Origin: a virus
Lineage: Duplodnaviria > Caudoviricetes
Reading direction: 5' to 3' (one strand)
IMG/VR virus record: IMGVR_UViG_3300048549_001527
DNA: 64,000 bases
The notes under the pieces: model-generated
Database searches by the model: none
The model's input: only the letters and a program-made list of their open reading frames with translations
What the model was told of the DNA's origin: nothing
Shown: positions 1 through 64,000 of the stretch, piece after piece
Layout of the letters: each line of letters opens with the position of its first letter
Position numbering within the stretch: the stretch's first letter is position 1
Translations under genes and position numbers: made by a program

Positions 1-2
1 CA

Positions 3-662
3 ATTTTTTCAGGCCGCATTGAAGATGCGCACTACATTAACGAAAAATACGATACAATAGAAATACTCTTTAAATCCGACGATCCTGAAGACACTAAACT
101 TTATAAACATATTATTGAAGCAGATCCTAAATCTAAGGATTTTCAAGAATTACAAGCTGATGGTTGGGGTGATAAAGAATTATTAGATGCAACCGCAGAA
201 TTTAAAAGACAACACGCAGCTACTTTCAATAATGCAGTTCAACAAAGAGCGAGCGCAATTGCTCGTGAAATGATTGGTTTAAACAATCTTAAAAGAGAAC
301 GAGATACGTTAGAAAAAGAACGAGATAAAGTTAAAAACGATATTGAGCGACACCACGGCTGGCTTGAAGAAAAAAGAACCCTTATCAAAAAGAGTGATGA
401 AAAGATTGACGAGCAGCAGGAAGAGTTAGCATACACTGAAAGCAAAATTAAAAAAACAGAGTTTCATGTTGATAATGCCTTACTTGAAATTGTTATGAAT
501 CATAACGAACAAGGCGACGAACTATTTAAATTCAAACTTTGGGCTTTGGAGCAAGAATTTGTAAAATCAGCTCCAAAGGAAGTTAAATCAAAGATCCGTA
601 GAGTAAAACGTATTACACAAGGAATTGCAATATTAGACGAGTTGATTGAGACAAACGAATAA
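3..662 (+). CDS. Hypothetical coiled-coil protein, 5'-partial
   Basis: The frame of track ORF 270..662 stays open back to base 3 (IFSGRIEDAHYINEK...), so the true start is upstream of the window. Long charged helical stretch; stop overlaps the ATG of the first radical SAM gene. Confidence 0.7.
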   Translation: MFSGRIEDAHYINEKYDTIEILFKSDDPEDTKLYKHIIEADPKSKDFQELQADGWGDKELLDATAEFKRQHAATFNNAVQQRASAIAREMIGLNNLKRERDTLEKERDKVKNDIERHHGWLEEKRTLIKKSDEKIDEQQEELAYTESKIKKTEFHVDNALLEIVMNHNEQGDELFKFKLWALEQEFVKSAPKEVKSKIRRVKRITQGIAILDELIETNE

Positions 663-1861
663 TGAAATGCATGGTTCCTGAAACGGGCATTACAATTAAT
701 CCAATAGGCGAAATGGTTTTATGCTGTGCCGGTGATAATGTTGCGGTTTCTCACATTAAAGATATTGATAACTTATCAGACTTTTTTAATGGTCCAATAT
801 ATGATAAGTTAAGAAAAGATTTCAAAGAACAAAACTTTCCAAAACAATGTGATGTATGCTGGCGTCATTATAACGCAGGTCGTATTGCGCGATTTGATTC
901 CTATAATCGTTTTAATTTTCCAACATATGAAGAAGATCTTGCGTCTGACGTAATACCAATTCGTTTTCTTGAAATTACAACAAGTAATATCTGTAACCAA
1001 ATGTGCGTTACTTGCTCAGGTAAGTATTCTTCAAAGTGGGCGCCATACGAACAGATGGCAGTTGATTATGGTTTAGATTGGAGAAACGAAAACCATAAAT
1101 TCCATACTGAAACATATAAGATGACAACGGCTGATGTTGACAAAGTACTTGAAATTGTTCCTGGGTTGCAACACTTAACTATTAAAGGTGGCGAACCTTT
1201 TGCAGATCAGAACAATATAAAAATATTAAGAAAGCTTGCAGACACAAATCCAAATTGCCGCGTTGAGATTTGTACTAATATGCAATTAGTAACAAACACA
1301 GTCATTGAATTATTACATCGCATTAATGAGGTTCATATACAAGCAAGTATAGACGGTGTTGGAGAAATATACGATTGGATTCGTGGTGGTAATTTTGCTA
1401 AGACCGCTAATAATATTAAAAGATATCACGCGCATTCAGGTCGCAAAGTGGTAATCGTATCAACCGTTTCAGTATATAATTGGATGCACTTACCTGAACT
1501 TATTGATTATTGGAGAGACGTAGATGGTGTTGATAGAATTAGTATGGCAAATATGGTAACGTTTCCAAAGTATTGCTCTCCTTTATATTTGTATAATCAT
1601 CATATTGAAGAAGGCTTAAACAAATTCTTTGAATATTTGGACAGTAAATATACAAAATCAAATGATTCTTTATATCATAGTGATAAGCTATTGGTAAGCG
1701 GTATTAACAATATGCTTAGTGTTAAGCCAGATTTTGAGGCAGATGAAAAACCAAGGTGGCAGGAACGCATGGTAAAGTGGATTGACTATTGTCATGTGGC
1801 GCGAGAAAATAACGAAGACATTTGGGAATTGGCTCCTTACTTACAGGAATATAGAAAATGA
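662..1861 (+). CDS. Radical SAM enzyme 1 with N-terminal SPASM/twitch-like Cys cluster
   Basis: CxxxCxxC (CNQMCVTC), IKGGEPF, ASIDG; N-terminal C...GEMVLCC...CDVC. Confidence 0.9.
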   Translation: MKCMVPETGITINPIGEMVLCCAGDNVAVSHIKDIDNLSDFFNGPIYDKLRKDFKEQNFPKQCDVCWRHYNAGRIARFDSYNRFNFPTYEEDLASDVIPIRFLEITTSNICNQMCVTCSGKYSSKWAPYEQMAVDYGLDWRNENHKFHTETYKMTTADVDKVLEIVPGLQHLTIKGGEPFADQNNIKILRKLADTNPNCRVEICTNMQLVTNTVIELLHRINEVHIQASIDGVGEIYDWIRGGNFAKTANNIKRYHAHSGRKVVIVSTVSVYNWMHLPELIDYWRDVDGVDRISMANMVTFPKYCSPLYLYNHHIEEGLNKFFEYLDSKYTKSNDSLYHSDKLLVSGINNMLSVKPDFEADEKPRWQERMVKWIDYCHVARENNEDIWELAPYLQEYRK

Positions 1862-3024
1862 AATACGTAGATGTTGTAAATAAGTATAGATCTGATAACT
1901 TTCCAGATATGTATAAGCCTATAACTTGCTGGTCTCCATTTCAAGCTATGCATATTAATAAAAAAGGGGATGTTCGATCGTGTCCTTTTCAAATGAAAAA
2001 AGGAAGTGATAGATATTTTACTCGTGAAGACGGAACGACATACAGAGGTGAAAATATCGCAATTGAAACTTGGTCACCTGAAAAAAGCTTGCTTGATATA
2101 TGGAATGGCAAACCTTTTGAAGCTATGAGATTAGAATCTATGGAAGGTAGCCTACATGATTTTTGTCTTTATTGTATAAACCAATGTAAACAAGATAAGC
2201 CTCCTAGTAGCTTAGATTTTGATTGGGTTGGCGGCGAAAGAAGTATTTCTCACGAATATCCACGAGAAATAGAATTAGAACTTTCAAATAGTTGCAATTA
2301 TCATTGTGCATTTTGCAGTCCTTTTCATTCATCTCAACATATGGAAGCAATGGGATTACAGGATGATCCAAGATTTAAAAGCGTTTTTGACGATACAGAA
2401 ATTAAAGAAGCTTTTATTGAAGATTTAAGAAGTATTATTCATAACATTTATAGGCTTAACTTTACAGGTGGCGAGCCATTTGCACAAAGGGTTGTATATG
2501 ATATTCTTAAAATGATTGATGAAGAACAGCCTGAAAATTTAGGCGTTCATTTTACAACTAATGGTAGTATTATGAATGGCGCCGTTCGCAAAATAGCTCA
2601 AAGAAATAATGTAAGATTTACAGTATCATTAGACTCATTAGATCCAGAAACATATCCTCAATTAAGAATTAACGGTAATTTAGAAAACGTTTTAAATAAT
2701 ATCGAAACACTTAGACAAACCCAAGCCTACATCGGTTGTTCCTTTGTGATAAGTAAGATGAACGTTAGGGAATTGCCTAATATTATTTCATGGTGTAACG
2801 AAAAACAAATTGAATTTTCTTATCATCTTATTGTTCCGATGATGAACGAAAAAAAGTTTAGAGATATTGTTTATCCTCAATCGGTTGAACTTCAATCAAA
2901 AGAATATATACAAGAACTTAAAAGTTATTTAGGAAATGCTGAAATTTATATGAATAAGAAAAATGATTACTTGTCGAATAAAAACTTGACTATGTTTAAA
3001 CAATATATTGAAAGATTAAAATGA
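1858..3024 (+). CDS. Radical SAM enzyme 2 with N-terminal SPASM/twitch-like Cys cluster
   Basis: CNYHCAFC, FTGGEPF, TTNG, VSLDS; N-terminal CWSPF...GDVRSCP...CLYC. Confidence 0.9.
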   Translation: MKYVDVVNKYRSDNFPDMYKPITCWSPFQAMHINKKGDVRSCPFQMKKGSDRYFTREDGTTYRGENIAIETWSPEKSLLDIWNGKPFEAMRLESMEGSLHDFCLYCINQCKQDKPPSSLDFDWVGGERSISHEYPREIELELSNSCNYHCAFCSPFHSSQHMEAMGLQDDPRFKSVFDDTEIKEAFIEDLRSIIHNIYRLNFTGGEPFAQRVVYDILKMIDEEQPENLGVHFTTNGSIMNGAVRKIAQRNNVRFTVSLDSLDPETYPQLRINGNLENVLNNIETLRQTQAYIGCSFVISKMNVRELPNIISWCNEKQIEFSYHLIVPMMNEKKFRDIVYPQSVELQSKEYIQELKSYLGNAEIYMNKKNDYLSNKNLTMFKQYIERLK

Positions 3025-4121
3025 TTAAAAATTGGGATAAGTTTCAGGCGAGACGAAGAATACCTGAAGAACATAAAATGATTGGTTGTTATGCTGCATT
3101 CAATCATATGAGAATTTCAAAAGACGCTTCAGTGCATCCGTGTTGTTTTAATAACAAAAGACATAATTGGTTGCATGACGGTAGTTTAAAGGAATATTGG
3201 TTTAATGGATTAAACGTAGAATACCAAGATGCATTTTTAAATCAAGAACTACATGAAGGATGTCAAATTTGTTTGCAGAGAATTGAAGCAGACTCTCATC
3301 CTGCCATTGTTGAATATGATTACAATATGGGAGATGATAGATTAGAATACGCAATGAATTCTGGTAATTATCCTAAAATTATTGAATTTGAAATATCAGA
3401 TTTGTGCAATTTAGAATGTGAGATGTGCCATGCAGGATTATCATCAAAATTGAGAATGGGAAGAGATAAGCATTTAGTTTCTAAACATCCATACTATCGC
3501 CAAACAAATGAGTTTGATAAAGAAGAAAATATGAATGAGTTAATTGAGCAACTAAAAGAATTTATCCCTCATCTTGAAGAAATTAGATTTGTTGGTGGAG
3601 AGCCTTTCGCCCATAAAGGTATGTTTAAATTAGCAAAAGTTATTTCAGAAATTAACCCATCTGTTGTATTAAGGGTTTGTACTAATGGCACAATATTCAA
3701 TAAGCAAGTAAAAAGCATATGTGAAAATAATAATTTAAAAGTAACTATCTCTTGTGATACCGTTATAGAAGAAGAATATAAGCAAATTAGAATTGGCGCA
3801 AACTACAAAAATACATATGATAATATTCAAAAATTTAAAGAAGCAATTGGTACTGAAAATGTAACAATTAACGCGACATTTATGTCAGTAAATGCCGAAA
3901 ATATGGATAAATTTTTTGAGTATGCTATTGAAAATGGTTTTAATACATTTATTAATGTCTATGTTAGAGAATGGAGAGAGCATACAAAGGATTGGAGAAT
4001 TGAAACCATGTCCGATGAGGTTAAACGATCTGCATTAAATAAAATGAAAGAACTTTTAAATAAAACCAACAAGTCTAATCACGTGGCTGAAATTAATAAA
4101 GTTATAGGATTGTTGAGTTGA
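3021..4121 (+). CDS. Radical SAM enzyme 3 with N-terminal SPASM/twitch-like Cys cluster
   Basis: CNLECEMC, FVGGEPF, CTNG; N-terminal CYAAF...VHPCC...CQIC. Confidence 0.9.
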   Translation: MIKNWDKFQARRRIPEEHKMIGCYAAFNHMRISKDASVHPCCFNNKRHNWLHDGSLKEYWFNGLNVEYQDAFLNQELHEGCQICLQRIEADSHPAIVEYDYNMGDDRLEYAMNSGNYPKIIEFEISDLCNLECEMCHAGLSSKLRMGRDKHLVSKHPYYRQTNEFDKEENMNELIEQLKEFIPHLEEIRFVGGEPFAHKGMFKLAKVISEINPSVVLRVCTNGTIFNKQVKSICENNNLKVTISCDTVIEEEYKQIRIGANYKNTYDNIQKFKEAIGTENVTINATFMSVNAENMDKFFEYAIENGFNTFINVYVREWREHTKDWRIETMSDEVKRSALNKMKELLNKTNKSNHVAEINKVIGLLS

Positions 4122-5185
4122 AACCGTGCTATTGGCCTGATCATGGAGCTGTTATAGATTCGCAGGGGTTTATCAAGCCGTGTTGCATGATGGGCGGTTA
4201 TGAGATGTTAAATAATAATCACAACGTTTTAGATGGTATACATATAGACCATACTGATTCTATAAATGAATATTTTTATAGTGATTTTTTAATCTATTTA
4301 AGAAAAAGTTTACAAGAAAACAACATTGAAGGCACACCAGAATGCCATAATTGTAAGCTGCAAATAGAAAATAACGTAGGTCGGCATTTTCAGCAATCAT
4401 ACGAGTATTCAGACTATGCGATGGATGGATCTATTAAATTTTTAGAAATTACCACGAGTAATATATGCAATCAAACATGCGTTACGTGTAACAGCTATTT
4501 TAGTTCTAAGTGGGAAACAATAGAACAACTGTTTAATGATAAATTTCAAAAACGAAAACAGTTTAATTTGTCCAATGATGCAATGGATAAAATTATTAAA
4601 GTTTTACCTGAGCTAAAAGTTCTTAATATAAAAGGTGGAGAACCTTTCGCTGATATTAGAAACGCAAAAATTTTGGAAAAATTAGTAGAAGTAAATCCAG
4701 ATTGCCAGGTTTGGATATTATCAAACGCGTCTATTATTTCTAATAGATTTATAAAAGTACTAAAAAGAATTAAAAACTTAAGCTTAACTGCTAGCTTAGA
4801 TCATATTGGTAAAAAATATGAGTGGATACGAAGTACTCCTTTTGACCAGACTCTATATACACTTAAAAGAATATATGAAGAAACTGGTATCAGATTTAGT
4901 GTTTCGCCTACAATATCATATTTTAATATATTAGATATGGAAGAAATTAAAAGCTTTTACGAAGATTTTGAGTATACAAAATGGCATATTCAAAATTATA
5001 ATGATTACAATTTTGTTCGTTGGCCAGCTGAGATGGATTGTCTTAATACGAGAACTCAAGAAGAGTTAGACTCTATAGATCGCGGACTAATATCTAAGTT
5101 TAATCCTCATAAATATAACGAGTTACAAAATAAAATTAATATTATGAATGAAATAAGAGGATTTGATTGGTCAGATGAATTATAA
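4118..5185 (+). CDS. Radical SAM enzyme 4 (paralog of enzyme 1)
   Basis: CNQTCVTC, IKGGEPF; FLEITTSNICNQ.CVTC...SSKW is shared with 662..1861; TTG start overlaps the upstream stop. Confidence 0.88.
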   Translation: MKPCYWPDHGAVIDSQGFIKPCCMMGGYEMLNNNHNVLDGIHIDHTDSINEYFYSDFLIYLRKSLQENNIEGTPECHNCKLQIENNVGRHFQQSYEYSDYAMDGSIKFLEITTSNICNQTCVTCNSYFSSKWETIEQLFNDKFQKRKQFNLSNDAMDKIIKVLPELKVLNIKGGEPFADIRNAKILEKLVEVNPDCQVWILSNASIISNRFIKVLKRIKNLSLTASLDHIGKKYEWIRSTPFDQTLYTLKRIYEETGIRFSVSPTISYFNILDMEEIKSFYEDFEYTKWHIQNYNDYNFVRWPAEMDCLNTRTQEELDSIDRGLISKFNPHKYNELQNKINIMNEIRGFDWSDEL

Positions 5186-6359
5186 GAGATGGCAATGGCA
5201 TAACTTAACGTTTGACGTTGAACTTACTACGCACTGTAATCTCAAGTGCCCACAGTGTTCAAGGACAGATCATAGGAATAATTTAAATAAGATGGAGTGG
5301 TTACCGCTTACGTCTGTTAGCCTAAAAGATTTCATGAAATGGTTTCCTCCGACTATTATACAATCAATTGGGTGTATTCATTTTTCAGGAACTTACGGCG
5401 ATCCTGGGATGTGTAAAGATCTAATGGATATTGTTAAGTATCTTGCGTTAGAAGGTACTTGCCGTATTTCTATAAATACAAATGGATCCATGAGAGATGA
5501 AGAGTTTTGGTTTAACCTTGCGGCTTGGGGTGGTTCAAGACTTCAACTTATATTTGATGTTGACGGTATTGACCAAGAAATGCATAGCTTTTATCGCCGA
5601 GGATCCGATCTCAATAAAGTATTAGATGCAATAGAAGTAACCTCAGGTACTGATGCAAATATCAAAGTACTTACTGTTTTATTTAAACACAATCAAGACT
5701 ATCTTGAAGATATTCGTAATATGGTTAACGAACGCGTACAAAAGCCAATTAAGTTTGATGAAGTAGAAGGAAATAACTTTCAGCATACTGGATCTAAATA
5801 TGAATTTTTAAACGAGAATGGCGAGACTGAAATTCTTGAGCAGGTTACACGACAAGATAGAGAACAAGGATTAGAACGTAGAACTCGTCGAGTACGTGAT
5901 CATCGCCATAAAGATATTGTTACCAATATTAAATCAAATGAATCTAATTTATTACCTATTGAGGATAAACCTATTATACCACAGGTAGTTGAGCCTGTCA
6001 AACAAAAAACGAAAGAATACGAAATAAATTGTTTAGCTGTTGGCGAGAATAATATCAAAGTACAAGCAAGTGGTATGGTATCGCCATGCTGTTATCTTTC
6101 AACATCGTTAGAGCGAGCTGCTATCTACCAAAAAGATCAAGACACTCAATATATGATTACGTCAACTGGCAAACATGCTGATCCCAAACATCCATTAATG
6201 CAAGAATATGTTGACAATTGGAAAGATTTTAATTTACATTATAGTAGTATCTATGATATAATGGAATCAACGTGGTTTAAAGAAAAGCTTCCTGAGCATT
6301 GGGAAACTCCTGAAACGGCTTGCCACGCTTGTGTTAAAGTATGCGGAAAATTAAAATGA
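5175..6359 (+). CDS. Radical SAM enzyme 5 with C-terminal SPASM/twitch domain
   Basis: CNLKCPQC, FSGTYGDP, NTNGS, FDVDG; C-terminal CLA...GMVSPCC...CHACVKVC. Start placed at ATG 5175 (track gives 5163). Confidence 0.88.
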   Translation: MNYKRWQWHNLTFDVELTTHCNLKCPQCSRTDHRNNLNKMEWLPLTSVSLKDFMKWFPPTIIQSIGCIHFSGTYGDPGMCKDLMDIVKYLALEGTCRISINTNGSMRDEEFWFNLAAWGGSRLQLIFDVDGIDQEMHSFYRRGSDLNKVLDAIEVTSGTDANIKVLTVLFKHNQDYLEDIRNMVNERVQKPIKFDEVEGNNFQHTGSKYEFLNENGETEILEQVTRQDREQGLERRTRRVRDHRHKDIVTNIKSNESNLLPIEDKPIIPQVVEPVKQKTKEYEINCLAVGENNIKVQASGMVSPCCYLSTSLERAAIYQKDQDTQYMITSTGKHADPKHPLMQEYVDNWKDFNLHYSSIYDIMESTWFKEKLPEHWETPETACHACVKVCGKLK

Positions 6360-6964
6360 ATATTATATTTGTAAAGCACGGAGATAAGTACCACGCAGGT
6401 CATGTAAATCGACTTTATTCTCAGCTTGTTCAATATTACCCAAATGCAAAATTTCATTGTTATACAGAATACCCACAAGGTATTGATGAACAAGTAAATA
6501 TCATTTGGTGTTTTAACAAGCCATCATTAAAGTATTGGTGGAACAAGCTTGCGCTGTTCAGTGAAGATCTTCCTGTAGAAGGTAAGTGTTTGTTCTTTGA
6601 TTTGGATATGGATATTAAAAGAGATCCGTCTGAGTTTATTACATGGAAAGGTCTAACAGTCATACGTGATTATTGGAAAGACGATTTGTATATGGCTCCG
6701 CATGCTTATGATGTACACATAAATAGTTCTGTAATTACATGGACTGCTGGTGAACAGCGCGATGTATGGGAACACTTTTTAGAAAATAAAGATTACTTTA
6801 TGCGTAAGTATAAAGGTATAGACAGATTTATTGTTCACGAAAAGGTACCACACAATACGTTTGAACAAGGCTTAGTGAATAGTGTTAAATCACCTGCAAC
6901 ATGGGATGCGCCAATTGATATGTATAATGGATTGAAATATGAGTTACCGCGAAAATCTTTATAA
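6356..6964 (+). CDS. GT-A fold glycosyltransferase-like protein
   Basis: VKHGDKY N-terminus, FFDLD (DxD), INSSV, GIDRFI; ATGA overlap with radical SAM 5. Confidence 0.75.
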   Translation: MNIIFVKHGDKYHAGHVNRLYSQLVQYYPNAKFHCYTEYPQGIDEQVNIIWCFNKPSLKYWWNKLALFSEDLPVEGKCLFFDLDMDIKRDPSEFITWKGLTVIRDYWKDDLYMAPHAYDVHINSSVITWTAGEQRDVWEHFLENKDYFMRKYKGIDRFIVHEKVPHNTFEQGLVNSVKSPATWDAPIDMYNGLKYELPRKSL

Positions 6965-7607
6965 AAATGCGCTTAAAATAATAGAGCAAATATACCAACA
7001 AAGTAAATACGATCCTTCCGTGGATCTTTATAGAAGCTTTGATGTTATGAATGCTGTTAACGATCCACAACTTGATAGTAAAGAATGGCTTGTTAATAAT
7101 CTCCTCCCATTCATTAATAAAAAAAGATTTTGGCCTGATACGAATGGCGAACTAAAAGACATTTTAGTTATGGGCAGCTGGTATAGTGTTATTGGGATGA
7201 TATTAAAAAATCATATAAGTCCTGATGTTAAAATACATAATGTAGATATGGATCCATTGTGTGAAGAATATTCCCATAAACTAATAAATGGTGATTACGA
7301 AAACATATGGCCTATTACTGACGACGCAATGGAATACTATTTTGAAAGAACAGATCATTTTCAGCTCATTATCAATACAAGTTGCGAGCATATGGAAAAG
7401 GATGATATTCAATTGGTATTAAGACAAAAGCCTTATAATACCTTAATATGTTTTCAAAGCAATAACTATCATGCAGAACCTGAACATATTAATACTCACG
7501 ACAGCTTAGATTCGTTTGTAAAAGAGTTAAATTTAAATGCAGTATATTGGAAAGGCGAACTAAAACCGTCTAAAGATTACACAAGATATATGGTAATTGG
7601 AAAATGA
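6939..7607 (+). CDS. Class I SAM-dependent methyltransferase-like protein
   Basis: ILVMGSWY (motif I-like), NVDMD (motif II-like), IINTSCEHM. Confidence 0.6.
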   Translation: MSYRENLYKNALKIIEQIYQQSKYDPSVDLYRSFDVMNAVNDPQLDSKEWLVNNLLPFINKKRFWPDTNGELKDILVMGSWYSVIGMILKNHISPDVKIHNVDMDPLCEEYSHKLINGDYENIWPITDDAMEYYFERTDHFQLIINTSCEHMEKDDIQLVLRQKPYNTLICFQSNNYHAEPEHINTHDSLDSFVKELNLNAVYWKGELKPSKDYTRYMVIGK

Positions 7608-9349
7608 AAAGAGTAATTTTTAGTTGTTACGATGAAATTGACGATATGGTCCATGACGAGGAACGTCATTGGATTTTTATGGCAAACGAACAGTCAGTAG
7701 AAGAATACTTTGATAGATTAGTTGAAAACAAAAAAGAGTATTGCGAAAAGATCGGTGTTGATTGGATTTTTTATCGCAACGAAATAAAAGACTTTGACGT
7801 TAAAGATGAAATGCAATTTACAAAGGTCAACTTATATAAACACCACTTGTTTGCTAAACTTGCAGAAGAATACGATGAAGTTATGTATGTTGATATGGAT
7901 GTGGTATTTAATACAGACCTAAATGTATTTGATGAATTGGATTTATCAAAAGGTATTGCAGTTAAAGATATGGATAATGAAATTCAATCAAAAGAAGTTA
8001 ATGAAGTTTTATATTCTTCTGTTGGTATGCGAAATCCGACTCTTAAATACCATATTACAAAAGACCTTTTAGATGGCGGAGATAATCACGTCATAAACAC
8101 TGGCATTATGATTGGTAAAAGCAAGCATATTAAACAAATTAAATATGTTGAAAGAATGCAAGAAGCTTACTCCAAAATACAAGAGATTAGACTTTACGAA
8201 CCCGAAGATCCTGATAATAAAGACGATAGAAATTTAGCATACTTAAGAATAAACTATTATGCTAACAACGAGTCTATCTTTTCGTATATCCTTGAAAAAT
8301 ACAAAGTACCGTATCAAATCATGGATGATAAGTGGCATTGGATTGTAGATCACAGACCTAACGATAGTAAAATAGAAGATGTAAATATAATTCATTTTAT
8401 CAATAAAAAATTTAATGCATTCTTTAACGATAAAACGACTGCTATATATTCAATACATATAGATATTCCTGATGATAAACTCGATGACCCTGTTGGTCCT
8501 GACGACGATAAAGTAAATAAAAGTAAAAGAACTAAGGATCGTCTTGGAAAATATAAAGATAGGTTAATTGAAAACCATAAGTGGTATGCAAAAGAAACAG
8601 GTTCCGAATATATTCATTTTGGGCGTGATGAACAATACGAAGAATTTTTTAATAGATTTCCTGATCTTTCAGAATACGATGTGGTTAATTTGTATAAGGT
8701 TTGGTTACTTGATAAATTAACACACGAATATGATTTAGTTTTGTATGTTGATCTTGACGTTTATTTTGCAAAACCATATAATATTTTTAATTATGTACCT
8801 GCTAGTACAACTTTTTGTTGTCAGGTTCAAACAGCAAGAAACGCAGGCGTTCGTAAAACAAGTAATGAATATTATAAATGGTATAACTTTGATTTTAGGA
8901 GTCCGCATAGTAAATTTTGGAACGCCCACGCTATGCTTGAAGAAGAAGGCTATGAACCTGACCAATACATTTTTAATACCGGTATCATGGCGGCCAGTCG
9001 TGCTGTTATGGAACAAATAGATTACTTCAGCGATATTGATGATGTTATTGAATTGATGAAAGATTTAAAGGAAGACGAGTTTTCAATGTATCTTCCTCAA
9101 ATTCGCTCCGCGTTTGGTTATGATAATGAAACTATTATGGCATATAAAACTAAAAAGAATAATGTTAAGCTATATCCATTACCAAAACGTTGGCACCACA
9201 AACATTTATATAGAAACCTAAAATCGTTTACATATGATACTAAAGAGCATGGAATGTCAAAGCGTGAATTGCAAACAGAAATAGCAGTTGAAGATATCGC
9301 AATGATCCACCTTATATCGAAAAATTTTGAATTAGTGTTTGATAAATAA
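7604..9349 (+). CDS. Tandem two-domain GT-A glycosyltransferase (GT8/GT34-like)
   Basis: Internal duplication: VNLYK...YVDMDV...INTGIM...NNESI...KWH...IIHF and VNLYK...YVDLDV...FNTGIM...DNETI...RWH...MIHL. Confidence 0.8.
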   Translation: MKRVIFSCYDEIDDMVHDEERHWIFMANEQSVEEYFDRLVENKKEYCEKIGVDWIFYRNEIKDFDVKDEMQFTKVNLYKHHLFAKLAEEYDEVMYVDMDVVFNTDLNVFDELDLSKGIAVKDMDNEIQSKEVNEVLYSSVGMRNPTLKYHITKDLLDGGDNHVINTGIMIGKSKHIKQIKYVERMQEAYSKIQEIRLYEPEDPDNKDDRNLAYLRINYYANNESIFSYILEKYKVPYQIMDDKWHWIVDHRPNDSKIEDVNIIHFINKKFNAFFNDKTTAIYSIHIDIPDDKLDDPVGPDDDKVNKSKRTKDRLGKYKDRLIENHKWYAKETGSEYIHFGRDEQYEEFFNRFPDLSEYDVVNLYKVWLLDKLTHEYDLVLYVDLDVYFAKPYNIFNYVPASTTFCCQVQTARNAGVRKTSNEYYKWYNFDFRSPHSKFWNAHAMLEEEGYEPDQYIFNTGIMAASRAVMEQIDYFSDIDDVIELMKDLKEDEFSMYLPQIRSAFGYDNETIMAYKTKKNNVKLYPLPKRWHHKHLYRNLKSFTYDTKEHGMSKRELQTEIAVEDIAMIHLISKNFELVFDK

Positions 9350-9378
9350 ATAACGTATAAACAATCGATTGGTATTTG

Positions 9379-9933
9379 ATGTCACTTGAAATAATAGATA
9401 TATTACATGATAAAGATACTTTATTTGAAGTAACAGATAGAGCTGCTGAGATTCACCCAGAAAATTTTAAAACCTTTAGAGATAGAGTAAATGGATACAG
9501 TCATTTCTTTGCAGTAAAATTAGAAGGGGAAATTGTTGCTATATCTGGAATATGGCGATACAAATATTGGCCAGATAATTATTTTAGAGTTGGTGATAGA
9601 AGTTTTTATTTTCCGTCCATACGTCAGTACAATCTAGGTAATCCGTACTATAAACCTAATAAAGCCATTAGCAGCCAAATTTTAATGCCAATGCAAACAG
9701 AAATAGTATTAAAACAAGGTGGAATTCCATTTTATAGTATGCTAAATCATATTAATGCTTTAAAAAGATCTGTTAATATTCAAAATGAAGTGGTAAAAAA
9801 CAAGTATAAAGTTATAGATGGTTTATATTGGACTTGTCCATCTAGTCCAAATAAAAATGAAAAAAGTTGTTGGCAAAACATAGCTACGTTAGAAGGGTTT
9901 AAAAATGATTTTAAATTACCAAGACTTTATTAA
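9379..9933 (+). CDS. GNAT-fold acetyltransferase-like protein
   Basis: FFAVKLEGEIVAISGI...FRVGDRSFYFPSIR resembles GNAT beta2-beta4; GATAAATA late-promoter variant at about 9341. Confidence 0.5.
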   Translation: MSLEIIDILHDKDTLFEVTDRAAEIHPENFKTFRDRVNGYSHFFAVKLEGEIVAISGIWRYKYWPDNYFRVGDRSFYFPSIRQYNLGNPYYKPNKAISSQILMPMQTEIVLKQGGIPFYSMLNHINALKRSVNIQNEVVKNKYKVIDGLYWTCPSSPNKNEKSCWQNIATLEGFKNDFKLPRLY

Positions 9934-10420
9934 TCATATAGAATTAAAATATGATAAAGAAGCTTTGATTAAAGAATTCGATTCAACTGAGCTAGTTCCT
10001 TATACACCTAGTCGCCAAACCAAAGGTGAAACGTGGTTTTCTTATCAACCAGATTGGCTGACAAGGACCATTGATGATTATCGTTTCCTTCCTGAAATGG
10101 ATAAGATTAGAGAGTATATTGCTTCTGTCTATGGTTTTGAACCTGTTGGTAAAATGTTTCAGTTATCTGAAAATATTGAAATACCACCACACAAAGATAT
10201 GGGTCATAGAGCTTGTATTAATATAGTTCTTTCTGAAGATCCTGCTCCAGTGTATTATAAAGACTTTGGAGAAATAACTTATACGTGTGCTATATTAAAC
10301 GTTGCACGAAGACATGGTGTTAAATCTGGCCCAAAAAGAAAAATGATTAAATTTCAATTAGGTAATCTATTTTATAGTGAAGCTGTAGGGATATGGAACA
10401 CAAAGCACTCTATCACATAA
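9905..10420 (+). CDS. 2OG-Fe(II) oxygenase (Asp/Asn beta-hydroxylase-like) 1
   Basis: PPHKD...RHGV...RKMIKF, an HxD...H triad with a distal basic residue. Confidence 0.75.
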   Translation: MILNYQDFINHIELKYDKEALIKEFDSTELVPYTPSRQTKGETWFSYQPDWLTRTIDDYRFLPEMDKIREYIASVYGFEPVGKMFQLSENIEIPPHKDMGHRACINIVLSEDPAPVYYKDFGEITYTCAILNVARRHGVKSGPKRKMIKFQLGNLFYSEAVGIWNTKHSIT

Positions 10421-10872
10421 ACTTTCCAATTTCAAAAGAACTATTACTTAATGAAGCCATGTCTTTTGATGATTATCAACCTTATCATGATGCAAAGAAT
10501 AATCGCTATTTGGATGATTGGTTGCAAAAACATACAAATGAAGGTTTGGCTTGGGACTTAGCACAGAAATATAAAACTGATCTTGATCTTAGTGACATAC
10601 GACCAAGATATTATATTCAGAAAAGTGGCTTTACTCTCCCTTGGCATAAAGATAGAGGAACTGGGTGCAGCTTTAACTTTGTTCTTGATGGAACATCATC
10701 AATTAGTTTTCGAGATGGCGACTTCTATTATAAGTCAGCAATATTAAACACTCAAGTAGAACACGCAGTATTCCAAACAGAAAAAGACACTGACCGAGTG
10801 CTTCTCAAATTCAGTGTCTTTGATTTATCTTTTGATGAAGTTGTAAAGAGATATCAGGTTAAGTATATGTAA
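10393..10872 (+). CDS. 2OG-Fe(II) oxygenase 2
   Basis: LPWHKD...EHAV...RVLLKFS. Confidence 0.78.
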   Translation: MEHKALYHINFPISKELLLNEAMSFDDYQPYHDAKNNRYLDDWLQKHTNEGLAWDLAQKYKTDLDLSDIRPRYYIQKSGFTLPWHKDRGTGCSFNFVLDGTSSISFRDGDFYYKSAILNTQVEHAVFQTEKDTDRVLLKFSVFDLSFDEVVKRYQVKYM

Positions 10873-11164
10873 TATCTACAGTAAAGCCAGCTTGTTCCCA
10901 AGCAGCTTTAGCAGTATCATAAAATGCTTTTACTTGATCACTATGAACTGCATCATAGGTTCTTGTGACATTAATAGTATTATTATTTGAGAAATCACGA
11001 GACCAACTTTCTGGCTGAAGAGTTTCCCAAATAAATTCCCACATTGCAACATCATCAACTTCAATGGAGTTAATCAAAACTTCAGAAGTTGCGGATATCA
11101 TATCATCCTCTTGTGCATAAGTTTCTGATGATGCAATAATTATTGTCTGTGTTTCTGTTGTCAT
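10859..11164 (-). CDS. Small acidic hypothetical protein, late-expressed
   Basis: 101 aa ORF with AAGGAG RBS and its own TATAAATA at 11183-11190 (minus). Confidence 0.75.
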   Translation of the reverse strand: MTTETQTIIIASSETYAQEDDMISATSEVLINSIEVDDVAMWEFIWETLQPESWSRDFSNNNTINVTRTYDAVHSDQVKAFYDTAKAAWEQAGFTVDITYT

Positions 11165-11182
11165 CGATAATCTCCTTTTGAT

Positions 11183-11190
11183 TATTTATA
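11183..11190 (-). promoter_or_regulatory. T4-type late promoter TATAAATA
   Basis: Plus strand reads TATTTATA, intergenic, about 20 nt upstream of the ATG at 11164. Confidence 0.7.
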
Positions 11191-11236
11191 ACAATTGTTG
11201 CTGTCTTTAAATTAATATCATAATATACTGCTTCCA

Positions 11237-11824
11237 TTATAAATCATCCTGTCCATTAATGCATAGAATTAATCGAATATCATCTGTACCACCAATATTC
11301 CAGGCACTATGCAAACAACCTGGATTTACAAACCAAGCACTACCATCTGCTTTTAAATGTCTGACTTCTGGTATTTCATCAGTCTTACTTTTCACTGCAG
11401 TCATAGCCCAAGGATTTGTTTTGAGTGGAATATAAACTCGAATACTATAGTTTGTATCATAATCAATATGTGGAAGAATCATAGCACCTGGTTCTTTTAC
11501 GATCAGTCTGCTACGAGTGATTGGTGACTTAAACATACCAATCACTTCTTCAACATATGTTCCTTTGTATTCTGGTAAGATTTCACCATAGCATCTCTCA
11601 TCTTCATTACCATTACTAAGATACGTCAGCTCACCTTTGACTCCAGTAACTGGTGTTTGCTTATACTTGTCATTCAGATAAGGACTACCACAGACCTCAC
11701 TAATTGAATCTTGTTCATGATGGAAGTTTTCAAAACACTTTAAGAGACGATCTACATCAACTTGAACGTGTTCTATTTTTTTAAAATTTGGAAGCTCATG
11801 TCTTCTCTTAAGTGTGGTGGTCAT
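11237..11824 (-). CDS. 2OG-Fe(II) oxygenase 3 (Asp/Asn beta-hydroxylase-like)
   Basis: ILPHID...LHSAWN...RLIL; start placed at ATG 11824 after an AAGGA RBS. Confidence 0.8.
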   Translation of the reverse strand: MTTTLKRRHELPNFKKIEHVQVDVDRLLKCFENFHHEQDSISEVCGSPYLNDKYKQTPVTGVKGELTYLSNGNEDERCYGEILPEYKGTYVEEVIGMFKSPITRSRLIVKEPGAMILPHIDYDTNYSIRVYIPLKTNPWAMTAVKSKTDEIPEVRHLKADGSAWFVNPGCLHSAWNIGGTDDIRLILCINGQDDL

Positions 11825-12356
11825 AATGATTTCCTTCAAAAGGTGCAAAAATATTTATCCACCATTTATTAGTTGGTCCATTTTCGTCATGTCCAAAAAA
11901 GTTTATTAGACCGAAACTAACAAATGATATGGGTAAAAGTGCTGCTAAGTAAAGCAGAACGATTGGATTTATCAAATACGCTATTAAATAAGTTACCAAT
12001 AAAATAATCCACATAAACTTGTGTAAAAACATTGCTCTAGGATTTTTGTATAAAGATTTTATAAATTTTCTAGGAATAGACTTTACTCTAAACGTTGAAA
12101 ACAAAACTGTTATCGCTCCTTTATGTTTTGGGCTGTGAGGGTCTAATTCAGTATCAGAATAAGCATGATGCATTCTATGCATAGCAGCCCAAGTCAACGG
12201 AGATCTTGCGCAACATAGCAATCCAATGTACAAAACAAAAAATTCTAAAATAGGATTTAATTTTAGTTCATTGTGCGATAAACATCTATGATAACCGATA
12301 GTTAATCCTATAGCAGCCATTATCCAATAAAATACGTACAACATTATCAAACTCAT
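11808..12356 (-). CDS. Membrane fatty-acid desaturase (delta-9/DesC-like), compact
   Basis: Three His boxes: YHRCLSH, HRMHH, HYDHH; hydrophobic segments; ATG at 12356 overlaps the upstream TGA. Confidence 0.85.
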   Translation of the reverse strand: MSLIMLYVFYWIMAAIGLTIGYHRCLSHNELKLNPILEFFVLYIGLLCCARSPLTWAAMHRMHHAYSDTELDPHSPKHKGAITVLFSTFRVKSIPRKFIKSLYKNPRAMFLHKFMWIILLVTYLIAYLINPIVLLYLAALLPISFVSFGLINFFGHDENGPTNKWWINIFAPFEGNHYDHHT

Positions 12357-13066
12357 TTTAACACCTCGTAAGCATTGACCTGAAGAGCAAAAAAGAAAGT
12401 ATATACTCTTTCCGCAGTCGAGTAAGCGTGATGCCATTTTGCTGTATCAGCCAGATATAATCTGCCTTTTTCAACGTTTTCTTCTTCTATATATTCTTGT
12501 TTTTCTTCATCCCAAAAACAAAAATGATTATTTTCTGGATCGTTAGTTCCCCATATTCTCAAATTTGCAGGAGGAATAGTTACATCAATGTGTGGTTTGA
12601 AATGTGCCCCCGTGTTCCATTTTAATATAGTACAACGTGCTAACATTCCGTCAAATATTTGCATAGGATCTAAAGATTTCATATTTTTCATTATTTCATT
12701 TGGATATTTGAAATCTGTATCAAACAATGGGTTGTCTGGATGTTCTAAACACCACACATCCATTGGCCAATTAACTGGACTTGGTTTCATATCAATTGGA
12801 TTTTCAAGGTCTGTAAGTCCAAGAGAATACCTTTCTAAGTCAGTATGAGTAGGTCCAAATTGCTCGAATAAATGGTCGTATCTTTTTATCTCTTCTTCAA
12901 ATAAATCACAATCAATTTTTATATCCAAAGGAACAAGATTTTTAGTGTGAATTTCTCTATACTTTTCTTCAGGTAATCTATCTCGAGATAAAGAAAGATT
13001 TCTAAAATGTTCCCATTCCGGCCAGTTTGATAGTTTATCATAATTAGATCCAGGTTCATAATTCAT
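12353..13066 (-). CDS. 2OG-Fe(II) oxygenase 4
   Basis: FKPHID...WHHAYS. Confidence 0.75.
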   Translation of the reverse strand: MNYEPGSNYDKLSNWPEWEHFRNLSLSRDRLPEEKYREIHTKNLVPLDIKIDCDLFEEEIKRYDHLFEQFGPTHTDLERYSLGLTDLENPIDMKPSPVNWPMDVWCLEHPDNPLFDTDFKYPNEIMKNMKSLDPMQIFDGMLARCTILKWNTGAHFKPHIDVTIPPANLRIWGTNDPENNHFCFWDEEKQEYIEEENVEKGRLYLADTAKWHHAYSTAERVYTFFFALQVNAYEVLK

Positions 13067-13599
13067 AGTAAAACTCCAACCAAATGAATTCTTTCTGATC
13101 TACTACCATTAAAGGCTGCATGCATTTTTTCTGTATTAGTAATCCACCACTCATTATAAGGAATATGAAATACCTCATTTTCTATTACCATCTTGCAGGA
13201 TTGATCTGTTTTTATTGGGTAATGCAATCTTTTACTAACATCTTTATGCCAACTAGTACAAGCAAAAGGAACACTGCGCATTAGTCTTAATCTTCCTATT
13301 GTGTATCGATCATTTAGAAGATTAAAAACTTCTTCGAAAATTGTTCCTCTAAAAACATCACACAGAACAATAAAATCTTCATCGTATAGCGGATGTTCAA
13401 ATTTTGGTAAACGAACTATGTTTCCTGCTTTATCTTTAACTACTTTATCCCAATTGTAATATAAGCTTTTACATCCTATAGTCCAGTCATGAGATTTTCC
13501 TCCCGGAGCATTCAAGCAAATTTGGTTAAGATTCCAATTTACCAAACCTTTTGATATGAGCTGTCTTAACTCGTCTTCTAAATTTTCAAAAATTGGCAA
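13063..13599 (-). CDS. 2OG-Fe(II) oxygenase 5 (Asp/Asn beta-hydroxylase-like)
   Basis: SWHKD...LHYPI...MHAAFNGS...RIHLV; TTG start. Confidence 0.8.
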   Translation of the reverse strand: MPIFENLEDELRQLISKGLVNWNLNQICLNAPGGKSHDWTIGCKSLYYNWDKVVKDKAGNIVRLPKFEHPLYDEDFIVLCDVFRGTIFEEVFNLLNDRYTIGRLRLMRSVPFACTSWHKDVSKRLHYPIKTDQSCKMVIENEVFHIPYNEWWITNTEKMHAAFNGSRSERIHLVGVLL

Positions 13600-13622
13600 G
13601 TCGTTTAATTTAGAAAAGTGTT

Positions 13623-14225
13623 CTATTTTGAAACTCCTTCCAATTGTTTATATGCCCAGATTTTTTCTCTGCATTGCCAACATTCTTTGCATTCATTAAT
13701 AGTATTTGTAAGGCAACTCATTGTATTTGATAAATCTATATTTAACTTATTTGCTAGATCTATAATGTGATATTTATATAAATGAAGAAAAGGCGCGATT
13801 AGTTTATCGTTATTTTGTATTCTCCAAGGTCTGTAAGGAGCACCGTCTTTTAAATCTGGAAAATAATGACTCGGTGGAGTATGATTTATTCCAATGTATA
13901 ATTGATCATATTTACTTTGAATGGAAGCAATGGCTTCTTTTATCCTCAAATCTGGATTTAAAGTAGTTTCTTTAAATCTATGAACTTTTTGATTTGTTAA
14001 GGACTCTACTCGAGATGGATTGTCGAATCCATCTTTTCTATCTATAGTGTACACATCTGGATTATACGACTTAATTAAATTATATAAAACTAAACTATCT
14101 ATACCGCCTGACATCATAAGAGCAATTTTTCCAGCAGGAGATATAGTAACTAATCTTCTATCCCAAGTTGGACCGACTTTATGCATGGTTTTTATATTTG
14201 GAATAGTTTCACCAACTTTAATCAT
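13623..14225 (-). CDS. QueC-like PP-loop ATPase
   Basis: MMSGGIDS PP-loop; PF.HL.K.HII motif; C-terminal SC...CKECWQC zinc motif. An alternative GTG start lies at 14237. Confidence 0.75.
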   Translation of the reverse strand: MIKVGETIPNIKTMHKVGPTWDRRLVTISPAGKIALMMSGGIDSLVLYNLIKSYNPDVYTIDRKDGFDNPSRVESLTNQKVHRFKETTLNPDLRIKEAIASIQSKYDQLYIGINHTPPSHYFPDLKDGAPYRPWRIQNNDKLIAPFLHLYKYHIIDLANKLNIDLSNTMSCLTNTINECKECWQCREKIWAYKQLEGVSK

Positions 14226-14278
14226 ATTACGAAACACCTTTTACTTTTGCGACCATACTAAAAAATAATGTATACGTA

Positions 14279-14286
14279 TATTTATA
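14279..14286 (-). promoter_or_regulatory. T4-type late promoter TATAAATA for the QueC-oxygenase-desaturase operon
   Basis: Plus strand TATTTATA in the divergent intergenic gap. Confidence 0.7.
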
Positions 14287-14299
14287 CGAAAAAAAACAG

Positions 14300-14328
14300 T
14301 TGACATATCGTTTTGCCTGTGGTATACT
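14300..14328 (+). promoter_or_regulatory. Sigma70-type early promoter
   Basis: TTGACA-17nt-TATACT with extended TG and an upstream A-tract. Confidence 0.85.
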
Positions 14329-14354
14329 GATTCTATAAACAGAAAGGATACAAG

Positions 14355-14534
14355 ATGAAAATGTGGAAAAGATTTTACGAAATAACAGTTACATCTTCTG
14401 AAGGAAAACTTCTACATAAGTCAGAAGAATATTCCGGATATTCAACATCTGAAGAACTAATGTATCTTGATAAGCAATATCCTGGTTGTAAAGTTGAAGC
14501 TGAGTTCAAAGAATATGAAATTAATTCAAATTAA
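14355..14534 (+). CDS. Small early hypothetical protein (59 aa, not in ORF track)
   Basis: MKMWKRFYEITVTSSEGK...EINSN*, AAAGGA RBS, directly downstream of the 14300 promoter. Confidence 0.7.
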   Translation: MKMWKRFYEITVTSSEGKLLHKSEEYSGYSTSEELMYLDKQYPGCKVEAEFKEYEINSN

Positions 14535-14537
14535 CTA

Positions 14538-14566
14538 TTGACATTTCGTTTAGAATCAGTTATATT
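14538..14566 (+). promoter_or_regulatory. Sigma70-type early promoter
   Basis: TTGACA-17nt-TATATT. Confidence 0.8.
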
Positions 14567-14597
14567 AATAGTATAACAAAATGAAAAGGAATCAGTA

Positions 14598-15005
14598 ATG
14601 GCTTTTACATACTCAGACGATTGTATCTCAGATCTTCATAAAGAAGTTTACGGCTACCGTCCTCGCGGTGCTTTCTTCGATGATTGGTCTAACTGTACTC
14701 CTGCTGAAAAGCAAAAGACGTGGGATGAATATTGCCGTGCTCTTGAAATTCAAATGGCTGAAACCAAATCTCAGGAAGAGCAAGACGTCGCCAAGTTTGA
14801 AGCTCGAGTTCAAGACGTAATTGGTCTTGGCGCCAACGACCGTAAAACAGCGCTTAGCTGGATTACTGGTTCTGAAACCTTTTATCACTCTCAAGATGTT
14901 GAACATTTTGTGTGGGAGCAAGGAATTTTGTTTACTCAATACGGTAAGCAGTTAGTTAAAGATCTTTTGAAGATCGTTGAATATAAGGAATATGATTATG
15001 CTTAA
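14598..15005 (+). CDS. Early hypothetical protein
   Basis: 135 aa ORF with AAGGA RBS behind the promoter. Confidence 0.8.
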   Translation: MAFTYSDDCISDLHKEVYGYRPRGAFFDDWSNCTPAEKQKTWDEYCRALEIQMAETKSQEEQDVAKFEARVQDVIGLGANDRKTALSWITGSETFYHSQDVEHFVWEQGILFTQYGKQLVKDLLKIVEYKEYDYA

Positions 15006-15171
15006 TAAGTACTTTAGAATTGAAGCTTTTTCTTTTGAAGATGGCGAATACAAGTTGCAAGAGTTCGCAACTGGTTTTGCTCATAAGCAAGCCGCTGATT
15101 ACTTTCGTCGCCTGCATGATACTAATGAATTTGCTAAGATCACTATGAAACCTGTAAAGGCAGCTGCGTAA
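14998..15171 (+). CDS. Small hypothetical protein
   Basis: ORF coupled to both neighbours; AAGGA RBS at about 14985. Confidence 0.65.
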   Translation: MLNKYFRIEAFSFEDGEYKLQEFATGFAHKQAADYFRRLHDTNEFAKITMKPVKAAA

Positions 15172-15305
15172 TGACTGAAAGATTAATATACGGAACTGCA
15201 ATTGCAATTGCTCTTGTGTTATGTGGATGGTATATAATCCACATTTGGTCTGATTGTTTAAACGAAAACTCAGTGTTTACTTGTATGCGGATGCTTAATA
15301 AATGA
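15171..15305 (+). CDS. Small membrane protein (44 aa, not in ORF track)
   Basis: MTERLIYGTAIAIALVLCGWYII...; TAATG and ATGA coupling on either side. Confidence 0.6.
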   Translation: MTERLIYGTAIAIALVLCGWYIIHIWSDCLNENSVFTCMRMLNK

Positions 15306-15553
15306 CAAAGCTAACAAACCCTCTCGAGATTTCAGAATACAAACAGCGTTGGATGCGAGAAGGATCGCATTCAGTTCAAATCCATAGTGATCTTCGTAAC
15401 AAAGCGTTAGACTATTGTAAAGTTCAAATGTTCAGACAACAGTGGGTTCATAGGAAGTATACAGATGTATATGAAGATACATTCTTTTTTGAGCAATTGC
15501 TTGACGCAAAAGCTTTTGCAAATTATTTTAAAGAATGGGTAATTAACGATTGA
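15302..15553 (+). CDS. Hypothetical protein
   Basis: 83 aa ORF, translationally coupled. Confidence 0.7.
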   Translation: MTKLTNPLEISEYKQRWMREGSHSVQIHSDLRNKALDYCKVQMFRQQWVHRKYTDVYEDTFFFEQLLDAKAFANYFKEWVIND

Positions 15554-15578
15554 CATTCGTTATGAAATAGTATAGAGT
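15550..15578 (+). promoter_or_regulatory. Sigma70-type early promoter
   Basis: TTGACA-17nt-TAGAGT. Confidence 0.65.
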
Positions 15579-15604
15579 AATTTTACAACAAAAGGAATCA
15601 CTCT

Positions 15605-15799
15605 ATGACACTATACACTAAAAAATCCGAAATTCTTTTTAACTATCTTGTACTTCCTCACTGGGAAAACCGTGAGGATTTTGGTCTTGTACATCTTGAC
15701 ACCAATGAAACAATCTATGAAGGTACCTGTTTTGAGTGCTGGACTTATCTTGCTAAAATCCAACCAAAGTGTCGTTGGTTACAAAAATATGTGAAATAA
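15605..15799 (+). CDS. Small hypothetical protein
   Basis: 64 aa, AAAGGA RBS. Confidence 0.7.
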   Translation: MTLYTKKSEILFNYLVLPHWENREDFGLVHLDTNETIYEGTCFECWTYLAKIQPKCRWLQKYVK

Positions 15800-15802
15800 C
15801 TA

Positions 15803-15831
15803 TTGACATTCCGTCGCGAATCAGATATATT
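15803..15831 (+). promoter_or_regulatory. Sigma70-type early promoter
   Basis: TTGACA-17nt-TATATT. Confidence 0.8.
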
Positions 15832-15860
15832 GTATATATCAAATGAAAAGGAACTATATC

Positions 15861-16142
15861 ATGGCTTATGTAACTTACAAAAATCGCTCATCATCAGACT
15901 ATCGTTTTACTTGTAAATCTCTTGATGATCCTGAGATTGCAAATCTTAAAGAAATACTTGTTAACCGCAACAGCTTCATTAAACGTGCCCGCAAACAAAC
16001 GGGTATGATGAGTTTTTATGGGAAACAAAAAACACAAGGACTTCGTATTCGTCCTCGTGGTCCTCGTCCGTCTCAGTGGGCAAAAGATACGCCTTGGGAA
16101 AACGCTACTCATTATGACGTTTACATCCGGGATTATTCATAA
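15861..16142 (+). CDS. Basic hypothetical protein
   Basis: ORF with AAGGA RBS; start placed at 15861. Confidence 0.7.
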   Translation: MAYVTYKNRSSSDYRFTCKSLDDPEIANLKEILVNRNSFIKRARKQTGMMSFYGKQKTQGLRIRPRGPRPSQWAKDTPWENATHYDVYIRDYS

Positions 16143-16300
16143 TGGATTATAAAGATCTTGTAAAAAAGTTTGTCTCTGAAGGCGGTTCCATTACAAAGTG
16201 TGAACCGTCAAAGAAACGTTTCAAAACATTCCGCGGCAAGGCGGGAGCCTACAATCGTGGTGCTAAGAAAATCAATTTGCAGGATAAAGGTATTGCATAA
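16142..16300 (+). CDS. Small basic hypothetical protein (52 aa, not in ORF track)
   Basis: MDYKDLVKKFVSEGGSITKCEP...; TAATG coupling at both ends. Confidence 0.65.
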   Translation: MDYKDLVKKFVSEGGSITKCEPSKKRFKTFRGKAGAYNRGAKKINLQDKGIA

Positions 16301-16833
16301 TGTGTAAATCTGCTATTAAAAATCTCGCATCTTTACTTCGCACTGAAGTCTTCGACAAAATTGATTCCTATTGGACTGAGGCTGAAACTTATAGTATTAT
16401 TGAACTCAGAGATTTAGGTAGCGGATATTACGACGAAGATCGTTATCAAGTTAATCATATTGTTGCTCCTAAAAGGAGCGGTAGATCTATTGATGCAAAT
16501 AGTGCCAAAGGCGTATACATTTGGTATCACGGAGATCAGATTATGTATGTTGGTAAAACAGACGCGCCTTCAACGAGTATTCACAAACGGCAATATGCCC
16601 ACTCGCGTAGCTTTACAACACCACACGAAAGACACGAATCTTCAGGACGTAAATATCGCGAGTTTTTAAAAGAAAATAATTTACATTCTATGGATATTGT
16701 GATAAAATATATTAATACTGATAAGTTTGATATTGAAGGTATGGCAGAACTCATTGAAACTGCAACTATTAATAATTATCAGCCATTACTTAATCGTGAA
16801 ATTAAAGGGAGAGGCCAGAGAGAATGCTATTAA
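16300..16833 (+). CDS. Single-domain GIY-YIG endonuclease (DenA/EndoII-like size)
   Basis: GVYIW...IMYVGKT...KR...LIE...I..YQPLLN. Confidence 0.8.
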   Translation: MCKSAIKNLASLLRTEVFDKIDSYWTEAETYSIIELRDLGSGYYDEDRYQVNHIVAPKRSGRSIDANSAKGVYIWYHGDQIMYVGKTDAPSTSIHKRQYAHSRSFTTPHERHESSGRKYREFLKENNLHSMDIVIKYINTDKFDIEGMAELIETATINNYQPLLNREIKGRGQRECY

Positions 16834-17378
16834 TCATTGAAGGTATGGATCGCTGTGGTAAATCCACATTGGTACAAAACCTACGTAAAAAATATTTTAA
16901 AAATCCAAACATAATGGCTCACCATTCATCTTCTCCTCCTGACTTTGAAGATCCTAATGGTTGGGAAAAAGAACATTATGAGTCTTTGTTCATTGCATCT
17001 AAACGACTTGTAAATCAAATGAATTATGATATTATCTTTGACCGTTTCCATCTCGGTGCAATCGTCTATGGCGAAAAGTATCGTGCTGCAGACGGTAAAG
17101 ACATTTATGAATTAGATCGAAGGTTTCTTAGCGGATATAAAAATGCCGCTCTAATTTTGTTGACTGATACTACTGACGGTATTATGTCTCGTGATGATGG
17201 CGATAGCCTTGAACAAAGTAAAGAAGATTTCTTATATAGTCGTAACGCGTTTTTGACTGCGTTCAACGAGTCAAGCTGTAAACATAAACTAAGCATAAAT
17301 ATAACAAAGAACGGTGGAGTGGGTAACACATATGATACCGTTGTAAATTTTTTAGATGGAGTTCGTAATGAGAATTGA
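16824..17378 (+). CDS. Thymidylate kinase-family dNMP kinase
   Basis: IIEGMDRCGKST P-loop; IIFDRFHLG. Confidence 0.85.
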   Translation: MLLIIEGMDRCGKSTLVQNLRKKYFKNPNIMAHHSSSPPDFEDPNGWEKEHYESLFIASKRLVNQMNYDIIFDRFHLGAIVYGEKYRAADGKDIYELDRRFLSGYKNAALILLTDTTDGIMSRDDGDSLEQSKEDFLYSRNAFLTAFNESSCKHKLSINITKNGGVGNTYDTVVNFLDGVRNEN

Positions 17379-18066
17379 TAGTGTACATGACATTCGTGAG
17401 TTCTTTAAAGGCGAGCTAGCCGACGAAGCATTTACAATTGATAAGACAGGCCAACGGACTATTGAATTAATTGGCGCAAACTTTCTTGCAACAGAACCTG
17501 CAATCTTTGGTGAACCAAGTCAAGCTTATATTAACTCTGAGCTTGCTTGGTATGAGTCGCAATCAACAAACATTAATGATATCTATGGACCATCCAAACC
17601 TGCTCCTGCCGCATGGCAATATTCAGCAGATCCACACGGTAATATTAATTCCAATTATGGTCATTTAGTATTCTCTAAAAAATATCATAACCAATTCCAA
17701 AATGCTTTTGATGAACTATGGAGTAACCCTGATAGCCGTCGTGCTCAAATGATTTACAATCGTCCATCTATTTGGGTTGAGTTTGACGAAGGTGGTAAGT
17801 CTGACTTTATTTGTACTAATGCACAAACGTTTTATATCCGCGATGGCATTCTGATGATGGTGTCACAAATGCGTTCTAACGACGCAATCTTTGGCTATAA
17901 AAACGACTATGCTTGGGCTCAATATCTTATGGATAAGTTTGTTGCTCAATGGAACCAACAATGTAAACTTCCTGGCAATAAGCACTTTACTATTGATAAA
18001 GGTATGCTTACATGGCAAGCTATGAATTTGCACGTGTATGAGCGCCACTTTGACTTGGTTGTATAA
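17368..18066 (+). CDS. 42: T4 gp42-like dCMP C5-modifying enzyme (thymidylate synthase superfamily; hydroxymethylase or hydroxylase)
   Basis: DKTG..TIELIGA.F, ELAWY, INSNYG, DSRRA.MIY.RPS, SDFICTN (catalytic Cys), MRSND..FGYKNDYAW (Asp at the position that selects dCMP), LHVYERHF. Confidence 0.88.
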   Translation: MRIDSVHDIREFFKGELADEAFTIDKTGQRTIELIGANFLATEPAIFGEPSQAYINSELAWYESQSTNINDIYGPSKPAPAAWQYSADPHGNINSNYGHLVFSKKYHNQFQNAFDELWSNPDSRRAQMIYNRPSIWVEFDEGGKSDFICTNAQTFYIRDGILMMVSQMRSNDAIFGYKNDYAWAQYLMDKFVAQWNQQCKLPGNKHFTIDKGMLTWQAMNLHVYERHFDLVV

Positions 18067-18071
18067 ATAAC

Positions 18072-18323
18072 ATGAGTAAACTAATTCTTATTTCTGATAT
18101 TATTGAGACGCGGCTTCGTAAAGAAAAAGAAATTGAATATTATCAGAAGCAACTTGAAAAAATACAAAACAAAATGTTCTTCCTCAAAAAGGATCTTGAT
18201 ATCACAACATTAATTATTGACATGATTGAAAAAGAAAAGGTTGTTGATTTTAAAGAACAGATGGAGGACAAAACTATTATGTTAGGAAACAATAATGTGG
18301 ACAAAACCAAGACTGAAAACTAG
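18072..18323 (+). CDS. Coiled-coil hypothetical protein
   Basis: 83 aa ORF, Lys/Glu-rich heptads. Confidence 0.7.
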   Translation: MSKLILISDIIETRLRKEKEIEYYQKQLEKIQNKMFFLKKDLDITTLIIDMIEKEKVVDFKEQMEDKTIMLGNNNVDKTKTEN

Positions 18324-18576
18324 GCTAAAAGAAGGTAAATTTCTTGTAACTTGGAATAAAAGTTCTAAGACTAATGCAAACACACCTAGCACAACAAGGT
18401 CGTGTGAAGTTACATTAAAGCCAGAATTAATTCCAGAAGATAAACGCCATCGTTTACCTAATCCCCCGGCAACTGCAGATTACAGAGTTGGTGTATGGGA
18501 TTGCGAATTAAATGTATGGCATGTCGATGGAATACCGGCAACAAGAGTTATATCTGTTGTAGAAGTAACCGATTAA
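18295..18576 (+). CDS. DUF2693/WYL_2-like small phage protein
   Basis: LKEG.FLVTW.K...R...TL...IP...VWD.E...W pattern. Confidence 0.5.
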   Translation: MWTKPRLKTRLKEGKFLVTWNKSSKTNANTPSTTRSCEVTLKPELIPEDKRHRLPNPPATADYRVGVWDCELNVWHVDGIPATRVISVVEVTD

Positions 18577-18594
18577 AAACTGAAAGATTATATT

Positions 18595-19104
18595 ATGGAA
18601 GAACGTGAGCCTTACGAGGCATACATGCGTAGGCGCAATTTAGAAGAAGACACCCGTGAATTAAAATGGGATAACCGCTTTATGGAATTGGCTAAAACAA
18701 TTTCAGGATGGAGCAAAGATCCTTCGAGTAAAATTGGTGCAGTGGCAGTAAACGATGAACGCCGCATACTTGCGACTGGATATAACGGTTTCCCAAAAGG
18801 CATTGAAGATAGTCAAGAAAGACTAAACGATAGAGAACAAAAATATCCGCTTATTGTTCACGCTGAAACAAACGCGTTGATGAATGCGCTTTATGCTGGT
18901 GTTTCTTTAAAAAATGCAACAATGTACGTTCATGGATTACCCGTGTGTCCTGACTGTACTAAGCTTATTATTCAAGCAGGCATTCGTAGAATTGTTATTA
19001 ACAAATTCGTAATGAATACTCCAGAAAAATGGGTTGAGCTATGGAATAGCAAATCAGGACCTATGTTTAAAGAGGCAGGCGTATTGGTAACACAGCTTGG
19101 CTAA
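18595..19104 (+). CDS. cd: dCMP deaminase
   Basis: SKDPSSKIGA, GYNGFP, HAE.NA, PVCPDC zinc motif. Confidence 0.92.
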   Translation: MEEREPYEAYMRRRNLEEDTRELKWDNRFMELAKTISGWSKDPSSKIGAVAVNDERRILATGYNGFPKGIEDSQERLNDREQKYPLIVHAETNALMNALYAGVSLKNATMYVHGLPVCPDCTKLIIQAGIRRIVINKFVMNTPEKWVELWNSKSGPMFKEAGVLVTQLG

Positions 19105-19759
19105 TAATTTAACTGATATATATGTTGGCGTTAAGAAAAACGATCCTAATCGTAAAAAGAATGACTTTTATCCAACTCCGCCTCTTGCCACATATGTATT
19201 GTGCAAGTATGGTAATCCTCCACAAAATTTAATTGAACCTTGTGCCGGTCGAGGTAACATAACAAGAGAATTAGTTCGTAACGGTCATAATGTTATATCG
19301 TATGACTTAAATGATTATAGTGATAAATTAGTACCTATTAAAACTACAGTTGATGCTATGGAATTACAAAAGCTTGATGGCTTTGATGGTGTAGTTACCA
19401 ATCCCCCATATCATAAAGACTTGCCGCGGAAGATGGCGGAAAAATGGATAAAAGAATATGATTACGTCGCAATGTTTTTAAGACTAACTTTCTTTGAAGG
19501 AAAAAAACGAAATAAACTATTTACAAACTACCCGCCTAGTGATATAATATTTTTATCAGATCGAGTTAGATTTGATTCTAATATTGTAGAACCAATTGAA
19601 AAGAAAGATCAGATCGGCGGCATGATTGCATATGCTTGGTTCATTTGGAACAAAAAGTATCCGCAAGGATTAACTAAAATGCGTTGGGCAATGCTTGAAG
19701 ATGAATATGACGAGTGGAGATTAAATTATGATAAATGTAGTAATACCGGCAGCAGGTGA
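19097..19759 (+). CDS. Amino-DNA methyltransferase (N6-A or N4-C)
   Basis: DFYPTP, IEPCAGRG (motif I), VTNPPY (motif IV). Confidence 0.82.
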   Translation: MANNLTDIYVGVKKNDPNRKKNDFYPTPPLATYVLCKYGNPPQNLIEPCAGRGNITRELVRNGHNVISYDLNDYSDKLVPIKTTVDAMELQKLDGFDGVVTNPPYHKDLPRKMAEKWIKEYDYVAMFLRLTFFEGKKRNKLFTNYPPSDIIFLSDRVRFDSNIVEPIEKKDQIGGMIAYAWFIWNKKYPQGLTKMRWAMLEDEYDEWRLNYDKCSNTGSR

Positions 19760-21203
19760 GGCAACAAGATTAAAGCCATTAACTGCAAATTGCTCGAAGG
19801 CAATGATACGCGTACACGGTAAACCTACTATTGAATATATTATTGAGTCAGTTCATAATAACGGCGCTGTAGTTAATCAAATCATTATAGTTGATGGCAA
19901 GCATGACGATATTCGTGAGTGGGTTGCAAAATCAAAATATAATAATATTAAATGTGTAAAACAAGGATCTCTTAACGGTCCTCGTGATGCTATTGATGTT
20001 GGTATTAACAGTTTAGAAAATCCTACGTATCCTTTAGTTGTATGGCTAGGGGATGCAATTATTCTTGAAGAAGAACTACCTTTAGGCACTGACTTTTTAT
20101 TAACCAAAGAAGTTGAAGATCACTTTGCTTGGTGTATGTGGGATGGTAAAAAATACTTTAATAAACCAAAAGAAAATATTGAACAAGCTTCAGCTCTAGT
20201 AGGTCTATACAGTTTCAGTAGAGGATACGAAGCATATCACGCTTTTCACTACTCAAAAGGTTATGACATATCAGATGCTTTGGAGTTATATGAAGAACAC
20301 GCTTCATTTAATAATATCAACACGGAAAAATGGTATGACATCGGCGACATATCTTCATATCACAAAACTTGCGCAACTCTACTAACATTCAAAGCTCGTG
20401 AATTTAATTCGTTTGAATACAATTCAGATCTTAATATGATTACTAAATGGCCGCAGTCTGATAATAAATTTGCCGTTAAGACTATTATGAATGAAAAGAA
20501 TTGGTATGAAAATCTGAGCCCACTGCAAAATATGTTTGTTCCTAAAATTTTGCCAGATCCATATGCACTAACAATGTCATATGAGTCTGGTATTTTGCTA
20601 TCTGATTTGTTTATGCATGAGGATCTAAGCCCGTCTACTATTGAATACTTAATTGAAAAGGTATTCATTATAATGAACAAGTACTTCCATAAAAAAGCAA
20701 CACTTGAATTTGTCGCAGACTTTTGGGATAACGCTGAAAAAATGTGGATTGATAAAACCAAAAATCGTGGCGCTGATGATTATTATCTTGATGTTGCAGA
20801 GCGCTGTCTTAGTAGAGCTCGCCCAGTTTCAGGTATGCACGGTGATTTGCATTTCGGTAATATTCTTTATAATCCATATAACGATAGCATTACCTTGTTA
20901 GATCCGCGTGGCTCTTATGGAGATCATGTTGGTTGCGGCGGAGATTGGATGTATGATATGTGCAAATTGTCACACGACCTTTTCCATGGATATAATGAAT
21001 TAGTTTCCGGGCATAAATACCCTCAGACAGTACGTGAAACCTTTGGCCGATTGGTACTTAAATATTACCCTGACGCATATGATGATATTATTGACGGCGG
21101 CGCTTTGTTAATTGCAACTTGTTTGCCATTACATTACGACTGTGAAGAACGCCAACAAAGAATGAGAGATTATATTAATGAATACGCAAACCTTAGTAGT
21201 TGA
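19728..21203 (+). CDS. Sugar-phosphate nucleotidyltransferase fused to an APH/choline-kinase-like domain
   Basis: N-terminal VIPAAG.ATRLKPLT...KAM..V.GKP, W.DIG; C-terminal HGDLHFGNILY and LLDPRG. Confidence 0.88.
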   Translation: MINVVIPAAGEATRLKPLTANCSKAMIRVHGKPTIEYIIESVHNNGAVVNQIIIVDGKHDDIREWVAKSKYNNIKCVKQGSLNGPRDAIDVGINSLENPTYPLVVWLGDAIILEEELPLGTDFLLTKEVEDHFAWCMWDGKKYFNKPKENIEQASALVGLYSFSRGYEAYHAFHYSKGYDISDALELYEEHASFNNINTEKWYDIGDISSYHKTCATLLTFKAREFNSFEYNSDLNMITKWPQSDNKFAVKTIMNEKNWYENLSPLQNMFVPKILPDPYALTMSYESGILLSDLFMHEDLSPSTIEYLIEKVFIIMNKYFHKKATLEFVADFWDNAEKMWIDKTKNRGADDYYLDVAERCLSRARPVSGMHGDLHFGNILYNPYNDSITLLDPRGSYGDHVGCGGDWMYDMCKLSHDLFHGYNELVSGHKYPQTVRETFGRLVLKYYPDAYDDIIDGGALLIATCLPLHYDCEERQQRMRDYINEYANLSS

Positions 21204-21537
21204 TATTGATGACACGATTTGTACTCCGTTGCATGGCAGATCTGAATCTGAAGTTAAGTACGGAATGGCAAATCCTAATCGCCCAATGATTGCAAGTTTA
21301 CAAAAAGCAAAGAAAAACGGATATCGCATTGTACTTCATACCGCGCGACGAATGCTTACTCACGATGGTGACATAAATAAAATCATTAATGACGTCGGAA
21401 AAATAACCACAGACTGGTTGGATAAGTACGAAGTACCTTATGATGAAATTGTGTGGGGTAAACCACACGGTGTTTATTACATTGATGATAAAGCAATGAC
21501 TCCTGAAGAGTTCGTTAAGATGATGGAATGGAAGTGA
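21178..21537 (+). CDS. HAD-family phosphatase (capsule-biosynthesis phosphatase type)
   Basis: VVDIDDTIC, LHTARRM, WGKP, YYIDDKA. Confidence 0.85.
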   Translation: MNTQTLVVDIDDTICTPLHGRSESEVKYGMANPNRPMIASLQKAKKNGYRIVLHTARRMLTHDGDINKIINDVGKITTDWLDKYEVPYDEIVWGKPHGVYYIDDKAMTPEEFVKMMEWK

Positions 21538-21539
21538 TT

Positions 21540-22784
21540 ATGAAAAACATTGGTTTCGCAAAGATTGGTAAATCTATTAAATTTAAAACTAACAAGTACT
21601 CTCCCATTGGTGGAGATAATGAAGCGTCTTGCACTATACGAGCAATGGCAAACAACAACCCAGACAAAACGTTTTACCTAATTGGTCGTTCTGACTTTGG
21701 TGCATTGTCTGATACTGAACGTTTAGATTTGTTCCCATATGATAATGTAATTGACTGTTGGCACGGCGTTCCTTTGGCAATGTCAGAAACATATTATAAT
21801 CATATTATTAATTATTTTAAAGACATTGAGCTTGACTTTTCTGTTATGATGATTGGGCAAATTAGTAATGTTACAATCCCAGATAAAATTTGGAAAGTAC
21901 GTGAAAGTCAACAAGACGGCAAACCTGCTGCAACTCTTGATATGACTAAGTGGTACACAACTCCTATTACCAAATGGCTAAACGAAAGTAAGCCACGATG
22001 GATAGAAATTGTTAACGATCCACGATATGTTATCAAACAACCACGTGATGTATTTCATATGCCTTTCCGTTCTCTTGGACAATACGATTATGATTATGAA
22101 ACATTTTCTATTACTGATTACGAAAACCAAGAAAGATTAGTACGGGTTGTTCATTCTGAATATGCAGGAATGGAAACTGCTTTTTGCGGCGATTATGAAT
22201 ACACTGAACAAGTAAACACGGATCGTAACACAGACTTTATGGTTGTACTTAATGAAGGCAAACCGTCACGCTATAACTTACTTAAAAGCTGGGTACTTGA
22301 TAAATTTGATAACGTTGATATATACGGTAAGTGGCTCGACGAACGTGCTGAAAGCGACGAAAGGTTTAAAGGATCATTACATATCAATGAGATCCAAGAT
22401 AAACTACAGGATGTTAAGTTTACATTTATCATTCCAATTAAAGAAGGTTGGACCACATCAAAATATATTGAAATGATTCACGCTGGTGTTATTCCTTTCC
22501 TTCATCCAACTTATGACGACCAAGGTCATTTGCCTATTCCTAACTTTCTTAGACCTAAAACGCCTGAAGAATTTTATACAAATATGCAAAGACTAATTGA
22601 CAACCCAACAGAATACGAAACGGTTCTCAATGGATTGCGTAAAGCAATTCTTAAACCAGAATATTATGATGGTAGCTTTATTAATGACAATATTATGAAA
22701 GCTGCTGACGAAAATTATAAAAGACCTGACATGTTGCAGTTTACAAAGAAAAAAGCTGCGACACTTGAAGACTTTTTTGCATAG
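21540..22784 (+). CDS. GT-B fold glycosyltransferase, probably DNA-modifying (beta-glucosyltransferase-like)
   Basis: N-terminal G.AKIGK; C-terminal YGKW...FTFIIP...TSKYIEMIHAGVIPF GT-B signature; position inside the gp42/NDP-sugar locus. Confidence 0.65.
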   Translation: MKNIGFAKIGKSIKFKTNKYSPIGGDNEASCTIRAMANNNPDKTFYLIGRSDFGALSDTERLDLFPYDNVIDCWHGVPLAMSETYYNHIINYFKDIELDFSVMMIGQISNVTIPDKIWKVRESQQDGKPAATLDMTKWYTTPITKWLNESKPRWIEIVNDPRYVIKQPRDVFHMPFRSLGQYDYDYETFSITDYENQERLVRVVHSEYAGMETAFCGDYEYTEQVNTDRNTDFMVVLNEGKPSRYNLLKSWVLDKFDNVDIYGKWLDERAESDERFKGSLHINEIQDKLQDVKFTFIIPIKEGWTTSKYIEMIHAGVIPFLHPTYDDQGHLPIPNFLRPKTPEEFYTNMQRLIDNPTEYETVLNGLRKAILKPEYYDGSFINDNIMKAADENYKRPDMLQFTKKKAATLEDFFA

Positions 22785-22794
22785 AGGATATAAA

Positions 22795-24006
22795 ATGAGC
22801 GAAATTACATGGGCCCCAATTATTCCACTAATCGGTGGACAAATGCTAGGAGCAGAAAAAGCTTTTGGAAAACCACCTGAAGCTATCTATTCATACGCGG
22901 ACTTTGAAGGAAACGATAGTCATTATGTTAACTATCAGCAAAACGTCAAAGGGCGTGACGTACAATATAAAATGATACCTGAAAGTTCAAGTCGACATAT
23001 AAGTGTTATTTCAGGCACACCACCTTGTGCGGCATTATCACAACTTAACACTGGTAAAACCGAAGCGGCAAAAGGTGCAAAATGCGAAAAGAACGAATGG
23101 ATGTACGAAGTCTTTAAAGAAGGCATTAACCGATTTTCAGCTAAAGCTATTGTTGTTGAAAACGCTCCTGCACTGTTTACTAAAAAAGGTAAAGAAGTAG
23201 CTGATAATTTGTTTGACATTTGCTCAAAAGCAGGGTATAGTTTAACTCTATATAAAACATCTACAAAATATCATGGTATCCCACAAGCTAGAGATCGTTG
23301 TTTTGCCATTGGTTGGAATTCAGAAACCGCTCCTATTATGAATTGGTACAAACGGCCTCGTAAAAAGTTTCACGAATATCTTTCGGATTTAACAGACGAT
23401 ATTCAACAAATGGATATTTTGTGTAACAAAAAACTTGATGAAGAACCTTACTATCAATACATCAAGTCACTTACAAACGAAGATCCTCGTAAGGTAATTA
23501 TGGAAAGCGGACAGATTACGGCATTTAACTATATTAATAAAAGTGGTAAATTGCCTGCTTGTAATAAATGGATGCATGATACAAATAACGAACGCGGTAT
23601 CAAAGTATCAGACCATGCTGTTAAAAAGTTTGCAATGGGTAAAGGTATTTGGGATAGCTCAACACACGTCTTTGGAGATTGTATGAATGCAGTTATCGGT
23701 CGTAACCTTGCAGATACAATTCATCCAAAGTTTGATCGTTCTTTAACTATTCGTGAAGCGTTGTATCTTATGGGTTTCCCTCATGACTTTGAGCTTGTTG
23801 GCGGATTACCTAAAATGAATCATATTGCTCAAAACGTTCCTGTTCCAACATCAAGAGATATTCATACTGAAATCGGTAAGTTTATTCGTGGCGAGTTAAC
23901 GATGTCAGATACTAATTACCATCGTCAAGATAACCATAACGAACGGATGTGGTCTGATCCGGGTGGGAAAAACAACCAAGCAACACTTGAGGAGTTCATG
24001 GCTTGA
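22795..24006 (+). CDS. Divergent DNA cytosine-C5 methyltransferase
   Basis: GTPPCAALS (motif IV), VVENAP (VI), PQARDRCF (VIII), LTIREALYLMGFP (IX), IAQNVP (X); motif I degenerate (IIPLIGG). Confidence 0.82.
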   Translation: MSEITWAPIIPLIGGQMLGAEKAFGKPPEAIYSYADFEGNDSHYVNYQQNVKGRDVQYKMIPESSSRHISVISGTPPCAALSQLNTGKTEAAKGAKCEKNEWMYEVFKEGINRFSAKAIVVENAPALFTKKGKEVADNLFDICSKAGYSLTLYKTSTKYHGIPQARDRCFAIGWNSETAPIMNWYKRPRKKFHEYLSDLTDDIQQMDILCNKKLDEEPYYQYIKSLTNEDPRKVIMESGQITAFNYINKSGKLPACNKWMHDTNNERGIKVSDHAVKKFAMGKGIWDSSTHVFGDCMNAVIGRNLADTIHPKFDRSLTIREALYLMGFPHDFELVGGLPKMNHIAQNVPVPTSRDIHTEIGKFIRGELTMSDTNYHRQDNHNERMWSDPGGKNNQATLEEFMA

Positions 24007-24638
24007 AACACGACTTTATTATAGATTTTGAGACATTCGGCAAGGATGCTCAAAAGTGCGCAGTGATTGACTGTTCGGTGATGGTATTCAGTTGGGATAA
24101 AATGATTTCAGCTGATCCATATACTCTTGCAGATATATCAAAAACAAAACGATTTAAACTATCCGTGGTAGATCAAGTTAAAAATTATGGATGGGAAATT
24201 GATAAAGGAACAGTTACATGGTGGGAATCCTTAGGACCTGAAGTTCGTAGGAACATTAAACCACTTCCAACTGATTTAACTGTTGCTGATTTTACCAAGC
24301 AATTTCATGACTTTTTAATTGACTCGCCAAAGATTAGTAAATGGTGGTCTAGGTCAAATACATTTGACCCGATTATTCTTGGTCGTTTATTTCAATCACA
24401 AGATAAACTATTACATATGGAAGAGTACTTAAAGTATTGGGCAGTCCGCGATACACGTACTTATATTGATGCAAAGTTTGATTTTAAGCAAAAGAATGGG
24501 TTTATTCCATTTGCTGACGAACAGCGTTGGGAACAGATGTTTAAAGCTCACGACAGCTCGTGGGATATTTTAGCAGATGTATTACGCATGCAAGCAATTC
24601 GTAGGGCTGAGGAAGATTTAGAACAGGTGACAACATGA
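24003..24638 (+). CDS. dexA: DexA-like DEDD 3'-5' exonuclease
   Basis: IIDFET, SRSNTFD.IIL, VRDTRT, AHDSSWD. Confidence 0.8.
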   Translation: MKHDFIIDFETFGKDAQKCAVIDCSVMVFSWDKMISADPYTLADISKTKRFKLSVVDQVKNYGWEIDKGTVTWWESLGPEVRRNIKPLPTDLTVADFTKQFHDFLIDSPKISKWWSRSNTFDPIILGRLFQSQDKLLHMEEYLKYWAVRDTRTYIDAKFDFKQKNGFIPFADEQRWEQMFKAHDSSWDILADVLRMQAIRRAEEDLEQVTT

Positions 24639-25528
24639 ATTTAAACGTAACTATTGAAGACTTACAACAATATAAAATCTTTGTTGGTACACCAATGTAT
24701 GGTGGACAATGCGCAGGCTTATTCACAAAGGCTTGTAACGATCTTGCTATGTTGTGTACGGCTAATAAAATTCCAATTAAGTTTTATTATCTTTTTAATG
24801 AAAGTTTGGTACAAAGAGCTCGTAACTATATTGTTGATGAATTCCTACGCTCAGACTCAACGCATTTAATGTTTATTGATTCCGACATTGGTTTCAATCC
24901 AAGAGATGTTATTTCACTTATGGCAATATATCATTCAGATCCTGATAAGTATGACATTTTGACCGGACCTTATCCTAAAAAGACTATTGCGTGGGAAAAA
25001 GTTCATATGGCCGCAAAGGCAGGTAAAGGCGATGAAAATCCTTTTGAGCTTAACGAATTTACTGGAGACTTTGTATTTAATCCAGTAGGTGGAGTTACTA
25101 GTTTTAAAATGGATGCACCACTTGAAGTTGGTGAAGCAGGTACAGGATTTATGTTAATACCTCGTAAAGTATTTGAAGATTACCGAGCTGCATACCCTGA
25201 ATTGTCATATAAGCCAGACCACGCAAGAACTGAAAACTTTGACGGAGAACGTGATATTACAGCATTCTTTGATTGTATAATTGATCCAAAAACACGGCGG
25301 TATTTGTCTGAGGATTACTTCTTTTGTCAAAAGGCAAGAGCAATACAAAAAAGAGTTTGGATGTGTCCATGGATGAGAATGACTCATGTTGGTTCTTATA
25401 TGTTTAACGGTAATATGTCTGCTCTTGGATCTTTAGGAGCGTCTCCAACCGCAAATAAACAAAGCAATTCTAAGAACTATAAAAAACCATTGACAAAAAC
25501 CAAAAAACGTAATAAAATAAACAAATGA
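24635..25528 (+). CDS. GT-A fold glycosyltransferase-like protein
   Basis: GTPMYGG, LVQRARN, FIDSDIGF (DxD), GTGFMLI, LSEDY.FC. Confidence 0.7.
   Translation: MNLNVTIEDLQQYKIFVGTPMYGGQCAGLFTKACNDLAMLCTANKIPIKFYYLFNESLVQRARNYIVDEFLRSDSTHLMFIDSDIGFNPRDVISLMAIYHSDPDKYDILTGPYPKKTIAWEKVHMAAKAGKGDENPFELNEFTGDFVFNPVGGVTSFKMDAPLEVGEAGTGFMLIPRKVFEDYRAAYPELSYKPDHARTENFDGERDITAFFDCIIDPKTRRYLSEDYFFCQKARAIQKRVWMCPWMRMTHVGSYMFNGNMSALGSLGASPTANKQSNSKNYKKPLTKTKKRNKINK
25490..25518 (+). promoter_or_regulatory. Sigma70-type promoter for the clamp/loader operon
   Basis: TTGACA-17nt-TAAAAT within the 3' end of the upstream gene. Confidence 0.7.
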
Positions 25529-25550
25529 TGATTAACCTAGGAGCTATATA

Positions 25551-26216
25551 ATGAAATTTTCTGAACGCACTCTTACTATTCTTAAGAGTTTCTCTACTAT
25601 CAACAAATCAATCCAAATGAAGCAAGGGAATACCCTTCGTACCATTACACCTGAAAAAACACTGATTGCATCCGCAACAATCCCAGATCAGTTTCCATCA
25701 GAAGCATGTATTTACGATTTGTCAAGATTTTTATCAATTTTGTCACTTCATACTGCGCCAGACGTAGAGTTTCATGATAAATACTTTGTAATCACAGAAG
25801 GTAAACAGCGTACTCGTTACGCCTTTGCCGACGTTTCCATGATACACGCAGCGCCTGAAAAAACCATTGAATTGCCGTCGGCTGATGTGGTTGTTGATGT
25901 ATCTTGGAATGATTTGCAATCTGTTCAAAAAGCGGCAGGTGTTCTTCAGTTTAATGAAGTTGCATTTGTTGGCCAGGATGGAAAGTGTTACTTAAAGGCC
26001 ATTGATAGTTCGTCTGCGGCAGCGGATGACTACGGTGTAGAAATTGGCGATACTGCCGATGAGTTTAAAATTATTATTAAAACTGATAATTTGAAGCTCT
26101 TACCTCAAGATTACAGAGTTACGCTGTCAAGTAAAGGTATCTCTGAATTTAAAGGTGAAGACGTCACGTATTTCGTGGCTATTGATACAAAGTCGACTTA
26201 TAAGAAAGGATCCTAA
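25551..26216 (+). CDS. 45: Sliding clamp
   Basis: MKFSERTLTILKSFSTINKSI, IYDLSRFL, NLKLLPQDY.V; operon with the clamp loader. Confidence 0.92.
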   Translation: MKFSERTLTILKSFSTINKSIQMKQGNTLRTITPEKTLIASATIPDQFPSEACIYDLSRFLSILSLHTAPDVEFHDKYFVITEGKQRTRYAFADVSMIHAAPEKTIELPSADVVVDVSWNDLQSVQKAAGVLQFNEVAFVGQDGKCYLKAIDSSSAAADDYGVEIGDTADEFKIIIKTDNLKLLPQDYRVTLSSKGISEFKGEDVTYFVAIDTKSTYKKGS

Positions 26217-26218
26217 TT

Positions 26219-26476
26219 ATGGATGAAAATCAACAACCTGAAAATCCAGGTGGAATTAACCTACAAGATATGGCAACAGTTGTTCAAATCATTGACATTG
26301 CCTCGCGTCGTGGTGCTTTTGAAGGCCGTGAACTGCAAGGTGTTGGCATGCTTCGGAATAAAATTGAAGCGTTCTTACGTGCACAACAGCAACAGCCTGA
26401 AGGTATGATGCCGCCACCTGACGCAGCAGCAGATGTCCCTCAAGATGCACCACTTGCAGATAAAGTGACAAACTAA
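26219..26476 (+). CDS. Hypothetical protein
   Basis: 85 aa ORF between gp45 and gp44 (IIDIASRRGAFEG). Confidence 0.75.
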   Translation: MDENQQPENPGGINLQDMATVVQIIDIASRRGAFEGRELQGVGMLRNKIEAFLRAQQQQPEGMMPPPDAAADVPQDAPLADKVTN

Positions 26477-26544
26477 TTGTTGAAACGAACGCGGGCAATC
26501 GTTGTAAAACAAACCCGCACCTTATTTTATATTATGGAGACAAT

Positions 26545-27498
26545 ATGTCTATTGATGCTAAACAAAATGAAGTGCTCTGGGTTGAGCGCTATCGGCCGCA
26601 ACTTATCGCGGATACTATACTTCCTGAAAAAACTAAATCTATGTTCACAAAGTTTGTTACGGATAACAGCGTACCAAACTTATTGCTAACTGGCGGCCCA
26701 GGCGTTGGCAAAACTACAATTGCGAAAGCAATGCTCGAAGAACTCGGCTGTGATTATATTGTAAAGAACGGCTCTTTGAATGTTAACATCGATACTCTTC
26801 GTTATGATATATCAACATATGCCTCTGCTGTATCGCTACAAGGTGGTCGCAAATATGTAATCTTTGACGAAGCTGATTACCTTAATGCTGCAAATGTTCA
26901 ACCAGCTTTGCGTAATTTTATTGAAGAATATTCTTCAAACTGTGGCTTTATTTTTACTTGTAACTTTAAGAATAGAATTATTCAGCCATTACGTTCTCGG
27001 TTGTCTGAAGTTGACTTTACAATTGAAACATCTGACCGTCCTAAACTTGCAATGCAGTTTATGAAACGAGTTACGCAAATCCTCGAACAAGAACAAGTAG
27101 AATATGACCAATCTGTTGTTGCAAAGGTTATTCAAAAACACTTCCCTGATTTCCGTCGTGTACTAACTGAACTGCAATCCTACTCAGCATCAGGTAAAAT
27201 TGACGAAGGTATCTTTATCAATTTGAAGCAAGAGTCCATGGATGAATTGTTTCGTTTGTTAAAAGCTAAAGACTTTACTAATATGCGTAAATGGGTTGCA
27301 AAGAATAGCGATCAAGATATGAATGAAATGTTCCGTCGCATTTATGATATGGGATCTGATAAAGTTTTAATGAAATCATTACCTGGGTTTGTTGTAACTC
27401 TGGCAGATTATATGTATAAGGCAAACTTTGTTGCAGATCTTGAAGTCAATATGGTTGCATTCTTAACTGAAGTAATGATTGAAGCCGAATATAAATGA
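26545..27498 (+). CDS. 44: Clamp loader large subunit (AAA+)
   Basis: WVERYRP, GGPGVGKTT, IFDEAD, ALR..IEE, LRSR. Confidence 0.95.
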   Translation: MSIDAKQNEVLWVERYRPQLIADTILPEKTKSMFTKFVTDNSVPNLLLTGGPGVGKTTIAKAMLEELGCDYIVKNGSLNVNIDTLRYDISTYASAVSLQGGRKYVIFDEADYLNAANVQPALRNFIEEYSSNCGFIFTCNFKNRIIQPLRSRLSEVDFTIETSDRPKLAMQFMKRVTQILEQEQVEYDQSVVAKVIQKHFPDFRRVLTELQSYSASGKIDEGIFINLKQESMDELFRLLKAKDFTNMRKWVAKNSDQDMNEMFRRIYDMGSDKVLMKSLPGFVVTLADYMYKANFVADLEVNMVAFLTEVMIEAEYK

Positions 27499-27701
27499 GT
27501 GAATGGATAAAAAAACTAATAGGTGTCCACACTTGTTTCAATTGTGAAAAATATATTGATAAGAAAGATATATACAATGTAGATCTTGATACGCTTGATG
27601 GAGTACTACACCTAAAGCTATGCCCAACTTGTGCTAAAGATTTTGATGATATGATGAAAGAATTGGAGGAAGTAATTGCCGAAAGAGATAACACCATTTG
27701 A
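27495..27701 (+). CDS. Small zinc-finger protein
   Basis: CFNC...CPTC; coupled to gp44 and gp62. Confidence 0.65.
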   Translation: MSEWIKKLIGVHTCFNCEKYIDKKDIYNVDLDTLDGVLHLKLCPTCAKDFDDMMKELEEVIAERDNTI

Positions 27702-28092
27702 TTTTATGAATGCAGTATCCTTTACTAAAGAGGATCTGATTGGTAACCACGAAAACCCAGACCAAGCTGAAAAGCTATATGTTCCTTACATGGTCAATCG
27801 TGGCTTTGCAAACTTTGAAGATACCATACTCCATGCAAACGAATTGAATCAACGTGCTCATTTATTTGACCGTGCTCAATTTGACTATTATCGTGGAGCA
27901 TTACGTAAACGTAAACGTTTTTCAAAATGGCCAAAAGCTGATAAAAACATAGACTTAGACGCTATTCAGGAAGTGTATCAATGTAATAGAACCATAGCAA
28001 AGCTTTACCTTAAGGCGTTAACAGTTGAAGATTTAAAGACTATCCATACGAAGCTTGAGACAGGCGGTGTTGGCACCAAATCAAAGAAATGA
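27676..28092 (+). CDS. 62: Clamp loader small subunit
   Basis: PFDFMNAV, YVPYMVNRG, RKRKRFSKW; TTG start. Confidence 0.88.
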   Translation: MPKEITPFDFMNAVSFTKEDLIGNHENPDQAEKLYVPYMVNRGFANFEDTILHANELNQRAHLFDRAQFDYYRGALRKRKRFSKWPKADKNIDLDAIQEVYQCNRTIAKLYLKALTVEDLKTIHTKLETGGVGTKSKK

Positions 28093-28154
28093 TAAATATT
28101 GAGAATCGCAATTGAGCGTTCAGTGATAATAATAATAAAAAAGGTGCTGTCGTT

Positions 28155-28562
28155 ATGCAATCTGAAGAAAACATTTTTAAAGGTGTTGGTATTGAGGTAT
28201 CCCTCCCAACACAGGATAGTTTTTTAAAAATTAAAGAAACTCTCACGCGTATTGGTATTTCATCCCGCAAAGAAAAGAAGCTGTATCAGTCTTGCCATAT
28301 ATTACACAAGCAAGGTCGATATTCAATTTTACACTTTAAAGAACTATTTATTTTAGATGGTAAAAAAGATACATTTGCTGATGAAGACAAAGCAAGGCGT
28401 AACACAATTGTTAACCTACTTGAAGAATGGGGATTAGTTAATGTTATTGACACAGATAACGCACAAGACCCAATTGCCCCATTAAACCAAATTAAAATAT
28501 TATCTCATAAAGAAAAAGGTAATTGGATATTAGAGGCAAAATATAACATAGGAAAAAAATAA
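28155..28562 (+). CDS. regA: Translational repressor RegA
   Basis: FLKIKETLTRIGI, LYQSCHILHKQGRY.I.HFKELF.LDG. Confidence 0.95.
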   Translation: MQSEENIFKGVGIEVSLPTQDSFLKIKETLTRIGISSRKEKKLYQSCHILHKQGRYSILHFKELFILDGKKDTFADEDKARRNTIVNLLEEWGLVNVIDTDNAQDPIAPLNQIKILSHKEKGNWILEAKYNIGKK

Positions 28563-28565
28563 ATT

Positions 28566-29075
28566 ATGAATGTATATAAAGTGAATGAAAATGCTGAGTT
28601 GCCGGCATATGCAACAGATGGCTCAGCTTGTTTTGATATTAAAGCATGTTTTAAACGTGGTGATAAACTTTTAGCCTATAATAATTGGAATAAAGAAACA
28701 CACGTGGCGGTTAAAGGTGTTGGGCGAGTTGCTGACGCGTTTCAAATTCCCCCGGATACTAGAGTCTTAATACCAACTGGCCTCGTGTTTGATATACCTG
28801 AAAACCACGTAATGAAAATGTACGTACGTTCAGGCGTTGCACTAAAAAAAGGATTGACATTAGCAAATAATGTTGGTATAATAGATTCAGACTATGTGGA
28901 ACAGACTTTCATTATGATGATTAATCAAACTGATAGTCTTGTTATGATTGAAAACGGTGAGAGACTGGCGCAGTGTCTTATTGAAAAGACTACAAAAATT
29001 GAAATTAATGAAACTGCTGAACCAATTGTTTCTAAGACAGATCGTGATGGAGGTTTTGGTAGTACAGGAGATTAA
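28566..29075 (+). CDS. dut: Trimeric dUTPase
   Basis: SACFDI, RSG.A.K, GIIDSDY, RLAQ, RDGGFGSTG. Confidence 0.93.
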   Translation: MNVYKVNENAELPAYATDGSACFDIKACFKRGDKLLAYNNWNKETHVAVKGVGRVADAFQIPPDTRVLIPTGLVFDIPENHVMKMYVRSGVALKKGLTLANNVGIIDSDYVEQTFIMMINQTDSLVMIENGERLAQCLIEKTTKIEINETAEPIVSKTDRDGGFGSTGD

Positions 29076-29076
29076 A

Positions 29077-29412
29077 ATGTTAAAATACATTACTTTAGGA
29101 CTACTTGCTGCGAGCTCTGCTGTGGCACAAGAACAAGGTGATATCACACGACATCCTTGTGGATCGTTTGAAGAAGCTGGAGCAATTTTAAAATCAACAG
29201 GGCAAGATATGCTTTGGAAAGGCCGCGGCACAACATTCCATATTAGCGGTGAGCAACAAACACCTGAAGTGGTATTCCATGTTAATCAGAAAACCGGTGC
29301 ATGGAGTTTAGTATCGTTATATCCAGGAAACATAGCTTGTTTAGTAATGGCGGGATGGGGGTTTGAGCCTTATTCAATTCCAACAAAAAAAATTGAAAAA
29401 AAATCCCCATAA
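29077..29412 (+). CDS. Secreted/periplasmic hypothetical protein
   Basis: Signal peptide MLKYITLGLLAASSAVA; GGAG RBS; two Cys. Confidence 0.7.
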   Translation: MLKYITLGLLAASSAVAQEQGDITRHPCGSFEEAGAILKSTGQDMLWKGRGTTFHISGEQQTPEVVFHVNQKTGAWSLVSLYPGNIACLVMAGWGFEPYSIPTKKIEKKSP

Positions 29413-29415
29413 CTA

Positions 29416-29443
29416 TTGACATTTAACTAAAAAGTATTATATA
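29416..29443 (+). promoter_or_regulatory. Putative promoter of hsp20
   Basis: TAACTATTGACATT identical to two early promoters; the -10 box is only a weak match (TATATA). Confidence 0.5.
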
Positions 29444-29447
29444 TAGA

Positions 29448-29508
29448 TAGTAGACGCTCAACAGAGGTCTATTAAAATTAACTCGCTTATTTAAGGAGAA
29501 CAAAAATG
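29448..29508 (+). promoter_or_regulatory. ROSE-like RNA thermometer in the hsp20 5' UTR
   Basis: Hairpin 1 TAGAC-G-CTC/GAG-GTCTA; hairpin 2 CTC-G-CTT/AAG-GAG sequesters the SD with a bulged G; contains UCGCU (ROSE consensus UYGCU). Confidence 0.7.
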
Positions 29509-29964
29509 ACTAGAACTAAATTTAATGCGGCAGCGCTAAACGATCCATTGTTTATCGGATTTGACAGAATGTTAGAAAGAATGAATTCTGTTGATACAGT
29601 GCATCGCAACACGTCCAATTATCCCCCATATAATATTGTAAAAGTAGACGAAGATAATTTTACTATAGAACTGGCATTAGCTGGTTTTAAAGATGAAGAT
29701 ATTGACGTTACACTAAAAGATGGAGTATTATATGTTGAAGGTAACCAAGGTGATAACGATGAAAAAACATATTTGCATCGTGGGCTATCGGCTCGTTCCT
29801 TCCGTAGATCTTTTACAATAGCTGATACCATTGTTGTTAATGGAGCAGATTTTGTAAATGGCATTCTAACCATTTCGTTAGAAAATGTAATTCCTGAAGA
29901 AAAGAAACCTCGAAAGATTGCTATCAACAACGGAAATCATAAGGCTGAACTTCTCAACGGGTAA
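29506..29964 (+). CDS. hsp20: Small heat-shock protein Hsp20 (IbpA-like)
   Basis: FIGFDRM, NYPPYNI, ELALAGF, YLHRGLS.RSF.RSF, NGILTI.LE..IPEEKKPRKI. Confidence 0.95.
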   Translation: MTRTKFNAAALNDPLFIGFDRMLERMNSVDTVHRNTSNYPPYNIVKVDEDNFTIELALAGFKDEDIDVTLKDGVLYVEGNQGDNDEKTYLHRGLSARSFRRSFTIADTIVVNGADFVNGILTISLENVIPEEKKPRKIAINNGNHKAELLNG

Positions 29965-29970
29965 GTACTA

Positions 29971-29998
29971 TTGACAAAATAATAAACTATGTTATATT
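29971..29998 (+). promoter_or_regulatory. Sigma70-type promoter
   Basis: TTGACA-16nt-TATATT with extended TG. Confidence 0.7.
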
Positions 29999-30011
29999 GA
30001 TTCTAATAACG

Positions 30012-30035
30012 GTCAAACCCTATACTGGGTTTGAC
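30012..30035 (+). repeat. Perfect 9-bp inverted repeat (5' leader hairpin)
   Basis: GTCAAACCC-TATACT-GGGTTTGAC followed by TTTT. Confidence 0.75.
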
Positions 30036-30058
30036 TTTTAACACACACGGAGAGTAAT

Positions 30059-30418
30059 ATGAAAAAGGTAAAACCCATTGGATGGGCAACCACATTGACT
30101 GAAATTGCAAGTATTCCTAAAGATATGTGGGATAGCGTAATGACAGTAGAAAAATCCCCACTACAAAATTTAGACCCTATGGTAGGACACATGATCTTTC
30201 AGTGTCTATTCTTTATTTGGTCTGGTATTTTTGCATTAATGGTAGGAAGTTATTTGGCATTTGGAATTAGTGCTGCGTTTCACCTATTGCTTATTAGCGG
30301 TATTACAATTACAGTTGTGACATTTCGTCAAGCAGAAAACAATCCCGAGTCTCTTAACAATCTTTTAAAATCAGGTCGTAAATATAATGGCCGTGCAAAT
30401 GGTGGTGAGCATGAGTGA
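30059..30418 (+). CDS. Membrane hypothetical protein
   Basis: Two hydrophobic helices; GGAG RBS. Confidence 0.75.
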   Translation: MKKVKPIGWATTLTEIASIPKDMWDSVMTVEKSPLQNLDPMVGHMIFQCLFFIWSGIFALMVGSYLAFGISAAFHLLLISGITITVVTFRQAENNPESLNNLLKSGRKYNGRANGGEHE

Positions 30419-30569
30419 GCAAACACAATATTGCACAACCAAAGGCTTAGGCTGGGCATTCTTGATTATTATTATTATGATGGTAGGTTTACCTATTCTT
30501 GGTTCAGCAATTGCTTACCCAGATAATTGTAAGCAATCTATTCTTATTCCGTGTATAGGTTTAGAGTAA
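30411..30569 (+). CDS. Small single-TM protein
   Basis: GLGWAFLIIIIMMVGLPILG; two Cys in the C-terminal tail. Confidence 0.65.
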   Translation: MSEQTQYCTTKGLGWAFLIIIIMMVGLPILGSAIAYPDNCKQSILIPCIGLE

Positions 30570-30748
30570 TGCATATTGTTAGAAAAAAATCTGGTGAAAT
30601 AATTGCAATCGCATCACGTTTAGAAGATGCGATTTCAATTGCAGATGGTGCAAAAGTTGATAAAGAAGATTATGTTGTTCAAGAGTCAACTGACCAACAA
30701 GAACTCGCAGAAGTTTATCGTTCTTATTATGGGACAAGATCACTATGA
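30569..30748 (+). CDS. Small hypothetical protein
   Basis: TAATG-coupled ORF. Confidence 0.6.
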   Translation: MHIVRKKSGEIIAIASRLEDAISIADGAKVDKEDYVVQESTDQQELAEVYRSYYGTRSL

Positions 30749-30951
30749 CTGATGATGAAGTACGTGCAGCCGCTCAGAAAGAAGCGGAAAAAACCTTTGA
30801 TGGCTTCATCTTATGGTCTAAACGAACTACCTATGCTTCGATTGCATTTTTATTGATTGTAGCATCGTGTAACTTTGGGGTAGAGGACGACACCTATCCT
30901 GCCTATAATGGCGAACAATATAATCCGTCCAATCTTAATGTAAAGAAATAA
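30745..30951 (+). CDS. aa3-type cytochrome c oxidase subunit IV-like membrane peptide
   Basis: EAEKTFDGFILW followed by a TM helix, matching the E.TF.GF..W pattern of alphaproteobacterial CtaH/CoxIV. Confidence 0.55.
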   Translation: MTDDEVRAAAQKEAEKTFDGFILWSKRTTYASIAFLLIVASCNFGVEDDTYPAYNGEQYNPSNLNVKK

Positions 30952-30966
30952 AGATAGGAAACAAAT

Positions 30967-31395
30967 ATGAAAAATTTAATTACCGCTAGTATTATGGCGC
31001 TTTTTGCAACAACGGCATATGCTGAAGATATGACTGTTGAAATGTTGAACAAACGTGATGATGGCGCTAAGATGGTATATAGTGAAGATATCGCACGTAT
31101 TGACGTAGGTGATACAATCACATGGGTACCAACATCAAAAGGTCACAATGTAGAATTTATTGCGGGCCCAGACGGATGGAAAGCACCAAAGAAATCAAAA
31201 CTTAACAAAGAAGTGGCGATTACATTTGATACACCAGGCGTATATCTATATCAGTGTTCGCCACACAAAACAATGGGCATGATTGCCATTGTGGTTGTAG
31301 GTAAGCCAGAAGGTGAAGCTAAAGATCGTTTGAAAGATGTCAAAGTAAAAGGCAAGTCAAAGAAGAAGTTCAAAGAGTTACTGGCTGATCTATAA
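30967..31395 (+). CDS. Pseudoazurin (periplasmic type-1 copper protein)
   Basis: Signal peptide; VEMLNK..DG.KMV; GHNVEF; Y.Y.CSPH..MGM (His, Cys, His, Met ligands). Confidence 0.92.
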   Translation: MKNLITASIMALFATTAYAEDMTVEMLNKRDDGAKMVYSEDIARIDVGDTITWVPTSKGHNVEFIAGPDGWKAPKKSKLNKEVAITFDTPGVYLYQCSPHKTMGMIAIVVVGKPEGEAKDRLKDVKVKGKSKKKFKELLADL

Positions 31396-31685
31396 TGTGT
31401 CCAGCATGTTACATTAACGGACTTCTGTTGCTTATATTTGGAGCAACAGGGGCGCAATTAGCCAGCAACCCTTGGATTATTGCACTCAGTACAGTGCTTA
31501 CTATTGGCGGCTTTTGGTGGATGTGGCGAGCATACAAACGCAGCAAAGGCAAAGGCGGACTAAAAAAGAATCTTAAGATTACGGCTTTGGTTTTATTTGC
31601 ATTTGCGGCAGGCTATGTTACGGCAGCATATCAAACACATGAGTATTGGCAAGAAGCATATGGTGCTGAGGATCATTTAGAATGA
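31395..31685 (+). CDS. Membrane protein with N-terminal MCPAC motif
   Basis: CxxC followed by three hydrophobic segments. Confidence 0.7.
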   Translation: MCPACYINGLLLLIFGATGAQLASNPWIIALSTVLTIGGFWWMWRAYKRSKGKGGLKKNLKITALVLFAFAAGYVTAAYQTHEYWQEAYGAEDHLE

Positions 31686-31695
31686 GCAAGCCGAA

Positions 31696-32097
31696 ATGAA
31701 AAGTTTAGTTGATAAAATACCAGAGTTTTGTATGAGCCATTGGTTACTTCGTATTCCATTGGCCATCGTATTCCTTCAACAGGGCCTTGATAAATGGCCC
31801 GTTGATGCTGGAACAGCAGAGTCCTTTGCACTACCACTAATTGTTTGGGTCTTTGTTGTTTATGGTGAAATTGGTTCAGGAGTCGGATTACTCGTTGGCG
31901 GAGTACTTGCCAATTGGTTTAAAGAATTGGGCGATCTAACTACGCGGTTTAGTGGTATTACAATCTGTAGTATTATGACAGGCGTTATTTGGATCGGCGA
32001 ACCTGAAAGCTTTATGGATGTAATTCTATATGATAACTTTCATGTTTTATTATGGGTAGGTGGAATGTTTTTTGCACTAAGAGGTAATAGAACGTAA
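31696..32097 (+). CDS. DoxX-family membrane protein
   Basis: LLRIPLAIVFLQQGLDK, GEIGSGVGLLVGG, four TM segments. Confidence 0.75.
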   Translation: MKSLVDKIPEFCMSHWLLRIPLAIVFLQQGLDKWPVDAGTAESFALPLIVWVFVVYGEIGSGVGLLVGGVLANWFKELGDLTTRFSGITICSIMTGVIWIGEPESFMDVILYDNFHVLLWVGGMFFALRGNRT

Positions 32098-32291
32098 TGG
32101 TAAAACCTAATACCAGTTTCAACTTAGATGTTGATGATATAAATATGATTGATGAAGCGTTGATTGTATTACAACATCAGCGTACCGGCGTTGTAGGATT
32201 TGAAATAGAAGCTATTACAAATCTTAGAGCCAAAATTTTTCATCAAAAGAATTGGTATAAACCAAAGGACCGCTTCGCAGGAGGCGGATAA
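32097..32291 (+). CDS. Small hypothetical protein
   Basis: 64 aa coupled ORF. Confidence 0.65.
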   Translation: MVKPNTSFNLDVDDINMIDEALIVLQHQRTGVVGFEIEAITNLRAKIFHQKNWYKPKDRFAGGG

Positions 32292-32313
32292 CACAACACA
32301 CAGGAGAACAAAA

Positions 32314-32523
32314 ATGTTTAACGACTTTACAACTAACTACTTTATCGACCATATTCAATCTACAAAGAAAACAATGGTTGATACATTGGTAAAAGACGAA
32401 AAATTGTCTGCGCCACTACATGCTTTTATTGAAGCGCAAACATCTTTTACTAAAGTGGCAATGAAATCTATGACTGATTTTATGAATGCATCTGGTGAAA
32501 CCGCAGCAAAGGTAATGAAATAA
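32314..32523 (+). CDS. Small helical hypothetical protein
   Basis: AGGAG RBS; amphipathic helices. Confidence 0.75.
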   Translation: MFNDFTTNYFIDHIQSTKKTMVDTLVKDEKLSAPLHAFIEAQTSFTKVAMKSMTDFMNASGETAAKVMK

Positions 32524-32741
32524 TGAGTAAAAACCCTTTTGAAATTCGTGCAGATATGTTGCAGATGGCTAAAGAGTATATGGATCAAATCCATGAAACT
32601 AACCATATCTATGCAGCCAAAATGATGGAATTAGGTCAAATTCAATTTGAAGAATATCAAAAGATGACTGAACTATATTCAGTCGAGGAGCTCACGAAAA
32701 AAGCTACAGAAATGTATTCGTTTGTTTCAAATAAAGATTAA
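32523..32741 (+). CDS. Small hypothetical protein
   Basis: MSKNPFEIRADMLQMAKEY; coupled; followed by a terminator. Confidence 0.75.
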   Translation: MSKNPFEIRADMLQMAKEYMDQIHETNHIYAAKMMELGQIQFEEYQKMTELYSVEELTKKATEMYSFVSNKD

Positions 32742-32743
32742 GG

Positions 32744-32772
32744 AAAAGGGGATCTTCGGGTCCCCTTTTTTT
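32744..32772. terminator. Bidirectional intrinsic terminator with cUUCGg tetraloop
   Basis: AAAA-GGGGATC-TTCG-GGTCCCC-TTTTTTT between convergent genes. Confidence 0.9.
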
Positions 32773-32774
32773 AA

Positions 32775-34766
32775 TTAATCATACACGGTACCAGGATACG
32801 GACCTGATGCGTAAGTGTTCATATTTTTATCCATATGACCACCGATAATGGTAGGAGCTTCAACAAATGCATCACCGCCTTTTTGTGTTATAACTGGTGA
32901 AACAGTTTGATCCCCACCTTTAATAATAACAGTGTTACCATTTTGAAGAGCTAGATCCGCAATCGCGTCTAAAGCATTAGTTTCAAACCCTGGCGCAACA
33001 TTCACAATTCTTCTTGCTTGAGCGCTGCTCAACCTTGCATTTGGATAAACCCTACCCGATCCTACTCCCATTCCAGATATAGCTGCGGCTGGCACGTCAA
33101 ATAGACCTAGGCCGCCAGTACCCGGAGGTCCATAGTTTGCAGATGTAGTAGTTTGCCCACCACCTCCATATTTTGCTGCAGCTTCTGCCATCAGTTGTGA
33201 AGTGCCAAGAGCATCATTAATTTGAGATTGAACTTTGTTAATTTCACTTTGTGGCGGTGTTTCACCCAATGCCCATTCCACAATTTTAAGGCCAAGATAA
33301 TCTCCAGCAAGACCGCCAAGAATTGCGCCAGCAATTCCACCTGCAGGAACTGTAAGCCACGCAAGTGGTCCGCCGAGCAGTCCAGCAGCGCCGCCAGCTA
33401 AACCGCCACCACCAGCACCAATAAAGCCGCCAAGCCATGTTCCTAATAGTTTTGTTCTCTGTGATTCTTCAGTCTGTTCCAACGCGCTTAAAATCATAAT
33501 TAAGTCAACTACTTTAAATGCTACGTTTACTCTATTCAAATAATCAAAGATTTTCATTAAAACATTACGCCATTTTGCAGGAATTTTATCATTGTAATCT
33601 TGCAACAATTTTTGTAGGTCGCTTTTTGTGGCTCTTCTATTAGTATTTGCAGGAGCTGCTTTTACAGCAGCAGTTGGTTTAAACGTGGTAGCGCCTTGGG
33701 GTTTTCCGATCTGCGTAGGACTATTATTAAAACCAGTCAATGGCTTGTCTATTGAAGGCACAATAGGTTTATTTTGATTAGCAGTTTGAAACCCTGCTAC
33801 AGACATTCTGTCAGGCAAATACCCCGGGCCTTCTGGTGTAAATGTTGACAATTCTGGGGTAAACTGAGATACCATATTGGCTCTTCTGAATCTTTCGGTT
33901 TCTATTTTTCTGGCATCCTCTATTGCCTTAACTCTTTCGACCTCGGCCAGTCTTACTCTTTCAGCTTCAGCAGCTCTATTTAATGATTCTCCATAATTTG
34001 CGTATTTACTTCCTCGGCCTTTTTCGTCGAGCATCGGATCAATGTTAGGTGTTCTTCTTGCTATTCTTTTATCGTTTATTTCATCTAATGTTTGTGCTAA
34101 TTTTCTTGTAGCATTAATAAGAAACGGGGCACCAATCACTGAAGTAATCGCCCCCACCCAAAAACCAAAGCTTGTAATATCTTCTTTAAATTTTTCAATG
34201 TCTTCTTGCAATCCTGCTACTGTTGAATTAAGATTAGCGATTGTTTTATCCATATTACCGATAGTAGTTTTTAAATTAGTGAATGTTTCTTGTATAACTG
34301 CAGGATTAAATTCACTGATACCTTTTTCCATATTTGAAAATGCGCCATTAAACTGTTCGTCAATAGCACCTTTTAATAGATTATATCCTAGGAAAGCGCC
34401 ACCTGCCCCTAATGCCAAATTCTTTAAAGAAAACGCATTTCGCATTCCATCTATCATTTTTGCATCACGTTCTTCTTGTGCAGCTCGGTCATTCTTTTTT
34501 TCAACAATTTCCTGTTCAGCTTTTAAATTTTCAAAGTCTTCTTGACGCTTTCGATTTTCAGCTGCAGCTTCTTGAATACCCGCTTGCTGTCTGAGTATTT
34601 GAGTTTGCTCTGCTACGTTTGTTTGAATTGATGTAAACAAACCATCGAAACGGTCTAATTTGATTTTCACAGATCGTATTGAGTTGGTTCCGCTATTACG
34701 AACCAAATCGCCTTCTGCTCTTAATCTTTCTACTATCGCTGTTGTTTCAGCTGAGAGCTCTGCCAT
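32775..34766 (-). CDS. Tape measure / baseplate hub protein (gp29-like)
   Basis: 663 aa; coiled-coil N-terminus and Gly/Ala zipper; follows gp26-gp51. Confidence 0.6.
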   Translation of the reverse strand: MAELSAETTAIVERLRAEGDLVRNSGTNSIRSVKIKLDRFDGLFTSIQTNVAEQTQILRQQAGIQEAAAENRKRQEDFENLKAEQEIVEKKNDRAAQEERDAKMIDGMRNAFSLKNLALGAGGAFLGYNLLKGAIDEQFNGAFSNMEKGISEFNPAVIQETFTNLKTTIGNMDKTIANLNSTVAGLQEDIEKFKEDITSFGFWVGAITSVIGAPFLINATRKLAQTLDEINDKRIARRTPNIDPMLDEKGRGSKYANYGESLNRAAEAERVRLAEVERVKAIEDARKIETERFRRANMVSQFTPELSTFTPEGPGYLPDRMSVAGFQTANQNKPIVPSIDKPLTGFNNSPTQIGKPQGATTFKPTAAVKAAPANTNRRATKSDLQKLLQDYNDKIPAKWRNVLMKIFDYLNRVNVAFKVVDLIMILSALEQTEESQRTKLLGTWLGGFIGAGGGGLAGGAAGLLGGPLAWLTVPAGGIAGAILGGLAGDYLGLKIVEWALGETPPQSEINKVQSQINDALGTSQLMAEAAAKYGGGGQTTTSANYGPPGTGGLGLFDVPAAAISGMGVGSGRVYPNARLSSAQARRIVNVAPGFETNALDAIADLALQNGNTVIIKGGDQTVSPVITQKGGDAFVEAPTIIGGHMDKNMNTYASGPYPGTVYD

Positions 34767-34939
34767 TACGCAACCCCATTCTTTTCGTTTTGTTTCTGTA
34801 TAAAGTCACTTAACATACCAAAATACAAATCTCTTTCAAAAGGTAATAAATTTTCAATCTCTGTTATCGAATATTTATGGTGCTGAGCCAAACTAAATAT
34901 CATTTGATAATAATTAGCGAGAGTTATATGACTCAGCAC
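34766..34939 (-). CDS. 51: Baseplate hub assembly protein gp51-like (57 aa, not in ORF track)
   Basis: GTG start; LANYYQMIFSLAQHHKYSITEIENLLPFERDLY. Confidence 0.8.
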   Translation of the reverse strand: MLSHITLANYYQMIFSLAQHHKYSITEIENLLPFERDLYFGMLSDFIQKQNEKNGVA

Positions 34940-35640
34940 TAGACGAAAAAAGATTTCATTCCTTCTATTACGAATGTTTTTTCATTACCTTCTTTATTTG
35001 TATATTTCATTTCATGGCGTAGCTTTGGCATTGTTTCAAAGAAGTTTTGTATTCCCCTGATAACTCCACCTTGAATATTTTCCATAAATTGGTCAACTTC
35101 ATCACTAGTATAATCTTTAAACTCGTGCACCTCATCTTCTGATGCTATTTTATCTAAACAAGATATTAAAATCATATAGTTTATTAAAGGATCTTCAAGA
35201 TCCGATTCAGCAATTTTAATAAATTCGTCAATAGATGGATACTTTAGGTATAACATAAAATCATCATTAATTTTTATTTCATTAGTATGACCTTCAGGTG
35301 TAAGTAGTTTAATTTCTTCAATGTCCATAGTTAATTCAACCGGTTCATCTGTGTCAGGATCCACGATACCAAACGTGATTGTATTATCAACAGATCTCGA
35401 TCTTAATAATAAGAAAACGTATTCAAGATCAAACATTGCAAGTTCAGTTATGTCCATATCTATAAGACAGTTATTTACTACTTGTTTTGTCGCAACCATT
35501 TCTTGCGAAGGATCTTCATCCTCTTGCGCAATCAGCATAATCTTTTCTTCTTTTACCGTAAAAGGTCTATATTGTATAGTCCGTCCGGTAGATGGAAGTT
35601 TTGCTTCAAAAATAGGTAAATCAATTTTTGGTAAAGCCAT
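34939..35640 (-). CDS. 26: Baseplate hub subunit gp26
   Basis: MALPKI..P, YRPFTVKEEKI.L, DLEY.FL.LRSRSV, FFETMPKL. Confidence 0.9.
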   Translation of the reverse strand: MALPKIDLPIFEAKLPSTGRTIQYRPFTVKEEKIMLIAQEDEDPSQEMVATKQVVNNCLIDMDITELAMFDLEYVFLLLRSRSVDNTITFGIVDPDTDEPVELTMDIEEIKLLTPEGHTNEIKINDDFMLYLKYPSIDEFIKIAESDLEDPLINYMILISCLDKIASEDEVHEFKDYTSDEVDQFMENIQGGVIRGIQNFFETMPKLRHEMKYTNKEGNEKTFVIEGMKSFFV

Positions 35641-35654
35641 AATTTATATCTCCA

Positions 35655-36422
35655 TTATCTAAAAAAGTTTGTTATATTATCCCACGAGTTTCTAAATTTT
35701 AACAAGCGGTTTGCGGCATCTTGTACACTATTAAATTTCAATCCTTGACCTACTACATTAGCCAAAGAGCCTACTGAATTTAAGAATGATAGTAAACCAG
35801 TTCCGCGATTAAATCTTGTGGTTGGAGATCCTTGTACTTCCCCTGTAAATCTAATTTTATCATAAGAAAACGATACAGGCAACGTTGCATAGCTATCGTT
35901 GTTTTCCCATGATAAATCTATTTCACCAATTGCAGTTGGAAATGCTCCTTCCAATACTGTTTCATAATAAGTGTTGTTAGTTCCTGTAGGATGCGGGTTA
36001 TAAAATTTAATTATGATCGTTGCCGCATAATCTTCTCGGTACGCAACCTCAAACGGTAGCATACCATTTACTTCAGCCAATTCACCGCCAGCAGTACTAT
36101 AATTAACAACGTTCTGAGCCCAAGAATGGAAAAACTTTAATATTTCATGACTTGAGTCAACTAAAAATATTCCATTGACTGGATTATTAGCAATACCTGT
36201 TGGCATTTCTCGTGGCAGTTTTGCAGTTACATCGTAAGTGGCCGTGTTAATTGTAATTCCTGGGATAGACATTGTCTTACAGAAAAATGTTAATTGTCTC
36301 GGAGTAATTTGGGATGAGTTTCTAGCTCTTCCTTGTATAGTCACTTCGAATAAACCAGCGTGGGATAATCCACCAAATTGGCTCATTGTAGATTTAAATT
36401 CTGTGATGTTAAATGCCATCAT
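35655..36422 (-). CDS. 54: Baseplate tail-tube initiator gp54-like (gp19 fold)
   Basis: GGLSHAGLFEV, FFCKT..IPG, AFPT.IGEI.LSW, V.FSY. Confidence 0.7.
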   Translation of the reverse strand: MMAFNITEFKSTMSQFGGLSHAGLFEVTIQGRARNSSQITPRQLTFFCKTMSIPGITINTATYDVTAKLPREMPTGIANNPVNGIFLVDSSHEILKFFHSWAQNVVNYSTAGGELAEVNGMLPFEVAYREDYAATIIIKFYNPHPTGTNNTYYETVLEGAFPTAIGEIDLSWENNDSYATLPVSFSYDKIRFTGEVQGSPTTRFNRGTGLLSFLNSVGSLANVVGQGLKFNSVQDAANRLLKFRNSWDNITNFFR

Positions 36423-37021
36423 CTTCCTCTTATAATTTTTCTCGAGTCGGCATAAACTTGACGCTTACTTGCACCGACAAACGCAGGACTTGGTAAAAAC
36501 AACGCGATGTCCCATTCCGATGGAGCAACATAAGTCAATTTTGTTTTCAATTGTTTGGCGAGATAATGTTTTACTGTTGGCCTAAACTCTTTAAATTTTG
36601 CAGTACCATTCAATAAATCATAGCTTGCTCTTAATCGTGTATTTTCATTATATGTTTTATTTGTTGTTATAGTATAAAGTTGATCCATTAATTTTGCTCG
36701 TAGTACAGGAGGTAAGTAATGAAAGTTAATTCCTAAAAACCCGCCATCTGCTTTATTTATTGGAAACACGAGGGGAAACCTATCATAATATGGTAATGTT
36801 GCTTTATGCTTTGGATCATAACCAAACATATACATATTACCTAGTCTAAACCGGTTTTCGTATCGGTCTGAACCCATTTCTCGTATAACGCGATCTTGTC
36901 TTACTCCGCGCATCTGCCCTGCTTGGTTACGATACCAATCGCGTGCTTCCTGTGTCCGTGCCGGTATTTGCCCTTCACGAACTCCTCTCAATAGAATATC
37001 ATCAAATACTTTTGCTGCCAT
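36419..37021 (-). CDS. 2: DNA end protector protein
   Basis: G.MYMF.YDPKHK.TLPYYD.FPL, G.NFHYLPP, W..ALFLP. Confidence 0.92.
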   Translation of the reverse strand: MAAKVFDDILLRGVREGQIPARTQEARDWYRNQAGQMRGVRQDRVIREMGSDRYENRFRLGNMYMFGYDPKHKATLPYYDRFPLVFPINKADGGFLGINFHYLPPVLRAKLMDQLYTITTNKTYNENTRLRASYDLLNGTAKFKEFRPTVKHYLAKQLKTKLTYVAPSEWDIALFLPSPAFVGASKRQVYADSRKIIRGR

Positions 37022-37486
37022 TTATTTTATCCCTAAATGATCTTCTGTCATAATTACAAATTCCCAACCACGGTCTGCGCAAAAACCACGCGCTGCTTTC
37101 CATTTTGCTTCGTTAATACCGTATGTCTTAACCTCATTTATATAACGCCTTGAAACTGCACCCGTTTTGGTTTGATTTTTTTTTCTTGGGTCAGGCGGTC
37201 TTGTTTGTGCTTTCGGTTTTATTTCAATCATCACTGTTTTTGTTACTGGTCCAACGCGTTTATTAATAATTACATCTGGAAAATATCTATGTCTTTTTCC
37301 GTCAATTGGCGAATAATAAGGTACTATCACTTCTTCAGATTGCCACCAAATAATATCAGGGTGCATGTCCACATATCTAAAGAATTTAAACTCCCACAGC
37401 GACCTATAAATAATGTTACTAGGATCACCCTTGTATTTAGCAGGATTTTTAGGCCTAAACCTACCTTTGTGCCCTCTAGTTGTCAT
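37022..37486 (-). CDS. 4: Head completion nuclease (TnsA-like PD-(D/E)xK)
   Basis: GRF.PKNP.KYKGD, YRSLWE, HRYFPD, IEIKP, NEAKW.AA. Confidence 0.93.
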   Translation of the reverse strand: MTTRGHKGRFRPKNPAKYKGDPSNIIYRSLWEFKFFRYVDMHPDIIWWQSEEVIVPYYSPIDGKRHRYFPDVIINKRVGPVTKTVMIEIKPKAQTRPPDPRKKNQTKTGAVSRRYINEVKTYGINEAKWKAARGFCADRGWEFVIMTEDHLGIK

Positions 37487-37505
37487 ATCATCACTCGCAT
37501 TTCCA

Positions 37506-37513
37506 TATAAATA
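37506..37513 (+). promoter_or_regulatory. Late promoter TATAAATA (towards gp48)
   Basis: Exact consensus in the divergent gp4/gp48 gap. Confidence 0.8.
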
Positions 37514-37521
37514 AGTAATAA

Positions 37522-37529
37522 TATTTATA
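37522..37529 (-). promoter_or_regulatory. Late promoter TATAAATA (towards gp4)
   Basis: Plus strand TATTTATA; faces the opposite-strand late promoter. Confidence 0.8.
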
Positions 37530-37547
37530 AGAAAAAGGTAAGCCCAT

Positions 37548-38573
37548 ATGCCAATTCAGGACCAAGGTTTAGGCCATAGGCCGCAAACTAAAAAGGCAAT
37601 GAGTAGTAGCCGCGGCGCAATTGGAAATTTATCTTTCCCTGCAACCGGTTTAGCTCATAGCATCATGTTTGTATTTAAAGAATATTCTTATGAAGGCTTA
37701 AATGCTGGTTTTGATTTATTGACAGGATCTATTGGACAAACTGGTAGAGCTCGCGGTAGTTCAATCAAAGGAATATCGTCTATTCAGTTACCGTTTCCGC
37801 GGACTTTGACTGATAGTACTGGCGTTGTTATTCAAGGTTTTGAAAGAGATAAAACAACTGAAGCAATTAGCCGTGCTGCGTCGAATTTAATGTCAGGCGG
37901 CGCGGCTGGAATGACTATTTCAAATATTCCTGAGCTACTTCAACAAATAGGCGCAGGCGGTTCAAGTCTGTTAACTGGTAGTGGCGACGACAGTGGAAGC
38001 GGTGTTGGTAGATTAGTAAAAAGTATCCTAGGAACAGAATTAGGAGATGCGACAACTGGCGCTCAATATCTTTTAAGATCAAAACTTCCAGGAGATATTG
38101 GCAGATCTATTGATATTACAACAGGGCAAACTGTTAACCCAAGAGAAACATTATCTTTTGATGGAGTTGAATTACGCACTCATACATTTAACTGGGATTT
38201 ATATCCTGAAAGTCAAGAAGACTCGCGCTTAATTAAAGAAGTCGTAAACGGATTTAAAAAACAAATATTGCCACACACTCGTGATATTGAAGGAATTCCA
38301 AGAGCATTCCTTACTTACCCAGCTACTGTTGATACTTATTTACTAGGAGTTAATCCTGAACACTTTATCAAATTTAAAACATCACTTGTTAGAAGCATTG
38401 ATGTTGATTATGGCGCAGGAGGTGGTGTAACTATGATGAAAGGCGGCAAGCCTGGAGGAGTTTCATTATCAATTTCAATGCAGGAACTGGAAATCCAAAC
38501 TGCGGACGAATATGGTGGAACTTACCAAGAAGATCCTGCGGAATTTGTTATACCAAACTCAGGGGCGCAATAA
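37548..38573 (+). CDS. 48: Baseplate tail-tube cap gp48-like
   Basis: IQLPFP, VNP...LSFDGV.LRTH.FNW.LYP.S..DS, FL.YP. Confidence 0.82.
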   Translation: MPIQDQGLGHRPQTKKAMSSSRGAIGNLSFPATGLAHSIMFVFKEYSYEGLNAGFDLLTGSIGQTGRARGSSIKGISSIQLPFPRTLTDSTGVVIQGFERDKTTEAISRAASNLMSGGAAGMTISNIPELLQQIGAGGSSLLTGSGDDSGSGVGRLVKSILGTELGDATTGAQYLLRSKLPGDIGRSIDITTGQTVNPRETLSFDGVELRTHTFNWDLYPESQEDSRLIKEVVNGFKKQILPHTRDIEGIPRAFLTYPATVDTYLLGVNPEHFIKFKTSLVRSIDVDYGAGGGVTMMKGGKPGGVSLSISMQELEIQTADEYGGTYQEDPAEFVIPNSGAQ

Positions 38574-38948
38574 ATGAAATACTTTGAAAATTTTCCAGAA
38601 GTAGTTTATGACGGTAAGCGAGTTAAAGATATTACTCGGCGAAACCGTTTTGTAAGAGGACTACAAAACAACCCGCTTCTTTATATGCCATACACAGTTG
38701 AGGAAGGCGAAAGAGCTGAAGATATTGCAAATTTTTATTATGGCTCAGTAGATTACGTTTGGCTCATCTATATGGCAAATAATATTATAGACCCGTATCA
38801 TGAATGGCCATTAAACACAATAGAGTTTAACGATATGTTAATTGAAAAATATGCGGAAGCTTCAGGACTTACAGGTCAAGATGTTCTTGATTGGACAAGA
38901 ACCGATGATACTGAAGATAACATTGTGTATTATTACAGGGAGGTTTAA
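38574..38948 (+). CDS. 53: Baseplate wedge gp53, N-terminal part (LysM-like)
   Basis: MKYFENFP, YTVEEGERAEDIA.FYYGS..Y.WLI..AN.I..PY.EWPL. Confidence 0.85.
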   Translation: MKYFENFPEVVYDGKRVKDITRRNRFVRGLQNNPLLYMPYTVEEGERAEDIANFYYGSVDYVWLIYMANNIIDPYHEWPLNTIEFNDMLIEKYAEASGLTGQDVLDWTRTDDTEDNIVYYYREV

Positions 38949-38951
38949 TAA

Positions 38952-39206
38952 ATGGCTGTTGATATTATTAAACTTACACCGGATAGTTTTTTAACAATCT
39001 ATTTAAGAAGAGAAGACCGTGTTATTTTGCGTACAGAGCAAGGACGTAAAATTGTTATCAAACGCATCATTCCTGAAGAATGGAAAGCATGGCGTATATA
39101 TGATAACGAAAACGCAATTAATGAAAACAAGCGCGAAATATATCTATTTGATAATAGGTACTTACCACAGTTAACTCGTGAATTTAAGAGTAAGATAAGA
39201 ATTTAA
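38952..39206 (+). CDS. Separate ORF carrying the gp53 C-terminal motif
   Basis: YDNE...NENKREIYL....YL.QL..EF; same frame as gp53-N, after TAA TAA, with its own GGAGGT RBS. Confidence 0.7.
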   Translation: MAVDIIKLTPDSFLTIYLRREDRVILRTEQGRKIVIKRIIPEEWKAWRIYDNENAINENKREIYLFDNRYLPQLTREFKSKIRI

Positions 39207-39209
39207 CAA

Positions 39210-40571
39210 ATGGCAGAGTCTTTTAATCCGGCAGGCTACGAAATATCCAGGGCGCTCATAACTACTATGAACGGCACGACTGTTGATATGAAAGAGTTTG
39301 TTATAGGTCTTGAAATTTCTCAATCTATTAATTCAAACTATTCTGGCTCTATGACCGTTCTTGAAAATTTGAATTACCTTGAAGGGACTCCTTTACGAGG
39401 TGAAGAAAAACTTGACTTAGAAATAGAATTATTTGATACTGGGCAAAAGGTTGAACTAAAACTACAAGTATTTTCAATTTCAAGAGTATCACCAAATAGA
39501 ATGAACACTGGTACAACATATACGTTATCTTTTATTTCAAGAACAAGTTATGATGGTGGAAATCGCAGAGTAAAAAGTTCCTATAAAAATAAATCAGTGA
39601 AGCAAATTGTTCAAGAGGTGTTTGAAGATTATGTTTCTGATTTGGATAAAGCTGATTACTTAGATGAACAAGATAAAACAAGAGTATTAACATTTGGTAC
39701 TGCCCGGCATAAAATACTTAATGATAGAGATAGAAGTCTTTATATTCAACCGACCGAAGGACTTATTGATATTATTATGCCAAGTATTATGCCTGACGAT
39801 GCATTTAGATTTTTATCTAAACGAGCAATGAATACTGATACTCCGTCGCATACGTTTAGATGGTTTGAAACAATATATGGTTATTACTTTGTGACTGACG
39901 AGTTTTTAATTAAAGAAGCAATTGAAGCTGAAGACAAAGGTAACCTAAAAGAATTGTTTTATGCGCCGAACGCAAGTAACTTACCGGATGATGCGGGCTT
40001 ATCAATTAATAGAATTAATAATTTTTCAATTGGCGAAAGAGGTACTAACTCTGCAAAATCAATGCTGTCAGGCGCATATAGAGTTAAGACAACAGAATTA
40101 GATCTTGTGAACGGAAAGGTTTACGAAAATAGTTGGAAAGTTGAAGATGCGAAATTTATTGATATGTCAGGAAAAACTGTTTCTATTGACAGGTTACCGC
40201 ATTCACAACAATATATCAATGAAAAATTTACAGATGAAAACGCTCGTGACTTTTTGGTTTTAAAAGATACACAAGGTCCTAACGATAGAGCTACAAGTTT
40301 AAGGTCTGACGCAAATAATGGTGAAATAGCAGCAATGCGTACTTTTTACGATCAACATTTAAATTCAACTTCTGTTGGAGTTAGCTTGAGTGGTAGAATT
40401 GATTTATCGCCAGGAACCATCCTTAATTTAAATATTCCAGTCTTCGCAGCTACTGATAAAGTTGAAGATAATAACCTCTCAGGAAAGTATATGATTAAAT
40501 CTTCAAGCCACACATTCAAAGATGGAAAAGCCGGCGCAACTCTCAATTTAATTAAATTTGGGTGGTCATAA
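39210..40571 (+). CDS. Baseplate hub protein (gp27 / late control D-like)
   Basis: Lies between gp53 and gp5; FRWFET..GY.F; G...LSPG.ILNL.IP...SGKYMI....HTF. Confidence 0.7.
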   Translation: MAESFNPAGYEISRALITTMNGTTVDMKEFVIGLEISQSINSNYSGSMTVLENLNYLEGTPLRGEEKLDLEIELFDTGQKVELKLQVFSISRVSPNRMNTGTTYTLSFISRTSYDGGNRRVKSSYKNKSVKQIVQEVFEDYVSDLDKADYLDEQDKTRVLTFGTARHKILNDRDRSLYIQPTEGLIDIIMPSIMPDDAFRFLSKRAMNTDTPSHTFRWFETIYGYYFVTDEFLIKEAIEAEDKGNLKELFYAPNASNLPDDAGLSINRINNFSIGERGTNSAKSMLSGAYRVKTTELDLVNGKVYENSWKVEDAKFIDMSGKTVSIDRLPHSQQYINEKFTDENARDFLVLKDTQGPNDRATSLRSDANNGEIAAMRTFYDQHLNSTSVGVSLSGRIDLSPGTILNLNIPVFAATDKVEDNNLSGKYMIKSSSHTFKDGKAGATLNLIKFGWS

Positions 40572-42676
40572 TGGCAGCTATTGGTATTGATAATCCTTTA
40601 TTCTTTGTTGGCGTTGTTGAAGATATTGTAGACCCTCGCTTTGAAGGACGTGTAAAAGTTAGAGCGTTTGGAATACATGGAAATAACCAAGACGTACCAA
40701 CAGAGGACTTACCTTGGGCAATTGTTTGCCGTGGCGATTATGATCCTAGTAATTGGATTCCTCGTGAAAACTATTGGGTATTTGGAATGTTCCTTGACGG
40801 CAGGGAAGCTCAATCACCAATGGTCTTGGGCCTTATACCTACTATCAATAATGGTCCTGATCCAAAATCTGATGGATATGGCGTCATTCCTACACACGGC
40901 CCTGATGACGGATATAGAACGGCGGCCGGTTCTACTCCTGAAGATCACAACCAGCCGCGTATGAGTAGATTAGCGCGTGGAGAAAATCTCGAAGAAACTT
41001 ATGTGTTGGCTCAGGAAATGGCTCGTAACGTTGAAATTACTGTAGCCGCAGGACAAGGTGAAGATAATGAAACATTAGAAGAACCGCCAACTGCATACAA
41101 TACGAGGTATCCGCACAATAGAGTTATTTCGTCTGCAACGCATTCTATTGAGTTAGATGATACACCTGGTTCAGAAAGAATTATGATATATCATAAAGAT
41201 GGTTCTTTTTATCAAATATCACAAGGTGGTTTGGTTGTAGAAAAAGCATCCGGTAACAAGTGGGAAATTACAGACCTAAACGAAGTAAAGGTTGTTAAAG
41301 GTCAAAGCACTGTTACGATTAATGGTGATGCAAGGATCCGCGTTGAAGGAAATAAAATTGAAGAAATCATGGGAGACTATCAACAAATTGTACATGGTAA
41401 TAGCTATATCACGTCAGGCGGAGAAATGACACTTAATGCTTCAGACCGCCTACAGGCAAGAGGTGGAGACATCAGGCTTGATGCAAACGTTGGAACTTTT
41501 TCTTATTATGCTGAAAAAGAAATTCAATTTGAAGCTGGTGTTGGAATGTATTTTAAATCGCCATTCATGTGGTTAGAAGCTCCGTCAAATATGAACATCC
41601 GCGCTAACAATTTAAATATGTCAGCGGTTACAGATTTAAACATTCGTGCAAATGGTGGAGATTTAAATCTTTATGGTTCTGCAGACGTAAGTATAAAATC
41701 TAACGCACAACTCAAAGCTGATGCAAATGGAAACATTTCAATTACAACAGTTAGCGGCTCTACTGTGTTTATTAACGATAATGTAGATATGGCAAACGGT
41801 GGTGGTGCTTCTGCAACTGATGCAGTATATGCCGAACAATCAATATCTTCTGAAAGAGTTGAATCGCCTGAGCCACCAGCAAAAGCAATGCCGATTAGAA
41901 AGTCACAAGATACGGCTTCAGGTAAACCGCACGGCGATGTCGGTTCAACGCACGGAGTTGCATCAGGAGACGATCAAGTAGAAGGTGGAGTTGGCGGACA
42001 AAGTGGAGTTGATAATACCGTAAGTACTTCCGTTCCAACATCACCTATTAGTTCTGCGGTTGGCGGTATGCTTGGCCCACTTCTTGATCTTATTGGTAAT
42101 GCTGAATCAGGGGCAGGCGGATATGACGCTATTTGGGGCAGCCAAGGAATTCCTGATAATAGTGGTTACGTTCCAACTTTTCAAAAGTACCCGAAAGGAA
42201 TTTCTTTTTCAGATTATCCTGATAAACGTTTAACTTTAATGACTATTCAAGAAGTATTGAATTGGCAAGAAAGCATAGATAGAAAATATAATTCCGAAGC
42301 GAGTGGAAGATATCAGTTTATGGAAGACACTTTACGCGGTTATAATAACGATAATAATACGCCTGCTCGTGATTCGCTGGCAGAACAAGCAGGCCTTTCA
42401 TTAAGTGATAAATTTAGTCCAGAAAATCAAGATAAAATGGCTACTGTTTTATTACAGTTTGCTGGGCTTAATGCGTTTCTTAATGGTTCAAAATCCCTCG
42501 AATCATTTGGGAATGGAATTTCTGGTATTTGGGCAAGAGTACCGAGAATTAGCGGACCAGGAGCTGGCACTGGTTCATACGATAACGATGGGCAAAACAA
42601 AGCAGATCCTAACTTAGGTGGTCCGCTTAGAACAATTCTTACTACGTTAAAAGCAACGTATGATGCAAGTATTTAG
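40571..42676 (+). CDS. 5: Baseplate spike gp5 with C-terminal muramidase domain
   Basis: FVGVVED..DP...GRVKVR.FG.H OB fold; YP.N.V..S...H.IE.DDTPG.ERI; beta-helix repeats; C-terminal IGNAES...ASGRYQF...FSPENQD. Confidence 0.9.
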   Translation: MAAIGIDNPLFFVGVVEDIVDPRFEGRVKVRAFGIHGNNQDVPTEDLPWAIVCRGDYDPSNWIPRENYWVFGMFLDGREAQSPMVLGLIPTINNGPDPKSDGYGVIPTHGPDDGYRTAAGSTPEDHNQPRMSRLARGENLEETYVLAQEMARNVEITVAAGQGEDNETLEEPPTAYNTRYPHNRVISSATHSIELDDTPGSERIMIYHKDGSFYQISQGGLVVEKASGNKWEITDLNEVKVVKGQSTVTINGDARIRVEGNKIEEIMGDYQQIVHGNSYITSGGEMTLNASDRLQARGGDIRLDANVGTFSYYAEKEIQFEAGVGMYFKSPFMWLEAPSNMNIRANNLNMSAVTDLNIRANGGDLNLYGSADVSIKSNAQLKADANGNISITTVSGSTVFINDNVDMANGGGASATDAVYAEQSISSERVESPEPPAKAMPIRKSQDTASGKPHGDVGSTHGVASGDDQVEGGVGGQSGVDNTVSTSVPTSPISSAVGGMLGPLLDLIGNAESGAGGYDAIWGSQGIPDNSGYVPTFQKYPKGISFSDYPDKRLTLMTIQEVLNWQESIDRKYNSEASGRYQFMEDTLRGYNNDNNTPARDSLAEQAGLSLSDKFSPENQDKMATVLLQFAGLNAFLNGSKSLESFGNGISGIWARVPRISGPGAGTGSYDNDGQNKADPNLGGPLRTILTTLKATYDASI

Positions 42677-42684
42677 AGGACAAT

Positions 42685-44226
42685 ATGGCAGCAATTTGTA
42701 AACCTGAAGACGCGGTTGTAACGCAGTTAGTAAGCACCCAAACGTTTACTGACACAAATGGATATTACACACAAAACCAAATTTCTTTATTTCAAAATGA
42801 ATATGTAAATGCATTAAATTCTGGAATACAAACTGATCCTTTGCTTTATATGACTGATAAGTACGGGTCTGACGCATTTTTTACAACGGTAGGTAATATA
42901 AACGAATATACTGCAAAACCGTATATCCAAGATCTACTAATAGAAACTCCTGATTTAAATACTTTATATCAACGAGTCAGTCAAGGACCTATCACTCCGT
43001 TTGAAGCGGCAGACTTTATGAAAGAATATAATTATGATCCTTTGACTCTTAACGAGCAGCTTAAATCACCTACAGTTATTTACCAACTACAAGACTATTA
43101 TACAAATGGTTTTGCTAACAGTTTTCTTGGAGGACTTTGTAGCTTGATGCCAAAGGTTTTTGCTGGTGTTGGAGCTTTCTTTGGTCTTATTGGTCTAGCA
43201 GGTCAAGCTATTGCAGACATTGCTGGTTTTTTAAATAAAATTAAAAATATTGAAAATCCATTAGAAGCAATTTTTGAAAAACTAAAAGTAGCAGCATTAA
43301 TTGAAAGTTTTAAAAATAAAATTACTTCAATGATTGAAAAAACAATTAATAAAGTTAAAGATGCAATTAAGAATTTTAATATAGGTAATATTATGAGTGA
43401 CGTGGCAACGTTTGTAAATGAAAATGTTATCAGACAAATTCATAATCTTAAAGAAAACATTTTAGGATTTTTTAGCGAAGAAAACATTCAGCAAATTATT
43501 AACAAAGCTAAAGGATTATTTGACTATGGAGTTGGTCTATTTGCCAATCCAAGTTTGGAAGAAATTCAATTTCTTATTTCGCGATTTTGCGCAATGGCAG
43601 CTGGAATTGAAGATGCAATCCAAGCATTAAAAAATCCACTTGATAGTTTTGCAAATAGATTTACTTATGCCTTGCAAAGAATTACTGCGGCTGGAAATTT
43701 AAATGCCGCAAAGGCTGTGATTGAAGGTCGCCCAGTTCAATCACCACAGGCAAGGAATAATGAGATAAATAATCAAAGACAGAGGTGGCTCGCCGCAGGT
43801 AATCGCAAACCAATTACTCCAGATGATTATGCCGAGCTCCCAAGTTATGAAGATTTGTTGGCTGGTGGCGCAGGAACTGGATTATATGTTGATAAAAGTT
43901 TAACATCATGGCCGTCATACGATGGAGCAGACGGGTGGAAAAACGCAAACCGTGATTTAAGAGTTATTCTTATGAGAACGGCGCAAAAATTTGAAGCTGA
44001 TTTGCATATCAATAGCGCATGGAGAAGTACAACTCATAATAACCGAGTTGGTGGTTCTTCAGGATCATATCATTTAAGCGGCAACGCATTTGACATATCA
44101 TGGAAAGGTTATCCAGAAAGGCGTGATAAATTTTTGAAAATAGCATATGCTGAAGGCTTTACTGGACACGGAATATATCCGGGCTTTGTCCATGTAGATT
44201 TAGGGAATAGGGTGTTCACACCTTGA
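42685..44226 (+). CDS. Virion-region protein with C-terminal peptidase M15A domain
   Basis: INSAWRS..HN..VGG...SYHLSGNAFDI...GIY..FVHVD (H-x6-D...H zinc triad). Confidence 0.82.
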   Translation: MAAICKPEDAVVTQLVSTQTFTDTNGYYTQNQISLFQNEYVNALNSGIQTDPLLYMTDKYGSDAFFTTVGNINEYTAKPYIQDLLIETPDLNTLYQRVSQGPITPFEAADFMKEYNYDPLTLNEQLKSPTVIYQLQDYYTNGFANSFLGGLCSLMPKVFAGVGAFFGLIGLAGQAIADIAGFLNKIKNIENPLEAIFEKLKVAALIESFKNKITSMIEKTINKVKDAIKNFNIGNIMSDVATFVNENVIRQIHNLKENILGFFSEENIQQIINKAKGLFDYGVGLFANPSLEEIQFLISRFCAMAAGIEDAIQALKNPLDSFANRFTYALQRITAAGNLNAAKAVIEGRPVQSPQARNNEINNQRQRWLAAGNRKPITPDDYAELPSYEDLLAGGAGTGLYVDKSLTSWPSYDGADGWKNANRDLRVILMRTAQKFEADLHINSAWRSTTHNNRVGGSSGSYHLSGNAFDISWKGYPERRDKFLKIAYAEGFTGHGIYPGFVHVDLGNRVFTP

Positions 44227-44241
44227 TAAAGGAAAAAAATT

Positions 44242-44658
44242 ATGGTAGTTAGCTTAGTAACACCAAGAAATAAAAAGTTTACAGTCTTTACTGACTTTAA
44301 AATGGATTTGGAAAAAAGTCCTGTGTCTAGCGACCTAACCTTAAATAAAAATGAAGAAGCCGTTAAACAAGCAATAAAAAACCTTATCTTAACTGATAAA
44401 GGTGAAAGACTAATGCAACCAAACCTCGGTGGAAATATCAAGGCGATGTTGTTTGAAACAATTACACCAGCAACACTTAAATTAATTGAAGAGCAAGTAA
44501 GAGCCACAATTAATTTACATGAGCCAAGAGCTGATCTTATTGATGTTCTTGTTTCTTCAGAAATAGATGACAATACTGTTGTCGTTAAAATAGTATTTTA
44601 CATATCAAATAACCAACAGCCAATATCGCTGAGTGTAATATTAGAGAGGACACGATAA
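44242..44658 (+). CDS. 25: Baseplate wedge gp25
   Basis: AVKQAIKNLILT.KGERLMQP.LG.....LFE, EPRA. Confidence 0.92.
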   Translation: MVVSLVTPRNKKFTVFTDFKMDLEKSPVSSDLTLNKNEEAVKQAIKNLILTDKGERLMQPNLGGNIKAMLFETITPATLKLIEEQVRATINLHEPRADLIDVLVSSEIDDNTVVVKIVFYISNNQQPISLSVILERTR

Positions 44659-44659
44659 G

Positions 44660-46456
44660 ATGGCTACGAAGCTGAACATAACAGAATTAGATTTCGCTAG
44701 CAACAAGCAGCAACTGATTAATTATTTAAAAAGTCAATCGCAATTTAAAGATTATGATTTCGAAGGTTCCAACTTAAATGTTCTTTTAGATGTGTTATCA
44801 TATAATACATATCAGAATAACTTTTATACCAATATGGCAATCAATGAAATGTTTCTTGACTCTGCGGTATTACCAAACTCGGTTGTATCACACGCAAAAG
44901 AATTAAATTATTTGCCAAGCTCAAGGAAATCTGCAAGGGCTTCAGTAAGAGTTACTATCCGTGATACTACAATTACAGGACAAACAATTACAATCCCTCA
45001 GTTCGCAGCATTCAAGGCTTCTTTCCAAGGGGAGAATTATGAATTCGTTACGGACAAAGCATATGTTGCAAAGAAAACAGAAACTGGTGTATTCGTTGCA
45101 GACAATATTGAACTCTTTGAAGGACAAATGCTAACAAGCTTTGAACGTGAAGGGTATTTTGTTGACGAAGATGGCATTCTTACAGTTATTCTTTCAAACG
45201 AAAACGCTGATATTGATTCTCTCGAGGTATTTGTTGATGCCGAGTTTACAGAAGACGCAAATATATTTACTCGCAAAAATGATATCTTTGGAGTTGGACC
45301 TGAAGATAAAGTATTTTACGTAGAACCATATTATGATGGCAGGTATAAAATTTATTTTGGTAACAACGTGTTTGGCATACAGCCTGATGAATACGAAGAT
45401 ATTCGTGTTAAGTATAGAATTTGTTCAGGTGCCGAACCAAATGGTGCAAGTGTTTTTACAATTCAAATTACTTCAACAGGTACAACTGAAGTTGAAACAA
45501 TACAGGCGGCACTTGGCGGCGCAGACGCAGAGTCATTAGAAAAAATCCGTTACTTTGCCCCTAAGGCTTTACAAATTCAGGAGAGAGCTATAACAACTTC
45601 TGATTATGAAGTATTACTTAAACAACAATTTCCAGAAATTAAAGCCGTGTCAGCATACGGTGGAGAAAATTTAAATCCTCCGCAATTTGGACGCGTTGCG
45701 ATATCAGTTTATTTAGGAGAAGCTGAAGAAACCTTATCAAATACTTTGGTAAATACATATCTTGATTATTTGGCAGATAAGACTCCATTAGCTATTGAGC
45801 CAACATTCGTTCCATCCGAATTTGTGTATGGCAAAATTACAGTTCGTGTTAATTATAATCCAAAGCTTACTACAAAAAATTCTGATTTTATTGCGCAGTT
45901 GGTTAGAGACACGGTACAAGCATACTCAGAAGGAACGTTAGATAACTTTAATACTACCCTAAGGTTATCAAACCTGTCCTCTAACATCGACGCAGCTGAC
46001 GTATCTATAACTTCAAATGCCATGACGGCAAAGCCGATTATTGAATACACACCAGATCTTAATATCAAATCTAATCCTATATTTAAATTTGGTACACCAT
46101 TAGTAAAGCCGTACCCGTTCCGTGAAACGAATGGATTTTCAGAATATAAACCATCTATTGTAAGTGGACAATTTTCAGTAGATAATGTTTGTGTATACTT
46201 ACAAGATGATGGCATCGGAAACATGCAATTAGTTACTAGCGATCTTTCTAATCCACAAATTATTGATCCAACGGCAGGCACTGTTGACTATGACGCAGGC
46301 GATGTAAAACTAATTAATTTTAGAACCGATGGATTTTCTGGCTCTGCTATTCAATTTATTGCCACAACTGTTTACGATGACATTGCTGCTCCAAAAGGTA
46401 GAATTTTTGCAATCCGCGACGACGATGTAGAAGTAACATTAAGAGAGACTGAATAA
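44660..46456 (+). CDS. 6: Baseplate wedge gp6
   Basis: ELDF...K..L..YLK.Q..F.DYDFEGSNL.VLLDVL.YN, Q.RAIT..DY, P.FG.V.I. Confidence 0.93.
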   Translation: MATKLNITELDFASNKQQLINYLKSQSQFKDYDFEGSNLNVLLDVLSYNTYQNNFYTNMAINEMFLDSAVLPNSVVSHAKELNYLPSSRKSARASVRVTIRDTTITGQTITIPQFAAFKASFQGENYEFVTDKAYVAKKTETGVFVADNIELFEGQMLTSFEREGYFVDEDGILTVILSNENADIDSLEVFVDAEFTEDANIFTRKNDIFGVGPEDKVFYVEPYYDGRYKIYFGNNVFGIQPDEYEDIRVKYRICSGAEPNGASVFTIQITSTGTTEVETIQAALGGADAESLEKIRYFAPKALQIQERAITTSDYEVLLKQQFPEIKAVSAYGGENLNPPQFGRVAISVYLGEAEETLSNTLVNTYLDYLADKTPLAIEPTFVPSEFVYGKITVRVNYNPKLTTKNSDFIAQLVRDTVQAYSEGTLDNFNTTLRLSNLSSNIDAADVSITSNAMTAKPIIEYTPDLNIKSNPIFKFGTPLVKPYPFRETNGFSEYKPSIVSGQFSVDNVCVYLQDDGIGNMQLVTSDLSNPQIIDPTAGTVDYDAGDVKLINFRTDGFSGSAIQFIATTVYDDIAAPKGRIFAIRDDDVEVTLRETE

Positions 46457-46457
46457 A

Positions 46458-49055
46458 ATGGTCGGTTATAATAATCAAAAAGAGTTAATTGAAAAAAAGA
46501 TTGCCTTCAAGGTTAATAGTATGTGGCCTGCGATTTATCGTGATGAAGGCGCTGAACTTGTTCAACTTGTAAAAGATTATTATGAATTCTTAGAAACAGA
46601 ATACAACCAAAGCCATTATAACAATCGGCGAATGTACGAATACCGTGACATATCAACTACGTTAGCGAGTATGATTATACATTTCCAAAAAGCATTTCTT
46701 GCGGACTTGCCATTGTTAGATGATACAACAGTAAGAATTGTAATTAAAAATATCATGGACCTTTATAGAAGAAAAGGTACTCGTGGTGGTATTATTGTAT
46801 TCTTTAGACTATTTTATCAAGAGTATGCCGAAGTTGTATATCCATCTAAATATATGTTTAAGCCGTCTGACTCAACGTGGAAAACTGGTTCGTATTTAGA
46901 AATGTTTCCAAACGATAACGTTTTTGTATCAAACAGCGGTCTTAGCTATACTTATGAAAATTTACTTTCACGAAATATTAAAGGTTCTGTGTCAGGTGCC
47001 AAAGCAGTTGTTGATAAAATTAACTTTATTATTAAAAACAAAACTATCTATCCGGTTATTTACTTAAATAACATAAAAGGACAGTTTCAAAAATTCGATG
47101 ATATCCTGGCGAGAATTGCTGGTGAAGATGTTAGCTTTGGAAAAATTGGTGGATCGTTAAATGCAATTACCCCAATTGATGAAGCCTATGGTGGTACAAC
47201 AGGAAATGAAATTGGAGACGTTTATAACGTAAAAAGTAAATACGGATCAGGTGGTAAAGTTTTAGTAACTGATGTATCTGCGCAGCAAACTGGTATAATA
47301 AAATATGAATTGCTAGACGGCGGATTTGGTTATACAATAGAAGGCACAAGGCTTATAGTTTCAAATCAAGTAATTGTTTTTGATAACCCAAATTTTATAT
47401 TTAACACTGACTTAAGAATTGAACAGCCATCTACTTCTGCAATAGCAACAGTTATTGGACAGAACTCTGTTGTGGCTGGAGTTAAATTAGATATTGGCTC
47501 AGCAGAATTTGAAGACTCTTCGTTTATCCAAACAGTTCAAGCTACAGATCCTCTTAAATCAGTAAAGCTTATTCCTGCTTCTCAAACTGCGTTATATAAC
47601 TCAACATATACAATAATAGAAGGTATGCAACGCGCCGCGGATGGGCAAGAACCAGAACTTACAAACTTTACCCCAATTGTTGGAACACGTCAACTCGGGG
47701 ATGTAAACAATGACTCTTTCGTTAACCAATTAGATGTAGATAATATAACAGCATATTTTGATGGCACATTAACAGATGAAGCTACAATTGAATGGATTGA
47801 GCGAGACTTTAAAATAAGACTTACGCAGAATCCTCTTTACGATGCTTATCCTGCATATAAAGCATATTTTAACGCAGTGTCTGCAAAAAATGACAGTTCT
47901 CCTGGTCCACTATATCCTGACACTAATGACACTGATGACGTTAAAGTAGAAAGTTTATCCAATATTCAAAACATAAGTTTAATTACTGATGTGATAAGTA
48001 ATTTTGTGAATGTTCCTTTAAACTCAGCAGACTATAATACAGTGCCGCCAGCGTTAATTCCAATGACAGGTACTGCTAGCCCAGTAACTCTTGCGACTCC
48101 GTTAGATGAAGCGTTTGATTTAACGCCGTTTAATATTGGAGTAATTGACGCGTTTGAAAATGTGAATCCAGGAAATGATTACGTTAACGACGTGTTTGCT
48201 TTAGTACAAGATTCAACGATGATTCCGTTTGCAAGATATGAGCAAATTATTATTCTTTCAAATATAACCGCTGCATTTTCAGTTGGCGATATCATTACAC
48301 AAGAAACGTCTGGCGTGGTTGGTAAAATTACCGGAGTTAATAGTGGAGAAAAGTTTATTAAAGTAACACCGTATGCTTATTACGGATTTAACTCTACAAA
48401 CGATATTTTATTCAGAGGAAATAATTATCCTATCCTTGCATCAGAACGAGATTACACTTCTGAAGTAATTGGTGCTAATGCTGATATGAGTGCTAAAACT
48501 ATATTTGAAGATGGTAGGATTACCGGCGTAAAGGTTATTAATTCAGGATTTGCATATCCGGATGGGGAAGTAATCTTAATAGTAGATGATAATGATAACA
48601 TTCAAGCAAGAGGTACGGCCCAAGCTGTAACAGAAGGAATTACAGAAGGTTTCTGGGGACAACTTAATTCTCATATTAATGGCTACACAAGTACAGTAGC
48701 TGAAAACGGTGCTGATGTTTACTACGAAGGTCAAATGAGAATACAAGATAGTGATTTCTATCAAGAGTACTCGTATGATATTAAATCTTCAGTATCACAA
48801 GAAAGATATCGTGGTGCATTGCATAAAAATGTTCACCTTGCAGGTACAAAGCAATTTGGATCATTTTTATATCAGAAAAAACAAAACAGCGGTATTGCAC
48901 AAAGATTTTATCATAATGTTAAAAATGATTATACGTCCGGCGGGATTGATGTCGTTGGGCCAGGACAGGATACAGGTCAAAGTGGAACAATTACAATGGA
49001 TACTACTGGGTATACTGCTGATAGTACGATTTTGCGTGCAGACATTGTGAGATAA
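46458..49055 (+). CDS. 7: Baseplate wedge gp7-like
   Basis: FV.L..YYEFL, LYRRKGT..GI..FFRLF, IQDSDFYQEYSY.IKS, HLAGTK.FG. Confidence 0.8.
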   Translation: MVGYNNQKELIEKKIAFKVNSMWPAIYRDEGAELVQLVKDYYEFLETEYNQSHYNNRRMYEYRDISTTLASMIIHFQKAFLADLPLLDDTTVRIVIKNIMDLYRRKGTRGGIIVFFRLFYQEYAEVVYPSKYMFKPSDSTWKTGSYLEMFPNDNVFVSNSGLSYTYENLLSRNIKGSVSGAKAVVDKINFIIKNKTIYPVIYLNNIKGQFQKFDDILARIAGEDVSFGKIGGSLNAITPIDEAYGGTTGNEIGDVYNVKSKYGSGGKVLVTDVSAQQTGIIKYELLDGGFGYTIEGTRLIVSNQVIVFDNPNFIFNTDLRIEQPSTSAIATVIGQNSVVAGVKLDIGSAEFEDSSFIQTVQATDPLKSVKLIPASQTALYNSTYTIIEGMQRAADGQEPELTNFTPIVGTRQLGDVNNDSFVNQLDVDNITAYFDGTLTDEATIEWIERDFKIRLTQNPLYDAYPAYKAYFNAVSAKNDSSPGPLYPDTNDTDDVKVESLSNIQNISLITDVISNFVNVPLNSADYNTVPPALIPMTGTASPVTLATPLDEAFDLTPFNIGVIDAFENVNPGNDYVNDVFALVQDSTMIPFARYEQIIILSNITAAFSVGDIITQETSGVVGKITGVNSGEKFIKVTPYAYYGFNSTNDILFRGNNYPILASERDYTSEVIGANADMSAKTIFEDGRITGVKVINSGFAYPDGEVILIVDDNDNIQARGTAQAVTEGITEGFWGQLNSHINGYTSTVAENGADVYYEGQMRIQDSDFYQEYSYDIKSSVSQERYRGALHKNVHLAGTKQFGSFLYQKKQNSGIAQRFYHNVKNDYTSGGIDVVGPGQDTGQSGTITMDTTGYTADSTILRADIVR

Positions 49056-49096
49056 AATAAACGGATAAATAACTAAAACACTTAGGAGCTATAATA

Positions 49097-50470
49097 ATGG
49101 CAAAGCAGACAATTGGTGTAGGACTAGCGGCTAATGATGGCGGTGGTGATCCGTTACGTTCTGCGTTCGTTAAAGTCAACGAAAACTTCACAGAACTTTA
49201 TAACGCTAGTGTAACAACACTTACAGATTTAGGAATTTCTGACGGAACTAACGGTCAAGTACTTACAACTGACGGTAATGGTGCATTTACTTTTACTACT
49301 GTGTCAGGCGGAGGTGGAACCACATTAGGCGCGTTAACTGATGTTAGCGCTGTAGCAGCTACGACAGGTCAAGTATTAAAATGGGATGGTGCCCAATGGG
49401 CGCCAGGAACAGACTCAGGCGGCGGTAGCGGAATTGCTTTAACTGATTTGAGTGTTGCAGCTGAACCAGCGGCATCAGGAGATGGCGGTCTTGCTTACGA
49501 TAGTGGTACAGGTGCATTTACATATACTCCTCCAGTTATTCCAGCTGACTTAAACGATTTAGGAATATCAGATGGAACTAACGGTCAAGTACTTACAACT
49601 GACGGCGCAGGCGGTTATACATTTGAAGATGCGTCAGGCGGCGGCGGTGGAGGATCCTCGACCTTTAGTGGTTTAACAGAAATTTCAACAGCTGATGTTG
49701 ATGCTCATGATATTGCGTTACAAGCTAAAACAACACACATTATGACTCCTAACGGTTCTTCAGCATACCGTTCAGATATTTATGGCACGGTAGATAATCC
49801 AACAATCCATGTAAGAGCAGGCGAAACAATCGCGTTTGACTTAACAGATGTAACAGGTTCGCACCCGTTCCAAATTGAAACATCAGGTGGATCAGCATAT
49901 AATGACGGCTTAATTCATATTGCAACTAATGGTACTAGAACTACTGGTGCAAGCGCTCAAGGTAAAACCTCTGGTACATTGTATTGGAAAGTCCCAGGAA
50001 CAATCAGTGGTACTTATAAGTATATTTGTACTGTTCATGGTTCAATGATTGGTGATATTGAAATTGAAGCTGCGGCAGGTGCATCAGGTGGAAGTGGACT
50101 AAATACACGTACTTCAACCAATACTCTTAACAGCGGGATGGCAAATGGTGCTACTGCAAACTTTGATCTTTCTGCGGCTAAAACATTTGTTTTATATTCA
50201 ATTGAAGTATCAGGCGCAGCTTGGGTAAGATTGTATATTGATACTGCGTCGAGAACCGCCGATGCTTCAAGATTAAGAGGTAATGACCCGGCACCTGATG
50301 CAGGAGTAATTGCCGAAGTAATTACAACAGGAAGTGAAACTGTTAAATTTGGCCCTGCGGTCATTGGTTATTGTAGTACTGGTAACACAATTCCAGCTGC
50401 AGTTACAAACGATACCGGTGGAACTGCTAATATTGATGTTACAATAACGCACTTAAGCTTAGAGGCCTAG
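49097..50470 (+). CDS. Fibre-like virion protein with repeats and a cupredoxin-like domain
   Basis: MAKQTI.VG.AANDG.GD.LR.AF.K.NENFTELY N-terminus; GQVL repeats; SHPFQI...YICTVHGSM. Confidence 0.75.
   Translation: MAKQTIGVGLAANDGGGDPLRSAFVKVNENFTELYNASVTTLTDLGISDGTNGQVLTTDGNGAFTFTTVSGGGGTTLGALTDVSAVAATTGQVLKWDGAQWAPGTDSGGGSGIALTDLSVAAEPAASGDGGLAYDSGTGAFTYTPPVIPADLNDLGISDGTNGQVLTTDGAGGYTFEDASGGGGGGSSTFSGLTEISTADVDAHDIALQAKTTHIMTPNGSSAYRSDIYGTVDNPTIHVRAGETIAFDLTDVTGSHPFQIETSGGSAYNDGLIHIATNGTRTTGASAQGKTSGTLYWKVPGTISGTYKYICTVHGSMIGDIEIEAAAGASGGSGLNTRTSTNTLNSGMANGATANFDLSAAKTFVLYSIEVSGAAWVRLYIDTASRTADASRLRGNDPAPDAGVIAEVITTGSETVKFGPAVIGYCSTGNTIPAAVTNDTGGTANIDVTITHLSLEA
49244..49605 (+). repeat. 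32-nt exact direct repeat within the fibre gene
   Basis: GGAACTAACGGTCAAGTACTTACAACTGACGG at 49244-49275 and 49574-49605 (peptide DLGISDGTNGQVLTTDG twice). Confidence 0.9.
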
Positions 50471-50471
50471 A

Positions 50472-53126
50472 ATGCCAGATCAAACTCTTGAATGGATTAT
50501 CACTCTTCATAATCATGAGGACCTAGAAGATTTCTACAATGATATGGAAACTCCTGGCGGAAATCTGTTTATTCCAGACAGAGCAGTTGGTGTTGAAAAA
50601 AGAAGATCAATTAGTCGTAACACTCATTATATGTTAACTCCAGCAGAAGCGGCACTTATCAAACAAGACGAACGTGTTTGGGATGTGGATATGGCAGATA
50701 TGATTGTAAATGTTCCAACATATGAGTTTAACGGTGATTTTGATAAAACAACTTCAGGCGATGCAGATCATATCAATTGGGGTATATTAAGACATACGAT
50801 AGAAGATAATTTGTCAAATTGGGGTCTTCCTGGTACATCAGGTTATACACGTGATGTGAATATAACAGCGTCAGGAAAACATGTTGATGTTGTAATATTT
50901 GACGGACATTTTGATCCAGCGCATCCAGAGTTTGCAACAATTGGAACTGAGACAGATTATTCAGATGGTGCACTTGTAAGTGACTCATCTAACGGAGCAG
51001 TATTTGATAGATCAATTACAGTTCGTGGAGTTAAATGTGTTATTGCTGGCGCAGTAGGTGGACAAACTGCAGTACCAGACGCTTGGGCATATAAAACTGC
51101 AAAATTTATTACATTACTTATTAATCCACAAGATCCTTTAATTAATTTAGAACACCAAGCCAATTTAATTAAAACATTAAAAGGTGATTCGGGAACTACA
51201 CATGCAGGCTTACCTACGGCACAAAGAGTTGCTTGGGGTGGTGGTGCTTCATATACACCAAACTTTTTAACAGACGCAGGTGCGGCACAATACGCAGGAT
51301 ACCAAACTTTTTTAGATAATAACGCTATGGACGATATGGTATGGTATAGAAATTCATCAGGAGCAAATCCGCCAACAAGCGATAGAGACATCGAAGAGTT
51401 AGCAGAACACTTGTTCCATACAATTCATAACTTTGGTATTCCAGGTGCAGTTCCTGGAAGTGCTACAGAAGTTCCTATGCAATCTTTAGGACCGATACTC
51501 GAAGGCAATCCTAGTTTTGATTGGCAAAATACAGAATTACATCTTGCAATGAAAGAAGCAATTGACGCCAGCCTATACGATCCATCTGGTTATTCTACAG
51601 ATTGGGCAACAGATGCTGAAGCAGCTACAGTTGCATACAAAGAATATACTTATTTAGTTAATTGGTCAATGTGGGATATGAGTCAATTCTGGGATGGAGA
51701 AAGTCTTGCGCCAGAATGGTCTGATACGTTAAAAACACCAGCAGGTATGTTAGCAAATAACCCGTTGGGTCATGCTATGTTTAAAAAATACTTTGAGCCA
51801 GTTTTAAGTAAACCAGACTTTGATGTTTTAAGAGATATTTTTAGGGATAATGATCTCGGTCCTTCATATTATACACCAGCATCAAACGGTGCTCCAAGAG
51901 TTAATCAATACAATTGGTTTCAAAACGATATCGGTTCAGGAACTGACACTTACGTCTATACTCCATATATTGACGCTGCTTACGCAGATAACAACGGTGA
52001 CGGAATTCCAGATCGTACTGATGATAACAATCATGGTGCTCATGTCGCTGGTACAGTTGCCGGAAATAAACAAGGATGGGCTCGTGACGCAAATATTTAC
52101 AACATCAGTATTTATGGCACAAACCAAAACTTCGGAACAAACGGTTTAAGTTCATCTACTTATTGGGATTATGTACGTGCATGGCACAATGCTAAATCGG
52201 TAAACCCTGCAACTGGTAGAAAAAACCCTACAATCACAAATCATAGTTACGGATCAACCGTAACACTTCAAGCATATACCGCAAGTAGCGGTGCTGTTTA
52301 TACCGCACCTGAAAAAATCAACTATAGAGGAACAGAATATGATAAAGGAAGTGCTTTAGTTGAGTCTGATTATACATCTCGTGGTATATACACAACTGAT
52401 GATACACCAACGGTTCAAGCATATTTTACATCAAGGTTTGCAGATATTCAAGATGCTATAGATGATGGAATTATTGTTGTAGCCGCCGCCGGAAACGATA
52501 GGTGTAAAATTACTAATAGCACTGACCAAGATTATAATAACATAGTGTATTGGCCTTATACGTTTTTTGGATTTGACTACGAGCAAACAGTCTATACTCA
52601 TAGAGGTACTGGTTCTGCAGCTGGTAAAGCAGAAGTAATTGTTGTTGGCGCACTAAGTAACGATACTGATGAAAAGAAAGCTGGTTTTTCAAACACAGGT
52701 TCACAAGTTGATATTTACGCGGCCGGCGAAACAATTCAAAGCTCGCTAAATACAAATCAGTACGCAACCGTCGGGCCATTTACCGACTCAAGAGATAGTA
52801 ATTATGAAGGCGCAAAATATTACGGAACATCTATGGCTAGCCCACAAGTGGCAGGCGTTTTGGCTATCTTGGCTGAAAGTTGGCCGAATATGACTCAAGC
52901 CGAAGCGCAGCAATGGATAATTGATAACGCATCAGACAATAAGATGTATGATAGCGCAGCCGATGACCCAATGGACACAACAAGTTTACAAGGCGGTCCA
53001 AATAAAATACTGAGATGGATTAACCAAAGACCTGAAGAAGGTTTTGCATATCCACAAAGAAATTTTAAACCACGCCCAACCACAGGCGCAGTTTATCCTC
53101 GAGCTAAAATTAGAAAAAGAGGCTAA
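50472..53126 (+). CDS. Subtilisin-like (S8) virion protease with large internal insertion
   Basis: VVIFDG (Asp), NHGAHVAG (His), AAGND (oxyanion Asn), GTSMASPQVAG (Ser). Confidence 0.9.
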   Translation: MPDQTLEWIITLHNHEDLEDFYNDMETPGGNLFIPDRAVGVEKRRSISRNTHYMLTPAEAALIKQDERVWDVDMADMIVNVPTYEFNGDFDKTTSGDADHINWGILRHTIEDNLSNWGLPGTSGYTRDVNITASGKHVDVVIFDGHFDPAHPEFATIGTETDYSDGALVSDSSNGAVFDRSITVRGVKCVIAGAVGGQTAVPDAWAYKTAKFITLLINPQDPLINLEHQANLIKTLKGDSGTTHAGLPTAQRVAWGGGASYTPNFLTDAGAAQYAGYQTFLDNNAMDDMVWYRNSSGANPPTSDRDIEELAEHLFHTIHNFGIPGAVPGSATEVPMQSLGPILEGNPSFDWQNTELHLAMKEAIDASLYDPSGYSTDWATDAEAATVAYKEYTYLVNWSMWDMSQFWDGESLAPEWSDTLKTPAGMLANNPLGHAMFKKYFEPVLSKPDFDVLRDIFRDNDLGPSYYTPASNGAPRVNQYNWFQNDIGSGTDTYVYTPYIDAAYADNNGDGIPDRTDDNNHGAHVAGTVAGNKQGWARDANIYNISIYGTNQNFGTNGLSSSTYWDYVRAWHNAKSVNPATGRKNPTITNHSYGSTVTLQAYTASSGAVYTAPEKINYRGTEYDKGSALVESDYTSRGIYTTDDTPTVQAYFTSRFADIQDAIDDGIIVVAAAGNDRCKITNSTDQDYNNIVYWPYTFFGFDYEQTVYTHRGTGSAAGKAEVIVVGALSNDTDEKKAGFSNTGSQVDIYAAGETIQSSLNTNQYATVGPFTDSRDSNYEGAKYYGTSMASPQVAGVLAILAESWPNMTQAEAQQWIIDNASDNKMYDSAADDPMDTTSLQGGPNKILRWINQRPEEGFAYPQRNFKPRPTTGAVYPRAKIRKRG

Positions 53127-53133
53127 AATTGTA

Positions 53134-53141
53134 TATAAATA
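53134..53141 (+). promoter_or_regulatory. Late promoter TATAAATA
   Basis: Exact consensus upstream of gp8. Confidence 0.8.
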
Positions 53142-53162
53142 TTAAGAAAGAGTGGAAGTGAC

Positions 53163-54815
53163 ATGACAGAAATTCTAACTACAAAATATAAAACAGATTT
53201 GCTAAGATTATTTTATAATGATTTAGCATCTAATGAATTCTATGTTTTTGTTTCTTCGCTTACAACAGACCCAACTTCACGGGTTTCAGCGGCTAATACT
53301 AAAGTTTCAGAAATACAATTTTTAGATAACGTTTTATTCGGTAAAAAGATTTTAACATCTGATACCAAATTTATGATTAAATATTATCCGTGGCAAGAAG
53401 GCCAAGTGTTTGTTCAATATGACGACGCTACCGATTTAGAAGACCAAAAGTTTTTTGCGGCTGTCGGACCTAATGTTAACGACACTGGCGACTATAGAAT
53501 TTATAAATGTTTAAATAATAACAATGGTAAGAAAGTTACAAGTCCTCCACCCTTTGTTGCATCAGACGCAGATCAAATTTATGAAACCGCGGATGGTTAT
53601 GTTTGGAAGTATATGTTTGCTTTAACTCAATCGGATTTTGAAGCATACAATGCTATTGGCTATATTCCAATCGGCGGTTCTTTTGAGGTAGATCCAGTTG
53701 CGGCTAACCCGTCTAATTTTACAGGGTCTGTAGTTGACCAAATCTTAATTACAAACACAGAAGCCAATCAAGGATATTTTAGTGTTACAGGAATGAATGT
53801 TGCCGAAGCGCCTGATAACGCCGGTTTAATTATTTGCGATGATAATTCTTTGTCTGAAATTGCAAACTATTACGCAGGGATGACCTTGTATGTAACTGAT
53901 GGAAACGGTGAGTCGTATGTTAGAAAAATTACTTCATATAGTTATAATTCCATTGACGAGACTGGCGAATTTACTGTTGTGTTAGACACCGATAATCCAC
54001 GCCTTCCTGGCGCTGCGAAAAACGGAACTGCGGCCGTGTATCCTAGAATTGAAGTTACAGGTGATGGAACAGGAGCAACCGCTATCCCGGTAATAAACAA
54101 TAATGGAACCATTACAAAAATTAGAATGATTAACGCAGGTAGTGATTATACTCGTGCAAGCGCTGAAATTATAGATCCACTATACGATTTTGATCCTGAG
54201 TCAGAAGCGAGCATTGAAGTACGCGCAACCCTTCGACCGATATTATCCCCAAGGGGTGGTCACGGATCAAACCCAGTGGATGAATTTAAATGTAAACACA
54301 TTCTTCTTTACGGTTATGTTACAGAAGCAGATAATAACGCAATTGGTGCAACAGGTAGTTATTCACAACTTGGTATTATTAAAGATCCAGATTTTGATGC
54401 TGTTTTATATCCTACAACCGGCCCTAACATTTTTGACAACAGACTTGCGATTGTTACTAACGATATCGCAAAGGCTGTATCGGCAGGAACAGTATTACAG
54501 CAAATAGATGTCAATAACGAAGTAATATTTAGTGCTACCGTTCACGAACTTGATTACACTGCAAACACAATATATCTTGACGGGTATATGGGACCTTATG
54601 CAAATCAGCCTGGATCTGATATTGCGCTTAGCGAACTTTATCCGCTAACAACTCCAACAGGTCAGACAATTAATATAAATACACCAGTAGCAGATAATAT
54701 AACCGAATCACCGTATAAACAAAGAACCGGAGAAGTGTACTTTATGGAAGATTTATTTCCTCTTACACGTAACAACTCCTCCCGTGAAGAGTACAAACTC
54801 GTGCTAGAATTTTAA
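53163..54815 (+). CDS. 8: Baseplate wedge gp8
   Basis: Y.W..G.V...YDD, YRIYKCL.NNNG..VT.PP, DGY.WKYMF, PRGGHGS.PV.E, TGEVYF.E...P..R....REE.KLVLEF. Confidence 0.9.
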   Translation: MTEILTTKYKTDLLRLFYNDLASNEFYVFVSSLTTDPTSRVSAANTKVSEIQFLDNVLFGKKILTSDTKFMIKYYPWQEGQVFVQYDDATDLEDQKFFAAVGPNVNDTGDYRIYKCLNNNNGKKVTSPPPFVASDADQIYETADGYVWKYMFALTQSDFEAYNAIGYIPIGGSFEVDPVAANPSNFTGSVVDQILITNTEANQGYFSVTGMNVAEAPDNAGLIICDDNSLSEIANYYAGMTLYVTDGNGESYVRKITSYSYNSIDETGEFTVVLDTDNPRLPGAAKNGTAAVYPRIEVTGDGTGATAIPVINNNGTITKIRMINAGSDYTRASAEIIDPLYDFDPESEASIEVRATLRPILSPRGGHGSNPVDEFKCKHILLYGYVTEADNNAIGATGSYSQLGIIKDPDFDAVLYPTTGPNIFDNRLAIVTNDIAKAVSAGTVLQQIDVNNEVIFSATVHELDYTANTIYLDGYMGPYANQPGSDIALSELYPLTTPTGQTININTPVADNITESPYKQRTGEVYFMEDLFPLTRNNSSREEYKLVLEF

Positions 54816-54828
54816 GGAATTAAGATAG

Positions 54829-57800
54829 ATGCCTATTAACACAGATTTAAATATATCACCTTATTATGATGACTATGATATAGAAAATCAATTCTATAAG
54901 GTTTTGTTTAAACCGGCGTATGCGGTTCAGGCTCGTGAGCTTACACAATTGCAAACGATATTACAAAACCAAATTGAACAGTTTGGCGATAATATATTTA
55001 AAGAAGGTAGCATCATTAAAGGTTCTACTTTTACAAATCTTAATGATTTAAAATATGTTAAGCTAAATAACAAAACCGGATTTGATCCTGAGTTATATAA
55101 ACCAGTAACAGTTATTGAAGAAATAAGTGGTGTTGATACTGAGGTTGATATTGTTTATTGGGTGGAAGGTTTAATTAACAATCTTAAAGCTAGCATTGTT
55201 TCAGCGCAAATCGGTTATGAAACAAGGCCACCTGATCTTAATACTTTCTGGGTTAACTATTTAAATGCCAATGAATCCGTTTCAAATGTATCTTATAGAA
55301 AATCGTTTCAGGAAGGTGAAGAACTAAACATTATTCAGTATAAATTTGTTGGCGGACAACCACACCCAACAGCTCCTGGACCGACTATCGTTCAAACTTG
55401 CAACGTTACAGATCAAGTAAACGCAACAGGGAATGCTTTTGGTATACAAAGTGCGCCTGGTATTATTTTTCAAAAAGGTCATTTTCTTTTTACAAGTACG
55501 CAAACTTTAATTGTTGAAAAATATTCAAACGCTCCTGACGGTGTTTCAGTTGGATATAAAGTTAAAGAAGAGCTTATTGATTCATTAGGTGATAGTAATC
55601 TTTTTGATAACGCATTAGGATCTAAAAACTATAATGCTCCTGGCGCAGATAGATTAAAGTTAACTCCAATTCTTACAGTACTTTCAACTGCTAACGCTGA
55701 TAGCGATAAAGACTTCTTTACTCTTATACGTTACCAAAATGGTGACGCAGTACTTCTCAGAGACGTATCACAATATAACGTCCTCGGCGAAGAAATGGCT
55801 AAACGCACGTTTGAAGAATCAGGTAATTACGTTGTAGAAAAATTTAATGTTGTTCCTGACCGTAGAGACGGCGATCTTAAGATGCTCGTCAACCCTGGTG
55901 TTGCATATGTTAAAGGTCACCGTGTAGAAAATAAAGGTCAACGAGATTTTACTATTGATCCAATTGCAACAACTGCAACAGTAGAAGCACAACCTATTAA
56001 CCAATCTTATGGTGGATACGTAGATATTGTTGCGTTTGGCGGTACAAATACAAGTATCCCTGATATTGATAACGCAACATATGATTTACAAGATTCTTCT
56101 AATGTTGACATTGGCACAGCGTGGGTTAGAAACATAACTCCTACTAAAATATATCTTTCAGGTATTAACATGGTTACTCCTGGAAAAACGTTTGCCGATG
56201 TAAAATATATTCAAACTGGTAGCGGTAATGGAGACCATATTGAAATTGCCGAAGGATCTACTTTCAAAGATACTGACCGGTATCCAGCAATTTTTAATTC
56301 TGGGGCATATAGTTTAGAATCAACTGATAATATCACTATTGTGAAACGACTAAAAGAATTAAAATCACCTGCAACTACAACATCTATGCAGATTACAATT
56401 CTTAATACTGCCGACGAAAACTTTGTATGTAACAACGACGATGTTCTTATTATTCAAAGTGATGGTACATTGCACACAGTAACAGGTACAGCAGTAAACG
56501 TTAATAATAGCGTTCTTACAATTACTACGTCTACGAATATGACTAACACTTGTTATGTTTATTATAACAAAAGAGTTGTTGCGGCTCCTTATGCAAAAAC
56601 AGTAGCAACGCCATATATTAAAACAACATATAACCCACTATCTTCAACTCAAAAATGGAAAATAGGTTTCCCTGATGTATTTGAAATCATAAGCATTGTT
56701 GACGTAAATGGTAAAGAATGGAAAAACAGCTTTCGTTTAAAAACAAACCAAAAAGATACTCATTATGGTTTGAGTTATTATGAACATGTTACAGGTCGCC
56801 CAAAACCTGCAGCAGGTACATTAACTGTTCAAATAAAAGTATTTGAAGTTAATCCTAATGATGATTATTTCTTTACTATTGATAGTTACCCAATTGATGA
56901 CACGGCAACACCCGCGGCAGGAACAATTCCAACAAATAAAATTCCGGTTTACACGTCAACAAGCGGTAAGCGTTTCAATTTAAGAGAATGTTTTGATTTT
57001 AGGCCATACGTAAATAAAGATGCAGGTGTTGATTATACTGATACTGCCGGCACGGCCGAAACTTTTAGTATCCATACTGAAACTGCTATAGGTTTAAACG
57101 ACCTTACTCTTGGAACTCTTATTACTCCAGCAAATGATAATACCGCTGAAGCAGACATAGATTATTATCTTTCAAGAATGGACCATATTACAGTAGATAC
57201 ATATGGCACATATTCAGTAGTTAAAGGTAGTGAAGAAGAAAATCCACGGCCTGCTAAAATTGAATCAAACCAACTAGTTATTTCAACTGTTGCAATTCCG
57301 GGTTTCCCAGCTTTAACTCCTAGAGAAGCTGCACAGCAAGGAAAAAACCATTATGCAATTACAGCAAAATCGTCTGGCGTTAAAAATTATACTATGAAAG
57401 ATATTCAAAGAATTGATAACAAAATTCAAGCTTTGGAATATGAAGTATTACTCAACAGGTTAGAAACAGAAGTACAAAATCTAAACATCCTTGATGAAAA
57501 TGGATTGACAAGATTTAAAAATGGTTATATAGTTGAACCATTCAAAGATCTTCAACTTGCAAACTTGGAAGATGCTAACTTCAATTCATCAGTGCCATTT
57601 GATAAAGAAATATTAGCGCCAGCTGTGCGTACATTTCCGTTGGATCTTAAATTAAAATCAAATACAAATGCAACTATTTTTCCTGATACTGCAAACCCAG
57701 AAATTGCAACATTGAGCAGAAACTCTCATGTTTCTTTAATATCTCAAACGTTTGCAACAGGATTTAGAAATGCTGTAAGTAACTTTTATAAGTACAGTGG

Positions 57801-60264
57801 TGTTGGAAGATTATCGCCAGATCATGACAGTGTGCACGATACTGTTGCCGATCCAATCAACATTGTTAGTGATCTTACAGCACCGTTTAATAACTTTTTA
57901 GAAAACCTACAAGAGTTCTTACCATTAACTGGTACAGAAGTAACAACATTCCAAAAACAAATTGGTAATGCCGCGCAATGGTTTCCAACTACTGTAACAA
58001 ATACTAAAACATCCACTTTAGTTATGACTGAAGGTTCTACTTCTACCGTTAATGCTGGCGAAATGGTTTCTAATGTTCACTTTGAACCATATATGAGATC
58101 ACGTGATGTTAACGTATATATGTCAGGTCTACGGCCTAGCACAAGGCACTATTTCTTCTTTGATGGAATATCTGTTGATGCGCACGTAATGCCGGGCACA
58201 GAAGTTGATACGGCGAGAGAAGTAGAAAGATTTGGCGTAAAAGGTGCAGAAGTTACAACAGACGCAAATGGAGTACTAAGAGCAGTATTTAATGTGCCTG
58301 CAGAAACATTCTTTGTTGGTGATAGAGAATTAGAAGTTGTTGACGTAAGTCAATATGCAAGTATTAGTTCGGCATCCACATCTTACGGCTCTTTAATGTA
58401 TCACGCATTTAATATCGATATTGAAAAAACAAGCCTAACAGGTACTGTTCGTATTCCTTCGTTTGATATTAACACAACTACAACTGAAAGAAATGGCCCA
58501 AGACGAGCACGGCCGCAGCCAAGAGATAGAGGAAATGATAATGGAGATCCTTTAGCGCAAACATTCTTTATCAAACAAGGAATGGGAAAAGGCTCAGGAT
58601 CAGTATTTGCTTCAAAAGTTGATTTATACTTTAAAAAGAAAAGTACAACAAATGGCGTTAACATTGAATTAAGAGAAGTGGTTAATGGATATCCTTCAGC
58701 GCATATTATACCGTTTTCACAAGTTCACTTAACACCTTCGCAAGTAAGTGCAACTGACGATGCTTCAGCCGCAACGACGATTGACTTTGAAGCGCCAATT
58801 AGACTTGACGTAGAAAAAGAATATGCTATTGTGATTAAACCTGATGCAAACGATCCAAATTATTTAGTATTTACATCAAAGGTTGGAGGAACTGATATTA
58901 CTCCAGGAAATGTTGGGGCCGCGGTAGTTCAAGATTGGGGTGATGGCGTATTGTTTACTTCAACAAATAATCGTGCTTGGAAATCTTATCAAGATGAAGA
59001 TATTAAATTTGCGTTGTACCGTCATGATTTTAATGCTTCAACCGGTTCGGTAACACTTTCTCCTGAAGATCTTGAGTTCTTTAGTATTTCAACTCGTGAC
59101 GGTGATTTCCAAAGTGGTGAACAAGTATATCAAGAGAAGGCATTAACAGGTGCTACTATTGCAACGGTAAGCGGCGTACTTGGAAATAATTTTGTAACAG
59201 GCACTGCGCTTAACGAAACTTACGCAGCTGGGATGTCTGTTATTATTAAAGATAGCACAAACACACTTAGAGATATATTTACAATTGCATCAGTTGACAG
59301 CGCAACGCAAGTTACTTTAAATAAAAAGCTACCTTTTGTTGTTACAAGCGGAACAATGTATCCTTGTGTTAACGGCTCAATCAATTACTTTAATATTTTT
59401 TCAGACGAAGTATTATATTTAAGAAAAAGTACTGCTGACGCAACATTACAATTTGCGGGTGTTGATGTAACATTAAATGCATCACTTAGCGGAATTGAAG
59501 GTCTAGACAGTCGTGCAACAGCGGTCATTGAATCTGTTGATAATATTAACGTTAGTTATATCCAACCAATGATATTAAAATCTAATGATGCAATCACAAC
59601 AACCGCATTGTCAGGCCAGTTTAACGATCCTGCAAATACACTACAAAATTATAGTCTTCCTATGAAGTTTGCAGACAACAACTATTTCAATAAAAAAGGT
59701 AATTTGCTTTATAGTAAATCAAATGATACTCTTAATACAAAACCGTTTGATCTTACAATTAATATGGCAAATAAAGCCAACTCAACATCAACACCTATAA
59801 TTGATTTAGAAACTGCTTCATTAATTGCATATCAATATAAGAGCACAAATGCAGCGGATACGACTTGTAAATATATTTCAAAAACTATAGAATTAAAAGA
59901 AAGCTTAGACGCTGAAGATTTTAACGTAATCTTAACAGGATATAGGCCAAATGGAACAGATATTAAAGTTTACATTAGACCTATTAATGCTCATGATTAT
60001 ACGGACGAATCATCAATTGACTGGATTGAATTAGAATTGTATGAAGGTCTAAATTTATTTTCATCGTCTGCAAACATCGATGATTATAAAGAATTTAGTT
60101 ACAGAGTACCTTCAACTAATTTAGATAGTGGAGTGCTTACGTATTCTACTACGCTTGGCGAATTTTTAGGATTTAGAAAATTTGCTGTTAGGATTGATCT
60201 CTTGTCTGCAAATACATATCAAGTACCGTATGTCGCAGACTATAGAGGGATTGCTCTAACATGA
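54829..60264 (+). CDS. Large virion structural protein (VrlC / DUF4815-like)
   Basis: TDLNISPYYDDYD..N.FYKVLFKP..AVQARELTQLQ.ILQNQ.E.FG, APGADRLK, RFKNG..V.PF, DPLAQTF. Confidence 0.85.
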   Translation: MPINTDLNISPYYDDYDIENQFYKVLFKPAYAVQARELTQLQTILQNQIEQFGDNIFKEGSIIKGSTFTNLNDLKYVKLNNKTGFDPELYKPVTVIEEISGVDTEVDIVYWVEGLINNLKASIVSAQIGYETRPPDLNTFWVNYLNANESVSNVSYRKSFQEGEELNIIQYKFVGGQPHPTAPGPTIVQTCNVTDQVNATGNAFGIQSAPGIIFQKGHFLFTSTQTLIVEKYSNAPDGVSVGYKVKEELIDSLGDSNLFDNALGSKNYNAPGADRLKLTPILTVLSTANADSDKDFFTLIRYQNGDAVLLRDVSQYNVLGEEMAKRTFEESGNYVVEKFNVVPDRRDGDLKMLVNPGVAYVKGHRVENKGQRDFTIDPIATTATVEAQPINQSYGGYVDIVAFGGTNTSIPDIDNATYDLQDSSNVDIGTAWVRNITPTKIYLSGINMVTPGKTFADVKYIQTGSGNGDHIEIAEGSTFKDTDRYPAIFNSGAYSLESTDNITIVKRLKELKSPATTTSMQITILNTADENFVCNNDDVLIIQSDGTLHTVTGTAVNVNNSVLTITTSTNMTNTCYVYYNKRVVAAPYAKTVATPYIKTTYNPLSSTQKWKIGFPDVFEIISIVDVNGKEWKNSFRLKTNQKDTHYGLSYYEHVTGRPKPAAGTLTVQIKVFEVNPNDDYFFTIDSYPIDDTATPAAGTIPTNKIPVYTSTSGKRFNLRECFDFRPYVNKDAGVDYTDTAGTAETFSIHTETAIGLNDLTLGTLITPANDNTAEADIDYYLSRMDHITVDTYGTYSVVKGSEEENPRPAKIESNQLVISTVAIPGFPALTPREAAQQGKNHYAITAKSSGVKNYTMKDIQRIDNKIQALEYEVLLNRLETEVQNLNILDENGLTRFKNGYIVEPFKDLQLANLEDANFNSSVPFDKEILAPAVRTFPLDLKLKSNTNATIFPDTANPEIATLSRNSHVSLISQTFATGFRNAVSNFYKYSGVGRLSPDHDSVHDTVADPINIVSDLTAPFNNFLENLQEFLPLTGTEVTTFQKQIGNAAQWFPTTVTNTKTSTLVMTEGSTSTVNAGEMVSNVHFEPYMRSRDVNVYMSGLRPSTRHYFFFDGISVDAHVMPGTEVDTAREVERFGVKGAEVTTDANGVLRAVFNVPAETFFVGDRELEVVDVSQYASISSASTSYGSLMYHAFNIDIEKTSLTGTVRIPSFDINTTTTERNGPRRARPQPRDRGNDNGDPLAQTFFIKQGMGKGSGSVFASKVDLYFKKKSTTNGVNIELREVVNGYPSAHIIPFSQVHLTPSQVSATDDASAATTIDFEAPIRLDVEKEYAIVIKPDANDPNYLVFTSKVGGTDITPGNVGAAVVQDWGDGVLFTSTNNRAWKSYQDEDIKFALYRHDFNASTGSVTLSPEDLEFFSISTRDGDFQSGEQVYQEKALTGATIATVSGVLGNNFVTGTALNETYAAGMSVIIKDSTNTLRDIFTIASVDSATQVTLNKKLPFVVTSGTMYPCVNGSINYFNIFSDEVLYLRKSTADATLQFAGVDVTLNASLSGIEGLDSRATAVIESVDNINVSYIQPMILKSNDAITTTALSGQFNDPANTLQNYSLPMKFADNNYFNKKGNLLYSKSNDTLNTKPFDLTINMANKANSTSTPIIDLETASLIAYQYKSTNAADTTCKYISKTIELKESLDAEDFNVILTGYRPNGTDIKVYIRPINAHDYTDESSIDWIELELYEGLNLFSSSANIDDYKEFSYRVPSTNLDSGVLTYSTTLGEFLGFRKFAVRIDLLSANTYQVPYVADYRGIALT

Positions 60265-60443
60265 TGCTACAACGTGATAAACACTCCAATGCAATCATAA
60301 ATACAGATGTAACTGCTCTTAATAAATATAAACAAGAAAGAGCTTTACACAGAAAAGTTGATGCACTATCAAAAGAAGTTGCAGAAATTAAACAAACTCT
60401 TACACGCGTTTGTGAGACGTTAGACAAAACAGAGAATTGGTAA
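60261..60443 (+). CDS. Small coiled-coil protein
   Basis: 60 aa coupled ORF after the VrlC-like gene. Confidence 0.7.
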   Translation: MMLQRDKHSNAIINTDVTALNKYKQERALHRKVDALSKEVAEIKQTLTRVCETLDKTENW

Positions 60444-60444
60444 T

Positions 60445-61281
60445 ATGGCAAAACCTGGATTAGTACAAATAAACACCACGCAAACATTTCAAAATTGGTT
60501 TGATAAAACCAACGAAATGGTTGACTTGTTTCAAACATCGGTAGTTACGGCGTCGGCATTAGGTGATACTACTGTAGGGGATGCTGCATTAGCAGGAGAC
60601 TTTACTGCTGCTAACATTATTGCTGATACTCAAATGAAAACAGATAGTTTGGCACCATATTCGGCAGGAGCAGTTATTGGAATTGCAGGCGAAATTAATA
60701 TAGTTTCCCCAACAGAAAAAGTAACCGCTACTCTTACTCATGCGGCCGACGGACCAAGTTTACGATTTACTGATTCTACAATATCGTGGGACATTGGATT
60801 TGAAGATAACAATACTAATAACTTTCTTATTAATACAGGAATAGGAGCGTCAAAGTTTCAGTTAACTCCAACTGGTACTCTTACGGTTCCAAACCTAAAT
60901 GTGACTGAAAGTTTTTCAACAACTGGAGACGTTACTGCGAATAACGTCTTTGCAACGAATGACGTTATAACTAAATACTCCACATCTGATGAAAGATTAA
61001 AAGATAACATAATCAAGATTAAAAATCCATTAGAAAAAATGGATGAAATAAATGGGTATACATTTAACTATAAAGATAGCGGAGAAGTTGCAACCGGAGT
61101 TATTGCACAAGAAATAGAAAAAGTACTACCGGGCGTTGTTTATGACGTTAATTCTGAAAACGGAGAAACATATAAAGCTGTAAGATATGGTAATATTGTT
61201 GGGCTTTTAATCGAAGCGATTAAAGAATTAAAAGCTGAAGTAAAGGATTTAAAAGATGGTAGACTGGTCGACCCTTCCTAA
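60445..61281 (+). CDS. Short tail-fibre protein with C-terminal intramolecular chaperone (peptidase S74)
   Basis: STSDERLKDNI, GVIAQEIE..LP, VRYGNIVGLLIEAIKELKAEV. Confidence 0.88.
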   Translation: MAKPGLVQINTTQTFQNWFDKTNEMVDLFQTSVVTASALGDTTVGDAALAGDFTAANIIADTQMKTDSLAPYSAGAVIGIAGEINIVSPTEKVTATLTHAADGPSLRFTDSTISWDIGFEDNNTNNFLINTGIGASKFQLTPTGTLTVPNLNVTESFSTTGDVTANNVFATNDVITKYSTSDERLKDNIIKIKNPLEKMDEINGYTFNYKDSGEVATGVIAQEIEKVLPGVVYDVNSENGETYKAVRYGNIVGLLIEAIKELKAEVKDLKDGRLVDPS

Positions 61282-62113
61282 TGCAGGTACGAATAACAGC
61301 GCATCAATGTCTCTACAAGACATCGAAGATGAGTTCGGTGGAGATGGCGGCGACATTGAATTAAGTTATTATTATCGCCAAGGGGCATACGTTCCTGAGG
61401 TTGCATGGAATTATCGCATCCCAGATCTTTATAACCAATTATCTGGCAACATTAAAGATCCCCCTACTCCTTTATCCCTTAATGCCTTTTACGGTGCTGT
61501 TTGGGGAACTTTTGTAAATTTTCAAATGGTTGGCGGTGGTGGCGGCGGCGGTGCTGGGTCTTCAAGCGGGCGTGGCTCTAATAACGTAGGTAATGGTGCT
61601 GCGGGAAACGCATCTAATCTTTCAATGGACACAGATTCAAATTTTGGTGGCACAGCTGCTGGTGGCGCTGGTGGTTTACACGGTGATTCAACAAATTATC
61701 AAGGTACAGCTGGCGGTGGTAGTGTTTTTGGAACTGGAGGAGGCGTAACTGCGCAAAACACTAACGGGGCTAACGGATCTGGTTTTGGTTCTGGCGGAGC
61801 CGGCGGAGGAGGCGATCAAGACAGTGGAAAAGGTGATAATCTTGGGTATGGCGGAACTGGCGGAACTGGCGGTACATTATTAGAAGGTGGATCACCAAAT
61901 CCACCGGATATCAATAATAACAGATACAAATATAATAGCGTCATTACCTTTGCTCGTGGAAACCAAGGAGGCGGCGGGTCAGGTAGCTTTTCCACCGGAG
62001 GCAATGGAACCAGAGGCCGTGTTGGGATAACTTATGATGGCGACACATTTTATTTTGATGGGAATGTTGACCATATTTTAGGTTCGTTGGCGACGCTAGA
62101 TGATGTCCCTTAA
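61256..62113 (+). CDS. Glycine-rich adhesin-like protein
   Basis: SLQDI.DEFGG...LSYYYR N-terminus; many GGGGG and GAGGAGG tracts. Confidence 0.7.
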   Translation: MVDWSTLPNAGTNNSASMSLQDIEDEFGGDGGDIELSYYYRQGAYVPEVAWNYRIPDLYNQLSGNIKDPPTPLSLNAFYGAVWGTFVNFQMVGGGGGGGAGSSSGRGSNNVGNGAAGNASNLSMDTDSNFGGTAAGGAGGLHGDSTNYQGTAGGGSVFGTGGGVTAQNTNGANGSGFGSGGAGGGGDQDSGKGDNLGYGGTGGTGGTLLEGGSPNPPDINNNRYKYNSVITFARGNQGGGGSGSFSTGGNGTRGRVGITYDGDTFYFDGNVDHILGSLATLDDVP

Positions 62114-62134
62114 ACATTATGGAGAATTTTTTTA

Positions 62135-62944
62135 ATGACATATTCAAGTAATTATTTAAGAAGATGGGTTGAAGATGTAGTTGGCGACACTACAACTATT
62201 ATTGCTGACGATGTTGAAGACGCATGCTATTTGTGTATTGTTAGAAAAACTAACGGTGTTGATAAAAAAACATGGGGCTATGTAACAGCTGGATCTAATG
62301 TGGATATGTTCCATAAATTTTTAACAGATAATGGTGTTACGTTAACAACCACTATTAGAAATTTTATTAATCAATGCGCGGCGCCAAGAGGTGCTAGGAT
62401 TGTTATTGATACAAAGACATTTGAAGGTGATAAAACTCAACTGTGCTGGGGTGTTACTTTTAGACGGCAAGAAGATATCTTTTTTTATGATAGGTGGAAT
62501 TACTCTCCACACATTACAGATGAAAATGTTCCATTGCGCGGTGGTATTAAATTCATATATGATTTAACACAAGATAAGTTTGTCACTCTTAAAGTTTATG
62601 AAGGGGCGGCAACCGACGGCGTTGAAAATCCAAATGTTATTTTTAGTATTGCTGACGATGATAGCTTAACGATTGTTGATGAGCAAATGTGTGGTCACTT
62701 GAGCCTAGAACACGATCTTGAGTCTATAACAGAAATTCCTACGCCTTACAATTCTCGTTTTGCAAATGAAATACCAATTGCAATTGCTTTAAGAGACGAG
62801 GCGAAAAATGCGAATGGTACAACATTAGCATTAAAATTAGCTGAAAGAGGTTCAAGAACGCAAGGATATTTTTATTCTGGGTTTTTAAGAAGGAAAATTC
62901 ACCCTGACGAAAACAAGCAACCACTTTTTCCTCCCTTATCATAA
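62135..62944 (+). CDS. Hypothetical protein
   Basis: 269 aa ORF with GGAG RBS; no motif recognised. Confidence 0.75.
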   Translation: MTYSSNYLRRWVEDVVGDTTTIIADDVEDACYLCIVRKTNGVDKKTWGYVTAGSNVDMFHKFLTDNGVTLTTTIRNFINQCAAPRGARIVIDTKTFEGDKTQLCWGVTFRRQEDIFFYDRWNYSPHITDENVPLRGGIKFIYDLTQDKFVTLKVYEGAATDGVENPNVIFSIADDDSLTIVDEQMCGHLSLEHDLESITEIPTPYNSRFANEIPIAIALRDEAKNANGTTLALKLAERGSRTQGYFYSGFLRRKIHPDENKQPLFPPLS

Positions 62945-62982
62945 CAAAAAGGCTTTTCGGATAAATAGGTTCGAAGTACCTT

Positions 62983-62990
62983 TATAAATA
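62983..62990 (+). promoter_or_regulatory. Late promoter TATAAATA
   Basis: Exact consensus about 30 nt before the ATG at 63020. Confidence 0.8.
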
Positions 62991-63019
62991 AAAATAAAAG
63001 AAAAGTAGGATAATCTCGA

Positions 63020-64000
63020 ATGTCAAAGATTTCAGAATTAGGTCCAATTACCGGCTCCAATACCAGAACTGAAGACCTTTTTGTTATTGTTAACTTAGTG
63101 CAAGGTGACGATGGTACAAAAAATATTACTCGTTACGAACTCGTAGAAGCAATCCAATATGAAGTGTTTACAAGGATAAACATTACAGGCGGCACGATTT
63201 CAGGTACTATTCAGACAAATAACGTCATGAATAACAATACCATGAACGACAACGAATTTAACGACGGTACGATTAACGATTCAACATTATTTGATGTTAC
63301 AATAATTGGTGCAACCGCCAATGCAATGATAATCACCGCGTCTGAATTTAATGATAGTACCGGTAATAACGACGTATTTACATATTCTACAATTGATAAT
63401 TCGCAAATCATAAACAGTACTGCAAATAACATAACTATGACTGCGTCTGCAATTACAGGTTCTGATTTCTCAGACGGAACTGGTAACAACAACGTCTTTA
63501 CTAACACAACAGTCGAAAACATTACTATTGAAGGTGGTACCGCAAACAATCTTACGATGACTGCCATCACTTTGGATAACGTTGTAATGACTGACGCGTT
63601 GATTTCAAACAGTGATATCCGCGATACAGATTTAGATAACGTTGTTATTACAAACTCAGAATATGCAAATGGTACAGTTTATGATACTGCAATATCTAAC
63701 TCGACCATTGAAAATTCAAATATGATAAACGGCACAGGCAGTAACATTGTCTTTACCGATCTTACAATTTCTAATTCTGCAATTTCAACATCAGACTTTA
63801 GTGATGGTACTGGTAATAATAACATCTTTACCAATACAACTGTTGACCAAAGTTTAATTCAAAACTCAGTGATTGCCAATACAACATTTGAAGGCGCGCT
63901 AAACGATGTTGATATTACTAATGCAAGAATTTCAAGTACAACAGCAGACGGTCTTGGCCAAATTAAGTCAACGATTGAAGACTCTATTGTTTCAAACTCA
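63020..64000 (+). CDS. Pentapeptide-repeat beta-helix virion/fibre protein, 3'-partial (not in ORF track)
   Basis: MSKISELGPITG...; 327 codons open to the window end; AGGA RBS; 5-residue periodicity (SDFSD GTGNN NVFTN TTVEN...). Confidence 0.85.
   Translation, partial: MSKISELGPITGSNTRTEDLFVIVNLVQGDDGTKNITRYELVEAIQYEVFTRINITGGTISGTIQTNNVMNNNTMNDNEFNDGTINDSTLFDVTIIGATANAMIITASEFNDSTGNNDVFTYSTIDNSQIINSTANNITMTASAITGSDFSDGTGNNNVFTNTTVENITIEGGTANNLTMTAITLDNVVMTDALISNSDIRDTDLDNVVITNSEYANGTVYDTAISNSTIENSNMINGTGSNIVFTDLTISNSAISTSDFSDGTGNNNIFTNTTVDQSLIQNSVIANTTFEGALNDVDITNARISSTTADGLGQIKSTIEDSIVSNS

What the first reader, a model, noticed from the sequence alone, without database searches (positions are those of the whole stretch)
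30059..32097. Periplasmic and membrane redox cassette: pseudoazurin, CoxIV-like peptide, CxxC membrane protein, DoxX
Seen: a co-transcribed run of envelope proteins including a pseudoazurin with signal peptide and all four Cu ligands. Known: pseudoazurin carries electrons to nitrite and N2O reductases and takes part in sulfite oxidation in alphaproteobacteria; CoxIV is an accessory subunit of aa3 oxidase; DoxX relates to thiosulfate:quinone oxidoreductase subunits. Inference: a respiratory counterpart of the cyanophage petE/psbA strategy that maintains or reroutes host electron flow during infection.
Basis: partly seen in the sequence, partly recalled or inferred. Interest (0 to 1): 0.72.

Follow-up and report, generated by a model that had tools for sequence, protein, structure and literature searches.

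The report
Phage pseudoazurin–DoxX–oxidase-subunit envelope operon
An uncultured marine T4-like phage carries an early operon that sends a copper electron carrier (pseudoazurin), a cytochrome-oxidase subunit IV look-alike, a DoxX membrane protein and other small membrane proteins into its host's envelope, probably to keep respiration running during infection. The same set recurs in hundreds of ocean phage contigs, and I found no paper describing it.

Summary
Window 30059-32097 (+) holds tightly coupled genes for:
- a 2-TM protein (mem119)
- a 52-aa Cys-bearing TM peptide
- a 59-aa soluble protein
- a COX4_pro_2-like peptide
- an exported pseudoazurin with all four type-1 Cu ligands
- a CxxC membrane protein
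- a DoxX protein

The unit is larger than reported. It runs from a near-consensus sigma70-type promoter (29971-29998) to a bidirectional terminator (32744-32769).

All conserved genes are under purifying selection (dN/dS about 0.1). Pseudoazurin relatives are in at least 328 IMG/VR contigs. They usually sit beside DoxX and the subunit IV-like gene, in many shuffled orders. Viral pseudoazurins form one clade, sister to pelagic Rhodobacterales. In cells the three genes are never adjacent, so the phages assembled the set themselves.

The respiratory-support reading is plausible but inferred. No NirK-type or COX2 gene was found in the related phage records searched, and no NirK-type gene in five pseudoazurin-bearing alphaproteobacterial genomes. 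An aa3 oxidase was found in the three of those genomes that were searched for it.

The subunit IV-like protein differs from cellular ones: it has a lipobox-like Cys and an extra, highly conserved 27-residue periplasmic tail. The CxxC gene is a rare, recently mobile add-on.

First-stage notes of this scan flag the same cassette in several other phage genomes. No paper describing it was found.

The parts
29971..29998 (+). Sigma70-type early promoter: TTGACA, 16 nt, TG-extended TATATT. A GATTC site (29999-30003) directly follows it.
   Evidence: 11 of 12 consensus matches with an extended -10. Sequence read. The same promoter plus GATTC is conserved upstream of the mem119 gene in close relatives. 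Activity is inferred.
30059..30418 (+). mem119: 119-aa membrane protein with a hairpin of two TM helices. H44, H75 and the C-terminal GGEH motif are invariant. Function unknown.
   Evidence: RBS GGAGAG at 30049-30054. dN/dS 0.10. Alignment A5. 464 clusters at 50% identity match its profile, all unnamed. One cellular homologue sits beside DUF3429, an amine-oxidase-like gene, a photolyase and DUF2237. No Pfam, PHROG or NCBIfam hit.
30411..30569 (+). 52-aa single-TM peptide with three conserved Cys (YCTTKGLG ... C ... PC). Its start overlaps the end of mem119.
   Evidence: Alignment shows conservation beginning at MSEQT. dN/dS 0.11. Almost always follows mem119 in relatives.
30569..30748 (+). 59-aa soluble protein of unknown function, start-stop coupled on both sides.
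   Evidence: Alignment. dN/dS 0.12. No family hit.
30745..30951 (+). aa3 oxidase subunit IV-like protein (COX4_pro_2 homologue): N-terminal motif plus TM helix, then a near-invariant (at least 90%) Cys in a lipobox-like context, then a conserved 27-aa acidic/aromatic periplasmic tail.
   Evidence: PF07835 26.1 bits. 23/32 relatives hit it. hhalign 95% against cellular COX4 peptides. Lipobox-like [VA][AVG][SGA]C in 107/120 relatives. dN/dS 0.12.
30967..31395 (+). Pseudoazurin precursor: Sec signal peptide (cleavage after AYA, residue 19), ligands H60/C97/H100/M105, Lys ring K29/K58/K76/K78, C-terminal helices.
   Evidence: dN/dS 0.15. Relatives in 328 IMG/VR contigs. Viral clade sister to Rhodobacterales.
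31395..31685 (+). 96-aa CxxC membrane protein (N-terminal CPAC, about 3 TM, His/Glu-rich C-terminus). A rare insert between the pseudoazurin and DoxX genes.
   Evidence: ORF. Found only at 100% identity, including in one contig whose neighbouring pseudoazurin is 78% identical. Feature search points only to viral clusters and a weak MerT lead, score 0.77.
31696..32097 (+). DoxX-family four-helix membrane protein.
   Evidence: PF07681 29.5 bits. AF2 pLDDT 89.9, pTM 0.80. Foldseek hits: CatD, Rv3486, MhqP, YphA, YqjF; weaker hits to MauE, SldB and DoxD. Directly follows the pseudoazurin gene in 92 loci. dN/dS 0.11.
32097..32741 (+). Three further small soluble ORFs (64, 69 and 72 aa) that complete the operon. 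Functions unknown.
   Evidence: No Pfam hits. The 64-aa gene accompanies the cassette in many relatives. A TATAAATA late-type motif lies at 32138.
32744..32769 (.). G+C-rich hairpin flanked by A and T runs: a probable bidirectional terminator between this operon and the convergent 663-aa minus-strand gene.
   Evidence: 9-bp stem, 4 GC pairs. Function is inferred.

Best explanation
This is an early-expressed auxiliary operon of an uncultured marine T4-like myovirus whose host is probably an alphaproteobacterium. It loads the host cell envelope with phage-made redox parts.

The core has two sub-modules that travel together but shuffle in order:
1. An exported, fully equipped pseudoazurin, immediately followed by a DoxX-family quinone-pool-type membrane protein.
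2. Three small membrane proteins: mem119, a 52-aa Cys peptide, and a homologue of aa3 cytochrome c oxidase subunit IV carrying an extra conserved periplasmic tail.

Most likely mechanism: the phage pseudoazurin acts as a soluble periplasmic electron carrier, supplementing or replacing host carriers. It delivers electrons to the host's aa3 oxidase, on which the subunit IV-like protein sits. DoxX couples the carrier to the membrane quinone pool. Together they keep proton-motive force and ATP supply up while host gene expression is shut down.

Shown:
- the gene identities
- the intact Cu site and export signal
- purifying selection
- wide recurrence and linkage in phages
- separate locations of the three genes in cells

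Inferred:
- early transcription
- copper loading
- the partners (aa3 oxidase, quinone)
- the direction of electron flow
For: - Family assignments.
- All conserved genes have dN/dS of 0.10-0.15 against diverged relatives.
- Relatives are found in 328 (pseudoazurin), 153 (subunit IV-like) and 59 (DoxX) IMG/VR contigs.
- Linkage among loci with at least 1.5 kb on both flanks: pseudoazurin to DoxX 40/55, pseudoazurin to subunit IV-like 37/55, subunit IV-like to pseudoazurin 43/58.
- Many different gene orders keep the same set together. The pseudoazurin-DoxX pair is adjacent in 92 loci, and in L067/L068 it sits at a different genomic site, next to the clamp loader.
- In 80 cellular loci the pseudoazurin stands alone among housekeeping genes. 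Phages therefore assembled the combination.
- A near-consensus sigma70 promoter, tight coupling and a terminator frame the unit.
- No phage-borne acceptor was found: no NirK-type or COX2 gene over cut-off in five related records, one of them 86% complete.
- Among pseudoazurin-bearing alphaproteobacterial genomes, no NirK-type gene was found in the five searched and a cytochrome c peroxidase in only one of five. The three searched for COX1 each gave one hit. COX4_pro_2 was found in three of the five searched for it, and COX3 in G003 and G004.
- The docking lysines K29, K58, K76 and K78 are invariant. Their role is from the pseudoazurin literature, recalled from my own knowledge.
- Foldseek relatives of DoxX include membrane subunits that tie periplasmic redox proteins to quinone, namely SldB and DoxD, and MauE of the amicyanin-containing mau cluster. 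These matches are weak and count as leads only.
- Precedent: phage ALA synthase has been proposed to sustain respiratory haem enzymes (PMC11480375).
Against: - There is no expression, copper-binding or activity data.
- The host is unknown.
- No biochemical activity is established for stand-alone DoxX proteins (own knowledge; the Swiss-Prot relatives are named 'putative' or 'uncharacterized'). Pfam covers only residues 17-68.
- From my own recollection, deleting subunit IV of Paracoccus aa3 has no known functional consequence. It is therefore unclear what a mimic would achieve.
- The phage version has a lipobox-like Cys. If it is processed, the COX4-like helix would be removed as a signal peptide.
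- Each of the three genes also occurs without the others in a quarter to a half of adequately flanked loci. The region is a typical hyperplastic accessory island, so linkage may partly reflect location.
- Linkage counts include many near-duplicate contigs.
- Known pseudoazurin partners are nitrite, N2O and NO reductases and cytochrome c peroxidase, not aa3 oxidase (own knowledge).
Confidence: 0.5

Rival explanations
1. The cassette is an envelope stress-protection or copper-handling module rather than a respiratory aid. Pseudoazurin would serve as an electron source for periplasmic detoxification, or as a copper buffer. DoxX would act in quinone/thiol stress, as proposed for MhqP, CatD and mycobacterial DoxX. 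mem119 and the CxxC protein would handle metal or oxidative damage.
For: - A cellular mem119 homologue lies in a photolyase / DUF3429 / amine-oxidase-like / DUF2237 cluster of the kind linked to photo-oxidative stress, and DUF2237 also neighbours the cellular pseudoazurin in G003.
- The closest Swiss-Prot fold relatives of DoxX are stress-linked CatD and MhqP.
- mem119 has invariant His/Met residues and the CxxC protein has a weak MerT-like lead.
- An Hsp20 gene lies directly upstream.
- From my own knowledge, pseudoazurin donates to cytochrome c peroxidase in Paracoccus. A CCP gene is present in the Rhodobacteraceae genome G002.
Against: - CCP was not found in the four streamlined genomes searched.
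- The subunit IV-like gene points to the oxidase.
- Pseudoazurin is not known as a copper store.
- The stress links are by neighbourhood or by weak structural likeness only.
Confidence: 0.2
2. There is no joint function. Unrelated accessory genes have accumulated in one hyperplastic island of T4-like genomes. The pseudoazurin alone is a host-derived carrier gene. The 'subunit IV-like' gene encodes a small early lipoprotein, for example for superinfection exclusion or receptor masking, whose signal peptide merely resembles COX4.
For: - The lipobox-like motif with its Cys is present in 107/120 relatives, and the tail after it is the most conserved part.
- The hydrophobic stretch before the Cys is short, about 17 residues.
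- Each gene occurs without the others in a sizeable share of loci, and orders vary freely.
- Early expression fits exclusion functions.
Against: - The cytoplasmic N-region is conserved (A10, A14, F21 and K26 invariant). That is not expected of a disposable signal peptide.
- The N-region and helix match cellular COX4 profiles at 95% probability.
- The pseudoazurin-DoxX pair moves as a unit to another site.
- A divergent, probably jumbo phage contig (L091) also combines pseudoazurin with mem119.
Confidence: 0.18
3. The pseudoazurin supports denitrification-type enzymes (NirK, NosZ, NorB) of hosts living at low oxygen, which is the classical pseudoazurin role.
For: - The classical partners of pseudoazurin are nitrite and N2O reductases (cited in PMC12816887).
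- That paper reports a pseudoazurin inside a nirK-cbb3 island of SAR11 genomes from an upwelling system.
Against: - No Cu-oxidase_3 gene was found in five related phage records or in five pseudoazurin-bearing genomes.
- The cassette is linked to an aa3 subunit homologue.
- The cellular relatives found are marine lineages that I take to be mostly aerobic surface dwellers (own knowledge).
- NirS and NosZ were not searched.
Confidence: 0.08

Closest known systems
Cyanophage plastocyanin PetE (phrog_515) and other cyanophage electron-transport auxiliary genes (PetF, PTOX, PsbA)
   Same: A T4-like marine phage carries a host-type soluble type-1 copper electron carrier with a signal peptide. The gene hits phrog_515 at E 8e-8. 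The logic is the same: sustain host energy conversion during infection.
   Different: - The protein is a pseudoazurin, not a plastocyanin: TIGR02375 109 bits against plastocyanin 35 bits.
- Its cellular relatives are heterotrophic Alphaproteobacteria.
- It comes with DoxX and an oxidase subunit IV homologue, which are not among the cyanophage electron-transport genes I know of (own knowledge).
- tblastn found no counterpart in 50,697 deposited phage genomes.
Bacterial pseudoazurins (S. meliloti 3TU6; Achromobacter cycloclastes 1BQK; Paracoccus 1ADW)
   Same: About 50% identity over the whole mature protein. Same His-Cys-His-Met ligand set and spacing, same lysine ring and same C-terminal helical extension.
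   Different: - It is phage-encoded.
- The viral copies form one clade, separate from the cellular ones.
- It scores 0.55 bit under NCBI's equivalog cut-off.
- The physiological partner is unknown.
Subunit IV (CtaH, Pfam COX4_pro_2) of alphaproteobacterial aa3 cytochrome c oxidase
   Same: It shares the N-terminal K-T-[FYW]-x-G-F motif followed by one TM helix. It scores above the Pfam cut-off and gives a 95% profile-profile match.
   Different: - All but one of the 32 cellular peptides examined are 36-50 residues and all end at the helix.
- The phage protein is 68 residues. It has a near-invariant Cys in a lipobox-like context and a highly conserved 27-residue periplasmic tail.
- Binding to an oxidase was not tested.
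DoxX family (B. subtilis CatD/MhqP, E. coli YphA/YqjF, M. tuberculosis DoxX) and clan relatives DoxD (thiosulfate:quinone oxidoreductase), MauE, SldB
   Same: Pfam DoxX above cut-off, and a four-helix fold with TM 0.71 to CatD. Like MauE in the mau cluster with amicyanin (own knowledge), it is encoded beside a cupredoxin.
   Different: - There is no DoxA partner, so it is not a DoxDA-type enzyme.
- QQG replaces the usual HG motif (the usual motif is from my own knowledge).
- Close cellular homologues (58-63% identity) were found in only three small low-GC alphaproteobacterial genomes out of about 300 sampled.
Phage 5-aminolevulinate synthase (vAlaS) as a respiration-supporting auxiliary gene (PMC11480375)
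   Same: It is an auxiliary gene of aquatic phages, with its closest cellular relatives in Alphaproteobacteria. It has been proposed to keep respiratory enzymes such as cytochrome c oxidase working. An earlier first-stage note says this same genome carries ALAS; I did not check that.
   Different: It supplies a cofactor precursor, not an electron carrier or an oxidase subunit. It is cytoplasmic, not in the envelope.

Membership tests
Pseudoazurin (TIGR02375; cupredoxin PF00127) | Curated family model matched over the full length | tested here: inconclusive
   PF00127 58.8 bits, well over the cut-off of 21.2. TIGR02375 109.3 bits over positions 1-115 of 116, but the curated cut-off is 109.85, so it falls 0.55 bit short. 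The next families score far lower: amicyanin 47.9, plastocyanin 35.2.
Pseudoazurin (TIGR02375; cupredoxin PF00127) | Type-1 copper ligands His ... Cys-x2-His-x4-Met | tested here: met
   H60, C97, H100 and M105 are invariant in 15 viral copies of 70-100% identity. They align with the ligands of 3TU6 and 1BQK.
Pseudoazurin (TIGR02375; cupredoxin PF00127) | C-terminal alpha-helical extension that distinguishes pseudoazurin from plastocyanin and amicyanin | tested here: met
   The alignment to 3TU6 runs to query residue 141 of 142, chain residue 122 of 127. This was shown by sequence alignment only; the protein was not folded here.
Pseudoazurin (TIGR02375; cupredoxin PF00127) | Export to the periplasm | tested here: met
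   The N-terminal 19 residues have a basic start, a hydrophobic core and an AYA cleavage motif. This is read directly from the sequence. No signal-peptide predictor was available.
Pseudoazurin (TIGR02375; cupredoxin PF00127) | Binds Cu and transfers electrons (blue spectrum, Em about +250 mV) | not testable with these tools
   Needs recombinant protein, UV-vis and EPR spectroscopy, and electrochemistry.
aa3 cytochrome c oxidase subunit IV (COX4_pro_2, PF07835) | Sequence model matched above the curated cut-off, consistently across relatives | tested here: met
   26.1 bits against a cut-off of 22. 23 of 32 diverse relatives match and no other family does. hhalign of the phage family against 32 cellular peptides gives 95% probability, E 3.8e-8, over 28 columns.
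aa3 cytochrome c oxidase subunit IV (COX4_pro_2, PF07835) | Architecture: a peptide of about 40-50 residues that ends with its single TM helix | tested here: not met
   All but one of the 32 cellular peptides are 36-50 residues (one is 62), and none has a tail. The phage protein has 68 residues, with a Cys and a conserved 27-residue tail after the helix.
aa3 cytochrome c oxidase subunit IV (COX4_pro_2, PF07835) | Physical subunit of the aa3 oxidase, contacting subunits I and III | not testable with these tools
   The one complex-prediction job (COX1 and COX3 of genome G003 plus the phage protein) was not folded by the tool. Co-purification or cryo-EM is needed.
DoxX (PF07681) | Sequence model above the curated cut-off | tested here: met
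   29.5 bits against a cut-off of 23.6, covering residues 17-68. Most of 120 relatives carry the precomputed PF07681 hit.
DoxX (PF07681) | Four-helix membrane fold of the family | tested here: met
   AF2 model with pLDDT 89.9 and pTM 0.80 has four long helices. Best Swiss-Prot fold matches are CatD (TM 0.71), HI_1602, YqjF, MhqP and YphA. No solved structure matched.
Thiosulfate:quinone oxidoreductase DoxDA | DoxD-type subunit together with a DoxA subunit | tested here: not met
   No cassette ORF hits a DoxA model. DoxD of Acidianus is only a weak fold match: TM 0.56, E 1.6.
Bacterial lipoprotein (alternative filing of the subunit IV-like gene) | Lipobox [LVI][ASTVI][GAS]C at the end of a hydrophobic signal segment preceded by basic residues | tested here: inconclusive
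   A lipobox-like motif is present in 107 of 120 relatives (VASC, VVGC and others) after a WSKR-type basic site. However, the n-region is 27 residues long and conserved. Processing cannot be tested here.

The most novel reading that the evidence does not exclude
The phages install a complete bypass of complex III and cytochrome c that needs no haem or iron-sulfur cofactor of its own. DoxX oxidises ubiquinol and reduces the phage pseudoazurin. The pseudoazurin is guided to the host aa3 oxidase by the conserved acidic/aromatic periplasmic tail of the phage's subunit IV mimic, which has taken the native subunit's place. mem119 and the Cys peptide complete this membrane complex. Such a shunt would let an infected, iron-starved ocean bacterium keep respiring without making new cytochromes.
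Probability: 0.12. Interest if true: 0.85.

Novelty: new variant of a known kind. Interest (0 to 1): 0.62.

Why it matters
Phage auxiliary genes for photosynthetic electron transport are textbook material. Equivalents for the respiratory chain of heterotrophic marine bacteria are far less documented. This cassette is abundant in ocean viromes, has been assembled by phages from genes that are unlinked in cells, and includes a modified oxidase subunit.

If it acts on respiration, it gives:
- a direct handle on how phages control the energy budget of abundant marine Alphaproteobacteria
- a first functional clue for two poorly understood protein families, DoxX and bacterial subunit IV
- a possible copper-for-iron substitution strategy relevant to ocean trace-metal ecology

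If it is only a set of co-located envelope genes, the exported pseudoazurin is still a new and widespread phage auxiliary gene.

Tried and rejected
- **Deposited phage genomes.** blastn of the region and tblastn of the pseudoazurin against 50,697 records found no match. The clamp loader is at most 55% identical to any isolate.
- **Own genome.** No whole genome is held for this window.
- **Complex prediction.** The tool did not fold them because the oxidase chains resemble eukaryotic proteins. The job was counted and gives no verdict. I did not try another route.
- **mem119 model.** pTM 0.35, essentially a helical hairpin. It was too simple for a fold search, so none was run.
- **Solved structures.** Sequence searches for the subunit IV-like protein and for DoxX found nothing. 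A Foldseek PDB search for DoxX found nothing significant.
- **Cellular neighbourhoods** of the pseudoazurin and of the close DoxX homologues: ordinary housekeeping genes, no partner revealed.
- **Isoelectric point** of mature viral versus cellular pseudoazurins: no systematic shift.
- **Exhaustive profile search for mem119:** 464 clusters, all unnamed metagenomic proteins.
- **Literature.** No paper combines pseudoazurin with phage auxiliary genes. The pelagimyophage survey mentions no copper protein, cytochrome or DoxX. Cupredoxin auxiliary genes turned up only in papers on viruses associated with nitrifying communities.
- **Filing as plastocyanin or amicyanin** was rejected on score.
- **Filing as DoxDA** was rejected because there is no DoxA.
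- **L091 and L095,** binned as bacteria, were treated as probable phage contigs, not cellular evidence.
- **Genome G045** is unpublished.


Full report
**What the window is.** The 64-kb window has about 36% G+C and encodes T4-type replication and virion genes. Its clamp loader is at most 55% identical to any deposited phage, the nearest being Stenotrophomonas phage DLP_6 and the OM43 phage Melnitz. No whole genome is held for it. Neither the region nor its pseudoazurin has a counterpart among 50,697 deposited phage genomes. It is therefore an uncultured marine T4-like myovirus. The identical pseudoazurin protein has been seen on 22 contigs, the longest 210,865 bases.

**Anatomy.** The hsp20 gene ends at 29964. 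After it comes a near-consensus sigma70-type promoter: TTGACA, 16 nt, TG-extended TATATT, at 29971-29998, directly followed by GATTC. A GGAGAG ribosome-binding site follows, then the first ATG at 30059. From there ten ORFs run on the + strand with overlaps or gaps of at most 22 nt:
- mem119 (30059-30418)
- a 52-aa Cys peptide (most likely start 30411)
- a 59-aa soluble protein (most likely start 30569)
- the subunit IV-like gene (30745-30951)
- the pseudoazurin gene (30967-31395)
- the CxxC protein gene (31395-31685)
- the DoxX gene (31696-32097)
- three small ORFs ending at 32741

A G+C-rich hairpin flanked by A and T runs at 32744-32769 separates the unit from a convergent 663-aa gene. The same promoter with its GATTC is conserved in close relatives. 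Early co-transcription is thus well motivated, but it is inferred.

**The genes are real.** Against diverged homologues in other viral contigs, median dN/dS is 0.10-0.15 for mem119, the Cys peptide, the 59-aa protein, the subunit IV-like gene, the pseudoazurin and DoxX.

**Pseudoazurin.**
- It matches PF00127 at 58.8 bits.
- It matches NCBI's pseudoazurin equivalog over the full length at 109.3 bits. That is 0.55 bit below the curated cut-off but far above amicyanin and plastocyanin.
- It aligns at about 50% identity with S. meliloti pseudoazurin 3TU6 right through the C-terminal helices.
- H60, C97, H100 and M105, and the lysines K29, K58, K76 and K78, are invariant in 15 viral copies down to 70% identity.
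- A Sec-type signal peptide ending in AYA is evident in the sequence.

**Subunit IV-like protein.**
- It exceeds the Pfam cut-off for COX4_pro_2, as do 23 of 32 diverse relatives.
- I collected 32 COX4 peptides from alphaproteobacterial genomes. A profile-profile comparison with the phage family gave 95% probability.
- The architecture differs, however. Cellular peptides end with the helix, and all but one are 36-50 residues long. The phage protein continues with a near-invariant Cys in a lipobox-like context (107 of 120 relatives) and a 27-residue acidic/aromatic tail, the best conserved part of the protein.
- The cytoplasmic N-region is conserved too (A10, A14, F21, K26). This argues that it is more than a disposable signal peptide.
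- I keep both readings open: an uncleaved subunit IV mimic with a periplasmic tail, which I favour, and a small lipoprotein.

**DoxX.** It passes the Pfam cut-off. It folds confidently into four helices (pLDDT 89.9). It is closest to B. subtilis CatD (TM 0.71), HI_1602, YqjF, Rv3486, MhqP and YphA. Weaker likeness extends to MauE, the SldB dehydrogenase anchor and DoxD. There is no DoxA, so it is not a thiosulfate:quinone oxidoreductase of the DoxDA kind.

**Distribution and linkage.**
- IMG/VR holds 328 contigs with pseudoazurin relatives, 153 with the subunit IV-like gene and 59 with DoxX. These counts come from single-sequence patterns, so all are lower bounds.
- Among loci with at least 1.5 kb on both sides, pseudoazurin is accompanied by DoxX in 40/55 and by the subunit IV-like gene in 37/55. 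The subunit IV-like gene is accompanied by pseudoazurin in 43/58. DoxX is accompanied by the subunit IV-like gene in 25/37.
- These counts include near-duplicate contigs and are not independent.
- Gene order is highly variable, but two blocks persist. One is mem119, the Cys peptide, optionally the 59-aa protein, and the subunit IV-like gene. The other is pseudoazurin followed by DoxX, adjacent in 92 loci.
- In L067/L068 the DoxX-pseudoazurin pair sits at another site, next to the clamp loader.
- A divergent 335-kb phage-like contig, misbinned as Neomarinimicrobiota, also combines pseudoazurin with mem119.
- The CxxC gene is different. It occurs only as a 100% identical copy, even beside a pseudoazurin that is 78% identical. 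It is therefore a recent, mobile add-on.

**Origin.**
- All 80 best cellular relatives of the pseudoazurin are marine Alphaproteobacteria.
- In the tree, the viral proteins form one clade. This clade also holds L095, a 35.5% G+C contig that is probably misbinned phage DNA. It is sister to a clade of Rhodobacterales (Ascidiaceihabitans, Planktomarina), two Rhodospirillales and Hellea, with SH-aLRT 94.
- Cellular pseudoazurin genes stand alone among housekeeping genes.
- Close DoxX homologues (58-63%) were found only in three small genomes whose sampled loci have 26-29% G+C, out of about 300 alphaproteobacterial genomes sampled. Two of them (G003, G004) were also searched for COX4_pro_2, which lies next to their cox operon.
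- The three genes are thus unlinked in cells and were brought together in phages.
- The host remains open between pelagic roseobacters and streamlined low-GC Alphaproteobacteria.

**Which partner?**
- Five related phage records, one of them 86% complete, contain the pseudoazurin but no NirK-type gene and no COX2 gene above cut-off. The carrier must therefore serve host enzymes.
- Five pseudoazurin-bearing alphaproteobacterial genomes show no NirK-type gene, and a cytochrome c peroxidase in only one.
- The three of them searched for COX1 (G002-G004) each have one haem-copper oxidase hit.
- These genomes may be incomplete. NirS and NosZ were not searched.
- Together with the subunit IV homologue, this makes the aa3 oxidase the most economical acceptor. 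DoxX relatives that tether periplasmic redox proteins to quinone suggest a quinone link, but that step is speculative.
- A literature precedent for respiration-supporting phage genes exists in the phage ALA synthase (PMC11480375).
- A pseudoazurin in a SAR11 nirK-cbb3 island (PMC12816887) keeps the denitrification rival alive at low probability.

**What could not be done.** The single complex-prediction job was not folded by the tool, so there is no structural test of oxidase binding. mem119 remains without a function. Its profile finds 464 unnamed clusters. One cellular homologue lies in a photolyase / DUF3429 / DUF2237 cluster, which feeds the stress-protection rival.

**Novelty.** Searches of the paper library found no description of phage pseudoazurin, of a phage subunit IV homologue or of phage DoxX. 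First-stage notes of this scan flag the same cassette in several other phage genomes. That agrees with its wide distribution in IMG/VR but is not independent evidence of function. I class it as a new variant of a known kind: electron-transport auxiliary genes, here for respiration in heterotroph hosts and as a multi-gene envelope set.

Noticed in passing
L091:10001-14092 (PBPT01000016.1, 335-kb contig binned as Candidatus Neomarinimicrobiota): The contig looks like phage DNA: packed same-strand small ORFs, DNA ligase and tail-fibre PHROGs. It carries a pseudoazurin (57% identity) and a mem119 homologue (46%) 3.7 kb apart. Its pseudoazurin branches with low-GC alphaproteobacterial copies rather than inside the main viral clade, so it may be a second, independent acquisition by a jumbo-sized phage.
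   Followed up: partly
window 31395-31685; L263:5628-5915: The CxxC membrane protein is 100% identical at protein level in every contig that has it. That includes one where the adjacent pseudoazurin is only 78% identical and the gene order differs. It appears to be a recently spreading gene that lands directly downstream of the pseudoazurin gene.
   Followed up: partly
L400:6001-10011 and L085:10880-11269: A cellular homologue of mem119 sits in a cluster with DUF3429, an amine-oxidase-like gene, a DNA photolyase and DUF2237. DUF2237 is also the downstream neighbour of the cellular pseudoazurin in the low-GC genome G003. This may link the genes to light or oxidative stress.
   Followed up: no
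window 29076-29412: Just upstream of hsp20 lies another small gene whose product starts with a signal-peptide-like segment (LGLLAASSAVA) and has two Cys. It would be a further exported phage protein outside the reported cassette. No family hit.
   Followed up: no
L162/L163 (G003:C1:272757-273147): The DoxX homologue of the long-read MAG G003 is split over two frames (residues 5-71 and 73-132). This is either a frameshift or an assembly error.
   Followed up: no
L095 (FZLS01000020.1, 'Rhodobacteraceae Water_Bin34') and L132 ('Hellea sp.' 3.9-kb contig): L095 has 35.5% G+C, and its pseudoazurin nests inside the viral clade, so it is probably misbinned phage DNA. Taxon labels of short MAG contigs carrying this gene should be read with care. 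An NCBI 'Hellea sp.' pseudoazurin 87% identical to the window's is another such case (P0029).
   Followed up: partly
PMC12816887 (SAR11 nirK-cbb3 island): The paper lists the genes between nirK and ccoN as an unknown protein, a pseudoazurin, an Fe(II)/2OG oxygenase and an RNR beta subunit. That mix resembles typical T4-like phage accessory genes and may hint at phage-mediated origin of the island.
   Followed up: no
window 32138: A T4-type late promoter motif, TATAAATA, lies inside the 64-aa ORF ahead of the last two small genes. The tail of the operon may therefore also be read late.
   Followed up: no
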